DNA from: Thecamonas trahens ATCC 50062
Taxonomy: Eukaryota > Protista > Apusomonadida
Reading direction: 5' to 3'
Assembly: GCF_000142905.1 (NCBI RefSeq)
Contig: NW_013657671.1
Location: forward strand, 372,001-436,000
DNA: 64,000 nucleotides
The notes beneath the pieces are model-generated. The model made no database searches. It saw only the letters and a program-made list of their open reading frames with translations, and had not been told where the DNA came from. The position numbers and the translations under genes were made by a program. Each line of letters begins with the position of its first letter. Position 1 is the stretch's first letter. Shown piece by piece: positions 1 through 64,000 of this stretch.

Positions 1-739
1 TGACGCGGTTGTTGCCCAACGGCGGATCGCCGAGGCGCTGGCTCGTGGAGAGTCCGGCCCGGCGGTCGAGGCCGCCATCAACAGCTTCTGGGGCGCCATG
101 GAGGCCATGGTCGAGAACCTGAGCCTGCCGTCGTTTCTGGGCGGTGGCGGCAGCGGGCTGGGCCCGGCAACGAGCTCGCCGGCCGAGGGCGACGACCTTA
201 TGGGCACCTCGTTCTTTATGGTTCCCGACCCGTCCGAGGCCCGGTCCAAGGACGACGAGATCCGGCGCCTCCGCCGCGAGATGCGGGCCATCATCGACGA
301 AGGCCGTAGCTTCCAGCTCAAGTCGCGGCAGCTTGCCGACGAGAACGCGCGGCTCAAAGCTGCCATTGCCACCTTCCAGTCGGACCTGCGCCGCAAGGCC
401 CGCGTCCTCCGCCAGGACTTGGCGGCCTCGGTCTCGTCGCTCGTCGAGCTCCACTCGTCGCAGCTTGCCGAAGACATGATGAGCCAGTCAGCAGTTCTGC
501 GCCACTCGGTCGCGCCACCACCGCGGCCGCGCTCTGGCTCTGGCTCACCGGACGGCGCGGCTTCTGACGAGGCTGCTGCCGCGGCTGCCGAGACTGAGAA
601 GCTCAAGGCTGCACTGTTGCGCCAGAGCCTTGTCATCGCCGGCCTCCGCGACAAGGTCGCCAAGTACGACGCCAGGTGGGCCAAGCTCAAGGCCGAGGCT
701 AAGAAGCGCCGGCGGAGCAAAGACTCTGCCGCGTCCTGA
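1..739 (+). CDS. 5'-truncated coiled-coil protein, possibly Atg38/NRBF2-like
   Basis: Frame is open from base 2 (DAVVAQRR...INSFWGAMEAMVENLS). Two coiled coils. The C-terminal 'LRDKVAKYDARWAKLKAEAKKRRR' recalls the fungal Atg38-type 'RWxxLKxxAxxRR' tail (from memory, not searched). Confidence 0.6.
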   Translation, partial: DAVVAQRRIAEALARGESGPAVEAAINSFWGAMEAMVENLSLPSFLGGGGSGLGPATSSPAEGDDLMGTSFFMVPDPSEARSKDDEIRRLRREMRAIIDEGRSFQLKSRQLADENARLKAAIATFQSDLRRKARVLRQDLAASVSSLVELHSSQLAEDMMSQSAVLRHSVAPPPRPRSGSGSPDGAASDEAAAAAAETEKLKAALLRQSLVIAGLRDKVAKYDARWAKLKAEAKKRRRSKDSAAS

Positions 740-752
740 CGCTCAACACTGT

Positions 753-2123
753 TTACTTGAGTGGGTGATGGCGCTTGGTGGCACCTGCGCCTACCTTCAT
801 CGCCTCCTCCTCGCGCGCAACGCTCTCACTTGCGCCCGCCTCCTCTCCGCCAGTGCTAGCACTTGCCCGCAGCCGCTTGTTGCCGCGCTTGGGTGAGGTG
901 CCCGGCGGCGGCTCATCGGGTGGCTCGGACCGGATGCCCTGGACGGTGACGGCAAACCGCGCCGAGCCCTGCGAGTGCGATGGCGACTTGAAGAGCAACG
1001 CCAGACGCGCGCCGTTGTCCCAAAACAGGTTGACACGGACGGTGGCGGCATGACCCCACGACTCGCCGAGCGCTGGCGCTAGGTACGCATGGCCCTGGGA
1101 GATGCCGCGGGTCGTCACCTGGTTCATCAGTACCACCGCGAGTCCGGCTTTCTCCGCCAGCAGTGTCAGCGACTGCGCCATCCCGTTGAGCACCCGTGTT
1201 CGCACACCCATGTTGGCAAAGTCGTGCCGAAAGTGAAAAGCAACCGAGTCGATGACCACCAGCCGCACGTTGCCCAGCTCCTCCACAATGCCCGGCAGCA
1301 GGTTGATGAGAGCAATTTGCTCCACGTACGAGTGAACCCGATAGTAGGCGATAGAGCTGAGGACAGACTCAAGACTGAGCCCGTGGGCCACCCCATCGGC
1401 CGCCGCCTGCGCGTCGAGATGGCTCACCACCGCAGACGCAATCTCCACCGCCCGCTCCACCACAAACGAACCCTCTGTGTCGATGTAGATCGCGCTCCCG
1501 CCGGCGCCGCCAAAGGCCTCGGGAATCTGCACATCCACCGCGAGCTGCATCCCGAGCTGCGTCTTGCCGATGCCCGGCGCGCCCGTAAACTCGGTCACCT
1601 TGCCCAGCGGCACCCCGCCGCCGAGCATCTCATCCACCTCGGCGCAGAACGTGATGATCGGCACTTGCTGCCGCTCTTCTAGCAGCAACGCGTACGCCGA
1701 CCGACCGACCTCTTCCGCCCCACTTTCCTGCGCCGTTCCGCCTCCTACCAGCGCCGCTAGCGACACCGCCGCGCTCCTGCCGCTGCCTGCTCCCTCGCCC
1801 TTGCCGCGCACCGCCCTCAGCACGTCCAGCGCCTGCCGCCGCGTGATCCCTGCAGCCTCAGAGAGCGCCACGGCACCCACTCCACCCACATCGTCGGTGG
1901 TGTGAAAGCCAGCCCTACTCAACGCGCCCTGCTCTCATTGCGTGAGTTGCACAAAAAGGTCGTAGTTTGGAAAAAGGTCGTAGTTTCCACGCCGTCGTTC
2001 CGTCCCCCCTACCACCACCGTCCCCCTCCCCTCCCCCCCTCCCCCCCCCCCCCCCACCCCTCACAGCTTCCATGGCCTTACCTGCACAGACGGCGGAATG
2101 GGAAGCGTCGACAGCGGACGCAT
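753..2123 (-). CDS. RAD51C: DNA repair protein RAD51 paralogue C; exons 2123-2082 and 1928-753
   Basis: Walker A GAPGIGKT, 'QLAVDVQIP', 'YIDTEGSF', Walker B 'LVVIDSVAFHFRHDF', 'PALGESWGHAATVR'. Intron 1929-2081 (GTAAG...ACTCAC...CAG) restores the N-terminus MRPLSTLPIPPSVQGALSRAGF. Confidence 0.93.
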
Positions 2124-2274
2124 GCTGCCTACCCGCGTCCTCGAGTCGAGTGCTGCTGTCGACCGCCGCTCGCCCGCCGCCGTCGTCGCCTGCCGCCCTC
2201 CCGCCGCCCATACCGTCACCAGCGTCACTATCCCCTTCCGCAGACGGCAGTGCAACAGTAAGCATGTGACTAAT

Positions 2275-5200
2275 TCATTCCGTGGCCGAAAACTCGTTCT
2301 CATCAAGGGCAAAGTTGAGCTCATCAAGCTCGATTGAGGTGAGTGTCATCGGCCGCTGCCGCGTGCTCTGCCGCGCATCGGCTACCTCGCGCAGATGCAC
2401 CGTGTCGTCGAGAACCGCAAGAAACTGACCAGTTGCTCGAAGAAGGTTGGCGTCGGCTTCAAAGTCATGCAACTCGGTCGTCATCATCGCCACGATCCGC
2501 GAGTGTCTGCTCTCGGTTGTTGCAAACTCGTTCGACCGCGACCGCCGGATGTGCCGCAGGTCGAGAACGATGGCACACAAGCTCACCATCACCAGCACCG
2601 CGAGAATGACACAGAGGATGACAAGCAAAACGGTCGAGTCGACTGCCACATCGCGGCGATCGAGATAAGCACCGCCGACCACAAGCACGCCCACCAGAAC
2701 AACATGCAGCCAGAGGTCGATGTTGTTGTACAGCGGGTTGTAGTACGGCTGGATGCGCGCGAGAATCACCACGTTGCCCACGAGCACGCCCAGTAGCAGC
2801 CCAATCTGTGTCAGCTGGTACTCGGAGACAAAGAGGAGGACCAACACGAGGACAAGTCGCTTGATCAAGTTTGCCACCTCGCCCCAGTAGTACGCCTTGC
2901 GGTAGAGCCGGTAGAGCGATCCGAGTCGCGCCGTCGTCTCGGGCTCGAACAGAGTCGTCGACGACGCGTACATCATGCCGGCGAAATAGGCCGGCATGCC
3001 GATGACAAAGATAATGACCATGGCAGCGCCGAGCGGAAAGACACTCCACCACGAGCCGTTGAAGCATGCCGAGCCGGGGTCGGCATCGAGGACGTAGCTG
3101 CCGTTTGGCATCCGGGTGCAGTCAAAGATGATGAGCGCGAGCTTGGAGAGCGGAAGGTATGCCACCGGCCCGAGTGAGAACGTAAGCATGTCAAGCAAGA
3201 CACGGATGGAGATGTTGCCGAGCGGTGCAAATCGCGTAAATGGCCTCATGCCCGACACGGCCCGCAGAGCGATAAGCAGAGCGCTGGTGAGCCCAAAGAC
3301 CACAATCGGAACAACAATAGTCATGGCGTACTTGGCGTAGAACGAGCGAAGCACGCATTGCGAGCCGTACGCAATGTCCAGGTTCGCCACATCAAACGCA
3401 CCTAGCACCTGTCGCGCCCGCTTGCTCCACCCAAACTTGGCGCTTCCAAGAGCACTCACCACCTGAAAGGCAAAGACAACCATCGAGAGCGATGCCGGCA
3501 AGACCACCGTTCTGAACTTGCGGACATGTGCCGCCAGCGTCTTTCCGCCGCCTTGCTCCTGGCCAGCTGCCCGCGAGACAAACCAGCCGACACCGAGCGC
3601 CAGCGCAATCGCCACAATCAATGCGCCGACAAGAAAGCTTGAAAACGTCACAACAGCAATGTCTGGGCACCTGCGACACGCACCATCGGCTGCAGAGTAC
3701 CAACGGTCCTCGCACGTGTTGCACATGTACCCGCGATAGCCAGGCGCACACAGGGCAGCACCGCCGGCACACGCCGCGCGTCGATAGCACCGCAGAAACT
3801 GGCCAGGCTCACCGGGGTAGTAACCGGGCTGTGCCGTCGGCTGTTTCGTCCCGCCCGCGCACAACCCGCCGTTCGGGCATTCGGCGCACGCCACGCCGAC
3901 TCGTGCCTCCACATCAAAGTAGCCGACAGCACACGTGCAGTTGCCCACCTCTACCGAGCCGATCGATGACCGTGTGTTGGCTGGACATGCCAGGCACTCG
4001 GAGACCGTCGCCGCGTACGTGTTGACGTCGCAGATGACGCATGGACCCAGCGGCGTCAGCTCCACAAAGCCCGGCGCGCACACCGCCAGCACATCGAGCG
4101 CCCACGGCGAGCCGGGAAGAGGCACCGCTCCAATGCTGACCGACAGCAGGTATGCCCCCCCGTCCGAAACTGTGTACGAGCACGCATACCTGCCGTTTTG
4201 GGTGTCAACGCAGTCGACCGCGGCCTCGGCATCAGCCGACGCCATCCGCGCCGAGAGCACGTCACCGCCGCTCAGCCGCGCGTTGCCGAACCGGTCGCGG
4301 GTCACAACCTCAAACGTGGCAAGCTCGCCAACAACCGCCACAACGAGTCCGGGACCGCCAGCGCTGCTTTGCACCGCGTCCGTTGGCCCGGGTTGCACTA
4401 CAAGTGTGTACGGATTCGTCGCCAATGGCACCAGATTGACGCGCAGTGAGAGCGTGTACGTACCAGGTACTGTCGTCGTAAACGTCACATCGTGCACGCC
4501 AGCGCCTGCAAAGCTGGCGGCCGACACGGGTCCGGCCTCGAGGTTAAGGGCGACGTCATAGAGACCGACCACGTTGGCCGGGTTAGAGATGAGGATGCCG
4601 GCCTTGTTGCGGGTCGTCAACGAAAACGCCCACGTGTTGCCGGCAGGCATGACGTGGCCTTCAGTCGCCGTCGTTGTTGTAGTTCCTGGATCAACATCGG
4701 TTGCAATGACCAGCGCCGCCGCCGCTAGGCTTCCGCACCGCTCGGTCCCGACCCGCAGCACGATGGAGCACGATCCCGGCGAGGCGAGCTCGAGCCCTGT
4801 GATCGACTCGGTGAGAACCGAGCCCGAGCAGATGTCACCTGACAGCTCCCAAGAGTATCCGGCCTGGAACTCGGGATAGACTGTTGCCAGTGAGACGTTG
4901 AGCCGGGTGCCGACACCGGCAATCCGCACATCGCCCAGATCGGCGGCAATGCCTTGAGTCACAATCACGCGCGGAGGCGAGTCCTCAGCGACATGCACCA
5001 CGTCACGGACAACCGCGGCAGCCGTCTGCACACTGTGGTGGCCGAGACTGGGAAATGCTGCCACAGCCCATTCCGGCGTGGACGCCAACACCACGACTCC
5101 GGACGACCACACCCACGGCGAATTGTCCGACTTGGTGATGTTGATTTCGGTGCCAGCGCAAAGCGGCGTGACTGGAAATGTCACGTCAAGCTCACTCGCA

Positions 5201-6776
5201 AAGTCATACTGGAGCACGCCCTGGACCTGTACAATGCCACCGTTGCGATCGGTGACGTCTTCGGCGAGGCCAACTGCCCCGACTCCACCCGGGCCACTGG
5301 TGCCGGACGCTCCTCCGTCACCACCTCGCCCACCGGGCCCGGCAAGGCCGTCAGGCACAAACCCACCCAATCCACCTAGACCGCCTGGCGCAGGCGGCGA
5401 TCCCGGCCCACCAGGTCCACCCTGACCGGGAGACCCAGGCTCAGCATTGAGATCGGCGAGCACGCCGCCAGACCCAATTGCCACGTACACAGCCGATGAG
5501 CACCCTCCGCCGAGCCCACCTTTGCCGCCAAATCCGGCGCTACCCCCACCGCCCCCGCCGCCACCTCCGCCACCCGTGCCGTCTTGCACAGTGGGGTTGA
5601 GATCGTACGACTCGTAGCCTCCTCCGCCACCACCGCCGCCGCCACCACCACCACCACCAGCACGCTCGCCATCGCCACCCTGGAAAAGAAACCAGTAGCC
5701 GTTCGAGTGGCGGCCTTCCTGGCCAGGAAGGCCAGGACTACCGTCGACACCATCGGCGCCTTTGCTCCCCACATCGCCGACACTCCCCCAAACGCCACCG
5801 TCATAGTGCTTACCGCCGATTCCGCCACTGCCTCCTGCCGCGCTAGCCATCTCGTTGTGACTTCCGCCGGCCCCGCCAGTGCCACCCTTGGATGTCGACG
5901 TCGATCCCGAGCCTCCTCCACCACCGGATGCACCCGCCAGATCACTGGATGTGCTGCCCCTACCATCATAGCCAACTCGTCCATTCCGCTCCTTTCCAAC
6001 CACAGCGGGGCGCCTTGTCCCACGGGGTACATCCCGCCTCCAGTACCGCCATCGGCACCGGCGCCAAAGCCCGAGTTCTCTGTCGCATGGCCCTGGGAAC
6101 CCCGCAGGCCAGGTGAGCCAGGATTCCCAGCCGCGCCCTGCGCGCCAGGCCCTCCATCACTCGCATCGCCCGGCCGGATGTCACACCGCACAATCGCAAA
6201 GTTCGACGCGCCGTTGACGTGGACGCCGTACGTCGAGACGCCGTAGCTTGGACCAGGCGGCGCCGGCCCGCTGGTCACCACCAGATCTTGCAGCCGCCAC
6301 CCGGAGACGCCAACGGCTTCCACAGCCACATACGCATACTGCTCACCAACCACTACCTCGTGCATGCTGGGCCCAGTCCGATGAAGGCGGGTGGTGAGCT
6401 GGGTAGACTTGCGCCAGCGCCCACTTCCGCTGCCCAGCTCCTCATATCCGCCGTCGAGAGCCGTGTGGCCCGGCAGCGCCAGCGGCACCATCAGCGTGTA
6501 CGTCCCATGATGGATGCGGAGAGCGACAGGGTTATCTTCTTCTCCACACTCGCCAGCAATTGTCACACCCGTCGCAAGATCGACCGGGTTCCACCGGCTC
6601 TCGTTCTTCACGCTCGCATCGGTCGAGCCGCCCAGTCGAACGTAAACGGCGCCACCAGCTGCTTGAAGGTCCTCACATGGGCTCCCGCCCACCTCTGTCT
6701 GCACCATTATTCCAACGGTCACTACCACCACCACAGCTCCAATACGCCAGCTCAAGACGTCTAGTATGGGCCACAT
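2275..6776 (-). CDS. Large surface multi-TM protein (paralogue A): signal peptide, beta-rich N-domain, Gly-rich PGRS-like region, filamin-type Ig repeats, Cys-rich repeats, multi-TM C-terminus; one frameshift near 6000-6040
   Basis: ORFs 6776-5376 and 6003-2275 are together collinear with paralogue B. Filamin motif 'FEVVTRDRFGNARLSGGD...DTQNGRYACSYT...PLPGSPW'; CxxC..CP..CxC repeats; many hydrophobic helices. Confidence 0.8.
2708..3174. repeat. Left arm of a 467-bp inverted repeat (partner 10578-11044)
   Basis: Manual reverse-complement comparison shows only 2 mismatches, both synonymous. Confidence 0.92.
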
Positions 6777-7015
6777 GTTGAGTGTGGTGGCTCGGCTGTC
6801 ATGGCTGTCAGCCCTGCTGCCGCTCGCTCCAGGCTCCCCCCCCACGTGCTAACACGCACGGAACAACGAAAAAAAAATGGAATGGTATGCGCTGAAAAAA
6901 TGACTGGTTCCACAACAGCACATGCCTAGAGTCACCTAGACCCAGGACAGTGCGACGGAATGACGCACTTCTCCTCTCTACCACGTACACCTTGAACTGT
7001 GTACTGTGCGTAGTC
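6777..7015. promoter_or_regulatory. Putative bidirectional promoter between the two paralogues
   Basis: 239-bp, more AT-rich spacer with A-tracts between two divergent ATGs. Confidence 0.5.
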
Positions 7016-7848
7016 ATGGGGAGTTTTGTCTGGGGTGCTGCTCTCGTACTCGCCCTGGTGGCGCTTGGAGTGGTGCAGTCTGCGGCCGGCGCCAACACCT
7101 GCGACGACTTGCATCTACTTGCCGGCTCGACGGTCTTTGTCCTCGCCTCGGGCGGCTCGACGAGTGCCTCCAAGGATGCGACTCGGACCGAGCCAGTGGA
7201 TCTAGTGACGGCAATGGCAATCGCTGTCGACTGTGCAACCGCGTCGCAGCCACTGACGCTGGCTTTGCATGTCGGCACGTACTCGCTGTCAAGCGCACTC
7301 GTTCTCGCCTCGCACACTACTCTTGATGGTGGGTACACGTACGCTGGGGCCGGAATGTGGAGCAAGAGCAACAGTGCTGCCACAGTGCTGCATCGAACAG
7401 GAGCGAGCTACACAATCAACGCGCCTGACCAGGGCGCTTACATTGCGGTCGAAGCGGTGTCCAAGACCGACTGGCGACTGCAGGATCTGACTGTGGTGAC
7501 CGACGACGCGCCGGCGACGTCCGGCTTCCGCGGCGTCTCGTCCTACGGCTTGTACATCCGCAACTCGATAGATTATCAGATTGTGCGGTGCTCGATTGTG
7601 CCTGGCGCGGCATCTAGCGGCAAAGCCGGCGACGCTGGACTGGTCGGCGAGTTGGGCGAGTTGGGCGAGCCAGGCACAGATGGCAGCGACGACAATGGCT
7701 GCTTTTCCGGATACGGCGGCAATGGCGGCCAAGGAGGCGAAGGTGGCGGGGGCGGAGGTCTAGGCGCATCTCGATCAGGATCCTGCGATTCGACTGGCTT
7801 TTCTGGCTGGGATGGGCGGGATGCACCTGCGGCCACGCCGTGGAGCGG

Positions 7849-7879
<31 letters not shown>

Positions 7880-10800
7880 CAAAAAGATCGCCAGGGCGGT
7901 GCCGGCGCAGCTGGTGGCACATCGCCAGGCTCATTCAGCTCGGGAACAACACCGATTGTCACGGATAGTCATGGAAGGCATGGGAACCATGGATGGCCAG
8001 GGAACGTCGGGTCTACCGGATCGCCTGGCGGCGCGGCAAGCCACAATCTAGACTACTGGCAGCCGGGCGGAGACGGCGAGAGCGGAGGCCGCGGTTTTGG
8101 CGGAAGCGGTGGAAGCGGCGGATCCGGAGGCTTTGGCGAGGATTGTTTTGCGTGCTCGCTTGGTGGTGGTGGTGGCGGCGGCGGTGGTGGTGGCGGCGGA
8201 TCGGGCGGCTATGGCGGCGGTGGCGGCTGGGGGGGGCGGATGCTCTTCGGCGATCTACGCGGCGTCGGGAGCAGGCGGTCAGGTGCTGGATTGTTTTGCG
8301 CAGGCTGGATCTCCTGGCGCCGGCGGGCTTGGCGGACCCGGCGGGCCTGGTGGGAAGGGCGGCGACGGTGGAGCCCGAGGCATCGGGCTGCTTGGCGAGA
8401 CCAAGAATGGCGGTAAGGGCGGGCGCGGCGGCGATGGTGGAAGGGGTGGCAATGGTGGAGCAGGCGAGCCAGGCGAAGCGATTGATGTTTACGATGCTCT
8501 CGGCGCGGTGACCATCAACAACGACAAGTACCCTCTGTCGTCCGAGCCTAGCGTCTCAGTTGGCCCGTTCTCACTCTGTCTTGATGCCGAGGTCAATGTG
8601 AGCAAGTCGGACACCGAGCCGTGGTTATGGATGGCTGGAGCGACGGTGGTTGACGAGACGCCGAGAATGGCTCGAGTGGCGTTTGGCAGCGCTGGCCGGC
8701 ATACTGTAGGCTCGGCTGCCAATCCCGCCCGCGAGTTTGTGCATGTGGGCATCCCACCGCCGCCGCACGAAGTTTTGACGGTCGGGGCGAGCGGAAGCGG
8801 ATCTGAGCCGCGAGTGGCTGGTGTCGGCTCGGTGGTCAACATCTCTGTGGCTATCCACGCCGATGCCACCGGGTTCTACGAGTGGCGCTTTCTCGGTCCG
8901 CTCTGCTCCGGGACGGCCTCTGGGCGTAGCGCCGGCTCGATCGCTCTCCCAGCAGTCGGCTCATGCTCCATCCTGCTCCGTGTGGGGAGCAGCTCGTGCG
9001 GAGTGCTTGCTACAACTGCGACGGTGGTGGCGACCAACGTCGATGCCAGCGTGTCGACGACTGATGCGGCGGATCCGCAGATCTTGGCCGCCGGGCAGGA
9101 ATGGGTGGTCCATGTGATAACGAAAGAGTCGAGCGGCATTGTGGTCGATTCGGCGACGGACGTGGTGGGTCTCTACGACACTGCGTTTCCGCTCGCTGCC
9201 GGGCCTGTGTCCAGCCAGGTGTGGCTCGGCTCGGGGCAGCACTCGGCAACGTTTGTGTCGACAACACCCGGCGTGTATCAGCTTGATCTACGAGTCAACC
9301 TGGTGGCGATGACGCACAACCCGTACACGGTGACTGTGGTGCCTGCAGCGACGCACGGGCCTAGTTGTGTCACCAACGGCGGTGGGCTGACCAATGCTAC
9401 AGTCGGCTCGCTCTCCACGTTTGTGATCGAGGCCTTTGACGAGTACGGCAATGCGCGGGGCATGGGTGGTGATACGATTGTGGCAACAATGGTGGCCGAT
9501 TCCGGGGCGGCATCGGTGGTGTGTGTCGATGGGCGCGATGGGCGGTACACGTGCACGTACACGCCAGCACAGGGCGGAGCTTACCTGCTCACGGTCAACA
9601 TCGAGGGTCTGCCTCTACCTGGCTCGCCATGGCGGGTCGATGTGGTCGAGCACTGCGAGCTGGGGTTTATGACGGCCACGCTGGAAGGCCCGTGCACACT
9701 CTGTGCGCCTGGCACGTATTCCGACAGCATCTCTGCCCGCAGTTGCAAGGCTTGCCCGCTCCTGACGACCACCGACTCGGGCGCGTCGAGCATTGCAAAC
9801 TGCACCTGCGTGCCGGGCTACTATGAGCCAGGCGGGCGCGCCGGCACTGTGTGCATCGCCTGTCCGCCGGGCGCGTCGTGTGCTGGTGGGCTGGCGACGC
9901 CTGCACCACGGGCGGGCTTTTTTGCTACAGGACCCGAGACGTTTGTGCGGTGCTTTCGGCCCAACGCTTGTGATGATGGCGGGTGCGCGGCCGGTTATCG
10001 CGGGTACCTGTGCAACACATGCGCGAGCGGATGGTACTCGACCGACGACGGCGCGTGCCGACAGTGCCCCAAGGTGGCGGCCGGCTCGTTCTCGGGCTTT
10101 GTGCTCGCCGCGGTGGTGGTGGCGGCGGGGCTTGCAGTAGGAATGGGCTTTTTCATCTCACGCGCGGCGTCGCCGGACAACGAAGCTTCGGCCAACCGAG
10201 GCGGTGACTCGCTTGCGATGCACATACGACGGTTCCGGACCGTGGTCATGCCTGCATCACTCTCGATGACGGTCTTTGCTTTTCAGGTGGTGGGCGCGCT
10301 TGGAAGCGCCAAGTACCAGTGGTCGGGCCGGGCGCGAACGATGCTCGGCGTGTTCAATCTTGCCAACATGGGCGTGAGCTTTGGCTCACAGTGTGTGCTC
10401 CGCTCGTTCTACGCCAAGTACGCTCTCTCGATCTTGCTCCCATCGCTGGTGTGCGTGGTCACCTGCGGGACCCTACTCGCGCTCCGGGCGCTCTCGGGCC
10501 GGGTCGGGCTCCTGGCGTTCTTTGCGCCGCTCCGCGACAAGTCGCCGCGGGCACTCATCGACACGCTTGCGTTTTCGCTCGGGCCGGTGGCGTACCTTCC
10601 GCTCTCCAAGCTCGCGCTCATCATCTTTGACTGCACCCGGATGCCAAACGGCAGCTACGTCCTCGATGCCGACCCCGGCTCGGCATGCTTCAACGGCTCG
10701 TGGTGGAGTGTCTTTCCGCTCGGCGCTGCCATGGTCATTATCTTTGTCATCGGCATGCCGGCCTATTTCGCCGGCATGATGTACGCGTCGTCGACGACTC

Positions 10801-11405
10801 TGTTCGAGCCCGAGACGACGGCGCGACTCGGATCGCTCTACCGGCTCTACCGCAAGGCGTACTACTGGGGCGAGGTGGCAAACTTGATCAAGCGACTTGT
10901 CCTCGTTTTGGTCCTCCTCTTTGTCTCCGAGTACCAGCTGACACAGATTGGGCTGCTACTGGGCGTGCTCGTGGGCAACGTGGTGATTCTCGCGCGCATC
11001 CAGCCGTACTACAACCCGCTGTACAACAACATCGACCTCTGGCTCCACGCTGGCATCATCGCGGTGCTGACGGTCGGCGGTGCGTCGTTCCTCCAGCGGA
11101 GTGAGGCCAGGCCGGCAAGCGGTGGCGGCGAGGTGCGCCTCTTTGTGGCGCTGTGCGTGGCGGTGACGGGCCTTGTGGCGGCCGCCATTGTCGGCATTTT
11201 CCGTGACTGGAAGCACATTGCGCGAGCGCGGACCGACGCGTTTGCCACGACCGAGGTCCGACACGCGCACATCATCGCAACGATGACGACCGAGCTCAAG
11301 GACTTTGAGACCGATCCGGAGCTGCTGCGTGCGGCAGGCGAGTTCCTCCTCGTCCTTGACTCAACGGTCAAGCTTAAGGACAAAGACGGCGAGAGCGAGT
11401 TGTAG
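7016..11405 (+). CDS. Large surface multi-TM protein (paralogue B), same architecture as A; frameshift in G8 run 8229-8236
   Basis: Signal peptide MGSFVWGAALVLALVALG. Removing one G gives GGWGGGCSSAIYAA, matching paralogue A GGLGGGCSSAVYVA. Filamin, Cys-rich and TM regions are collinear with A. Confidence 0.85.
10578..11044. repeat. Right arm of the 467-bp inverted repeat (partner 2708-3174)
   Basis: Encodes the identical peptide LGPVAYLPLSKL...NNIDLW found in both paralogues. Confidence 0.92.
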
Positions 11406-11411
11406 CGCTAC

Positions 11412-12257
11412 TCACCAGTCGTCGTCAAAGAGATTGTCGACACCGACTTCGCCCGGCTGTGCGGCTGCGGTGGGCGCCGAGCGAGGGAATACAAAGGTAT
11501 TAAGGATAACAGCAACAGCGACAACGAGGCAGTAGTCGCCGGCGGCGAGCCAGAGCCAGGCGTAGGCAGCCTTGGCGATGGGGAAGAGGCCCATGACCAG
11601 ACTTCGTCCGGTTAGGAAGGTTCGTGCCGAAAGCGCAAAGCAGAGCGCGTAGATGAGCCAGTACATGGCAAGCGGCGGGAGGAGGAACGGGAGCCGGAAC
11701 GCATCGAGCGGTAAGGCGTAAGTCAGAAGCATGACCGCCATCAGGACCCGGACGAGCATGTCCGGCGGCGCGATGGCCGAACCGCCCGCAGCAGCGGGAG
11801 CCCCAGATACGGAAGGAGCACCACTTCCCCCCTGTCCACTAGCCATCCCAGCCAAGGCCTGCATCATAGCAGGAGCAGCACTTGCCACATCGCCATCACC
11901 GCCGCTCATCGCCGCCAGAGCCTGCATCATAGCCGGACCAGAGGCACTCGCCTCACCATCGCCGCCACCACCCATCCCGGCCAGGGCTTGCATCATGGCC
12001 TGAAGGGTAGGATCAACAGGCCCAGCCCCTGAAGCCGTTGCTGGCGGCATCATCTGCGAGAATGCCGGAGGTGTAGGGGCATGACTAGGGGCAGCAACAG
12101 GAGCAGCGATGGTGGAAGCGGTGGCAGTGGTGACCGGAGGAGGAGGAGGAGGAGTCGGGAGGTCGGCGCCTTCGGTCACCACCTTGAGCCGGGCTTCCTT
12201 CTGGGCGGCAAGTTTGGCCTTGCGCAGCCGCAGTTTTTCACGGCGGTCAACAGGCAT
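11412..12257 (-). CDS. Probable GET2/CAML-like tail-anchored protein insertase subunit
   Basis: Basic N-terminal helix 'DRREKLRLRKAKLAAQKEARLKVVT' (cf. Get2/CAML RERR...RL/I motif), a disordered linker with (P/Q)AMMQALA repeats, and about 3 C-terminal hydrophobic helices. Confidence 0.6.
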   Translation of the reverse strand: MPVDRREKLRLRKAKLAAQKEARLKVVTEGADLPTPPPPPPVTTATASTIAAPVAAPSHAPTPPAFSQMMPPATASGAGPVDPTLQAMMQALAGMGGGGDGEASASGPAMMQALAAMSGGDGDVASAAPAMMQALAGMASGQGGSGAPSVSGAPAAAGGSAIAPPDMLVRVLMAVMLLTYALPLDAFRLPFLLPPLAMYWLIYALCFALSARTFLTGRSLVMGLFPIAKAAYAWLWLAAGDYCLVVAVAVILNTFVFPRSAPTAAAQPGEVGVDNLFDDDW

Positions 12258-12505
12258 GACGTGAGACGTTGCGTGTGTGTGTAGGGGAGGGGGGGGGGGG
12301 GGGGGAGAGGTGTGTGCTTGTGTGTGTAGGCCAACGGGAAGGAAAGTGGGTGACCTCGGTCGGGATCGGGATCGAGGTCGAGCAGGTCGAGCCGGCCGAG
12401 CGGGGTGCAGCATGCCCCACATCGATCGATGGTGTCGCAGGGTGACGTCGATGATGCGGCAGGTGGTTCAATGGGAGCCATGCCGGCTCGGGGAGTTATG
12501 GTCGA

Positions 12506-13723
12506 CTACTTGCTCGCATCGCTCTCAGCCTCCAGTGCTGCGAGCTTGTCATCGAGGGCAGCAGCATCGAGTTCGGCAGAGAACTCGTCGAGCAGCTCGC
12601 CAGCCATCATGGCATCGATATCGTGCTTAGTGAGGCCGATGCGATGGTCGGTGACGCGTGACTGCGGAAAGTTGTAGGTCCGGATGCGCTCCGAGCGGGC
12701 GGCCGAGCCGATGAGGGCGTTGCGGAGCGTGGCCTGCTCGGCTTGGCGCTGCTCGATCTCGAGCTCGTACAGCCGTGCGCCGAGAATGCGTAGCGCCTTG
12801 CGCTTGTTCTTGTGCTGCGACCGTTCGTCCTGCATGGTGACGACGAGGCCGGTGGGGAGGTGGGTGATGCGGACGGCCGAGTCGGTGGTGTTGACGTGCT
12901 GCCCGCCGGCGCCCGAAGCGCGGTAGGTGTCGATGCGCAGATCAGACTCGGGAATGTCGGCGTTGGCCGAGCCGAGCGCCGAGTCGGGCAGCGGCATGAC
13001 GGCGACCGAGACGGTCGAGGTATGGACCCGCCCAGTTGTTTCGGTCTCGGGAATCCGCTGGACCCGATGGACGCCCGACTCGTACTTGAGCGCAGCATAC
13101 GCCCGCTTGGATGGCGCTTTGACTTCGGCCACCACCTTCTGGCTCCCGCCGACGGCCGAGACCGACTCGGCGAGCAGATCGACCCGCCAGCCGCGTCGGG
13201 CAGCGTACTTGGAGTACATGGCAAACATCTCGGCAGCAAAGAGCGAGGCCTCACCACCACCGGCGCCCGCACGGATCTCCAGCACGACATCAGCGTCGTC
13301 CTCGGGATCGCGCGGAACGAGCGCAGCACGAAGCGCACGCTCGGCCGTCGCCAGGCCATCAGCGAGCTCAGCAAACTCGGCTGCGGCCTCGTCATCCTCG
13401 CCGGCGGCCTCGTCCTCGGCCATCAGCTCGTTGAGCGCTTCGATGTCAGCAGTAAGGCTGGCGACCTCTTGGCTTAGCGCCACCACATGAGCTAGCTCGG
13501 CCGCACGGCGTCCGGCCGCAGCATCGGGCGCTTCACCGCGGGCGGCGGCCTCGGCGCCTGCCGCCGCCAGCGCCTCGGCCTCGCCAGCCAGAGCCTCGGC
13601 GCGGGTGCGGAGACCCGGCGTGAGGACCGAGGCATACTCAAAGGCCGCAGCAGCCAAAGGCTGTGTCTGCAGCAGGCGCAGGCCCGTCCTGGCTTCTCTC
13701 CACAAACAGATGCTGCGGAGCAT
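12506..13723 (-). CDS. MTRF1L: Mitochondrial peptide chain release factor 1 (RF1/PrfA type)
   Basis: GGQ motif 'RASGAGGQHVNTTDSAVRITH', PxT motif 'QRIPETE', 'LEIRAGAGGGEA', and an Arg/Leu-rich N-terminal presequence. Confidence 0.92.
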   Translation of the reverse strand: MLRSICLWREARTGLRLLQTQPLAAAAFEYASVLTPGLRTRAEALAGEAEALAAAGAEAAARGEAPDAAAGRRAAELAHVVALSQEVASLTADIEALNELMAEDEAAGEDDEAAAEFAELADGLATAERALRAALVPRDPEDDADVVLEIRAGAGGGEASLFAAEMFAMYSKYAARRGWRVDLLAESVSAVGGSQKVVAEVKAPSKRAYAALKYESGVHRVQRIPETETTGRVHTSTVSVAVMPLPDSALGSANADIPESDLRIDTYRASGAGGQHVNTTDSAVRITHLPTGLVVTMQDERSQHKNKRKALRILGARLYELEIEQRQAEQATLRNALIGSAARSERIRTYNFPQSRVTDHRIGLTKHDIDAMMAGELLDEFSAELDAAALDDKLAALEAESDASK

Positions 13724-14113
13724 GACGGAGAGGTGGCGTGGCTTGAGGCTGGTGGGGGGATGAATGAAGTGCGACGACGGTTCGACCGCTGGCTTTCTGC
13801 GGGCAGCGACAAGAGCCGAGGCACATCACGCTCCGATGAACAGCCGGGGGGGTGGTGGGGGGTGGTGGTAGGGATGCTTGCTCCCCTCGCGTCTCGCCCC
13901 TACCCCCACCCCGCTGACACCGCGATCAGAGGGAGACGTCCGATCAGCGTGCATCATGACCCTCACAGCAACGATCCACATCACCATACCCTTCGTAGCT
14001 GTACCTAACATCGATACCGATACCGATCGGTGACTGATGCGCCGCTGACGGAATGGGGGCTTTCGGTGTACAGTTGAGTTCATTCCGAGAAGCCCCCCTC
14101 CCAGCACCGATCG

Positions 14114-14619
14114 NNNNNNNNNNNNNNNNNNNNNNNNNNNNNNNNNNNNNNNNNNNNNNNNNNNNNNNNNNNNNNNNNNNNNNNNNNNNNNNNNNNNNNN
14201 NNNNNNNNNNNNNNNNNNNNNNNNNNNNNNNNNNNNNNNNNNNNNNNNNNNNNNNNNNNNNNNNNNNNNNNNNNNNNNNNNNNNNNNNNNNNNNNNNNNN
14301 NNNNNNNNNNNNNNNNNNNNNNNNNNNNNNNNNNNNNNNNNNNNNNNNNNNNNNNNNNNNNNNNNNNNNNNNNNNNNNNNNNNNNNNNNNNNNNNNNNNN
14401 NNNNNNNNNNNNNNNNNNNNNNNNNNNNNNNNNNNNNNNNNNNNNNNNNNNNNNNNNNNNNNNNNNNNNNNNNNNNNNNNNNNNNNNNNNNNNNNNNNNN
14501 NNNNNNNNNNNNNNNNNNNNNNNNNNNNNNNNNNNNNNNNNNNNNNNNNNNNNNNNNNNNNNNNNNNNNNNNNNNNNNNNNNNNNNNNNNNNNNNNNNNN
14601 NNNNNNNNNNNNNNNNNNN
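14114..14619. other. Assembly gap with a duplicated flank
   Basis: N run; 14052-14092 is repeated, with two 1-nt insertions, at 14620-14661. Confidence 0.95.
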
Positions 14620-14802
14620 AATGGGGGCTTTCGGTGTACAGTTGACGTTCACTTCCGAGAATCCGCCCCCCCCCCCCCCCCGCCCCTTCCCCCACCCGTG
14701 CCCTTCCGTGTGAGGACAATGGCATTTGGCCAATGGCTGACCATGGCACACCATCGTTTCCTTCCCAGAGAGACCACCACCTCACCCAGGGCGCACCGAG
14801 CC

Positions 14803-15140
14803 ATGCGTCGGCGAGGAAGGCGAGGCTCTACTCAGAGGAGTTCTTCACAGGAGACTAATGATCTGGGCCCACTTCCAGACGGTATGTAGTGTATAGGATG
14901 AGCCAGTACGAGGGTGGAAGGGCGTGGTTGCTGGTGTGTGTGTGTGGGGGGGGTTTGGGGGTTTGGGGGTTTGGCCCATGTTCGGTCGTCCGTACACTGG
15001 TTGCGTTCGTTCCAGCCACACGTGCGAGTGGTTTGTCAGCCGAAAGCAGTGGCTGTGGGTGGGAAGAGGGGGGTGGGTGGGTGGGAGGGGGGGGGGGGGG
15101 GGGGAAGTTGTGGAGGTGGTCATTACTCATGTGTGTATGT

Positions 15141-15192
<52 letters not shown>

Positions 15193-17367
15193 GGCTGGGA
15201 GGAGCGGGTCGACTCGCGCGGACGCAAGTACTATGTCGACCATACGACGCGGAGCACGTCGTGGAACGACCCGCGGCTGACCAGTGCTGGCGGTGGAGGG
15301 TCTAGCAGCGCAGCTGGGGGAGGAGGGAGGAGCGCCAGTGCAAGCTCTGGTGGGAGGGCTCAGGCAGAGTCGGAGGAGGCTGCGCGACAGCAGTATCAGT
15401 CGCGTGTGGCGCTGGTGGCGTCGCCGACGGCGTCGACTTCGACGACAGCGACGGCGGCGGACGGGACGGCTGCCGGAGAAGAGCCGCTGCCAGACGGATG
15501 GGAGATGCGGCGGGCGGCCAACGGGCGAGTGTACTTTGTGAATCACAACGACCGCACAACATCCTGGGAGGATCCGCGGACGAGTAGCCGCGGCGACGGT
15601 GGCGGCGGCGGCGGTGGCGGCAGCGGCGGTGGCGGTGCGGCGGCGGGTGCAGCGACAGCGGCGGCGTCGGCGTCTGATTCCGATGACGACGAAGACGACG
15701 ACGATGCTGGTGATTTGCCCGACGGATGGGAGGAGCGAGTCGACGGGCGCGGGCGGGTGTACTACGTCAATCACAACCAGCGGACGACGCAGTGGGAGCG
15801 GCCGACGAACGGCAGTCGTTCGCGGCGATCGCGGCGGTCACGGCGACGGGAGCGACGCGAGCGGCGGTCGCGGCGAAGCGGGAGCCGGGCGAGCACGACT
15901 GAAGGGCCCAGCGCGTCGGCAGTCGCCGGCTCGACCACACCTGGGCTGCCGTCGGGATGGGAGCGGCGGACGGATGCGCGTGGGCGGACGTACTACGTTG
16001 ACCACAACACGCGGACGACGCATTGGGAGGCACCGGCGCCGGTCACGGTGCCGGGAGCGAGTAGCGGCGGAGGCGAGCTTGGCCCGCTGCCGGCCGGGTG
16101 GGAGCAGCGGCTGACTGCGGACGGGCGGACGTTTTTTGTGGACCACAACACGCGGACGACGACATGGGAGGACCCGCGGCTTGTGGGCGGGGTGGCGACG
16201 GGCGGAACGATCATTGTGCCCGAGTACCAGCGTAACTTTACCGCCAAGGTGCAGTACTTTCATGCGCACCACCCGCTGGCGCAAGGCGAGTGCATTGTCA
16301 AGGTTGCCCGCGAGACGATGTTCCAAGACACAGTGCCTGCCATCATGAGCAAGGATCCATCGGAGCTCCAGAAGCGGTACCGTGTTGTGCTCCGCGGCGA
16401 AGAGGGCTTGGACTACGGCGGCGTCTCCCGCGAGTACTTTTTCCAGATCTCGCGCGAGATGTTCAACCCGTACTACGGGCTCTTTGAGTACTCTGCCACG
16501 GACAACTACACGCTGCAGATCAACCGGTTCTCCAACATCAACGAGGACCACTTGCTGTACTTCCGAGCCATCGGGCGGATCATGGCGGTGGCAGTCCTGA
16601 ACCACAAGTTTGTGGACGCCTTCTTTGTCCGCCACTTTTACAAGGCCATGCTCGGCAAGCCGGCCGACGTCGAAGACCTCGAGCTTGTTGACGCCGAGTA
16701 CGCGCGGTCGCTCAAGTGGATGCTCGAGAATGACATCACGGACATCATGTACGAGACTTTCACCGACTCACTGGAGGAGTTTGGCGCGACGCGCGAGGTG
16801 GAGCTCAAGCCCGGCGGCGCTGACATAGACGTGACCAACGAGAACAAGGCCGAGTACGTGAGGCTGGTTGTCAACTTCCGGCTCGTCGACTCGGTTAAGG
16901 ACCAGATGAACGCGTTCCTCACCGGGTTCGGCGAGGTCATCCCCATCGACGCGCTGGGCATCTTTGACGAGAAGGAGCTCGAGCTGTTCATTGGCGGCAT
17001 TAACGACATCGATGTCGACGACTGGGAGCGCAACACCATCTACCGCTCGCCCTTCCATCGCCGCCACAAGGTCATCAAATGGTTCTGGAAAGCTGTCCGC
17101 TCGTTCTCTGCCGAGCAGCGCTCGCGGCTCCTCCAGTTTGTCACCGGCACGTCCAAGCTCCCGCTCGGCGGGTTTGCCGAGCTCTACGGCTCCAACGGCA
17201 AGCAGCAGTTTACCATTGACAAGAAGAATGGCTCGCCCAACTCGCTCCCGGCCGCCCACACTTGCTTCCTCCGCATCGATCTGCCGGTCTACCGCTCGTA
17301 CGACCAACTCCGCGAGAAGCTGCTTTACGCTGTTGAGGAGGGTCAAGGCGCATTCATGATGGAGTAG
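14803..17367 (+). CDS. NEDD4-family HECT E3 ubiquitin ligase with five WW domains; exons 14803-14881 and 15194-17367 (further 5' exons possible)
   Basis: Intron 14882-15193 (GTATGT...TAG) joins [13 protein letters not shown]. Five WW repeats. HECT motifs '[15 protein letters not shown]', 'LLQFVTGTS' and catalytic 'LPAAHTCF'. Confidence 0.93.
15131..15190 (+). repeat. (GT)n microsatellite at the 3' end of the intron
   Basis: Directly visible. Confidence 0.95.
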
Positions 17368-17546
17368 TGAGCGTTGCCCACCAACGGAAGATATCTTGAA
17401 CCGAAGATAGCATCTGCAGAGTGGCGGGAGTGGCGGAGTGGCGGAGTGGTGGGTGCGGTGCGGGTGCGGGTGCGGGTGCGGATGCGGGTGAGGAGCTGCA
17501 GCCGTTGGCACCTGACGCTGGCGTCAAGGTGGGGAGCAGCGGTGCG

Positions 17547-18353
17547 ATGCAGGCAAGTGGAAGCAGGGGGTCGGGCCATAGCTCGGAGGACAGACCCCGA
17601 GTGGAGCATGGAGTGCCTAGTCCGTTGCTGCTAACGCGGACTCGGGGAGGCGGCGAAGCAGGCACGGCCGATCTCGACGGTGTCCGCCACCTGGCCGGCT
17701 CGAGGTCAATCGCGCGCGACACGACGATCTCACGGTATTATGGGACGCACACACTGACGCCAGACGGGCCTCCTCCAGTCAACTCTGGAGAGTGGGCACC
17801 AACGGTGGCGACGGTGGCGGATGTGACGGCCGGCCACGGAGCGGGCGGCCCGTCGAGGGCGCGGGCGGTCATGCTCGCAACGTACGGGACGACAACAACA
17901 GAGGATCCGCGGGTGACCACTGCGCTGCCGTTTGATCGCTACGCTCGCGACTCGATTGCATCGCGGGCGTACGCCGGCTCGCCGGCGGTGCGCGCTGCCG
18001 ACCGGGCGCGGCGGCAGAGAGTGGCGGACGCGGCAGGTCAGCTGCCGACGTCGGCGTCGACGAGGCGGCCGACCGGAGTGAGCCTCGGCCCCGAGGCTGC
18101 AGCAGAGAGCGTGAGGAGCGAGTCGCGGGGCGGCATCGCGCGCTCGGTGATGCGCAGCCAGTATTATGGGACAGATCCGCTGTCGCAGCTCGGAGGGAGT
18201 GGTGGCGCGCGGTGGGCGCGCGACTCGATCGCCGCCCAGCCAGTGCCGGTGTTGGGAAGCGGCGCGTCAGAGGTCGGCGCGGCGCGGCGGCGGACGCTGG
18301 AGCAGTACTACGGCACACACACGACTGAGATGCGCGAGCATGAGCAGCTTTAA
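17547..18353 (+). CDS. Hypothetical low-complexity protein with YYGT and ARDSI repeats (start uncertain)
   Basis: Repeated motifs RYYGTHT, ATYGTTT, QYYGTDP, QYYGTHT and RYARDSIA/RWARDSIA support real coding. Confidence 0.55.
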   Translation: MQASGSRGSGHSSEDRPRVEHGVPSPLLLTRTRGGGEAGTADLDGVRHLAGSRSIARDTTISRYYGTHTLTPDGPPPVNSGEWAPTVATVADVTAGHGAGGPSRARAVMLATYGTTTTEDPRVTTALPFDRYARDSIASRAYAGSPAVRAADRARRQRVADAAGQLPTSASTRRPTGVSLGPEAAAESVRSESRGGIARSVMRSQYYGTDPLSQLGGSGGARWARDSIAAQPVPVLGSGASEVGAARRRTLEQYYGTHTTEMREHEQL

Positions 18354-18366
18354 GGCGTATACTTAT

Positions 18367-19217
18367 CCCTTAGCGGTACGGTCGTTCGGACGCGTTGTCG
18401 CGCGTCTCAAAGTGAATAACTCGATAATGATTGACTTCCCGGTGAGAGGCGCGCCTGCACGTGAAGGCGGTCGACACGTAGACGCCCACCTGAAGGATGC
18501 CCAAGTTGACGTCGCTGTGACGGACGCCCGGAAGCACGCGCGAGGCGCGCGAGGTGCCGTACGGCACCGATCCGGAAGAGCGGCGGGCGCGGACGGTGCG
18601 GAGCTTGTCGTTGACGACCCGAGGACCGGGAAGGAGAGCATGACAGAGGTGAACACCGCGGCCGGACGGGAGAGCACGAAGACGTTGTGGATCTTCTTGC
18701 GACGGACGAGCTTGCCGGTCGGCGTGGCCGCGCAAGTGGTGGCACGCCATTCTTGTACTGGATTCTGGACGCCGCGCTCATCAGCGCGTACGCGCTCTAC
18801 GCTGATGCGAGCCCATACCCCGCCATGACTCGCCTGGCTTTTCTCTACGACATCATCGTCGCCCTCTTGCCGCCAGCGCCGACGCCATCAGCGCCGCGCC
18901 ATCGCTCAAGCGGAAGCGTCCCCCTGAAGCGGCTGCTCGTCATCACCACTTTCCCAACAAGTTGCTCTGCGACGCGACTGCCTCGCCTGCAGGAAGCTTC
19001 ATGGAAAGCGATCGATCGTGGCCGCGGACCTTTTGCGCCGCGTGCGGCGTCCATGTCTGCGTCGCCAACTGTTTTCTGTTGTGGTTCACGTGTGGCCAAA
19101 GCAGCCATTAACACAACTACTCTTTTACCGCTATTGATGGACGTTGCGCCGTATGCGGAGCGTCGCGGAGCGCGGCTTGCGCGATGGACAGATTTGTCCA
19201 TTCCATACCGTAAAGGA
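18367..19217 (+). mobile_element. Decayed, internally deleted piggyBac-family transposon
   Basis: Left end TTAT|CCCTTAGCGGTACGG, right end CCATACCGTAAAGGA|TTAA (imperfect 15-bp TIR). Frameshifted transposase remnants 'KWWHA..FLYWILDAALISAYALY..MTRLAFLYDIIVALL', 'HHHFP', 'RDCLACRK', 'TFCAACGVHVCVANCF'. Confidence 0.82.
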
Positions 19218-20024
19218 TTAAACGAGGCCGGTGGCAATGAGGCGGTCGCGCATGGCCGGGTAAATGACCTTAGACTCGGTGCCCGAGACGGAAATGACCT
19301 TGTCGAGAGAGGCGTAGTAGTCGAGGACCGGCTGCTTCTGGTCGTTGAAGATCTCGAGGCGGTGGAGGATAACCTCCTCCTTGTCGTCGTCGCGCTGGAC
19401 AAGCGGCTCGCCGGTCTCATCGTCCTTGCCCTCCTCCTTGGGCGGGTTGAACGAGACGTGGTAAATGCGGCCCGAGCCCGGATGGACCCGCCGGCCCGAG
19501 AGGCGGCGGACAATCTCCTCGGCAGGCACATCGACCTCGAGAACAACGTCGACCGGGCGGATGGCGTCAAGCATCTTGGCCTGCACCAGCGTCCGCGGGA
19601 AGCCGTCGAGAATGATTCGCGGCGCGGCAGCAACATCGATCTTGGGCTTGACTGTGCAGCAGTATGGCAGGGGGTGAGTGGAGGGGGAGGGGGAGGCGGT
19701 GGGGAGGGAGAGGGGGAGATCGTTGCGAGGCGGCGTACGGAGGTCGAGAATGATGTCGTCACCGACGAGATTGCCGGCATCGATGGTGGCTTTGATGGCC
19801 TTGCCCTTGTCGGTGGCAAGGAAATCAGCATCAGAGAGGGCATCCCGAATGAGATCGCCCGTGGAGAGATGACCAAGAGCAAAGTCACGGACAAGCCACT
19901 CGGCAATGGTGCCCTTGCCCGAGCCGGGTGCTCCAAACATAGCCACCGCCACCGGAGCTGCACTGCCCGTCGACAGCCTTCGTCCAGCCACAGAGGCAAG
20001 CGTCCGCACAGCAGTAGCAAACAT
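19218..20024 (-). CDS. adk: Mitochondrial adenylate kinase (AK2/AK3-like); exons 20024-19739 and 19651-19218
   Basis: P-loop GAPGSGKGT, HLSTGDLIR, ILDGFPRT, LID region RRVHPGSGRIYH...LVQRDDD. An 87-nt in-frame intron 19652-19738 (GTACGC...CAG). Confidence 0.93.
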   Translation of the reverse strand: MFATAVRTLASVAGRRLSTGSAAPVAVAMFGAPGSGKGTIAEWLVRDFALGHLSTGDLIRDALSDADFLATDKGKAIKATIDAGNLVGDDIILDLRTPPRNDLPLSLPTASPSPSTHPLPYCCTVKPKIDVAAAPRIILDGFPRTLVQAKMLDAIRPVDVVLEVDVPAEEIVRRLSGRRVHPGSGRIYHVSFNPPKEEGKDDETGEPLVQRDDDKEEVILHRLEIFNDQKQPVLDYYASLDKVISVSGTESKVIYPAMRDRLIATGLV

Positions 20025-20149
20025 ATGTGTAAGTGGTGAGTGTGTAGATGGGAGGTCGCAACGAGGAGTGGGTGGGCCAGAGGTGGTCATGGTACCGTGC
20101 TGCCGCCCACCACCATTCCCTGCCGCCGGCCGAGTCGTTTGCCAGACCA

Positions 20150-20450
20150 AACGAGCGAACGATGATGAAACGAACGGACGAACGATGAAGCGAACGAACG
20201 GACGAACGATGATGAAACGAACGGACGAACGATGAAGCGAACGAACGGACGAACGATGAAACGAACGAACGAACGAACGATGAAACGAACGAACGGACGA
20301 ACGATGAAACGAACGAACGAACGATGAAGCGAACGAACGGACGAACGATGAAACGAACGAACGAACGATGAAGCGAACGAACGGACGAACGATGAAACGA
20401 ACGAACGAACGAACGGACGAATGAACGAACGAAACGAATGAACGATTGAA
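20150..20450. repeat. Compound (GAAC)n tandem repeat with higher-order units
   Basis: About ten units of the form ACGATGAA(A/G)CGAACGAAC(G/-)GACGA between divergent adk and BBS1. Confidence 0.92.
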
Positions 20451-20622
20451 CGCCTCCTGAGGGACCAGCCGGCAGCAGACAATGACCTCCCCGCGCCCCC
20501 CCTCCCCTCCCCTTCCCCCTCTCTCCCTCGTCACTCACCTCTCACATCAACACCCCCCCTCCCTTCAAGCAAGAGTCAACATCTTCACCGTCCACACGGC
20601 TGGGTAGGGCAAAGAGACAGAG

Positions 20623-22621
20623 ATGGCGTCGTCGGGCGGACGGACATTGCGGGTGACGGCCACAGGCTCCAACATGACCACCGGTGGCGGCGGGAGGTCG
20701 GGCAGAGACGGAAGCAGAGGTGATGGAGGTGGTGAAGGCGGAGGACTGGGTGGTGTTGGAGGCTCAGAGCGGAAGAATAAGGGTGCGACGTGGCTGGAGG
20801 CATGGACAGACGCCATTGCCGGCTTGCGGACACGACCGGCTTGCATGGCTCTCGGCGACATCCATGGGAACGGCGAGTCTTCGTTGGTGGTCGGCGACTT
20901 CAGCAAAGTCCTCAAGGTCTTTACTGGCAAGGCTCTGGCGCACGAGTCGCGCTTGCTGGATCCTCCCACGGCGGTGGTCACGTTTCACATCGGTGCGTCT
21001 GGCGGTGGCGGCGGTGGCGGCGGCGGCGGTGGGGCCGGTGCCGGCAGCTCGGCGGTTGGTGCGGCGTCGGCGGCGGTGGCAGTGGCATCAGGCGACGCGG
21101 TCTACGTCTTTCGCAACATGCACCCGTACTACAAGTTTTCGCTCCCACCGGCACCGCTTGTGCCCGGCGAGACCGAGCTGTGGGCCAAGATGCGGCAGCA
21201 GCCGCCGACGGTCGACCTGGCCGACGCTGCGGCCGAGCTGCGCGCGCTGTACGACACTGCGCCACACGACGCGCTCTCGTTCCTCTCTCTCGACGTGATG
21301 CAGTGCAGTTCGCCGAGCGAGATCGAGGCGTACATCGACAAGACGCGCGGGGTGGCGCTGGAGCGACCGGGCGTTATCACGTGCATGGCGACGCTCCATC
21401 GCAACTTTGACGACGACGCCGACAAGACCATGCTGGTCATCGGGACCGAGGACCGGCGGGCGCTCATTCTCGACGCCGCGTCGCGTGGACTAGAGATTGC
21501 TGTGCAGGTCTCGCTGCCGTCGGCGCCGGCGTTTGTGGCGGTGGCCGGCCAGTACTCGGTCGGCTACCGCATCACCTTTGCCTGCCGCAACGGACGGGTG
21601 TACACGCTCAAGGCTGGGCGCTGCAGGGCAAGGCCATCGAGCTCGAGTCGCTCCCGCTCGGTCTAGAGATGGATGGCCTCAAGACGGTGCTGGTGGGACG
21701 GCCGACGCCAAGGTCCACGCCTTTCACGCCAAAGGCAAGAAGCGGTACTCGCTCCACTTTGACTCGCCCATTCTCTCGATGGCCAAGATCTTTCTCAAGA
21801 TGCGCAATCTGACCTCGCTGGCAGTGGCGCTGGCCTCGGCCGAGCTGCGGATCTTCTCGGGCCGGGCCCTGGTCTCTGTGGTCCAGCTCAACTCACCGGC
21901 GGCCGGCATGGTCTTTGGATGCTACCACCGCGAGCAGCGGACGCTGCTTATTGCGCACGAGTCCGGGGCGCTCTCGGTCAAGATGCTCCCGCGCTCGCAA
22001 GTCTCTGCACTGACCTCATCGGCAGGAGCGACGGGCCCGCTGGCCGAGCAAACCGTTCCGCTCGCCCTTCCGCAGCGGACGCAGGTCTGGCTGGACCAGG
22101 CTAAGCGTGAGCACTCGGCCGCACTCGGTATGCACCAGACGTACCAGAAGGCGCTCTTCCAGCTCAAGCTCAACACCCTTCGCGAGTACGTCAAGCTCCT
22201 GCAGCAGTCGGCCGGCACGTCGGCGTCGGTGACGGCGGCGGCGCTGCCGTCGGCGAGCGATAGCGAGGCCGCGCACCACGCGCCGCAGGTCACTCTATCG
22301 CTCCGGCTCCTGGCCCAGATTGTGGGCCTCGGCCCGTCTTTCCTTGTCAAGATCACCGTGACCAACTCGTCGCCGTCGGCCGCTTCGGGCCTCTCGGTCG
22401 TCATCGGGCACAACCCCGAAGTGTATAGCATGCCGCGGTCTATTCTTCCACTCCCGCTCCTGGTTCCAGGCGTGCCCTACGTCCTTGCTCTCCAGCTCAA
22501 GTGTCTGGTCGAGGGAGCCTCGGACGCCATCACCGCTCTTGTCGTCAACTCGGGCTCGGACGTCCCGCTCATCTCGTACAAGCTCCAGGTTCCTGTTGCT
22601 GAAGTCATGCTCGATATTTAG
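20623..22621 (+). CDS. BBS1: Bardet-Biedl syndrome 1 (BBSome subunit); two single-base frameshifts at GGG 21616-21618 and 21695-21697
   Basis: 'WLEAWTDAIAGL..CMALGDIHGNG', 'YVFRNMHPYYKFSLP', 'LVIGTE', 'YRITFACRNGRVY'. Adding a G at each site gives KAGALQGKAIELESLPLGLEMDGLKTVLVGTADAKVHAFHAKGKK. Confidence 0.92.
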
Positions 22622-22753
22622 TCGTGTTAAAGCCCGATGGGTGTGTTTGTGAGCTGGCTGGCTGGCTGGCTGGCTGGCGGGCGGGCTGGCGGGCGGGCGA
22701 GAACAAGGCAGAGGACGACAGACACGCGACTCGAGGCAGCGAGACAGACAGCT

Positions 22754-23220
22754 ATGGCCGAGCAGGACGCCAATGCCAAGTTTGACCGGTGTGCGGAGAA
22801 TGCAATTGTGAACACAGCCGTGGGCACTGTTGGTGGCCTTGCGGTGGGTGTCACTCTTCTGCGTGGTATGTCTGTGTGGGAGGGAACGGGAGGGGGGGAG
22901 GGGGAGGGGAGGGGGGAGGGGAGGGGAGGGGGAGGGAAGGGGTATACTCACAGGGAAGATGGAATTGGGACTGGGCTCGGGGTTGTGGCTGACGACTGTG
23001 ACTGTGATTGGTGACTGGTGGCTGTGGCTGTGACCGTGACTGTATGCGTATGTGCATGGGTTTGTTGTCTGTGGTCGTAGGTCATCGACTGCTGCGCATG
23101 GCTGCCATTGGTGTGGGCATTGGTATGGGCGTGGGCATGGCCTGGTCAAACTGCTCGTACGACTTTAACAACCCGGGCATTACCCATGGTACTGTCATTC
23201 GCAAGGCTGATGCAAGCTGA
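22754..23220 (+). CDS. MIC10: MICOS subunit Mic10; exons 22754-22865 and 23081-23220
   Basis: 'KFDRCAENAIV', two Gly-rich TMs, 'GVGIGMGVGMAWSNCSYDF'. Intron 22866-23080 (GTATGT...TAG) keeps the frame. Confidence 0.92.
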
Positions 23221-23235
23221 TCTGAGCTTGGGCAT

Positions 23236-23340
23236 AGGCCGAGCTAGGCTGGACTGAGCTGGGCGGGCCTTGGGCTGAGCCGAGCTGGGCCGAGCTGGGC
23301 CGGGCTGAGCCGAGCTGGGCCGAGCTGGGCCGAGCTAGGC
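23236..23340 (+). repeat. Pentamer/decamer tandem repeat (GAGCT/GGGCC/GGGCT/GAGCC)
   Basis: GGGCCGAGCT units directly visible between convergent genes. Confidence 0.85.
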
Positions 23341-23395
23341 GGGATACGGGTGATTAAACAGCTGCGCAAACGGGAGGGCGATATGGTGGTACAGT

Positions 23396-25764
23396 TTACG
23401 TCGCAAAGTGCTTGATGAGCATGGCAACTCGCTCGTCCGAGACGTCGGGCGGCGGCGGAGTGGCAGTGGCGGCACGGGCGCGGACGGCGTCGTTGACGGC
23501 ACGCATCGAGTCGAGGACGTCTTCGATGCCCACGCCAAAGTGAGCAGCGTGGCTGAGCGCGCGTCGTAGGCGGGCAAACGAGGCCGGCGTGTCGACCTCG
23601 GAAGGGGAAAACTGGGCGGCGTGGCGGTAGTAGGCGGCCGGCGCATCGTGGGCAGTGCCGGGAACAAATGAGGTGGCGGCAAGCGCGGCTTTGAGGGTGC
23701 GGGTGGCGTCGGCCCGCCGCGGCTCGCCGGCGGCGACAAGGATGCGCCCGAGGAGAGTGCGGAGGGTACCCGAGTGGGGCGCGGCCTGGGTAGCCTCGAG
23801 AACAAGCCTCTCGGCGGTGGCGAGGTCGCGGTCGGCGAGCGCCTGACGAGCTGCGGCGTAGAGCTCGGCGGTTTGCGGCGCAAGCTTAGAGTAGAGGATG
23901 CCGGTGTGATGCGGGCGGGCGAGCTTGCGCTTGCCGCCAGCGTCGACATGGACAACGGCCGGCGGCGGGAACCGCGAGCGGAGCGCCGACGCCAGCCGCG
24001 GGCCGACCGCAGGCACACCGACTACCGAGAGCTCGCGGAGGCCGGCAAGGATGGTTCCGGACTTGCTGGTGGCAGCGATGTAGCGGAGCGCCGACGGAGG
24101 AACCTGAGCACCATCGAGGCGCAGGATCCGCAGCTTGGGGTTGGCGGCGACGAGAAGGACAAAGGCCTTGTGGGCGTACGACATGAGCGCAGGGTGGGTG
24201 ACCGGTGCGGCAACTGGCGACGCCGCGTTGGCTTTGTCGACGTCGAGCAGGCCGGCGCAGCCGGAAAGGTCGAGCTCAACCAAGCCCTCGAGGTGCGTGG
24301 CGAGTGCGTAGAGGCCCATGCCAGTAAAGCCGTCACAGGCAACGAGCCGCAGTCGCCGAAGCGAGAACCCGTCAAGAACGTGGCCGAGCATGCCTGCGGC
24401 AGTGTCGTCAAAGAGAGCGCAGCCAGAGAGGTCCAAAACCTTGGTGTGGACCAGCGATGGCGCCAAGCCCGTCAGCGGGCGCAGCGCAAGCGTCGTCGCC
24501 GCAAACGAGAGCTCGGCGACCGGCCAGGCCTCGGGCTGGCGGGCGGCGTAGGCAACACCACGCGAGACGGCATAAAGCGCCATCTTGCTCATGGCCGGCA
24601 CAAACGAGAACAGGTACATCAGCAACTCGATGGGGAGCGAGTCGAGGCGGAAGACCTCGTGGCGGAGCTTGATCATCGGCAGCTCGCCAAAGGAGCGGCA
24701 GTCTATGGCGAGCGTTCCGGGCTTCCACGCCTCCATCGCCGCGGCGTCGTCGGCCGAGGCGTCGTCGGCCGAGTACGACGGGTATGCGTTCGAGTACTCG
24801 TACTCGACCTCGTACTCGTAGTACTCATTCGAGTAGTATCCGTCGTCCTGATGCTGGGCAGGATGAGGAGGAGGAGGCGCCGCGGCAGCAGCGGCAGCCT
24901 GGTTCTGGGCCGCCATGTACTGCTGCATGTGCGGGTAGCCGTAGTAACCGCCGGCGGCAGCGGCAAATCCGTAGTACGGCGACGAGACGTAGCCATACAT
25001 CGAGTATGGGTTCGCCATGTACATCGGATTCATATGGTTGACCTGTGGAGGAGGAGGAGCGAGCGCGGGCGCAGGTGCGGGCGCAGGCTTGGTCGTCCGC
25101 CGCTTGCGCTTGCGGTGGATGTAGACCTTGGTCTCGCGGCGCGAGCCAGCCCGTGATCGCTTGGCCTTTTTGCCTCCCTTGCCCCGCTTCGCCGCCGAAG
25201 CCTTGGACGCCGACTTGCTTGCCTTGGACCGTGACCGCGCCGTCGACGCTTTGGACCGCGACTTGGGCCGCGACTTGGACTTGGACTTTGACGCCGTGCT
25301 CTTCTTCTTGCCGCGCGACGCCTTGGACTTTTTGGTCGGTGGCGCGGCGCGGACACCAAAGGCGGAGCGGATGGTGTTCTTGGCCGGCTTGGGCTCCGAG
25401 TCGGACGTGGCTACGGCAGAGTCCTTGGCCTTGGCGGCAGCGTCGTCGGCGTCGACCTTGGCCTCGGCCTCGTCGTCATCGGTATGGCCGTAGTCTGGGC
25501 GGATGTAGGCAGCGTAGGGACGAGAAGGATCGCAAAGTCACAGACAAACTCAAAGTTCTCGGGAAGGTCGTCATCGTCGAGATGGAGGCACTCTAGATGG
25601 AGCCAGTGCGAGCAGCGGTCGCACGCAATGAGCGCCGACTTTGCGCACTTTCGGCACTTGCGGTCTTGGGACGAGTGCTCGTCACCGCACACACACCGCG
25701 CATACCACACAGCACCGTCAGAGTCGGTCAGCTCCCCTGAAGACGAGCCTGTCTTCTTGCCCAT
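23396..25764 (-). CDS. PHD finger - basic linker - Tyr/Gly-rich - F-box - LRR - TPR-like protein; frameshift at 25534-25536
   Basis: PHD C4HC3 is completed (FVCDFCDP) by one extra T. The shifted frame runs stop-free into ORF 25033-23396, which has an F-box 'LDSLPIELLMYLFSFVP' and LDLSGC LRRs. Confidence 0.8.
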
Positions 25765-26254
25765 AGCCAGGATGGTGGGGCAAGAGGAGAGGAGTGGCGT
25801 CGAAAGTGCTGGCCGTCCTGGTGGTGGTGGTGGTGGGTGGCGGCGCCGGTGGCTGCTGTCGCGAGAAGCGCTCGTGCCGGGGCGAAATAGGGGCACAGCC
25901 TGCGATGCGGCGCGACTGGCATCTGCAACGACAGCGGTGGACCGCGGCCGGCGATAATAAATCTGTTGTCTGCTGGGCCAGCTTTTTTGCCAGTCTGTGG
26001 CTGTACTCTTAGATGTGGGAATGGACTCCCTTGCCGACTCTTTGTGTTGTTGGGGGTATACAGATTGTTACGCACATGATGGCGTTGCTGATATGATAAT
26101 GGTGGTGCAGAGGGAGAGTGCCTGTGAGTCACGTGAGAACCGCATATGCGACGGCGGCAAAAAAATGACTCTCGCTCCGCCACCGTTATCTCGCCACACT
26201 GTCCTCCCGTTGCTCTCTGCGACGTGATACACACCTCTCTGAATCACCATTCTA

Positions 26255-26644
26255 ATGCTGCGGACTACGATCTACCTTGCTATCGGGCTCTGCTTCCTGG
26301 CCAGCGTCACAGCTGGCGTGCACTATGAGCTGCAGTTTACTGCGGACCAGTTCTGCCAATCGGCGTCAATTATCTACAAGTTGACGACTACGATGTCGCC
26401 GCCGTTCCCTTGCCAGGCCATGCCCGGTACGATGTGCATCATCAAGGGCACCGACCCGAACAACTGCATTCCGCAGCCGTACTTTTCTATCGACGGCATC
26501 TCCAACGTGATCAACCTCTGGGGCGACGACCAGTGTACCCAGCGGTCGGGCCCTCCGCTCGGCTCGTACCGGTGCAACCTCTACTTTGGCGTTGCCGACG
26601 GTGTCGACTTTCGCCGCATCAACTACACCCGGTACGAGAACTGA
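26255..26644 (+). CDS. Small secreted Cys-rich protein
   Basis: Signal peptide MLRTTIYLAIGLCFLASVTA, six mature Cys, GC3-rich codons. Confidence 0.7.
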   Translation: MLRTTIYLAIGLCFLASVTAGVHYELQFTADQFCQSASIIYKLTTTMSPPFPCQAMPGTMCIIKGTDPNNCIPQPYFSIDGISNVINLWGDDQCTQRSGPPLGSYRCNLYFGVADGVDFRRINYTRYEN

Positions 26645-27190
26645 GGTTGACTGTGCCGATGTCATACAGGCGCAAGTGCAAGCGCAGAGCGTTTTTCCTC
26701 CGCTGCTCTGCAACAGGCCTACACACGTAAACGACACTATGGCCTTGCTCCACCACCAATCGGTAGCCCAAGCAGCTGATGTCGCACCTTTCAGTCACTG
26801 TTGCCATTCTCCCCAAGCTCCCATCCCGATCACCACAACCATTCTCACGAGCATAATACCGCTGCCATCACCAGTAGCGCTTTTATGACAGCAGGCCTGA
26901 TGTGGCGAGCCGTCAGCCAACCCACAGCGGACCGTCACCCAAATCAAGTCTTTTCCCAACAGCACAGGTTGCCACCACCGATCACCACCACCCAGCATAG
27001 GGAGCCGGACAGCAGCGCGCGAGACACAACCCACGGCACTTCACCCCATCACCCCACACTCCGTCCACCCCCGTGTGTGCTCGAGTCTACGTGTGCGTGT
27101 GTGTATTTGTGTGTGTGTGTGTCTCTCTCTCTCTCTCTCTCTTACTCTGTGACAAAGCAGGCGAAGAACACGGTTCGACCTACCAGGCCG

Positions 27191-27278
27191 ACCACCACCA
27201 CCACCATCACCACCACCACCACCACCTACCTACCTACCTACCTACCTACCTACCTACCTACCTACCTACCTACCTACC
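27191..27278 (+). repeat. (ACC)n followed by (CCTA)n microsatellite just upstream of an ATG
   Basis: Directly visible. Confidence 0.92.
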
Positions 27279-27287
27279 TTGACCAAC

Positions 27288-28691
27288 ATGGGCAACGCTC
27301 AGTCGGGCAATACGGTGGTTGTCAACGAAGGCCCTCCGGCCGCGGGCGGCAACAATGCCAACAATGCCAACAACGCCAACAACCAGCCCGCAGGCCCGCC
27401 AGCCGCCGCTCCGGCTGGTGCGACCGAGGCCGAGACGGACGCTATCACCAACGCGAACACCATCGCTAATTCTGGGGCTGGAGATGCGGCGCCGGCAGGT
27501 GGAGCAGTTGTCCGACCGCAGGAGACGTACACCACGACCATCTCGTGCCAGTTTACGGTCAAGAAGGAGACGTTTGTGTTCAAGCCGGTCGACGACGGCG
27601 CACAGGGCGGCAGCGGCGGAAAAGTCCTCGACGAGGAGGCCGGGCAGGTCCGCGGCAAGCCAAGCTCAGGAGCAGCGTCGGGCGCGGCGCGGGTCAACGC
27701 GGCGGCGACGGCGCAAGGCTTCTCCACCGCAGGATTTGGCGGCATGTCGGTAGAGGAGTACAACCGGCGCGCAGGCAAAGAGGTGGCGACCGGCTCAGAC
27801 TCGTCGCTGACCGAGGGCGAGAGTGAGCAGGAGGAGCAGGCTGACGACGCGGACGGGGGCGAGGCTGGCGCGCCTGCCAGCGCGCCCGCCGGCTCGGGCT
27901 CGGACGCTGCCGAGCCGGACCGCCGGCCGTACTCGCTCTCGTTCCAGTTTGACGCCTCTGTCGACACCGTGGTGAGCGTGTACTACATGGCACGGCCGAC
28001 GACCGAGCGCACGCCTGGGACCTTTGACGACCTCTTTGAGACTATCGGGAGCGTGACTGTGCCCAAGCTCGAGTTTTCGGCCGGCATGGACGTGCAATAC
28101 GCGGTGCCGGCCGGCCACGAGTTTGTGCCTGCGGCGTACGACGAGGCCGAGCTGGTCAAGACCTCGGCGATGGTGGCCTATCCGGTGGTTGTTGTGGCCG
28201 AGACCGCGCCGATGGCGGTCCACCAGGGCGTGCAGCATCAAGTGATGACCACGTACTGCACGCTGACCGCCACCGGCGGGCGGTACGCCATCCGAGTCCT
28301 CAAGCAGATAGTCCAGATTGCCGACTGCTACTACCTCCTGCACGATATCTTTGGCGTCGTCAACGACGACGACGACGAGTCGAACGAGTGTGTGGTGTGC
28401 ATCACCGATCCGCGCGACACCGCGGTGCTTCCCTGCCGCCACCTTTGCCTCTGCGCGCCATGCGCCAAGCAACTCCGCCAGCGCTCCAACCGCTGCCCGA
28501 TCTGCCGCGTCCCCTTCCAGTCGCTCCTTCAGTTCAAGCTCTCCAAGCTTCCGTCCGAAGACTCCGACTCGGACCCCGACAGCGACATTGGTCATCGCCA
28601 CTCGGGAGAGCCTTTCGACTCGGACGGCGATGGCGAAGGCGGCGTCGTCCTCAACGACCTGACCGCAAACCCGCAGACTGTCCCCGTCTGA
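27288..28691 (+). CDS. MGRN1/RNF157/LOG2-type RING E3 ligase
   Basis: Myristoylation motif MGNAQS, DAR2-like 'SFQFDAS...YPVVV...RVLKQ...YLLHDIFG', RING 'ECVVCITDPRDTAVLPCRHLCLCAPCAKQLRQRSNRCPICR'. Confidence 0.92.
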   Translation: MGNAQSGNTVVVNEGPPAAGGNNANNANNANNQPAGPPAAAPAGATEAETDAITNANTIANSGAGDAAPAGGAVVRPQETYTTTISCQFTVKKETFVFKPVDDGAQGGSGGKVLDEEAGQVRGKPSSGAASGAARVNAAATAQGFSTAGFGGMSVEEYNRRAGKEVATGSDSSLTEGESEQEEQADDADGGEAGAPASAPAGSGSDAAEPDRRPYSLSFQFDASVDTVVSVYYMARPTTERTPGTFDDLFETIGSVTVPKLEFSAGMDVQYAVPAGHEFVPAAYDEAELVKTSAMVAYPVVVVAETAPMAVHQGVQHQVMTTYCTLTATGGRYAIRVLKQIVQIADCYYLLHDIFGVVNDDDDESNECVVCITDPRDTAVLPCRHLCLCAPCAKQLRQRSNRCPICRVPFQSLLQFKLSKLPSEDSDSDPDSDIGHRHSGEPFDSDGDGEGGVVLNDLTANPQTVPV

Positions 28692-28886
28692 TTCTTATCC
28701 GATTGTTGCCTATGATCTACTCTCACCATCATACACACACACACACACACACACACACGCGCTCTCTCTCCTCCTCTCTCCCATACATCAAACCAGCCCA
28801 GGTCCGGTCGGGCCATCGGTCACCGCCGTCCACTGCTGTGCTGTGCTGACACCGACCGCCACACGACTCGGCGGCAGAGTGTGAGG

Positions 28887-30640
28887 ATGGCAAGCCAGAG
28901 GGCGACGGGAGGAAGAGTAGTCGAGAGCAGTGGGGACGAGTACTCGTACAGCCAGAGTGGAGGAGGAGGAGAAAGAGGAGGAGGGCGTCTAGGCAGGGGC
29001 ACTGGCGGCAAGATGGGTCATGGCTTTGCTGCCGACGCCCTCTTCCACGCCCGCCTCCCTGTCCCCGGCCCGCCACCTCCTCGCCTCGCCAACGAACTCT
29101 ATCCCACAGACGACGACAAGGAGCGTATGGAGGTACGTGCTCTTCTATTACTACCTACTCATTATGCCCTCTGGCCTCTCTCTGACTCGGTTGTGGAGGA
29201 AGGTTCTCCAGACATGCCTGCCGCTGGCTAGTGGTGCTGGCGCAGTCCCTTCGCCGACGTGGCCACGTGGCTGCCCCCACCTCGCGTGAGATTGGGCAGA
29301 TAGGCTATATGCACACACGCACACACGCACACACGCACACTCACACCCTCTATCGAGTGTAGGCGTGGAACCGTGAGCTGGCACTGTCGCGCGATCGTGA
29401 TCGGGTGTCGCTGCGACGGGCGCGGCGGCAGCAGAACTACGATACGTTTGTGGCCGACGGCGGGATGGGCGCGTATCGCGCGGCGGTGGCGCGGGAAGAG
29501 CGGCGGCGGCGGCGGGCTGCAGAGCGCGAGCGGCGGCGGGCTGCGGAGCTTGAGTATGAAAAGTCGTTTGAGCGGGTGCGGTTCCGGATGGCCAAGCGCG
29601 GCGGGCGGCGGGCGTCATACGAGGTGCAGAGTCTTGGGCGGGTAACATCGTCGCCGGTTGACTCGTTTGCCGGCCTGATGGTGACACTGGACGATGTGGT
29701 GCGGTCGGACGCCGGTGGAGTGTGGTACGTCCTGGCGCTGAGCTACGGAGTGGCGCCTGCGTGGACTATCCATCGGACGTACGAGGACTTTGCCGCGCTC
29801 GCCGAGACGCTGCGCGAGCTGTATCCGCAGCTGGAGCACGTGGCGTTTCCTCCGTCGTACTCTTACGGCGAGAGCTGGGACTCGGTGGTGGCCGAGCGCA
29901 AGACCGGCCTGCTCACGTTCCTGGTCCAGACACTGGCTCTGCCCAAGACGCCTGTCCTCGACTCTTTTCTAGAGTTTTCCTTCCACGTCATGGACTTTGT
30001 TTGTCTCCGCTACGAGCGGCTGTACAACTCGGTGGCCAAGGTCCGCCGCAAGATTGTGCAGGTTCCAGTCGACGAGCCTGCGCCCGGCGAGCCGCTCTAC
30101 GAAGAGTACGAGGAAATCTACGAGGTCGACGTCGAGGATCTAGCCACGCTCGACGACGTTGCAGTCCATCAAGCCAACAGCTCAGCCGTCGGAAGCAAGC
30201 CGTCGCGCACTGCGGCCGTCGCCACCAACTCGGTCGCCGTTCAGACCGCCGCCATCCAGTTTGACACCATCTTCAACTTTCACCTCGAGCAGATGCGCGA
30301 GCAGCTTGCTGACTCGCTCATCACCCTCATGGATGACACCCACATCTACACCAACAATTACGTCACCCAACTCCGCCGCGAGATCCACCACCACCGCAAT
30401 CAGCAGCGGATCCACGCTGCCCGCACTCCACCGGCCGGACCATCTGACCGCCAGCCACACCCGCAGCAGGCCCATGCCGCGCACCCTCACCCGCCACAGA
30501 CCCAGCCCCATGAGCCGCACGTCCCAGCCCGCGGCTCCTCGCGCCACGCCGTGCTCTCGGATCAGGCCCGGCACGGCGCCAGGCCTGGTCTCGCCCACGG
30601 CCATGGCGATGGCGACGGCCACGGCCATATCAAAACGTAG
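28887..30640 (+). CDS. PX-domain protein; exons 28887-29132 and 29363-30640
   Basis: Phase-0 intron GTACGT...TAG joins KERME/AWNREL in frame. PX motif 'WTIHRTYEDFAALAETL..FPP..VVAERKTGLLTFL..LDSFLE'. Confidence 0.72.
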
Positions 30641-30769
30641 AAGAAGTGCACGCAAAGCTCCGAGTGTCTTGCGAGGCAGGCGACATACGATAGCGATGTC
30701 AATCACGACTACGATCACCGCCACAAAGCACACGATTGCGCCTCAGCACCACGTCGGACGCACTACTTG

Positions 30770-33513
30770 CAGTGAACGGAACGGCTTACTGTGACTAACT
30801 AACTGATTCTAATGACTGACTAAATGACTAACAGCTGATGCGTATCGTCACTACAGTTTCTTCGTCAGCTCAAAGTCGAAAAGCATCCATGCACGCAGGA
30901 GCATCATCTTCTCGGCGCGCAGAGCCGAGAGGCGGTTCCGCTTCCTCGTCATCATGTCTGTCGCCACCGAGTTGAGCCGTTCGACGCTGGCAGCGGAGGC
31001 CGATGGAAGAAGGATCCCCTGGCCCCACAAGCGGAACCTCGCACACAGCACCTGGATCCGCCGTACGTCAGCCTTGCGGTTCCAGTTCTTGCGAGACTCG
31101 AGACCGACGCACACGTCCTCAAACTTAGCCAACACGTCGCCTACGGACAAACTTGAAGAGGTAGAGATTAGCCGACTGTTGTACAACGTAGCCGTGAGAA
31201 CCTTGCAGAACACTTCGACGAGCTTGTAGTTGCTGAACGAAGCCACAGACGCAGGCGTATCGTTCACCGTCATCTTTCGCACCTTGCAGCCGCGAACCTC
31301 ATCAACGCTCTTCGCGCGCAGGCGCTTCCCCGCGTTCTTCTCGCGCTTGGCAATGTTACGAGCGCGCGCCTCGCGCTCCGCGGCCATCCGCGAGCGCGCC
31401 TGTGGCGATGAAGCCGGCTCAGCCATTACCACCTTGGATGGCCCACCGGCAGCAGACATACTCGGGGAAAAGTACGTGGGGTCCCGCGATTCTTGCGGCA
31501 GCGTGTTGCTCGCTCCGCTCGATGACGCCGCAGTATGCGACGGGAGCGTGGATAGAATGTCCAGGAGCTTGGGCTCAAGGACGTCTGCCAAGCGACGCCA
31601 CATGTCATGGTGGACCTCAGCAGCGGTCGCCAGATGGCGCACACCAAGCGAGTTGTTGGCGTCGGCGACAACTCCCTGGACATACATAAGGTCGTCCTTG
31701 GTGACAGTCGTGTCAATAAGGAGAGCAAAGAGGCACGCATCCTCTTTGTACAAGTACGCAACCTGTTTGTACACTGCCTGGGTGGCGATGTCGCACAGCT
31801 GTTGGATCCTAGGGATATCCTCGTTGTTGATCTTGAGCTCTGCCAGATCGTCCACAATCCCCACCATCGTAAGGAGCGAAAGGGAGGACGACATATCGGA
31901 CGTCTGAGACATGACGCACGAGTTGTTGATCGTGAGGAGTACCTCCACAGCGTCATGTACCTCGTCCCACTCGCTCGCGGTCAACTTAGCCGGGGCACCC
32001 GCGATCTCAGTCGAAACAAAATCCACGGCATCCTTCATCCTCGACGCCCGTTCCAGCATAGTCACCGTCGAGCCCCAGCGAGTACTCACGTCCGGCCGCA
32101 ACGACGTGTATGTTACCAGGACGGGTGGAGACGGTTTGTCATCCACGGTTACTTGACCAAGCTGGACATCCATCTCATATGAGTTCAGCGCGGACTTGTA
32201 TGCGTGCGTAGCCTCGATGTTCTTCTTGTTGATGAAGTGGCGCATCGTGCGCTTGGCCTTGGACGAGCGAGAGATGAAAGAGACAAGGCGGCGCAGCTTA
32301 GAAATTGCGTCAGTGCTTCCCACGAGCGGGGCAGAGGCAAAGTCATCGGATGCAACGGTATCACTCAGCGTCGGCCACTCTGACGACGACAACGATGCCA
32401 CCTCCGAGAACCCATCCTCCTTTTCGACGTCCTCGTCGTCCGTGTCCTCGCCTACGCCGCCCATCTCGAGTACGGCCGTGTCACGGCTCGAGACCAAGTC
32501 TGTCTGCACCAAGGCAGGATCCAGCTCACTGTCAGCCTGTACCGCCTTGAGCACGTCACCGACGATGCGCTGAATGCGGTGGGAGAGACATGGATGCCAC
32601 GGGAGTTCGAGGAAGCGCTTTGTCATCCGGGGCATGAGCGCCGTTGTGTCGCTAGACAAGGCGACTACCTGGACCCAGTCAATCCCGAACTCTGTCACAC
32701 AGAGCTTCACCACCTTGGCGAGATTCTCGGCGTTGGCGGAGAGATATGTGGTGTCGTACTCGGCGCTGTCGTCAGACGTTGAGCGAACAGCGTTCATGAG
32801 ATCGGCGGTGAGCGCCTTGAACCCGATGGGGATTGTCATGCGCACTCCCGAACTGTAGAACTGGGCACACACACCGAGAAAGGTATGGCGCGTCCCAGAC
32901 GACGTCCACTCATCGACGATGAGGGAGATAGGCCCGTCCCCAATGTGCTCCTGCATCTTGGTGCGGTACTTGAGGAAAACGCGATCGAGTACACCCTCAC
33001 GCAGGTGCTTCTCGCACGGTAGAATCTTGCGCACGCTCGTCGCACTCAAACCCACTGCGACAGCGAACATGTGGGCGAGGTACGGGTCTTCGATCGACGC
33101 AAACGAGCGGTGCTTGTACAGCACGCTCTTGAGCGCGTATTCCGCAACGCGCGGCTTTGCAGCCTTCAAGCGGTCTTCCGAGGGGAAGTACGCCTGCAGC
33201 TGCTGGCTGGACGTGGGGACATCAACGTCCAGCGCCGACAGTACCTCGCTGTGGGCGTTTCGGAAGTGGCTTTTGATATTTGAGGTCGACTTGAAACTGT
33301 TGAGGCTAATCTGCTTGCCGCAGAGCCTGCAGCAAGGAGCCTCTCTGTTCTGGTGCGTGACAAGCTGCCACAAGGCCGAAGAACGGGGCATGCTGCGTGT
33401 GAGAGGGGTGTCTCCGTCTTGATCACCATCTTAGTCATTGACGTTTGACTGACTAACTAATGACTAAATCTTTTGACTACGAATGACTATGACTATCGTC
33501 GTTCCGTACACTG
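30770..33513 (-). mobile_element. Full-length hAT DNA transposon (2,744 bp)
   Basis: TIRs CAGTGAACGGAACGGC (30770-30785) and GTCGTTCCGTACACTG (33498-33513), 14/16 match. Perfect 8-bp TSD ACTACTTG at 30762-30769 and 33514-33521. Subterminal TGACT repeats. Confidence 0.95.
30851..33391 (-). CDS. hAT transposase with BED zinc finger
   Basis: BED 'W..CRLC..STSNIKSHFRNAH'; catalytic-type motifs 'IVDEWTS', 'LSSDTT', CxxH 'PCLSH', 'DVSTRWGST', 'ASVERLNS..RKRNRLS'. Uninterrupted 846 aa. Confidence 0.93.
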   Translation of the reverse strand: MPRSSALWQLVTHQNREAPCCRLCGKQISLNSFKSTSNIKSHFRNAHSEVLSALDVDVPTSSQQLQAYFPSEDRLKAAKPRVAEYALKSVLYKHRSFASIEDPYLAHMFAVAVGLSATSVRKILPCEKHLREGVLDRVFLKYRTKMQEHIGDGPISLIVDEWTSSGTRHTFLGVCAQFYSSGVRMTIPIGFKALTADLMNAVRSTSDDSAEYDTTYLSANAENLAKVVKLCVTEFGIDWVQVVALSSDTTALMPRMTKRFLELPWHPCLSHRIQRIVGDVLKAVQADSELDPALVQTDLVSSRDTAVLEMGGVGEDTDDEDVEKEDGFSEVASLSSSEWPTLSDTVASDDFASAPLVGSTDAISKLRRLVSFISRSSKAKRTMRHFINKKNIEATHAYKSALNSYEMDVQLGQVTVDDKPSPPVLVTYTSLRPDVSTRWGSTVTMLERASRMKDAVDFVSTEIAGAPAKLTASEWDEVHDAVEVLLTINNSCVMSQTSDMSSSLSLLTMVGIVDDLAELKINNEDIPRIQQLCDIATQAVYKQVAYLYKEDACLFALLIDTTVTKDDLMYVQGVVADANNSLGVRHLATAAEVHHDMWRRLADVLEPKLLDILSTLPSHTAASSSGASNTLPQESRDPTYFSPSMSAAGGPSKVVMAEPASSPQARSRMAAEREARARNIAKREKNAGKRLRAKSVDEVRGCKVRKMTVNDTPASVASFSNYKLVEVFCKVLTATLYNSRLISTSSSLSVGDVLAKFEDVCVGLESRKNWNRKADVRRIQVLCARFRLWGQGILLPSASAASVERLNSVATDMMTRKRNRLSALRAEKMMLLRAWMLFDFELTKKL

Positions 33514-34205
33514 ACTACTTGACGCCACCACTTGTCTCCCTCCCTCCCCCACTCCCCCTCCCCCCTCCCTCTCCTCCCTCCCTCCCTTCCTCCTTCCCCC
33601 CTCCCCCCTCCCCCCTCCCTCCCTCCCTCCTTCCCCCCTTCCCCCCCTCCCCCCTCCCGTCCCCTCCCCTCCCACTTGTGGATGTGGTCATGATAATTGA
33701 TTGATTGTTGGTTTTTGTTGGCCATTTTGTTTGTTCACCCCCCTCTTCCCCCCCCCTCGCTCCCTCCCTCCGCATGGATGGCTGGATAGCTGGATGCCAC
33801 AATAGAAGGTACGATACACAGCAGGCAAAGAAGCAATGTACACTGCGCCATCGATGGGATATGCTGCTGGCGATGATGCCTATATTCATGCGTGTCAACT
33901 GACTGGGGGACGGGAAACGGGGAGAGTATGCCTTGGTCCGTACGTTCTGTCCGGACCTATGGACGCTCTCCCTCATCCCTGTCCCTGTAATGAGTTAATC
34001 TGACCTGACCGTCATTTCTACTGAGCCTACAGCACCATCACCCCCCCCCCCCCCTCCTCCCTCCCTCTCTCAAGGCATCACTCACCATCCATATCCTGGT
34101 CCTATCTACAGATTCCCTCCCTCCCCCCCTTTGCGCCGCATCCCGCATCGGCCTACATCAGCGCATCGATGATGATGGTGGGCGCGCTAGTGGTACATAC
34201 TGTTG

Positions 34206-37200
34206 TTAATCGGTGTTCCGGAAAAAGATGAGCGCGCCTGAAAACGTAAAGTACAGCAGATCAAACTCGCGCTTGAAAACACGCAGCTTGTCGAGGGTGA
34301 GCCTGGCAGTCTCGACGTCGGCGCGCTTCTTGGAGCGGGCAGCGGCACCGTCGGCGACCTTGGCCTCCTGCTCGGCGACGCGGGCCGAGACGGCGTCGAA
34401 CCAGTGTAGGGCGTCAAAGGCTTTGGTGAGGCCGAGGACCTGCAGGATGTAGGCGAGGCCCATGGCAAAGCCGTCGTCGGTAAAGGCAGCCCCGTCCTTG
34501 TTCTTCTTGAGCAGGCGCTCCTTGGACTCGCGCATGTACTCGACGTAGTTGATGGTGAGCGGCGGGATGATGATGAAAAAGTTGGCGAGAAAGGCGAGGT
34601 CCGGATGCGCAAACTCGGTGGAGAATAGGTCGACGAGGATCTTAAAGTAGTCGGAGCCCTCGGCAAAGTTCTCGGCGAGCGACGAGAGGTGCGAGTCAAG
34701 AAGGCGGGCGGCGTCGCGCGACTGGGCCGAGAGCCCGTCCTCGACCACCATGTCCTGAAAGGCGAGCATGTCGACAATGTCGGGCACAAACTTGATTTCT
34801 GACGCGGTGGCGTGAAGGCCGCCCGAGCGGATCATGCGGATGTAGCCCATGGCGTTGCCGATGTGGGTGATAAGGATGCGGAACTGGTCGAGGTACGAGA
34901 GCCCGCCCTGCGTGCCGAGGTTGCGGATGTCGCGGTGGAACTGGAGCGCGCGCTCGTATGGATAGACGTTTCCGAGCGCCTCGGCGTTCTTCTTGTAGAA
35001 CGAGATGTCCTTCATCAGCCGCGAGCGGATAGTGTCGTCAAAGAGAAAGTGCTTGAACGTGGTGAACTGGTCCTTGAGAAAGCCAAAGACGTAGTTGACA
35101 GCAGTGTTCATGACGCCGGCGCCGTGGGTCCGGATCGACGCCGCAATGTGCGAGATGTCGATGGCGTTGAGCGCCTTGGACGCCGCGCTCCGCTCGATGA
35201 AGAACTGGTTGTTGAGGTTGTAGTTGTACCGCGCCACAAACGCGCCGATGTTGCGCATGATGACCAGGACGTCGAGCATCTTCTGCTGGTTGTGCCCGCG
35301 GAGGTGCGACGGCGTGCACTCGAGGCCCCACTTGGCCGCCGCCAGGTTGCGCATCTCCTCGTACACCTTCCAGTCCTGGAGTGCGACCGCGGTCAGGTCG
35401 TAGAACATGACGTTGAGGTAGTGGGTCACCTCGTCCTTGACGTCGTACACCCGGTCAAAGAGGACCATGGGCTTGAGCGCAAAGTACGGCGCAAAGTCGC
35501 GGGTTCCCTCAAACGGAGTCTTCTTCACCACCAGCAGCTCCGAGTGCGACGCCAGCCGCAGCTCGACCTCGACGTCGCGCGCCAGCGGCTCCAAAAGTGG
35601 TCCTTGATGTATCCGTCGACCTCGTCCACAAACGAGGCGAGCGAAACATTCTCGTTAAAGTCCTCAACCTTGGCCAGCAGCGCCGCCGCGTCCTGCAGCG
35701 CCGCAAACATGTACGGGAGCTTGTGGACCGTGGCCGGCGACGTGTACGCGTCCTTGAGGTATGTCGGGAGAATGACCCGCGACCAGTACACAAACGAGGT
35801 CTCGGTCGCCAGGTACAGGTTCCGTTGCAGCGAGCAGAGCATGTCCAGCCGCCGCAGCTGCGCGCTTAGCTCGCGGGCCGCGTCCGGCGGAATGACCGAC
35901 TTTGAGTTGGCCACCGCGAGGCCGAGGTGCAGCAGCATCCGCCGCGCCTCTGATGCTGGCCCATCCAGCATCGCCAGCGCGAGGTTAACGCCCCCGAGCG
36001 CATCGAGCACAGTGTTGTCCACTCGCCGCGCCTGCTCCAGCGAGCTCTTGATGGGCGCGAGCGAGGCCTGCAGCGCAAGCGTCATTTGCTGGACCATGGC
36101 CCCGAGGTTGTCGGCAATGAGCGGCGACCGGCGGTAGTAGGTGTGCTCGATGGCCTTGAGCAGCTCGAGCATCTGGCAGAGGGCCATGATCCGCGACGGC
36201 GTGAGCGGCTTGCGAAGGAGTGTGTGCAGGCCCATCGCTGTTTTGTACATGTGGCCGATGTTGTATGCAAGCACAATGCCTTGCGTAAACAGCTGGATCC
36301 GCGAGTTGAGCAGCGCCGAGAGCGAGGCTCGCGCGTCGAGGTCCGACTCCATCCGCACCTGCCACCCGGAGACCTGCTCGTGGAACTCGCGCGCGAGTGA
36401 AGGCAGCTCCGAAGCCAGCCGCGAGAGGTATGCTCCGCGTGCCGCGTTGACATCGCCCGACTTGGCCACGGCACCCATCAACTCGGGAACCGTCAGCGCT
36501 AGAAAATCGGTCGGGACCCAGACCACGTTGCCGTAGAGGTGAATGAGCGGGACGACCGTGTACGCCTCCCACAGCGACTTGAACAGCGAGCCGAGCCGCG
36601 TCTCCTGGTAAAGCGTAAAGTAGAGACCAAACAAGCCGCACAGCGCCACGTACTGCCCGCGCTCGGTCGTCTCCGACGGCGAGCCCAACCGTGACGCCAC
36701 GTCCTGGTACCACGTGTTGAGCGTGTAGCCAAACTCGGCCTTGAACGTCGGGTTTGTCGTTACGTTGACAATGTCTTCGTAGTCGAAGACCTGCTCCACG
36801 CAGTTCTGGTACACCATGTCGTCAAAGAGCGTCGTGTCGATGTCGCCCAGCGTCCGATTGAGCAGCCGCAGCTCGTCCTCATCAGTGTCGTACGTCTCGG
36901 GATCGTTGCGCATGTTGTTCACCATCCGCCTGTACAGCACCCAGCCGTCCTTAAGCCGCGCATTCTGCTTGATAATCTCTTCGAGCGTGATGAGGACCCG
37001 GAGCACCGTACCGATGGCCTCAAACGCCGGCCGCAGGTGGATGTCGCGGACAACGAAAAAGGTCTGCGCCGGCGAGTAGAGCGACGCCAGCTGGTGGACA
37101 AGGTTGCGGACCACATCGTACGCCCGCCGCACAAACACACACACAGACTGCAGCAGCGGCAGCAGCCGGCCCATCGCCACCTGCGTCTCGCCATCATCGG

Positions 37201-37927
37201 CGTCCTCGTCGCCTGTCAGCGCTTCACCATGCATCGCCAGCGGAGCAAAGACCTGAGTGGCAGCCTCGGACTCGAGCAGCGCAGCCTCTGACTGCAGTGC
37301 CCCAAGCGTCGCCACAATCTTGTTCAGCACCTTGTTCTCGGTCCCAGCCAGCTCCAGAAACGTGGCCTGCTCTGTCGGCGTCACATCCACCGCCAGCGCA
37401 GATCGATCGACACACCACAGCGGGCTCGACGACGTGCCCAGCGCCTCCTCGATCGAGCTCAGCTGCGACGAGTACGCCTGCACAAAGTGCTGAAACTTGG
37501 ACGTCACAAACTGAGAAGCCTTGGCAGCAGACTCTGTCCCCCCAACCAGCCAGCCAGTAGTAGCCCCCGTTCCCCCCCCCCCCCCTCACAGCTTTATGAG
37601 TTCCCAGCTGCGCGACCCAAGTCCGACCATGTGGGCCAGCACCAGCAGCCATGCGGTGGTGGCAGTGGCCTCCCCTCCCTCCCACCTCCCCTCTTCCCCG
37701 TACTCCCGCGTGCGCCCGTGACTTTCTCCCTGCCTGGCGACAAGCCCCCCCTCCCCCCCCCCCTCCCCCTCCTCCCCTTACCACCCCCACCCCTAATCCC
37801 TCCACCCGTCACCCGCCACCCGCCACATACCCTCGTCAACAAGGTCAAACTCTTCGTCCGAACCAGAGTACGCATAGTCCTCGTACGAGTCGAAGGGAGC
37901 GTCACGCAGCCCTCCGCGCCGTGCCAT
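34206..37927 (-). CDS. WASHC4: WASH complex subunit 4 (SWIP/WASH7); exons 37927-37831 and 37533-34206; frameshift at 35593-35596
   Basis: 'YNYNLNNQFFIER', 'SIRTHGAGVMNTAVN', 'IGNAMGYIRMIRSGG', 'FTDDGFAMGLAYIL'. Intron 37534-37830 (GTATGT...CAG). One extra T gives DHFLEPLARDVE. Confidence 0.92.
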
Positions 37928-38000
37928 GACCTCTGAGCGTCGAGTGGTGGCCCAAACTGCTGTTTCCGGAGTGGTCGGTCGGCCTCTTCACCCGCCTCAC

Positions 38001-38037
<37 letters not shown>

Positions 38038-38078
38038 TCTCTCTCTCTCTCATTCTCTGTCTCCTTCCCCTTCACCTG

Positions 38079-38960
38079 CTACGCATCGTACCCCGGAGTA
38101 ACGTCAGCCATCTTGACAATGTTCTCGACCAGGAGCTCACCGGCGACGGTATCGCGGGCATCGGACGCAAAGACAATAGACTCGGTGTCAAAGCCCATGG
38201 TCTCGATGACGACTAGCGACTCAACGGGTGAGATGCCTGCGGCGGCCAGGCTCTGCCGACCGGCCTTCCACGCCTTTTCGATCATGCACGCCACACCGCC
38301 GACCGTCGCTCCGGTCTCCTTGACCATCTCGGCGAGGGTGAGGATGGTATGGCCGGTGGCGAGGAACGAGTCGACGATGAGGACGACGTCCGAGGCATCA
38401 AAGTACTCGGATGAGAGGTAGAGCTTGCCCGGGAGCGCTGCGCCTTTGCGGCGGTATGGCTTGGTGATGATCGACGCCGGCAAAGGGCCACGGAGCAGCT
38501 TCTTGCGAGCGTACACAAGGTCAATGTTGAGGCAGGTCGCGACGACAAAGCCAGTCACGATGCCGGCCGTCTCGACCGTCACCACCTTGGTGATGCCTGC
38601 ATCGGCAAACCGCTGCGCAATCGTCTCGCCGCACATGTACATGGCCATGGTATCGACCCTGTGCGACATAAAGCCATCAACCCGCAAGTTGGGCGTCGTC
38701 GAAGCCGGCGACGCCGACACGGCCTCGCCCGCCGTCGTCTCGCCCGTTTTGCCCACATCCTCGCCACGCTTCCGCTTCTTGTTCACCGGACCGGCTCCAT
38801 CATCCTCGCCCGTCGCCACCTCTACCATTGCTCCAACTCCAGTCTCGGTACCAGCTCCAGTCTCCACACCCGTACCAGCGCCAGCCTCCACTGCCGCACC
38901 GGCCGGCTGACCTCCGTCCTCGCTGCTGCTAGCACCTTGTGCAGAGCTTGTATTCGACAT
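38079..38960 (-). CDS. xpt: Xanthine phosphoribosyltransferase-like protein (Bacillus Xpt type) with N-terminal extension
   Basis: 'LRVDGFMSHRVD', 'ITKVVTVETAGI', 'VYARKK', PRPP loop 'VLIVDSFLATG', 'IEKAWKAGR'. Confidence 0.8.
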   Translation of the reverse strand: MSNTSSAQGASSSEDGGQPAGAAVEAGAGTGVETGAGTETGVGAMVEVATGEDDGAGPVNKKRKRGEDVGKTGETTAGEAVSASPASTTPNLRVDGFMSHRVDTMAMYMCGETIAQRFADAGITKVVTVETAGIVTGFVVATCLNIDLVYARKKLLRGPLPASIITKPYRRKGAALPGKLYLSSEYFDASDVVLIVDSFLATGHTILTLAEMVKETGATVGGVACMIEKAWKAGRQSLAAAGISPVESLVVIETMGFDTESIVFASDARDTVAGELLVENIVKMADVTPGYDA

Positions 38961-39458
38961 AGACACCAACGAAATACCTCTGTAAGATCCTCTGCTGCTA
39001 CTGCTGTCACCGACGGGGTGTGAGTGCAGCTGTGTAGTGCAGTGGGCCACTCTCCCCTCCCCTCCCGCGCTGTGTCTGTGTCTGCACTTGCCCGACTATA
39101 TGACGGCTAGCCGCAGTCGCAGCCCCCGGGAAGGCCCAGCACCAGACCACGATGTTGCAACGAAGGCGATGATCACTTGGCATGCAAAGCCACCACCACC
39201 AATGATCGATCTCCACATGTGGCCACCCCGAAAAACTTCCAATCAATCCCCCCATCCCCGCGCGTACCTCGCTTGGCCCCACTGCATGCCCCAGCTGTCT
39301 TGCTCTCTGCTCTCTGCCTGTGTTTGCTTGCTCACGGCTTGCAACCAAACGTGACCAACCCAGGTTAGCACGCACCCCCCCCCCCCCCCTACGACCATCA
39401 CCCCACTCCCGCCACCAAGCCCAGACCCTCAACACCCACCCACGCCCCACAACCAGTC

Positions 39459-42400
39459 ATGGCTGAAGAAGCACCACCGCCAGTACCACCGGGTGTGGTC
39501 GACAAGTTCGCCCTCTTTACCATGGCTATCGACGACGTCGAGTCGCTCAACCTGTCGCTCGCACTGGGACCTCCGCCAGAGGCCAAGGAGGAGAGGAAGC
39601 AAGGACCAGGAGAAGCAGAGCGGGGAAAGGTCATCAACTTGGCAGATGCTATGCGCCGCTGGGCAAAGTTCTCGGCATCTGCCACTGTCATCCAGCGTGC
39701 TGTCCGCTCGTGGCTCGCCCGCCGCGGCTTCCGCGCGCGCGCCCCGCTGGAGATCATGGCAGCCAAGGCCGAGGCCGAGTCTGTGCTCCTCGCAGATCGC
39801 CGCGCTGCTGCGGTGAACGAGCTGATTGAGACCGAAGAGGCTTACCTCAACAAGCTCCGCCTGCTCCGTACCTTTTACATTGAGCCGCTCACCGACATGC
39901 TTGCAGAGTCCAAGCCGCTGCTCTCGGCCTCACAGCTTCGCAGCTTGACGTCCACCCTCGATCCGCTCCTCAAGCTCACCGAGACCACGCTTGGCAAGCT
40001 TCACGCAGCCGTTGAGGCGGCCGGCGGTGATCTGACGCGCGCCGCGGTAGGCGCTGCACTTGCCGAGCTCGTCCCCTACCTCAAACAGTACAAGGCGTAC
40101 GCCAACAACTACCAGTACGTCATGGCTGTGCTGGAGACGGCCAAGGCCGACTCGTCCGCCATGGCCAAGTTTCTTGACGATGCCTACCATGCCTCGGGCC
40201 GCAACCCGTACTCGATGCTCCTAATGCAGCCGATCCAGCGGCTGCCGCGGTACCTGCTACTGTTCAAAGTGGTTTTCAAAGCGACTCCCGCGACCCACCC
40301 CGACACCGTCCCTGTTAGCGACATCATCACTTCGCTCGAGGAAGTTCTCGTCGACGTCGACGCCGAGGTCTCACGCGCTCGCAACGTCAACACCATGCTC
40401 GCGCTGCAGGAGCGGCTGACCGGCGCGGCGCCCATCCTCGTCGCCGACTCCCGCGCGCTTGTCCACCAGGGCCTGCTTGTCCTGGCCTCGGGCGACGTTC
40501 GTGAGGCCTTTCTCTTTACCGACATGCTCCTGCTTTGCACGCAGGTCAAGTCGGGGCCCAAGCTCAAGGTCAAGGACGTCCTAGCTGTGCCCACCATGTA
40601 CGTCACCGGCCTGCCTGATGATGCCGAGGACAGATCAGAGCTTGGCTTCCGCATCGTCGCCGTCTCCAAAGTCATCACTGTCTTTGCGAGGAATGCTGAC
40701 GACCGCGCAGACTGGATCACCGCTGTCCTCACCCTCGTCGCCGACCACGTTCGCCGTGACCCCTCGCTCGTCGCCGCCCGCCGGCCGTCGCCCGAAGCCA
40801 GCGATGGCACAGGCAGTGCCAACATCCCACCGGCCCTTATTCCGTCGTCAGTCCACCCGACACCGTCGATTGAGCTGCCGGCGCTCGACGTCGACAACCT
40901 CCGCTCCATCTTTACCATCCGCTACCTCCGCGCCTCGGTCCTTGCCGAGTACGAGGGCGTGCTCTCCAAGCGCGGCGTCCGCAACACCAGCTTCCGCAAG
41001 CGAACCTTTATCCTCCTCGACAAGTTCCTCTACTACTTTAAGAGCACCAAAAAGGCGGCCGTACCTGCCGGTGTCATCCCGCTCACCCGTACCTCGCTTG
41101 TTCAGTCGCGCGAGTCGGCAAACTCGTCGCAGGGCGGGCCCGTCTTTTTGACATTGCACACAAGGAGCGGCGCACCTTTCACCTCCAGGCCCGCTCGTTT
41201 GCCGAGTATATCGACCTCAAGCAAGCTGTCCACAAGTCACTCGAGACCCCACTCAAGATCCCCGGCCCCGGCTTTGAGTTCCTACTCTCGAACATGGTGG
41301 GCAAGGATTGCACCAATGCCGTCGTCAACCAGGCCGTCCAGCAGCTCGCCGCCTTTACCCTCGCGCCAATCTCGGACAAGCGCTATACAATCATCAACCG
41401 CACTGGCCTAGACAACGTCGTAGGGGCGATCTGCCACGTCCTCACCACCACCGTTGCCGAGGACGCAGCCAAGTACGCATGTGTCTGCATCCGCAACCTG
41501 GCCCACTCGCGCGAGACTGCAGCCGCCATCCATGACGTCGCCGTCCCGTCGCTGATCTGGATCCTCCTCCGCACCGCACCCTACGTTACGCCGATCGTCA
41601 AGCGTGAGGCCGTCTATGCCCTTCTCCACATCAACACCCTCTCCCAGCCGATCCTCTACGCCGAGACCCGTGCCGAGTCGCTCTCCACGGCTGTACTCAA
41701 GTACCTTGCCTCTACCTCGCACGTCGCCGGCGACCCGCTCTCCATTGAGGTCGTTTCGGCCATGTTCGCCGACGTCGCGTCCAAGGCCTTCCGCCGCACC
41801 GCCGTCCTCAACAAGCCCAACTTTGCCAACGTGGTCACTACCCTTCTCCGCCTCTCTGACTACCCGGCAACTGCGGCCCATGCCGCATCGGCCCTCGGCT
41901 CGCTCGCCTCACACTCGACCATGTGCCAGCAGCTTCGTTCTGCCGGAAAGACCTCGCTGCTCGAACTCAACGCCGAGTGGGCCGCACTGTTGGTGAGCCA
42001 CCTCAGCTCGGACAAGATCTATCTCGTCCGGGCCGCGCTCCTCGCCATCCGCAACTTGATCTCGCGCTCGGTCGTACCGCGTGCCTCGGCCACCACCGCC
42101 GTCCGTCGCCTCCTTGCTGCCGGTCTCCTCCCGCAAGTTACCACCATTGCTCGTGGTGAGCACGAGACGGACGTCCGCAACGGCTGCCGCCTCCACGCCC
42201 TCGCCCTGCTTGTCTCGCTTACCGCCTACGACACGCCGATGACCTCGTTGCTGGACTCGGGCGGCCTCGAGCTTGTGCGGAGTGTGCTTGCCGACGTCTC
42301 CGCCGCTCTTGACTCTGCATCTGATGGCTCTGCGCTTGACGCGACGCTGATCAAGCTGCTGTGCCTCGGAGGTTCGAGCGGACCAAGCCGTATCTTGGAC

Positions 42401-43705
42401 ACAGCGCTGTTTGACGACCCCGACTACGAGCCAGGCCTGGTCTCTGGCGAGGCCGCAGGCTATGCGCTCGACCTCCTCACCCACCTCACGTCGACGCCAC
42501 TCTTCTCGGTAGCAGCGCTGCCGTCCTTGATGATGCCTGGCGGGCGGGCATCGTCGCTGGTTCCGGCCTCGGCCATACCCAATCTGGCCGACGCCGCCCT
42601 TGCCTTTGACCCATTGGCGCTCTGGGCGCTTCTCTCCCAGCTGGCCAAGAACTCCGTGCTGCCGATTAATGTCCGCAGCCGTGCTCTCGCCTCGCTGTCT
42701 CGCGGGCTCTCGATCGACTTTGGGGAGAGCCGCGCCGCCATCGCCGGCTCACTTGTAGACGATGACGAGCTCCTGCAGGTCATCGCAACAGCGCTGGACT
42801 GGGAGGCGGCTCTGGCACACGCCGCTGATGTAGGGTCGCTCACTGAGAGCACCTGCGTTTTGGCACCGGAGCGGCTCGACGCGGACGTCGTCGAGTTTCT
42901 GGTCAAGTACGAGGGCATGACCCACACGCCGGCCATTGTCGCCGCCCGTGATAGTGGGACACTCTTATCGTCGTTTACTGTTCCGCCACCAGTCCTGTTC
43001 CGCGGCAGCACTGTCGAGTCGCGCCACATGCTCTCAGCCATCCAGCTCGCCATCGCTGCAGCCGATACCATCGCCGCACTCTGGGCTTCTGTCACGCCGT
43101 CGAAGCAGGCTGTTCTTGGCAAGTTTGGCAGCCTCCTCATCGATGGTGTCCTCGAGGTCCTGCCCGAGTGCAAGCTCACCGTCCGCGTCCGCGTCGCTTT
43201 TCTTCGCGCCGTGGCAGCCATCCATGGTCACACTGCCTTCCGTCCCAACCTCGAGGCGCAAATACTGCGCGCTGTCCTCGACCACCCGCTCGGCTCATCG
43301 GAGGAAGGCTCTCGGGTCTCGGCCATGCTTGCGCTCCAGGACCTGCTCCGCGCGACCTCGTTGAACGCAACCAGCGATGCTGCTGGCGAGGTTGGCGGCA
43401 GCAGGGTGAACCCAGCCGAAGCTGTGCTTGCGTCGTTTGCGCCCGGCGCGGCGCCCGATCCCGGCGCCGGACTCGCCACTTACGCCGCCCTCACTGCTCG
43501 CGCCACGCCGGGCGCCAGCATTGTGCACACTGACATGGACACGGTTGTTATTAGCAGCCCTTACAATGCATGCGGACCGACCCAGATGTCTCTCTGCGTC
43601 GGTGACCGCGTCCTCGTTGTTCACCGCGCCTCGGCCATCTGGTGGTACGGCGTCTGCGGCAACCGCCGCGGGTACTTTCCAACGTCGGCCGTGAGCCTCG
43701 ACTAA
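39459..43705 (+). CDS. RhoGEF with IQ-DH-PH-PH-ARM-like-SH3 architecture; frameshift at T-run 41145-41149
   Basis: IQ 'IQRAVRSWLARR'; DH 'ELIETEEAY...QPIQRLPRYLLL'; second PH 'EGVLSKRG..FRKRTFIL..LYYFK'. One extra T gives VFFDIAHKERRTFHLQA, in frame with ORF 41294. SH3 'WWYG..RRGYFPTSAV'. Confidence 0.82.
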
Positions 43706-43910
43706 GCCATCCTCATAGACAATCGCTTAATATTCCCCTCCCGCATACTATCTTGCAAGCGCTAAACTGATCTTGCCCTGTAAAGCCTCGACCGCCGGCC
43801 TTTGAGGCCAGGCCGCACTCCGGTCGATGACACGTTTGCAATTGAAAGGAGGGTTTGGCGGCTGGCGCTGAGGCCAACCAGCCAACCGGCACCCGTCGCC
43901 GTTGACAGCC

Positions 43911-46900
43911 ATGGCCGAGGTACGGAGGACCGTTCCCCCCTGCTCTTCCCCCTCCCCCTACGTCCCCCTTGTACACACACACACACACACAATCACTCAC
44001 TCACTTACTCACCACACACGCACTAAACCTACAGGCCAAGTATCTAAGGACGCTGTGGGCGACGCTGGTGCAAACCCAGGACGCACTGGAGCTGCATGGC
44101 GAAGCGTCGTCGGGCGGAGCGGCGGCATTGTCGGCACTGGCAAGCATGGCGCTGACAACGGCAGCAACTGGGCTCACGGCCCCTCTGACAGAGCTGGGCC
44201 ACTTTGTTGACTTTGAGCTGGAGTCTTCCGTCTCGGCGGTTACCGCCTCGGAGTTTGCGCCAACCGAGGCCCAGGCTGCTGCGCTCCCACCGGTCTCGTT
44301 CTTCCCGCTCCTTCCCTACCCGCTCGCTGCTGCGCTCACCACTCTCCTCCCGGATAGCATGCTTCAGGCCGAGGACGACCTGCTGCGACTGCGGAACATC
44401 CTCATTCTGGTCGGTGTCCGCCTCAAGCGGGACGGATTTCTCTCGCAGGCGCTCGATGCCTTTCGCGCTGCGCTCGACGTGCCCGTCGGCGTGGAAGAGG
44501 TCCAGACTGGGGTGGCCTGGCTGCTGACACAGCGCCCAGCCGCGACGTCGACGTGTTGCCTGTAGCCACCGACAAGCCGTCCGCGTTGCTCTCGATGTGC
44601 ACCATTCTCTCACAGATGGGCGAGCACGACTCGGCGCTCTCGCACGCACAGGCTGCACTGGGCTGCATCCAACGGGCCTACGAGGCCTTTTCCCCACTCG
44701 ACATTACCGCCCGTGCTGGCTGGGACGCGTTTGCGGCCGACATGGATCCGACGCGATGGCTGCCGGCGACAGCACCGCCGTCGAACGCGTCGACGCTCAA
44801 CGTGGCCGCCATCGCTCTCTACAACATCGGGGTCGAGTACGAGTACCTTGGCCGACTCGAGGCTGCGCAGTCGTCTTACGCGCTTGGAGCTGCACTTGCG
44901 CGGCATCCCTTTGGTATCAAGGCACCGGTGCTCGATCAGCTACAGAGTGCGCTGGAGGATGTCAAGGCAACGGCGGCAGCAGCAGCGGCCGCGCGGCGTG
45001 TCCGAGCTCACTCGGGCCTCTCGTCACGGCGGGGAATGCGAAACACTGCGCGGCCGTCGTCAGCGGCGTCGTCACTGTCATCGACCTCGACGCGTCCGTC
45101 TTCCTCGGCACGCGCAGCACGTGCGCGGCGGCCAACGTCGGCCACGCGGACGCCGAAGCCACTGCTGCACAACCCGCTACAGATGAATGCCCAGGCCAAC
45201 GCGGCGGCTCCGTCGCCGTACAAGGTTGACCTGGTCCGCGAGTACCAGGCCGCCGTGGAGCGACCGCGATCACGGTCGGCTGCGCGGGGTGATGACTCAC
45301 GCCCGCTGGGCTACTCGCGACCAGCAAGTCACGAGGCCAACGATCGGCGCTCGAGCTCGCAGGCAAGGGCGAGGCCGAGACCACATTCGCGACCGCGGCC
45401 GGCGGCACGCCTCGACCCGATCCGACCGGCAACACAGCCGGTTTCGCCGAGTGTTCTCCACGATGACGAGCTCTCGCCGCGGTCTCGTGCGATGCTGGAG
45501 CGGGCGATGGCGCTGTCAACCGACTCGGACGATGAGACGACACGATCGGCGGCGTCGCGGATGACACTTGAGGGATACTCGGCGTGGTGCGAGCGGTATG
45601 CTGACCAGATCCAGGCCTCGCTGGCCAACGGCAAACCCGAGAGTGATGACGGCGACTCGGTCATGTCGGGTGCGTTTTCGTTCTTACCGGAAGATGTGCT
45701 CGTTGCCTCGCACAACTCGGAACGGCCGATTGTGTTCTCGATTGCTCGCTCGGGTGCTCCCTACAACTTTCTGGCAACACCTGCTCGATCGAGTGGTCAC
45801 GACGAGAAGAGCCGGGAGAGCGGCTCTGATGCCAAGCCGTTGTCATCATCAGCCGAGGCGTCGGGGCGGGGCGCCAAGCCCAAGAGCATCATGAAGCGGA
45901 CCAAGTCCAGGAGCGGTAGCAAGCGCAAGGGACAACCAGCCTTTGACCGAAAGCACTCGCGGACGACATCGTTTGCACCGTCGACCGGGACCGAGGTGCT
46001 CGACTCTGGACGGACACCGCACGTCATCAAGCGGCACTTTCTGTCGATCTCGGACTTTGTGCCACCCGCGGTGATGCGGCAAGACCAGATGCGGCAAAAG
46101 AAGGAAGAGCATGAGCAGCTGAACGAACAGAGCCGGATGGAGGAGCTGGTATCGTCGGCCACACTCGAGCTTCACATCCTGTACATGCAGTGCCGCGACC
46201 TGATGCCGCGGTCGGGGACGCAGACAAGCACATCGCCGCTCCTCCTCCTCACCGTGTCGGAAGACCGGGTCCGTGATGAGACCGAGGTCCGCAAGGGCAC
46301 GCTTGACCCGATGTGGCCAGAGCCGCGGGTGTACACCCGCATCTCACCCAAGGATACACTCAGTATCGAGGTTGTCGACTGGGACGCGGCCGACGAGGCG
46401 TCGATGTCGCTGGGTGTGATCTCGCTGGCCATGTCGGACATTGAGACCGACGTCCAGCACGACCTCTGGCTCCCGCTTGTTGGCTCCGAGACCGGGCTCC
46501 TTCACATTGTGCTCGCGCTCACGACGCCTGACGCACCGGCGTCGGTCCTCTCACGCGATAAGCTCACTGCCAATTTTAACGTCAAGGCCGATCCGGTGCC
46601 CATCGACATTTGCCTTGTCGGCGCCAAGGCGCTCGACCCGGACGGGCGTGTTGCTGCGGCCGTCGCCTCGCACACCCAGGCGGTGTGGCGTGACTCTGAG
46701 GCTAGCGAGGAGGGAGACAAGACCATGACTCGGCAGGCATCTCTCTCAACCATGTCTGTTGGCTCGCCGGAGCTGCAGGCAGTGGTCAAGGGCTTGGCGG
46801 CTACCATCAACCCTTCTGTCGAGCTCATTCTGGCCAACCAGATCTTCTGCACGCCGACGGCGAGCAAGACGGTTGCGCCGACGTGGAACACCAAATTCCT

Positions 46901-49900
46901 CTCGGACAACGTGCCGCCGACCGAGAAGATCGAGATCAACTGCTACAACTGGCAGACAGTCAAGGAGGGCCCACGCGCTGGCTCCATTGAGCCTGTACTC
47001 TTTGGCCACGCCTTTGTGGCGCTACAGCAGCTGAAGCGCAACACGGTCAACGATATCTGGGTTCCTGTTATGACCCCGATGCGCGGCTCGTCATCATCGT
47101 CGGGCGTTCGCGGTGAGGTCCGGCTGCAGATCACGTTTCCGCGGACAGCCTCGCTCTCGGCCGCGCTCACATCGGGTGGCTCGGGCGACAATATGTTTGC
47201 GACTAACAAGACTCATGTGCTCTCTGCGTCGTCGCACGATCTGGTGGCGGCACGAATCCAAGCCCAGGTCCTGATGCGCGATGGCGCAGCGCCGCAGCGG
47301 CGAAGTGACGGCGGCTCGGGCACCGAGTCGGGCTTCCAGCCACCGACACGAGTGGCGTTCAAGTCTGTGCCGAACTTTAACAGGCTCGGCCGGCGAAAGG
47401 GAAGCAAGGCACTTGCCCGCGAGGAGGAGCAGCGGCAGCAGATCCTTCTCAAGCAGCAGGAGGAGCGCAAGCGCCAGGCCACCAAAGCTCGCGCCAAGCG
47501 CATGGCGGCGGTCCTGGTTATGCAGGCGCACTTGCGCGGCATGGCTGCGCGGAGCAAGATGTATGCGCTCGGCAGCCGCGAGACCAACCGCTCCGAATCT
47601 AGCGAGTGGTCGGGCGAGTGGTCGTACGAGGAGGTCTCTATTGACAATTGGACGCCGATGGCCGAACTCTCGGACTCGGCCTCGCTCTCGTCGTCGTCGT
47701 TTTTGTCAGACGCACCGGTTGCAGGCGCGGACTTGTCGGGCTCGTACTCGGAAAGTGGAAGCGCCAGCGGAAGCGCCAGCGGAAGCGCCAGCGAGAGCAA
47801 GGGCGAGAGTCAGAGCGGATCCGAGGCTGCCTCGGCACTAGGCTCCAAGTCTGCCGTGCTTCCGAGCCGACCTGGCGCACCCGCACCACATGCAGTCTCA
47901 CCGCTTGATGCTGAGGAGGCTGCGGCGACTCGGATTCAGGCGTCGTGGAGGGGCCACCGCGGGCGGAAACAAGCGCGGGCGCGACGGCTAGTTGGAGGCG
48001 GCAAGCAGAGCGCGGGCACAGGCTCAAACGCGGGTTCGGGCCTCCGCCTCGACGTCGGCGCGGGCAATGCGTCGGCCGAAGAGCAGGCTGCGGCACTGGC
48101 CATCCAGGCGCGGTATCGCGGGTTTAAGGCGCGGCAGCGGACACGCGCGGCGCGACTCGATGTTCCTGTCGACGGATTTGGACCGGTGTCTGCGCCAGGG
48201 AGTGGACTCATCTGTGCTGTCGTTGTCTCGTATCCGCCGCTGCCGGCGGAGCAGCTCGTCGAATACGCATCGTTTGCCGTTGAGTACGAGCGCATTGTCC
48301 GTCACGCGCTCGCGCTGCACGTCCCTGGCTTCCTGGTCACCGACTGGAACGAGGCCGTGGGCCTCTTTGCTTCGCCATGGGCCGGCGTTGCGGCTGGTGC
48401 CGAAATTGCTGCGCAGCTCCGCGAGGCGTCGATTGATCTCGAGCTCATCGAGCCATTGATGGCGAGCGTAGGCGTGTATTGGGGCGACAAGGCGTTTTTC
48501 GCCGACACCACGCTTCCAGGAGTCACACGGTTTTTCGGCCGTGGCCCACTTGTGCACGGACCCGGCATGGTTGCGGCGAGGCAGCTGGCCGGCGTGGCAG
48601 AGCTTGGGCAAGTTGTTGTGTCAGGCAGCGTCGTTGCAGCGTACCGCGACGCGATCGACCGTCAGCCGACAGCAGAGCTCGCGCGCGAGCACCCGTTCCT
48701 GGCGACGAGTCCCGAATTTGAGGAGAAGCAGTCTGCGCTGCTGGGTGCCGAGAGCGCGAGCTATGGCGTTCTGCTCTCGATTCCGGACAAGGTGCGACCC
48801 GAGACCCAGCTGGGCATTCCACAGTCACCGGCGCCGAGCTCGGGGACGGGCGAGCTCGCGAGCTTGCGGATGGTGAGCTCACGATGGGTTGCGGCGGGAT
48901 CGGACGCTCGCGAGCGGGCCCGGGCCAAAGCGCGGTGGGCGGCGACACCGTTTGTGTGTGAGGAGACGTTTGCAGTTTGTGTCGGCGTCGACACAGACAA
49001 GCTGGTGAGCTCTGCGTCGCCGACAGTGGCCAGTGATGCGTGGCATGTGCTCTCGTCACAGGTCCAGTCGACGCTCGTGGCTGCCGGCGGGTCGCTCATC
49101 CGGCCGACGACGGCGGTGTTTGCTACTGCCGAGGCCGCAGTCTCTGCAGGCTGGCAAGTCGGTCATTTGTTTGATGAGATGGTGCGCGCGATTGAGTTGC
49201 ATGGTGCAGGCGAGGCGAGCCCAGGCGCCGAGACGAGCGACTCGAGCTCTGCGCTCCAGCGGATGCACGACTCGCTAGCGAGAGCAGTGAGCAAGGCGAA
49301 CACGATGTCAGCGCGGTCAGGTGCCGGGGCCAAGGCGCTGCTCGACGCGACATGCGCGGTGGGTGTGGTTTCTGGCTCGACGGTGAGGGCGGCGTCGGCC
49401 GGTCTTGTGTGGGGTCCGGCAGTATGGATGGCGTGTGCAGTGGCGCATCACCACCCGCGCAAGGAGATCAGGGATCGGATCGAGTGGCAAGTACCTGTTG
49501 TGCTCGGCGCTCAAGTCGCCGCGAGAGTGGGCAAGGCCGCCACCGACGCGCTCTCTGTCTTTGCTCCGCTGGCACTCGTCGAGGATACGCTGCTCGGTGG
49601 AGTGGTTCACACCACGGTTGTACCGGAAGAGGTGTCGCTTGTGGCAATGGACCCAGCACTAGGCAGCGGAACAGGCGAGGTGAATCTGCAAGTTGCACTT
49701 GTCAATGGCTCACTCAAGGGAGCCAAGGAAGAAGTTGTGCAGATGGGCAACGCAGTTTTTCTGGCCTCACCGCACACGGTCGTCTTTGCCGTCTTACACT
49801 CTGACGCACGGCTGGGCAACAAGTCCCGGGTGGTTCTGCACGCGGCGCAGGTGGTCAAGATGCGTGAAATTCTCGGCCCGGTGTGGGCAGCCTACGACTC

Positions 49901-52900
49901 GACGGCTGCGCTTGAGAACGAGCGGCTTTCGATGGCGGTGTTCTCGTCGCCTCCGCTGGCGCTTGCCGCAGCGCTGGAGGCGTCCAAGCTGGTCTCGCAG
50001 TTCAACCTCAAGACCCGTAAGGCGGACGACTTTGAGCTTGTGGTCGGCATTGGGGTTGCCGCGGGCGAGGGGTTGGTCTGCTCGTTTGACGAGGTGCTAG
50101 TCGCGGGAACACCCGCCGCGTGTGCATCGCTCCTGGCCGGTGCGTCCAACGGCGAAGTACTTGTGGCCGGCAACGTGCCGGGACTTGTGGCCAAGGCACT
50201 GCCACGGATCACATTCCGCGAGCAGCAGCGAGTAATCCAGGCCTCGACCGGGCGCGTGATGGCAAATAGCGATGCGACCAGCGTGGCTGCCAACGATGCG
50301 ATTGCCATGTTCGCGGCTACGGGAACACTCAAGCGGTACCGGACGTCGCTCGGCGGACCGGTGGCAGGGCGGTCGAGCTCACTGACGGCGGTGGCGGTCC
50401 GCGGCGGCAAGCCGTACCTCGAGCTCGTTGAGGTTGTGAGCAGGCGGATGCCGACGCCCAAGTCGGGAGCACCGACAGCCGACGAGGTGCGTGGGGTGGA
50501 GAAGAACGTGTGGGGGACGTACGGCTGCAAGGCGGTGTTTGTTGCGGTGGCGCTGTCGATGCCCGCCGCGTTCCACGGACGTGACCGCGTGCGGGCCCGG
50601 TTCCAGGTAATGGATAGCGTGAGCGGCGTTGAGGCGGCGGGCGAAGCAATCGGCGTGCTTGCCGGCGGCGGACCACACTCGCGGAGCGCGGGCCCTGTCT
50701 TTGTCTTTGGCGATGAGAGGGTTGCGCTCCGTTTCGCGGTTGGCGCCGCAGAAGTGCTGCGCCGGGCTTCGATTCCGTGCGATGGCCAAGTCGGCTCGGT
50801 CGTGGTCAGCTCCGGACGAGTGCTGGAGGTGCCGTCTCCGGTGGATCCGTCCCTGCGCGAGTGGATTGGCGAGCCACTGCAGGTTGTGCGCGAGCTTGCA
50901 GGCGACTGTGTCGCGCGCAACCGTGTCGGGGTGTGGTTGACACCCGAGGTTGCGGCTGCGTTGATGCCCGAGGGCGCTTCTGGCGCCGACGGCGTGTTCA
51001 TTTCGCTTGTGGCGGCTGAGGGCGGCGAGGCGTCGGGTGTCGAGGTGGTTCGTCTGGAGGCTGGCGAGAAGGTCATGGTTCTGCAGCGTGAATTATCGCT
51101 GGTGAGCGTGGTAGCAGATGCGGACAGTATGGCCGAGCGCGGTGGAGCGTCTGTGACGCTGGGGCGAACGCCGTCGACTGGGCTGGAGGGCAATGGTAGT
51201 GATGGCGACGACAGCGACGGTGACGACCACGAGCTCAAGACCGTGCTTGTGCTGGATATGACCGGGTTCATGGAGTATGAGGAGCGGGCGGCCGGTGGCG
51301 TACTGGGCTTTGCGGCGCGCATCGTGCAGATGCGGTGGCTGGTGCAGCCGTTGCTGACGTTGTACGGAGCCGAGCTTGTTGTTGCGGACGAGGACAACGT
51401 GTTTGCAGTGTTTGGCGAGTCGCATCGGGCTGTGGCGGCTGCGTTGGAGATTGTGCGTCTGGTGGCGATGTTCAACGCGCAAGAGGGCGTGGCGAGCGAC
51501 CCGAGCCGGAAGGCACAGTTCAAGGGCATCGGCGTGGCCAGCGGCGAGGCTGTGGTTTACGATGAGTTCCGGTCCCGGCTTTACGGAAGGGCCGCCGAGG
51601 TGGCGTTCCACCTTGCGGAGCGGGTGGCACACAACGGAGCAGTACTGCTCACAGCCGAGGTCCAGAGCGTTGTACAGAGCGCGACCGCGCTTGGCAAGGT
51701 CAACTACCTGGCGCAGACGACGGCGTACGACGGTGCAGCGCTCAAGTACTTTGTGGCCAAGGGCGGGCTGCTCAAGTACTCGGGCTCACTGAGCAAGGCG
51801 CTTGGAAGCGGGAGCGACGTAGCGGGCTCGTTTGCCGAGTATGTTGCAGCGCGGAGCAAGGCCGGATCAAGTGATGCACGCGCGGGTCTGGATGCTAGAG
51901 CGCGGGCTACGTTTGTGCGACGTGGGTGCGTGCTCGCACTGTCGATGGACCGGCCAGCGCTTGTGAGCTCCAAGGGCGTGTTTCGGTCGATTCGTGAGCT
52001 GCACGAGGTGTCTGTGGCGCTGGCGGCGATTGCGAGCAAGGTGGAGGCGGGCGTTCATCATGTGGCGCAGTTCCTTTGGCTGTTTGAGAGCCCGGCCAGC
52101 GCGGCAAGTGCTGCACTTGCGATGCACAAGAAGCTGGATAACGAGTTGTGCTCGGCACATGGGATTCGTGTCCGCGGCATAGGCATCGACGCAGGTGAGG
52201 TCCTGTTGTCTGTGAACGACGGCATGGCGTGGTCGCGTACGGTGAACGTGGCGCGCAAACTCGCGCGCGAAGCGTGCGCCGGGCTGGACGCTTGTCTGGC
52301 GGTGACGCGTGGCGCATTCGAGGCGGCACGAACGACGTTTGGCGATGTTGCCCTCGTCGAGGCACCAGTGACGGTTCTCGGGGAGGAGATGGAGGTTTTC
52401 TACCTTCGGAGCGCCCAGGCTTCGGCTGCGGCTGGGATTGAGTCGGTGGTGAGCGGAAGCAACGACGGGTTTGGCGTTGTAGCTGTGGACCTCGGCCTGC
52501 TATGCGAAGGTGGGAAGCTCGACGTGGCGCATGCGGTCTCTGTGCTTGCGATGGCACAGGAGTCTGTGGCGCGGGTGGCGAATGCGTACCAGACTCGCGC
52601 CGACTGGTGTGGATCGCGGGGCGTGGTGGTTGTGCCCGCGGCCGACGGCGAGCTGTACGACCAGACGTGCGTGGCGGTGGCGTGCGAGATTGTGCGTGCG
52701 CTTGAGGCTGTGAGCGAGCATGTGAACAAGCCATCGCTTCTGGTGCGCGGGGCCGGCGTGGGTGCTGTTGTTTCGCCAAACATGGTGTGGGTCCATGGCA
52801 GCGCTGGCGGCGGGGCTGTAGAGCGCGCGTGGCGACTCGGTCGCCTCGCGTCGCAGACCGGCGGCGGAGTGGCTGTGGATGCGGCGTTGGCGGCCATGGT

Positions 52901-53528
52901 CGAGCGCGAAAGCAAGCTCTCGACATCCGGGTTTGGCGAGCTTCAGCTGGCGCCGATGGGCGACGACGCAGTCCGAGTCTCGGGCGTGCTCGACCAGTAC
53001 CGGGCGGGGCTCCCCGAAGAGGCACTGTTTGCCGGATATGCAGGTGATGTGGGGGCGCTGCGGGAGCTCTCGCTGCGGGATCTCGCGCTGCTGCGGTACC
53101 GCAAGGGCGTCGATGTCCGGGCGCTCGACCGGGTCATCCGGGCTGGGTTTGTGGCGTCGGGCGTGATTGTGGACGCGGTCGCTGCTGTGGGGAGCGACGA
53201 TGGTTCAGCCGGGGAGGTCTCGCGACTTCGGGCGTGGGAGGAGGACGTGTTGACGCGGACGCCATCGCGGAAGGGCGAGCGGCTTGTGGTGAGCGGACCA
53301 GGCAAGGCGCTGTGGATCACTCACACTGAAGATGCCGGACACGAGCTCCTCGCACGTCTGGAGACACGAGTCTCGATGTATGACGGGCACGGCCCGCAGT
53401 TTGATCTCGGTCCGTTTGAGCGTGTATCGTCGCCGATTGTGATGGCAACGAAGCGCGGGGTTGCGGTTGGCGTGTGGCGCGGCTCTGTCGTGGTCGGCGA
53501 TGGCCTTTGTCTCGTCCGCGAGCGCTGA
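43911..53528 (+). CDS. Giant TPR-C2-C2-IQx3 protein with about eight tandem class III nucleotidyl-cyclase-like domains; exons 43911-43919 and 44035-53528; frameshift near 44509-44537
   Basis: Intron GTACGG...CTAAAC...CAG. TPR 'AIALYNIGVEYEYLG'; C2 'KGTLDPMW..IEVVDWD' and 'KTVAPTWN'; IQ 'IQASWRGHRGR' and 'IQARYRGFKAR'; cyclase 'VLVLDMTGF..DEDNVFAVF..GIGVASGE..LYGRAAEVAFHLAE'. Confidence 0.8.
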
Positions 53529-53619
53529 ATGAAGACGTGTACTTGTGGAAAAGTCACTACTTGTCTCGGGCTAGAAGCGCAGGGCAGCCGTCATAAAGAC
53601 ATAGTACAAACAAGACAGT

Positions 53620-54617
53620 ATGGCTAGCGCAGCAGAGCAAAAGGCGTTTGCCCAGCTTGTGCTTGCCCTCTCCAACGTGGTCCTCACCAATGTCAAGTCA
53701 CGCGGCTCGGTCGACGTCGACGCAGTGGCCGGCACTCTCCGCGACAGGTTCTACAGCGACATGCCGAGAGAAGGTACGAGGAGAGGAGGAGGAAGGGTTG
53801 AAGGGAGGGATGGGCGGGAGAGGGAGGGGGAGGGGGAGGGAGGGTGTGTGTGTGGACGGGGTGGAGGGGGTGGAGGGGGTGGCGGGGGTGGCGGGGGAGG
53901 GAGCGACGGACAGGGGTCATTTCTGGTGCATGCATGTGGCGCGCGGCTATGAGTGATGGCCAGGGATGAGTTAGAGGAGATGGGGAGGGTGAGGGACTGA
54001 TGGGAATGCCTGTATGGGGATGGATAGAGTTTGTGGCGATGCGCGAGTCTGTGCTGGCGGTCTTGCGGCAAGGCGTGGCGGAGATCTGGTCGGTGACGCA
54101 GCTGGAGGAGGCGCTGGCACCGATGGATATGCCGGCATATCAGAAGAAGCTGTTTCTGAGAGTGTGGCATCGTCAGCAGGAAAAGATCCGGTTGGTTGTC
54201 TCCGAGGCGTCGCGGTTCGGTAACTCGCTGCTGGACATGTCGTGGCGCGTGGACGCGCTGTCGGCGTCCAAGGCGCGCGAGTCGCTCTCGGGTGCGACGT
54301 GCATTGTCGAACTTCTGGTCTCGAACGAGAACAAGGCGGCCGAGGCGCGGCGGGCGGCGGCGGCGGCAGCGATCATCCGCGCACGGTCGGACCAGTCTGT
54401 CGACGCCAAGGACGTGCCACCGCTCTCGGTCGCGGCCACCCACGACGTCGTCACGTTTGAGATGGACCAAGCGCAGCTGGAGCAGACCCTCCTTCAAGTC
54501 CGTGCCATCAAGTCGTTCATCTCATCTCAGACTGCTGGTGGGAGCGCTGCCAGCGCGCCCGATGCTGGGACCAGCGCCGAGCCGGACGTCGATGCTGGTG
54601 CCGCCGACGACGAGTAG
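53620..54617 (+). CDS. COMMD1: COMM domain protein, COMMD1-like; exons 53620-53773 and 54028-54617
   Basis: 'FYSDMPREEF', 'W..QQEKIR', COMM domain 'LLDMSWRVD..CIVEL..VTFEMD..L..I'. Intron GTACGA...TAG in frame. Confidence 0.78.
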
Positions 54618-54875
54618 CAAGCAGTGAGTACATGAATCGCAGGCACAGATGACCCGTAGACGACGATCGACGATGCTCAGCAGTGTGTATGTAGGGCGAA
54701 TGCGGCATGTGTCTTTAGACGCGGGTGTCAGCATCGTTGCATGAGGTGCTTTACCGGTTTGGCGCGCACGCCACGGCCGCCGCACCTACACCACCTCCTC
54801 GCCGCCCTCTTCTCGCCCCTCCCGCCCAACACCCATCTCCAGGGCCCGTGCCCGACTTCCACCAAGCCGACAAGG

Positions 54876-56108
54876 ATGGAGTACACGGTGGACGCTGTGG
54901 TGTGCGCGCGGTGGGTGGCGACGACGGGCGGTGTGGTGGAGGACACTGCCGTAGTGGTCTCTGGTGGCCAGGTGGTTGACCTGCTGCCGGCTGCCACCGC
55001 TCGCCGGTCGTACCTCGCCAACGAGGTCATCGAACTCCCGGACTCGCTGCTGACGGCAGCATTTGTGGATGCCGGCGCAAATGCCATCGGTCCATCGTCG
55101 GGTCACGCACGGCTGTCGGCGGCGCTCGCGGTCATGGCTGGAACGACTACCCTTGCCTCGGCCTGCCCCGTGGCCATGCCGGGCGCTGGAGCTCCCGGAG
55201 CACTGGCGGCGGCAGCTGCCACCGAGGGCATTGCTCTTGGCGTGCGGGTCATTCTCGGCCACGAGGTCACGCTTACCGCAACCACGCCTGTCGGCGATGC
55301 ACTCGCCGCCGCCACCCATGCCGATCTGGAGGCGGACGCTGTGGCAGGGCACATGTTTGTGCTCGCACAGGACGCGCTCTCCGCTTCGCCGCTGCTGCTG
55401 CAGGTCGGTGTCCTTGCCAAGCGCATGGGCGCCAGGGTCAAGCTAGTCCTGACGCGGCCCGGTGTTGGTAGCAGCGAGATGCATGCTCTCGAGGCCGCAG
55501 GCCTACTCGGCCCGAGCTTGCTCGTTGTCAATCCGTCGCTGCTCGACGACGACGCACTGACTGCGGCCGTCGATGCGCGGGTTGCACTGGTCTACGATCC
55601 TGCCGCAGAGGCTGCGCTCTCGTCGACGCGCTTTCCGCTGGCAGAGGTGCTGGCACAGAGCGGACGTGTGGCGCTCACCGCTGGCCCTGGGCGTGACATG
55701 CTTGGAGCTGTCCGGCTCGCCGCCCGCCTGAACCCTGGACTGGCGCTTGGCGACATGCTGGCGTTGGGTTGCGCTGGCGGCGCGGACGCGCTCGGAGTCA
55801 GCAGCGGGCTCGGCGTGCTCGCACGCGGCATGCAAGCCGACTGCGTTGCATGGCGCATTCCGGCGGCGGCGCTTGTCCTCGCTGACGACGACCCACTGCG
55901 GGCGCTCGTCTCGAGTCCGCGTCACCTCATCGGCGTCGCCGGGGTGTGGTCGTCAGGCATTGCCCGGCTCGATTTGGCCAAGGAGGCGCTTACCAGCGCT
56001 GCTGCCACCATTTCAGCTCTCGATGACAACTCCGGTGCGAGCGAAGCCACTGATGCACCAGCCTCCAACGTCGACTACGCAGGCATACTCGCGCAGTATC
56101 TCGAGTAG
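54876..56108 (+). CDS. Amidohydrolase-superfamily (TRZ/ATZ, MTA/SAH deaminase-like) protein, apparently inactive
   Basis: N-terminal 'ARWV..VVEDTAVVVSGGQVVDLLP..AR..Y...IELPD.LL..FVD', 'LEAAGLLGP', 'GGADALG..LGVLARGMQAD'. The HxH motif is replaced by 'DAGAN'. Confidence 0.75.
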   Translation: MEYTVDAVVCARWVATTGGVVEDTAVVVSGGQVVDLLPAATARRSYLANEVIELPDSLLTAAFVDAGANAIGPSSGHARLSAALAVMAGTTTLASACPVAMPGAGAPGALAAAAATEGIALGVRVILGHEVTLTATTPVGDALAAATHADLEADAVAGHMFVLAQDALSASPLLLQVGVLAKRMGARVKLVLTRPGVGSSEMHALEAAGLLGPSLLVVNPSLLDDDALTAAVDARVALVYDPAAEAALSSTRFPLAEVLAQSGRVALTAGPGRDMLGAVRLAARLNPGLALGDMLALGCAGGADALGVSSGLGVLARGMQADCVAWRIPAAALVLADDDPLRALVSSPRHLIGVAGVWSSGIARLDLAKEALTSAAATISALDDNSGASEATDAPASNVDYAGILAQYLE

Positions 56109-56307
56109 GAAGGAGACCATGGATGGCGGGGGGAGGTGGGCGTGAACAAAATTTGGTGCGGAGACCGAAAAAAAATGCTCTGCGACCGGAGCCTCCGAAA
56201 CAGTAGCAGCGTAGCCAAGCATTGATTGAATCGATTGATGGTCAGTTGCCGTTAACCGGTGGCAGAGCGACGGCGAGTCTTTGGCCACCCAACTCTCAAG
56301 TCACATC

Positions 56308-58664
56308 ATGGCCGCCAAGCCGACTGTTGCCGACTACCGCGCCATTGCGCGTGGTTTCCCCTCTTTTAACACCCGTGAGGTCAACGACCTCATCCGCCAG
56401 TTCCAGCGTACGTGCCGCAATTCCGCGCTCCCTTCCCCCGCAATCCGCCCCCGGTGACGCTCTCTGTCGTATCCCCCGCCGCCGAGCCACGTTGCCGTTT
56501 TCTTGCGAACAATGCCCAGGCGGCGAAAACACAGGTTTTCTTGCGAATGTCCGTCGGCGGTGGCTACGGCAGGTTAGCCATGGCCAGCCGGCGGGCATGC
56601 CTGAGCAAACAAGGGCGTGCAGGAAGGGGGGAAGGGGGGAAGAGGAGGGGGGGGCGGGGGAGGGAGAGGAGCGAGACGACGACGACGGAAGGGAGGNNNN
56701 NNNNNNNNNNNNNNNNNNNNNNNNNNNNNNNNNNNNNNNNNNNNNNNNNNNNNNNNNNNNNNNNNNNNNNNNNNNNNNNNNNNNNNNNNNNNNNNNCCCC
56801 CCCCCCCCCCCCTTCCGATCATGATCAAATCATATGTTGGGCGATACAAACTGCGACCTTTTCTCAGCCTCACCCTCACTCTCACCCGCCCGCAGTGTTC
56901 GATGACGACGGCAATGGATCGATCGACACCAACGAGCTCCGTCAGGTGATGGTCAACATGGAGATGGATGTGGATGAGAAGCAGCTGCAGGAGATCATTG
57001 CCGAGGTGGACGAGGACAACTCGGGGACGATCGAGTTTGCCGAGTTTATGGTGCTGATGAAGAACGCCAAGACGTCCGGGTCGAAGATGGCTGCGGTGGT
57101 GGAGAAGGCCGGAGACATGTACAAGGTGCAGGGTGCAACCGACTCGTCGGCACACTCGTTCTCGGAGGAGGAGAAGACCTCGTTCTCTGACTACATCAAC
57201 ATGGCGCTGGCGCACGACTCGGACCTCGCGCACCTGCTCCCGATCGACGCGGCGTCGATGGACCTGTTCGAGGTGGTCAAGGATGGCATTTTGCTGTGCA
57301 AGCTGATCAACGAGGCCGTGCCCGGGACGATTGACGAGCGCGCCATCAACAAGAAGCCCAAGAACGCGTTCTCGCGGGCAGAAAACCTCAACATGGCGGT
57401 GGCGTCTGCGGCAGCCATCGGCGTCAACGTGGTCAACCTCGGGCAGGACGACCTGACCTCGGGCAAGCACCACATTGTGCTCGGTCTCATCTGGCAGCTC
57501 ATCCGGATTGGGCTCATGCGCGCGATTAACCTCGAGGCGCACCCCGAGCTGTACCGGCTGCTCGAGGAGGGCGAGTCGATCGAGGACCTCATGCGGCTGC
57601 CTGCCGACCAGATTCTTCTTCGGTGGCTCAACTACCATCTGGCGGCTGCCGGCTCGCCGCGTCGGGCGACCAACTTTGGCAAGGACCTGTCTGACTCGGA
57701 GATCCTGACTACGGTGCTTGCGCAGGTCGGCCCGCCGTGTGACATGTCGCCGATGAACGAGAGTGACAAGCTCCGCCGCGCCGACGCCATGCTTGCCGAG
57801 GCCGACAAGATCGAGTGCCGCAAGTTTGTGACGCCCAACGACGTGACGTCGGGCAACTCGAAGCTCAACCTGCTGTTTGTGGCGAACCTGTTCAACACTC
57901 ACCCCGGCCTCGCCGAGCTCACCGAGGAGGAGGCGCAGGAGATCGACATGGACTTTGACCTCGAGGGTGACCGCGAGGCTCGCGTCTTTGCGCTCTACCT
58001 CTCCTCGCTTGGCGTCCCTGTCACTAACCTGTACGAGGACCTTCGCGACGGCCTCGCCCTGCTCAAGGCCTTTGATGCCGTCGAGCCAGGCATCGTCAAC
58101 TGGAAGAAGGTGGCCACCAAGGTGCCCATCCGCCGCTTCTCGGCCATCGCCAACTGCAACTACGCTGTTGTTCTCGGCAAGTCGCTTCACTTTTCTCTTG
58201 TCGGCGTCTCGGGCGACAACATCAACGAGGGCGACCGCACCCGCACCCTCGCCGTCGTCTGGCAGCTCTGCCGCTTCCACCTGCTCAAGGTTCTCCGTGA
58301 GCTCGGCGGCGGCGCCAAGATCGAGGACGCCGACATGATCAAGTGGGCCAACGATACCGTCGGCGGCGTCTCGACCATGCGCGACTTCCGCGACAAGTCG
58401 CTCTCCAACGCCGTCTTCTTCCTCGACCTCATCAACGCCATCAAGCCCGGCATCGTCGAGGCCGAGTACGTCATCCGCGACGCCTCGTCCGAGGAGGACA
58501 AGACCAACAATGCACGCTACGCCATCGCCCTTGCCCGTAAGCTCGGTGCCCTCATCTTCCTCCTTCCCGAGGACGTCGTCGAGGTCCGCCCCAAGCTCAT
58601 CCTCACCCTCGTCGGTACTCTCATGCAGGTTGCCAAGCGCGGCTCTGCCGGCCCGTCGGCCTAA
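56308..58664 (+). CDS. Fimbrin/plastin; exons 56308-56407 and 56896-58664
   Basis: Two EF-hands (DDDGNGSIDTNE, DEDNSGTIEFAE) and four CH domains ('KDGILLCKLIN..PGTIDERAIN', 'KLNLLFVANLFN'). Intron GTACGT...CAG spans the N-gap 56697-56796. Confidence 0.95.
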
Positions 58665-58873
58665 CTGGTCGGCTTCACCCATCGTCGCCCCTCCTCCCCT
58701 GTCCTGCCGGCTTTGCTCTGACTGGCACCTGGACCTATCATCGTGGTAAAACCAACCAACCGTCCCACTGTTCGCTCGCCACTGGTTTGCATTGCAAGCC
58801 GACAGCCTGCCTGGCGCTGTCACCGCCGTACCAGCAACAGCCCACCAACCACCCCACTCCCCCCGCCGCCACC

Positions 58874-60004
58874 ATGGCCATCAAAGACGCATCCACCTCC
58901 CGCCTCACCGCTTATGTGGCAGTGTGTGTGGCAGCCGGCCTGGCGTCAGTCGTGGCGTGCCTGGCTGTCCTTCTCCTCCGTGGCCGGCGTCTGCTCTCTT
59001 CGCCGCCGCGACGTGCGCTCGGTGCCCTGTTCGCGTGTGATCTGGCGGCTGCTCTTGGCCTGGTTGTTGCTGGGTGTATGTGGCTGACTCCCTCGCTCCG
59101 CTACGACTCAGCCTGCTACGTCCTCGGTGCATGGGTCTACGGCTGGTATCTGGCGAGTTTTGTATGGACGGGTGCCTTTGCCCTCGAGATGTATTGCCTC
59201 CTCTCGGTCCGCCCACAGGCATCGGCTGCCGCCCGTCGCTTTGTCATCGCCTGCCTGGTCTCGGTCACTGTTCCTGGCGGTCTGCTGGCGCTGGTCTGCA
59301 TCCGCGCCGCGAACCAGCCGCCCGGCGCCGAAGTGCGCATCCATCACGGCGATCCGGACTCGTCGTGGTGCATGTGGGATCCACAGTCGTACTCGCTTGT
59401 CGAGATGCTCACCTTTTACGTCCCGCTCGCGCTGGCACTTGTTTGTGTCACGTGCCTCTACATCGCCATCAACCGTCGGCTCCGCTCAGCCATTGCCTCG
59501 TCTGGCATCGTGACCGACAAGGAGCGTGCCATGTCCAAGTCGGTCCGCACCTCATCGCTGCTCTACATCGGCATCTTTGTCCTCTGCTGGATGTTCTCGC
59601 TCGCGGCGGCAATTCTCAACAACATTGCCTACTTTTCGTCTCGCATCACTGGCAACGACCTCTTCCCGCTCTATCTTGCCATGGGTATCACTGCTCCCTC
59701 GCAGGGCTTTTTCAACGCCATCGTTTACGGCTTTGACGACTGCTGTGTAAGCGGAGCTCGGCGCCGCCGGCGCCGCCATGGTCGCGAGGCCGAAGCCCTC
59801 CTCTCCACCACCCCCACTGCAGGCTCGCCTTTTGTTGTTGCTCCTCTCTTTCGCTCCTCGGTTCAGGCCAACGACTCGTCGTCACACTTCCGGACACACG
59901 TCCCTACGCCGGTGCACTACGGCGCCGGTTCGTCGCCGGGCCTCGCTACCAGCTCGTCGTTTGTGGCTGCATCGGGCGAGTCGTCGCTTGGGCGCATGCG
60001 CTGA
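58874..60004 (+). CDS. 7-TM GPCR of the cAMP-receptor-like/GCR1/TMEM116 type
   Basis: Seven hydrophobic helices, 'C..LG....LASFVWTGAFA', 'SWCMW', 'LLYIGIFVLCW', 'PSQGFFNAIVYG'. Confidence 0.85.
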   Translation: MAIKDASTSRLTAYVAVCVAAGLASVVACLAVLLLRGRRLLSSPPRRALGALFACDLAAALGLVVAGCMWLTPSLRYDSACYVLGAWVYGWYLASFVWTGAFALEMYCLLSVRPQASAAARRFVIACLVSVTVPGGLLALVCIRAANQPPGAEVRIHHGDPDSSWCMWDPQSYSLVEMLTFYVPLALALVCVTCLYIAINRRLRSAIASSGIVTDKERAMSKSVRTSSLLYIGIFVLCWMFSLAAAILNNIAYFSSRITGNDLFPLYLAMGITAPSQGFFNAIVYGFDDCCVSGARRRRRRHGREAEALLSTTPTAGSPFVVAPLFRSSVQANDSSSHFRTHVPTPVHYGAGSSPGLATSSSFVAASGESSLGRMR

Positions 60005-60011
60005 TGATCAG

Positions 60012-63000
60012 CTACACTGGCGAGTGCATGCCAAGCTTGGTGTTGAAGTCGAGGTACAGCCGCTTCTGCGCCTTGAAGAATGCGGCGCGGACTTTGCGCT
60101 TGATGACTTCGTCCCATATGACGACGGCGACGCCCCAGGAAACCAAAAAGGCCCACCAAAGCGGACTGACGCGCTCGAGGAGCGCCGTCTGCCAAACACG
60201 GGCTGCCTCGATGAGCACCACTACACTGGCAACCAAGAGCCACGCTGGGTTCCGCCACGGAGCCACGACGCGCATCGAGTGGTAGTGGTGGTGGAAGACG
60301 GCCGATTCAACGAGTGCGAGCCAGACAAGAACCGTGACCACCGCGCCTGGTGCAGCGGCGGCTAGCGCGGTCCCGGCTGCAGCAGATGGTCCGACCCGCA
60401 AGGCGAGCTCTCGACTGATGGCACGAAGCTCTCGCGCGTGCCACCCGACGGTGTCGTTTTTGCGCGGAAGGAGCTTCATGATGCCCGGCGCCTCGGGCCC
60501 GGACATAAAGGCGAGAGAAACCAGTGGGACCACAAACCAGGCGATGTAGAGAACGGCCGCAGCCGAGACCTCGGCGCCAAGGCCAAGGCCGTAGAGGCCG
60601 ACCACAACAAGCGCGACGAGCAGATGAAGCGCCACCGTGTACATGTAAAACGCCGAGACCAAGTCTTGGACCCGACGCCCCTCGCGGATGAATGGGAGCA
60701 GCATCTGGAGCTGAGTATCCTTGGGCGCCTTGAGCGAGCAGGGAAGCGTCGTCAGCGCCCGCGAGACGTCGTCCATGGACGCGTACGCGTGCATGATCGA
60801 CGGCGCCACCGCCCGCGCCGCGGCGGTCGTCGACTCGCGGTGGCGGAGGCAGCGGAGCGGAAGCGATGGCTCAACCGCCATAGCAATGTCTGACTGCGCA
60901 AAAATGGGCGAGTTAAAGTAGTTGAGCGCCGAGCCGAGACAGAAGACCACATCACCATACTCTTGGAAAATCTCCATCATTTGTCGCGATGCTGAAGGCG
61001 TGGCCTCAGAAAAGAGCGGTACAAGGAGCGGGACGTTGTCGACGTACTTGATATGGCTTCGCATCTCGGACACACCGCGTGGGAGTCGGGCCTTGATCTC
61101 CGACATGCCGCGCGGGTCGTGCTCGACGTTCTCGACGGTCCGCTCCTGCAAGGTGATGCAGGTGTTAAAGTCGGTCTCGAGACCGAGCTTGTTGGCGAAC
61201 GACTTCGAGATGCGCTCGTTGTCAGGCGAAAAGTAGACGAGCCGGATGCCGGCCGAGTTGAGCTCCTTCACCACGACGTCCATGTTCCGCTTGGGCTGCT
61301 CGGCCAGGTTGACGAGGCCGAGGAAAATCTGCCCACGGAGCAGTGTTCGCAGCCGGGCGCCGTACCCGCGCCGCGCTTGGGTCCCCGACGCAAGGACGGC
61401 ATACGAGCCGGCGCCGCGGCGGGTCGTCGAAGCCGCCCACTCGGCAAAGACAACGTCCGAGACGTCGGCAACGTCGGCGAGCCAGCTCGCGTCCGAGAGA
61501 ACAGGCTTGTAGGCCATGCCAGTGGTGTGCCATCGGCCCCACTTTTGCGAGGTCTCCAGGATGCGTTCGCGGGCGGAGGGCGTTAGCTCGACAACTTGCG
61601 AGCCGTCAAAGGCCCACAGGCAGTGGGCCAGTACAAACTCAGGCGAGCCTTTGGTCATGACTTGCAGCTCGCCGTCGTCGTCAGCAACGACCGAGGCGTT
61701 GAGAAACGGCGCGGCCCACGACTTGTTCGTAGTCGAGCACCCGGGCAGCGCGTCGATGGCCTGCTGCGCCTTGGCGAAAAGCATGACCTCGTACTTGCGG
61801 GTGTAGACGGCCGGGACGGCATCGGTGAAGCCAATTTGCTGGGCAAGGAGGCACATGCACGCCCGGCCCGACTCGGCCGAGTTGAGCCGCTTCTGGTACG
61901 CGGTGAGCCAGCGAAGTCGGTCGTCGACGGTCGATGCGAGCAGCGGCGAGTCACAGAGCGGATTGAGAAGAGCAGCGAGGCCGAGCGGCTTCAGCGAGGT
62001 CATGAACGACGGCCAGTCGGCCTCGACAAATCGGAGCTCGTACTGCGCCTGCCGCCCGGTGTGGAGGTGCGATCGCAGCGGTTCTGCAGCTTCGGCCTCC
62101 TCCACCGAGCCGCCCGAGCCCACAGCCGGGCCGGCAGCAACAACGACGCCGGACGTGGCCCGGACCGAGACACCGTCGCCGACGTCCAAAACCGCGCCAC
62201 CCGTCGAGGCCGCGGGCGAGAGCGCGGCAGCCCATGTCTCGGCAAATGTCATTGGGACATCCTCACCCTCGGTGACGACGCCGGCTTGCCCAGCGGATGG
62301 CACCTGTGGAGCAAGGGTGAGGACGTGGTGCTCGGCGGTCGGCGCGAGAAAGAAGACCTTGTCGACAAGAAGCGACGGCCGCGAGATGACGCCCGAGCCG
62401 TCGACGCAGCAGAGGACCGTTGTGTCGCCGAGCGTGTACAGGAGATTGGTAGTCCGCGCGAGGCCGAGGCCGCGGCCCGAAACATACTTCCAGAATGAAG
62501 CCCATAGGAGCGAGAGCGGGAGCAGGGCTCGTTTGCGGGTAAAGAGCATGTCGCGCGAGTGGCGGATGGCAAACTCGTCGTCGAACTCGTCCATCTCGGA
62601 CGAGCCGAGCTCGTTGAACTGGTCCGACGAGATGTCAAACTCAAGGTCAGACGACTTGAACTCTGACGAGTTGGAGTTGAGCGCAACGTCTTCGGTCGAC
62701 GACGACGATGATGATGATGACGACGACGACGAGAAGAGCGGCGACGCCGCAAGCGACTCGTTGAGCTGGGTGATTTGCTTGAGCAGGTCAAAAATGAGGT
62801 GGAGCCGGGCGTTGCCATAAGCGGTGACCACAAAGACCGGAAGCGATGAGACAACAAGGGCAAGCACGACGTAGACTTGACGAAGGACGAGGATCTCGAG
62901 CCAGTCGATGAGCGCGCGCGGTTGTGTGCCCACAATGATCCAGGTAATGTTGGCGGCGGCGGCAAGCGCGACGAGGACAAGTGCAACGTTGTTGTAGTAC

Positions 63001-64000
63001 TTGCGGCCGAGGCGGAGTCGGGTCATGAACGGCGCCTCGCGGCGTGGGACCTTGGGTGGCTCGGCTGTTACAACCTTGCGCTCGGGTGGCGCAAAGGTGA
63101 GCGTGCTGAGCATGTCGCCGTCGGGCCCGGCCGAGGTGGCGTCAGCGGCAGTCGATGCCGGGTCGATAGCCTGTGACGCCGACTCGAGGCCGGTCACCAT
63201 AGGCGCGATGTCGGCGAGCGAGACAACGCCCGAGTCAGGAACAGGCTCGGACGCAAGAACCGAGGCGTCATCAGACGCAGCAGTAGGCGGGCCGGTGGGA
63301 AGGTCGGCGATCGGGAGCTCGTCAGGCGTGATGAGCGACGGGAGTGCAGCCGCAAAGAGGCGTGCGCCGCTAGCCACCGACATGGCCGACGCGACGGCGT
63401 GGGTCTGGGCGTCGTTAAAGCCGCGCGGGCGGGCAGATCGAGAAGAGAGCGGCGAGAGGACGTCGGAGGAGAACGACGAAGACGACGATAGTGACGAGAG
63501 CGACTGTGGAGGCGGGCCATCGGCAGCCTCAAGTGAGAGCGCATCGTCAGCGTCGTCAACGTGGAGCAGATCGGCGACGAGGTCGTCATCGGCCTCTTGC
63601 TCCTGCTGCTCCTCGAGTGGTTGACGTGGGTGCAAGCGCGAGTGCGGGCGCGAGTGCGGGCCATCAGCGGCCTCGCGAGCGAGCGCGTCGTGTGGGTGGG
63701 TGGCGAGCGCCGAGAGCTCTTCCTGCTGCTCGAACGAGTCACTCGCTGGTGACGGGTGGTCGGGCCCGAGGTTGGCGGCCTCGAGCGCGCGGCGGCGGTG
63801 GGCGCGGTCGAGGAAGAATATGTTCGTGTTGGCCGGCATGCAAAGGGCCACGTCGAGAGTCTTGGTGACCGGGGTGGCGGCGAGACGGAAGCGAGCACGA
63901 CCGCCGAGAGCATGGATGGCCGACTTGTGCTCGTGGCTCGGATCGACGGCGTAGGGGCGAGCCGGTTGATCGGCGGGTGGGTCTGCCACACAGTCGCAGG
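60012..64000 (-). CDS. TMEM94: TMEM94 (ERMA) P-type-ATPase-like protein, 5' end outside the window
   Basis: 'LGDTTVLCCVD..GVIS', 'AGIRLVYFS..SKSFANKLGLET', 'ARLPRGV..R.H...VDNVPLLVPLF', C-terminus 'QKRLYLDFNTKLGMHSPV'. Confidence 0.92.
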   Translation of the reverse strand, partial: CDCVADPPADQPARPYAVDPSHEHKSAIHALGGRARFRLAATPVTKTLDVALCMPANTNIFFLDRAHRRRALEAANLGPDHPSPASDSFEQQEELSALATHPHDALAREAADGPHSRPHSRLHPRQPLEEQQEQEADDDLVADLLHVDDADDALSLEAADGPPPQSLSSLSSSSSFSSDVLSPLSSRSARPRGFNDAQTHAVASAMSVASGARLFAAALPSLITPDELPIADLPTGPPTAASDDASVLASEPVPDSGVVSLADIAPMVTGLESASQAIDPASTAADATSAGPDGDMLSTLTFAPPERKVVTAEPPKVPRREAPFMTRLRLGRKYYNNVALVLVALAAAANITWIIVGTQPRALIDWLEILVLRQVYVVLALVVSSLPVFVVTAYGNARLHLIFDLLKQITQLNESLAASPLFSSSSSSSSSSSSTEDVALNSNSSEFKSSDLEFDISSDQFNELGSSEMDEFDDEFAIRHSRDMLFTRKRALLPLSLLWASFWKYVSGRGLGLARTTNLLYTLGDTTVLCCVDGSGVISRPSLLVDKVFFLAPTAEHHVLTLAPQVPSAGQAGVVTEGEDVPMTFAETWAAALSPAASTGGAVLDVGDGVSVRATSGVVVAAGPAVGSGGSVEEAEAAEPLRSHLHTGRQAQYELRFVEADWPSFMTSLKPLGLAALLNPLCDSPLLASTVDDRLRWLTAYQKRLNSAESGRACMCLLAQQIGFTDAVPAVYTRKYEVMLFAKAQQAIDALPGCSTTNKSWAAPFLNASVVADDDGELQVMTKGSPEFVLAHCLWAFDGSQVVELTPSARERILETSQKWGRWHTTGMAYKPVLSDASWLADVADVSDVVFAEWAASTTRRGAGSYAVLASGTQARRGYGARLRTLLRGQIFLGLVNLAEQPKRNMDVVVKELNSAGIRLVYFSPDNERISKSFANKLGLETDFNTCITLQERTVENVEHDPRGMSEIKARLPRGVSEMRSHIKYVDNVPLLVPLFSEATPSASRQMMEIFQEYGDVVFCLGSALNYFNSPIFAQSDIAMAVEPSLPLRCLRHRESTTAAARAVAPSIMHAYASMDDVSRALTTLPCSLKAPKDTQLQMLLPFIREGRRVQDLVSAFYMYTVALHLLVALVVVGLYGLGLGAEVSAAAVLYIAWFVVPLVSLAFMSGPEAPGIMKLLPRKNDTVGWHARELRAISRELALRVGPSAAAGTALAAAAPGAVVTVLVWLALVESAVFHHHYHSMRVVAPWRNPAWLLVASVVVLIEAARVWQTALLERVSPLWWAFLVSWGVAVVIWDEVIKRKVRAAFFKAQKRLYLDFNTKLGMHSPV

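What the first reader, a model, noticed from the sequence alone, without database searches (positions are those of the whole stretch)
43911..53528. Giant Ca2+-sensor-type protein carrying four tandem two-domain cyclase-like modules (8 domains), mostly degenerate
After TPRs, two C2 domains and three IQ motifs, the last ~1,770 aa repeat the class III cyclase signature (hydrophobic beta strand; 'xF.(S/T)...A...A'; 'GIG(V/I)..G'; 'G.....A..LA'; 'G.V(L/V)') about eight times: ~48200-48780, 48960-49600, 49770-50350, 50520-51110, 51230-51780, 51920-52410, 52460-53000 and a partial copy at 53140-53528. Domains 3, 5 and 7 end in a shared motif (GTLKRYRTSL, GGLLKYSGSL, GVLDQYRAGL). Even domains are preceded by a shared helix (ARAKARWAATPF, RGVEKNVWGTY, RAGLDARARATF, RALDRVIRAGF). 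This points to a two-domain module duplicated four times. Only domain 5 keeps both metal Asp residues (LDMTGF...DED). Domain 6 keeps 'TVNVARKL', the transition-state half. Domains 5 and 6 could therefore form one active pseudo-heterodimer, as C1/C2 do in mammalian adenylyl cyclases, flanked by three inactive pairs. I know of no described cyclase with this architecture. It is a candidate Ca2+/calmodulin-gated, membrane-recruited cyclase with pseudo-cyclase regulatory modules.
Basis: partly seen in the sequence, partly recalled or inferred. Interest (0 to 1): 0.85.

Follow-up and report, generated by a model that had tools for sequence, protein, structure and literature searches.

The report
Giant protein with mostly dead cyclase modules
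One gene of the marine flagellate Thecamonas trahens encodes a roughly 3,170-residue soluble protein in which TPR, C2 and IQ motifs are followed by three and a half tandem two-domain cyclase-type modules, of which only one keeps the catalytic residues; this repeated layout turned up in none of the papers I could search.

Summary
After TPR repeats, two C2 domains and three IQ motifs, the last ~1,770 residues form an alternating array of two cyclase-homology domain types, A-B-A-B-A-B-A-(B).

- **Support:** domains 3, 5 and 6 are strongly supported, domains 1, 2 and 7 clearly, domain 4 weakly. Domain 8 is unproven.
- **Family:** the A-B module belongs to an uncharacterised branch of class III nucleotidyl cyclases. 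A supplies two metal-binding Asp. B supplies Asn and a Lys where other cyclases have Arg. The branch occurs in marine protists and some bacteria.
- **Structure:** module 3 (domains 5+6) models confidently as a closed C1/C2-like pseudo-heterodimer.
- **Catalytic residues:** module 3 is the only module that keeps all four. Its B half has lost most other family-conserved residues around them.

My reading is one possibly live centre flanked by dead modules. I put catalytic activity at about 50%.

- The gene has a short first exon and an intron, and the assembly lacks one G after 44513.
- The first C2 keeps only 2 of 5 Ca2+ ligands.
- Poly-module relatives exist in the same genome. The scan had already noted one on another contig (s1-749522).

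I found no RNA evidence and no orthologue.

The parts
43911..43919 (+). Probable exon 1 (start codon plus two codons)
   Evidence: The ATG is followed directly by GTACGG. Splicing to 44035 keeps the frame of the next open frame. This is inferred; no RNA data exist.
43920..44034 (+). Probable intron (GT...AG, with a CA repeat)
Evidence: Read from the sequence. DNA contigs cover it, so the sequencing runs are not RNA.
44035..44513 (+). Exon 2, first part, in the frame of ORF 43969..44565, up to the assembly indel
   Evidence: ORF list. One G is missing after 44513 in the assembly, as 3 of 3 covering contigs show. Pfam finds nothing significant in this piece.
44514..53528 (+). Rest of the coding sequence, including the stop
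   Evidence: It lies within the 2991-codon open frame. No continuation of domain 8 is found downstream in any frame. The next gene, a COMM-domain protein, starts at 54000.
44580..44891 (+). TPR repeats
   Evidence: TPR_12 E 4.4e-6 and TPR_1 E 1.3e-5, both below the curated cut-offs.
46170..46478 (+). C2 domain 1, Ca2+ ligands mostly lost
   Evidence: PF00168 61.8 bits. The alignment to PKC gamma/alpha C2 shows both loop-1 Asp replaced, and the first two of the three loop-3 Asp kept (DWD).
46797..47066 (+). C2 domain 2
   Evidence: PF00168 29.9 bits, E 6.6e-7.
47520..47552 (+). IQ motif 1
   Evidence: Regex match. Pfam IQ 40 bits with 3 stretches.
47934..47966 (+). IQ motif 2
48102..48134 (+). 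IQ motif 3, just upstream of module 1
48222..48680 (+). Domain 1, A-type cyclase-homology domain, catalytic Asp lost
   Evidence: hhalign to the A profile 94.7%, E 6e-8. The two-domain module HMM spans ORF residues 1224-1544 with E 6e-10.
48900..49472 (+). Domain 2, B-type, dead, with an insertion of about 55 residues
   Evidence: hhalign to the B profile 69%, E 4e-5, colinear over 142 columns. The Asn and Lys positions hold W and A.
49770..50255 (+). Domain 3, A-type, dead
   Evidence: HMM E 5e-16 and hhalign 98.8%. The second Asp position holds R.
50505..50942 (+). Domain 4, probable B-type, dead
   Evidence: hhalign to the B profile 35%, E 4e-4, colinear over 126 columns, and it prefers B over A. 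The Asn and Lys positions hold Q and E.
51228..51752 (+). Domain 5, A-type, both metal Asp kept (codons 51255-51257 and 51393-51395)
   Evidence: phmmer to PDB 3mr7 gives E 8e-5 with both Asp aligned. Key positions read DGFD. The AF2 model matches Ma1120 with Z 20.9 and rmsd 1.8 A.
51840..52292 (+). Domain 6, B-type, keeps Asn (52245-52247) and Lys (52257-52259)
   Evidence: N340 and K344 are invariant in 31 sequences. The flanking family motif is lost.
52458..52976 (+). Domain 7, A-type, probably dead
   Evidence: hhalign 85.8%, E 5e-6. The AF2 model of this part has pLDDT 70-93 and matches cyclase domains with Z 17-18 and rmsd 2.1-2.5 A. The register of the Asp positions is ambiguous.
53106..53525 (+). 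Domain 8, putative truncated B-type copy, unproven
   Evidence: Only the leading helix matches the B profile (hhalign 0.8%). AF2 pLDDT is 25-55. The protein ends before the Asn/Lys helix would begin.

Best explanation
This is a single gene of Thecamonas trahens for a soluble protein of about 3,170 residues. TPR repeats, a long disordered stretch, two C2 domains and three IQ motifs are followed by three and a half tandem A-B cyclase-homology modules.

Each A-B module descends from a branch of class III nucleotidyl cyclases. In that branch the two halves fold back on each other as the C1 and C2 halves of animal adenylyl cyclases do, and form one active site. A gives the two metal-binding Asp. 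B gives the transition-state Asn and a Lys in place of the usual Arg.

In this protein only module 3 (domains 5+6) keeps these four residues, and the other modules have lost them. So the protein has at most one catalytic centre.

I think it most likely that module 3 still binds metal-NTP and works as a cyclase of unknown base specificity. The dead modules would then serve as structural or regulatory partners, and the IQ/C2/TPR part would supply regulation and localisation.

Shown: the architecture, the homology, the predicted pseudo-heterodimer, and the pattern of kept and lost residues.
Inferred: activity, the role of the dead modules, calmodulin binding, and the exon 1/intron model.

The confidence given (0.5) is for the full statement, including activity of module 3. 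For the architecture and the 'at most one centre' part alone I would give about 0.9.
For: - **One gene:** a 2991-codon open frame. One assembly indel after 44513 joins the upstream frame to it.
- **Homology:** domain 5 matches PDB 3mr7 at E 8e-5. The family profile matches 3mr7 at 3e-12, Ma1120 at 1e-9, and bPAC/OaPAC-type photoactivated cyclases, Cya2, sGC beta and a uridylate cyclase more weakly. Relatives pass the PF00211 cut-off.
- **Structure:** the AF2 model of module 3 has pLDDT 88.9 and pTM 0.88. It aligns as one rigid body to single-chain C1+C2 of AC5, AC9 and AC8 (Z 23-25, rmsd 3.1 A over about 293 residues). It also aligns to human soluble AC (Z 21-22) and to the P. aeruginosa cyclase-like ATP-binding protein 6yii (Z 23.4).
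- **Family signature:** 143 of about 160 strong A domains have Asp+Asp, and 75 of about 89 strong B domains have Asn+Lys.
- **Retention in module 3:** it reads DGFD plus N and K. Yet domain 5 sits on a branch of 2.4 changes per site against a median of 0.73. Keeping all these residues at that divergence argues for selection on the site (my inference).
- **Alternating order of the other domains:**
- **A parallel case:** the metagenomic relative P0002 also has one intact module between two degenerate ones.
- **Soluble:** no convincing transmembrane segment.
Against: - The B half of module 3 keeps only 15 of 27 family-conserved columns. It has lost the H, T, G, D, P and S residues that flank Asn and Lys.
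- PF00211 does not reach its cut-off on the window protein itself.
- All four A-type domains are the fastest-evolving in the family tree. That fits relaxed constraint.
- No orthologue was found, so conservation of this gene cannot be measured.
- No RNA run holds the gene.
- No member of this cyclase branch is known to me to have been assayed.
- The base-specifying residues could not be mapped.
Confidence: 0.5

Rival explanations
1. The whole array is catalytically dead. The protein is a pseudo-cyclase scaffold. Module 3 at most binds a nucleotide without turning it over, as the P. aeruginosa cyclase-like ATP-binding protein is described to do by its PDB title.
For: - Most family-conserved residues around Asn/Lys in domain 6 are lost.
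- All domains of this protein sit on very long branches.
- Six or seven of the eight domains lack catalytic residues.
- The model matches 6yii as well as it matches true cyclases (Z 23.4).
Against: All four canonical catalytic positions, plus the adjacent conserved G and F, survive in exactly one module despite heavy divergence. That is hard to explain without selection on metal-NTP chemistry.
Confidence: 0.38
2. One reading: a Ca2+/calmodulin-gated cyclase that the C2 domains recruit to membranes in response to Ca2+. This is a narrower version of the best explanation, so its odds lie within that one's.
For: - Three good IQ motifs lie directly upstream of module 1.
- Two C2 domains pass the Pfam cut-off.
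- A canonical calmodulin gene exists in the genome.
Against: - C2 domain 1 keeps 2 of 5 Ca2+ ligands.
- From general knowledge, IQ motifs often bind calmodulin without Ca2+.
- No binding test could be run.
- Activity itself is unproven.
Confidence: 0.15
3. The long frame is an assembly or annotation artefact that merges several genes, or it is a decaying pseudogene.
For: - The assembly has at least one single-base error inside this gene.
- No protein with these boundaries is on record.
- There is no RNA evidence.
Against: - 2991 codons run without a stop.
- Independent low-coverage DNA contigs are colinear with the window over 43700-49699, and their only consistent difference repairs the frame.
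- The domain order is regular to the end, and the neighbouring genes are distinct.
Confidence: 0.03

Closest known systems
Mammalian membrane adenylyl cyclases (C1/C2 catalytic core of AC5, AC8, AC9)
   Same: Two unlike cyclase-homology domains in one chain form a pseudo-heterodimer with one active site. The first half gives the two metal Asp and the second gives the transition-state Asn. The module 3 model aligns with Z 23-25 and rmsd about 3.1 A.
   Different: There are no membrane domains. Lys replaces the transition-state Arg. The module is repeated three and a half times, and sequence identity is only 14-15%.
Soluble adenylyl cyclase (ADCY10), tandem C1-C2
   Same: A soluble tandem C1-C2 on one chain within a very large multidomain protein. 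The model aligns with Z 21-22 and rmsd about 3.6 A over about 288 residues.
   Different: sAC has one module at the N-terminus. Here the modules are C-terminal and repeated, and identity is 13%. Bicarbonate-site residues were not examined.
P. aeruginosa class III adenylyl cyclase-like ATP-binding protein (PDB 6yii)
   Same: A tandem cyclase-like pair in one chain. It gave the longest alignment and the highest identity of the top hits (Z 23.4, 305 residues, 17%). Its title describes an ATP-binding, cyclase-like protein, which is a precedent for a non-catalytic module.
   Different: There was no detectable sequence match at E 0.01 or better with the family profile. It is a single module. I could not find its paper in the library.
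Small bacterial class III cyclases (Ma1120, S. pomeroyi 3mr7) and Pycsar PycC cyclases
   Same: Ma1120 and 3mr7 are the best sequence and single-domain structure matches. The ~200-residue bacterial members of this branch carry Asp, Asp, Asn and Lys in one domain. One of them hits PADLOC PycC models at 3.5e-14.
   Different: Those are single-domain proteins that work as homodimers. The window protein gives no PycC hit, and no Pycsar-type neighbours were seen near two bacterial members.
Other poly-module proteins of the same branch (T. trahens AMSG_03955 = P0001; metagenomic P0002, P0003, P0006; the giant array on contig C43)
   Same: The same A-B module repeated 2 to 5 or more times in one chain. 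P0002 has one intact module between degenerate ones.
   Different: None has the TPR-C2-IQ front part. P0001 is listed by UniRef as a GOLD domain-containing protein, though Pfam gave no hit on it. The C43 protein keeps the catalytic signature in most modules. The window protein is the most diverged.

Membership tests
Class III nucleotidyl cyclase (cyclase-homology domain, PF00211) | Significant sequence similarity to known cyclase-homology domains | tested here: met
   Domain 5 matches 3mr7 at E 8e-5. The family profile matches 23 PDB cyclase sequences, the best at 3e-12. Relatives pass the PF00211 cut-off. The window protein itself stays below it (E 0.025 on domain 6 only).
Class III nucleotidyl cyclase (cyclase-homology domain, PF00211) | The cyclase-homology fold | tested here: met
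   Domain 5 of the module 3 model matches Ma1120 with Z 20.9 and rmsd 1.8 A over 158 residues. The domain 7 model matches cyclase domains with Z 17-18. Domains 1-4 and 8 were not modelled, or were not modelled with confidence.
Class III nucleotidyl cyclase (cyclase-homology domain, PF00211) | Head-to-tail dimer or pseudo-heterodimer that forms the active site at the interface | tested here: met
   The predicted model of domains 5+6 aligns as a rigid body to C1+C2 of AC5, AC8 and AC9 and to sAC. This is a prediction, not an experiment.
Class III nucleotidyl cyclase (cyclase-homology domain, PF00211) | Two metal-binding Asp | tested here: met
   Met in domain 5 only: ORF residues 2235 and 2281. 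Lost in domains 1 and 3. Ambiguous in domain 7.
Class III nucleotidyl cyclase (cyclase-homology domain, PF00211) | Transition-state Asn and Arg (Asn-x-x-x-Arg) | tested here: not met
   Asn is kept in domain 6, but the Arg position holds Lys. This is invariant in the 31-sequence family alignment. 3mr7 shows the usual Asn...Arg at the corresponding place in its own domain (alignment). Domains 2 and 4 have neither residue.
Class III nucleotidyl cyclase (cyclase-homology domain, PF00211) | Base-specifying pair (Lys/Asp for ATP, Glu/Cys for GTP) | tested here: inconclusive
The equivalent positions could not be assigned.
Class III nucleotidyl cyclase (cyclase-homology domain, PF00211) | Cyclase activity | not testable with these tools
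   This needs a biochemical assay.
Tandem A-B branch with the Asp,Asp / Asn,Lys signature (unnamed; marine protists and some bacteria) | A-then-B order with Asp10/Asp54 in A and Asn134/Lys138 in B (profile numbering) | tested here: met
   Module 3 reads DGFD and N..K. 207 library representatives match at E 0.001 or better. Sources include MMETSP transcriptomes, Symbiodinium and Crypthecodinium, and bacterial MAGs.
Tandem A-B branch with the Asp,Asp / Asn,Lys signature (unnamed; marine protists and some bacteria) | Conserved B-domain motif around the site (H115; T125, H128-W-G-D-P before Asn; S before Lys) | tested here: not met
   Domain 6 keeps only W, V, N, K and L of this stretch, and 15 of 27 conserved B columns overall.
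Ca2+-binding C2 domain (PKC/synaptotagmin type) | Five acidic Ca2+ ligands in loops 1 and 3 | tested here: not met
   In the alignment of C2 domain 1 to PKC gamma/alpha, both loop-1 Asp are replaced and the first two of the three loop-3 Asp (DWD) are kept. C2 domain 2 could not be aligned well enough to judge.
Calmodulin-regulated cyclase (AC1/AC8-like regulation) | Direct calmodulin binding that changes activity | not tested
   Three IQ motifs are present.

The most novel reading that the evidence does not exclude
Thecamonas and other marine protists carry an undescribed eukaryotic branch of class III cyclases, with Asp,Asp / Asn,Lys and affinity to small bacterial, PycC-like cyclases. This branch is built into poly-module arrays. 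In this protein one live module sits among three dead ones and is wired to IQ, C2 and TPR parts. The dead modules would act as allosteric nucleotide-binding or partner-binding regulators of the live one. The product might not be cAMP or cGMP.
Probability: 0.2. Interest if true: 0.75.

Novelty: new variant of a known kind. Interest (0 to 1): 0.6.

Why it matters
Every described cyclase that I know of has one catalytic dimer or pseudo-dimer per polypeptide. My library searches turned up none with more, though they returned little that bears on the question. Chains with three to eleven such modules, mixing live and dead copies, would be a new way to build a second-messenger enzyme. The dead copies could work as built-in regulators, as pseudokinase domains do.

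The branch is also found in dinoflagellates and other marine protists. None of its members that I looked up carries a specific name, and I know of no assayed member, so its product is unknown. Apusomonads are a sister group of animals and fungi, so their signalling repertoire bears on how that repertoire evolved.

This gene is the most eroded member of the branch. The intact paralogues in the same genome are the better entry point for experiments.

Tried and rejected
- **Self-BLAST of the protein:** no off-diagonal hit. The repeats are visible only to profiles.
- **Pfam on the whole protein and on the eight segments:** no PF00211 hit above the cut-off.
- **Homologue searches:** region 1200-2991 gave only the paralogue P0001. 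Region 1-1200 gave nothing. Module 4 gave nothing. These blanks apply only to proteins of 0.55-1.75 times the query length.
- **JGI metagenome scan with residues 1735-2991:** no relative.
- **Own-genome search with module 4:** only itself. With module 2: paralogue hits on domain 3 only.
- **Exact look-up of three possible Met starts:** not on record.
- **RNA evidence:** no RNA run holds the gene. The four runs laid are low-coverage DNA contigs.
- **Iterated profile search:** the A and B profiles merged, and domains 4 and 8 did not become significant.
- **AF2 of module 4** (alignment covering domain 7 only): domain 7 folded, but domain 8 stayed at pLDDT 25-55, which is inconclusive.
- **Continuation of domain 8 downstream in other frames:** none.
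- **Tree of A-type domains:** the window's domains sit on very long branches, so whether the four modules arose by internal duplication stays unresolved.
- **NCBIfam:** no specific family. **PADLOC:** no hit for the window module.
- **ESM Atlas:** busy at five attempts.
- **Complex prediction** (IQ region with the calmodulin C-lobe exon): tool unavailable, nothing folded.
- **Rejected match:** P0063 is a cadherin-repeat protein and the match is spurious.
- **Joined sequence:** the spliced and frame-corrected N-terminus was never joined. The exon 2 piece and the long ORF were searched apart, by reference.
Full report
**Organism and gene model**

The window is contig C9:372001-436000 of the scanned genome. 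The paralogue P0001 is named by NCBI as AMSG_03955 of Thecamonas trahens ATCC 50062. Its key residues recur in an open frame on contig C16 of the same genome. Earlier notes of the scan name the same organism.

The finding lies in one open frame, 44553..53528 on the + strand, 2991 codons long. At 64% G+C I estimate the chance of such a frame at about 1e-35.

The sequence explains why:
- The ATG at 43911 is followed after three codons by GTACGG.
- A CA-repeat tract then ends in CTACAG at 44034.
- From 44035 a different frame is open as far as 44565.

I read this as a short exon 1 and a 115-nt intron. This is inferred.

That frame and the long ORF are joined by one G that the assembly lacks after 44513. 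All three independent contigs that cover the site carry the extra G. A second indel, at 45961, is seen in only one of three contigs, and I ignore it. The four runs cover the intron, so they are DNA. No RNA run holds the gene.

The exon 2 piece and the long ORF were searched apart by reference. The implied product has about 3,167 residues.

The neighbours on both sides are distinct genes:
- Upstream, the open frames end in an SH3 domain with a stop at 43705.
- Downstream, a COMM-domain gene starts at 54000.
- No continuation of the last domain exists downstream in any frame.

**Front part of the protein**

- Pfam finds TPR matches below the cut-off (E 4e-6 and 1e-5), two C2 domains (61.8 bits over both copies, 29.9 bits for the second copy alone) and three IQ stretches (40 bits).
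- The stretches between these domains are rich in S, A, R and P.
- No convincing transmembrane segment is present.
- Aligned to PKC gamma and alpha, the first C2 has both loop-1 Ca2+ ligands replaced. It keeps the first two of the three loop-3 Asp. A Ca2+-sensor role therefore has no support there.
- Calmodulin binding to the IQ motifs is a reasonable inference but was not tested.

**The repeat array**

Self-BLAST sees nothing. The paralogue P0001 holds three copies of a ~340-residue unit, and each aligns to ORF residues 2230-2574.

An HMM of that unit finds four places in the window protein: 1224-1544 (E 6e-10), 1743-1900, 2226-2579 and 2705-2792. The two halves of the unit are homologous to each other (hhalign 97%).

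A full-library search with residues 2226-2580 gave 207 representatives at E 0.001 or better. Many are proteins of 400-550 residues that match over the whole unit.

I built enlarged profiles from 183 A-type and 114 B-type domains. The eight segments then fall in strict alternation:
- d1: A, 94.7%
- d2: B, 69%
- d3: A, 98.8%
- d4: B, 35% (E 4e-4)
- d5: A, 99.8%
- d6: B, 99.1%
- d7: A, 85.8%
- d8: not significant
- controls: 1% or less

The extended alignments of d2 and d4 are colinear with the whole B domain. That of d8 is colinear but not significant, and it stops where the protein ends, just before the helix that would carry Asn and Lys.

I folded module 4 with an alignment that covers only d7:
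- d7 came out as a cyclase fold, with pLDDT 70-93 and Z 17-18.
- d8 stayed at pLDDT 25-55.

So seven of the eight domains are supported, and the eighth is a plausible truncated copy.

**What the module is**

Sequence evidence:
- Domain 5 alone matches the S. pomeroyi cyclase 3mr7 at E 8e-5, with both metal Asp aligned.
- The family profile matches 23 solved class III cyclase sequences.
- Several relatives pass the PF00211 cut-off.

Structure evidence:
- The AF2 model of domains 5+6 has pLDDT 88.9 and pTM 0.88.
- It aligns as one rigid body to chains that hold both C1 and C2: AC5 (Z 24.8, rmsd 3.1 A, 293 residues), AC9 and AC8.
- It also aligns to human soluble AC (Z 21-22) and to the P. aeruginosa cyclase-like ATP-binding protein 6yii (Z 23.4).
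- Single-domain cyclases match domain 5 at Z about 20-21 and rmsd 1.8-2.1 A.

**The branch and its signature**

In the 31-sequence alignment the Asn and a Lys four residues later are invariant, and the two Asp are nearly so. Across all strong domains, 143 of about 160 A domains have Asp+Asp, and 75 of about 89 B domains have Asn+Lys. The Lys stands where 3mr7 and other cyclases have the transition-state Arg (alignment, plus general knowledge of class III cyclases).

Members occur in several settings:
- MMETSP transcriptomes, Symbiodinium and Crypthecodinium.
- Bacterial contigs and MAGs of Myxococcales, Verrucomicrobia, Anaerolineales and others.
- Bacterial proteins of about 200 residues that carry all four residues in a single domain.

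One such bacterial protein hits PADLOC PycC models at 3.5e-14. No Pycsar-type neighbours were seen.

I found no specific name for the branch. Four library searches returned no paper that describes it or a poly-module cyclase. Two further searches were uninformative: one for the 6yii paper found nothing, and one was mis-specified.

**State of this protein's modules**

Only module 3 reads DGFD in A and N..K in B. The other domains read as follows:
- Domains 1 and 3 have lost the Asp.
- At the Asn and Lys positions, domain 2 has W and A and domain 4 has Q and E.
- Domain 7 has an Asp at the end of the first strand in the model. The second Asp position depends on the register, which differs between MAFFT and the model. 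Its putative partner lacks the Asn/Lys helix altogether.

Module 3 keeps 37 of 58 family-conserved columns: 22 of 30 in A and 15 of 27 in B. The B losses cluster around Asn and Lys.

In a tree of A-type domains, the window's domains have the longest branches: 6.5, 5.6, 4.1 and 2.4 changes per site against a median of 0.73.

I weigh these facts as follows. Keeping all catalytic positions in one module at such divergence points to selection on that site. The erosion around it points to changed or reduced function. I put metal-NTP binding at about 0.7 and cyclase activity at about 0.5.

**Relatives with many modules**

The genome has 37 matches to the module at nine or more loci.
- A single-module ORF on C36 and a two-module ORF on C31 are fully intact.
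- A giant array on C43 keeps the signature in most modules.
- P0001 has three degenerate modules.
- The metagenomic P0002 has one intact module between two degenerate ones.
- P0003 has five or more modules.

Module position is partly conserved between paralogues. Third modules of P0001 and P0002 group together, and so do the first and second modules of C18 and P0006. None of these relatives shares the TPR-C2-IQ front part.

**Verdict**

The Ca2+-sensor and calmodulin-gating parts are not supported or not tested, and the layout is a family trait, not a one-off.

This is a new variant of a known kind of enzyme. It is interesting mainly as one member of an undescribed poly-module cyclase family.

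Noticed in passing
window 44513/44514: The assembly lacks one G here. All three DNA contigs that cover the site carry it, and it restores the reading frame of the gene.
   Followed up: yes
window 54000-54617 (+): A 205-residue ORF encodes a COMM-domain protein (PF07258, 24.8 bits). It bounds the 3' end of the cyclase-array gene.
   Followed up: partly
G000:C43:277000-288000 (loci L003-L006, L010): A giant poly-module cyclase lies in open frames of 3130 and 2161 residues. Most of its modules keep the full Asp,Asp / Asn,Lys signature and the flanking motif. It is a better target for activity assays than the window gene.
   Followed up: partly
G000:C36:179280-180599 (L002) and G000:C31:226355-229170 (L001, L011, L012): These are intact one-module (587-residue ORF) and two-module (1166-residue ORF) paralogues of the same cyclase branch.
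   Followed up: partly
P0095, P0158/P0161 (bacterial, about 200 residues); loci L031, L032: Single-domain bacterial members of the branch carry Asp, Asp, Asn and Lys in one domain. P0095 hits PADLOC PycC (Pycsar cyclase) models at 3.5e-14. No cyclic-nucleotide effector gene was seen next to P0095 or P0161.
   Followed up: partly
L013:6001-7242 (bacterial metagenome contig): The stand-alone two-domain member P0004 (413 residues) sits directly after a PAS-GAF histidine kinase/response-regulator hybrid gene.
   Followed up: no
L025:1492-1674:- (G000:C35): This is the last exon of a canonical calmodulin gene (C-lobe, EF-hands 3-4), preceded by a TG-repeat intron. An intronless calmodulin-like gene with four EF-hands lies at L026:1267-1758:-.
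   Followed up: no
window 39459-43705 (+): The upstream open frames carry IQ, RhoGEF and two PH domains, then ARM-like repeats and an SH3 domain. This is a separate gene that ends at 43705. The scan noted it as s1-754417.
   Followed up: partly
window 48666, 48950, 48974 and other sites: Single-base differences between the window and some but not all of the low-coverage DNA contigs of one sample. They could be alleles or read errors.
   Followed up: no
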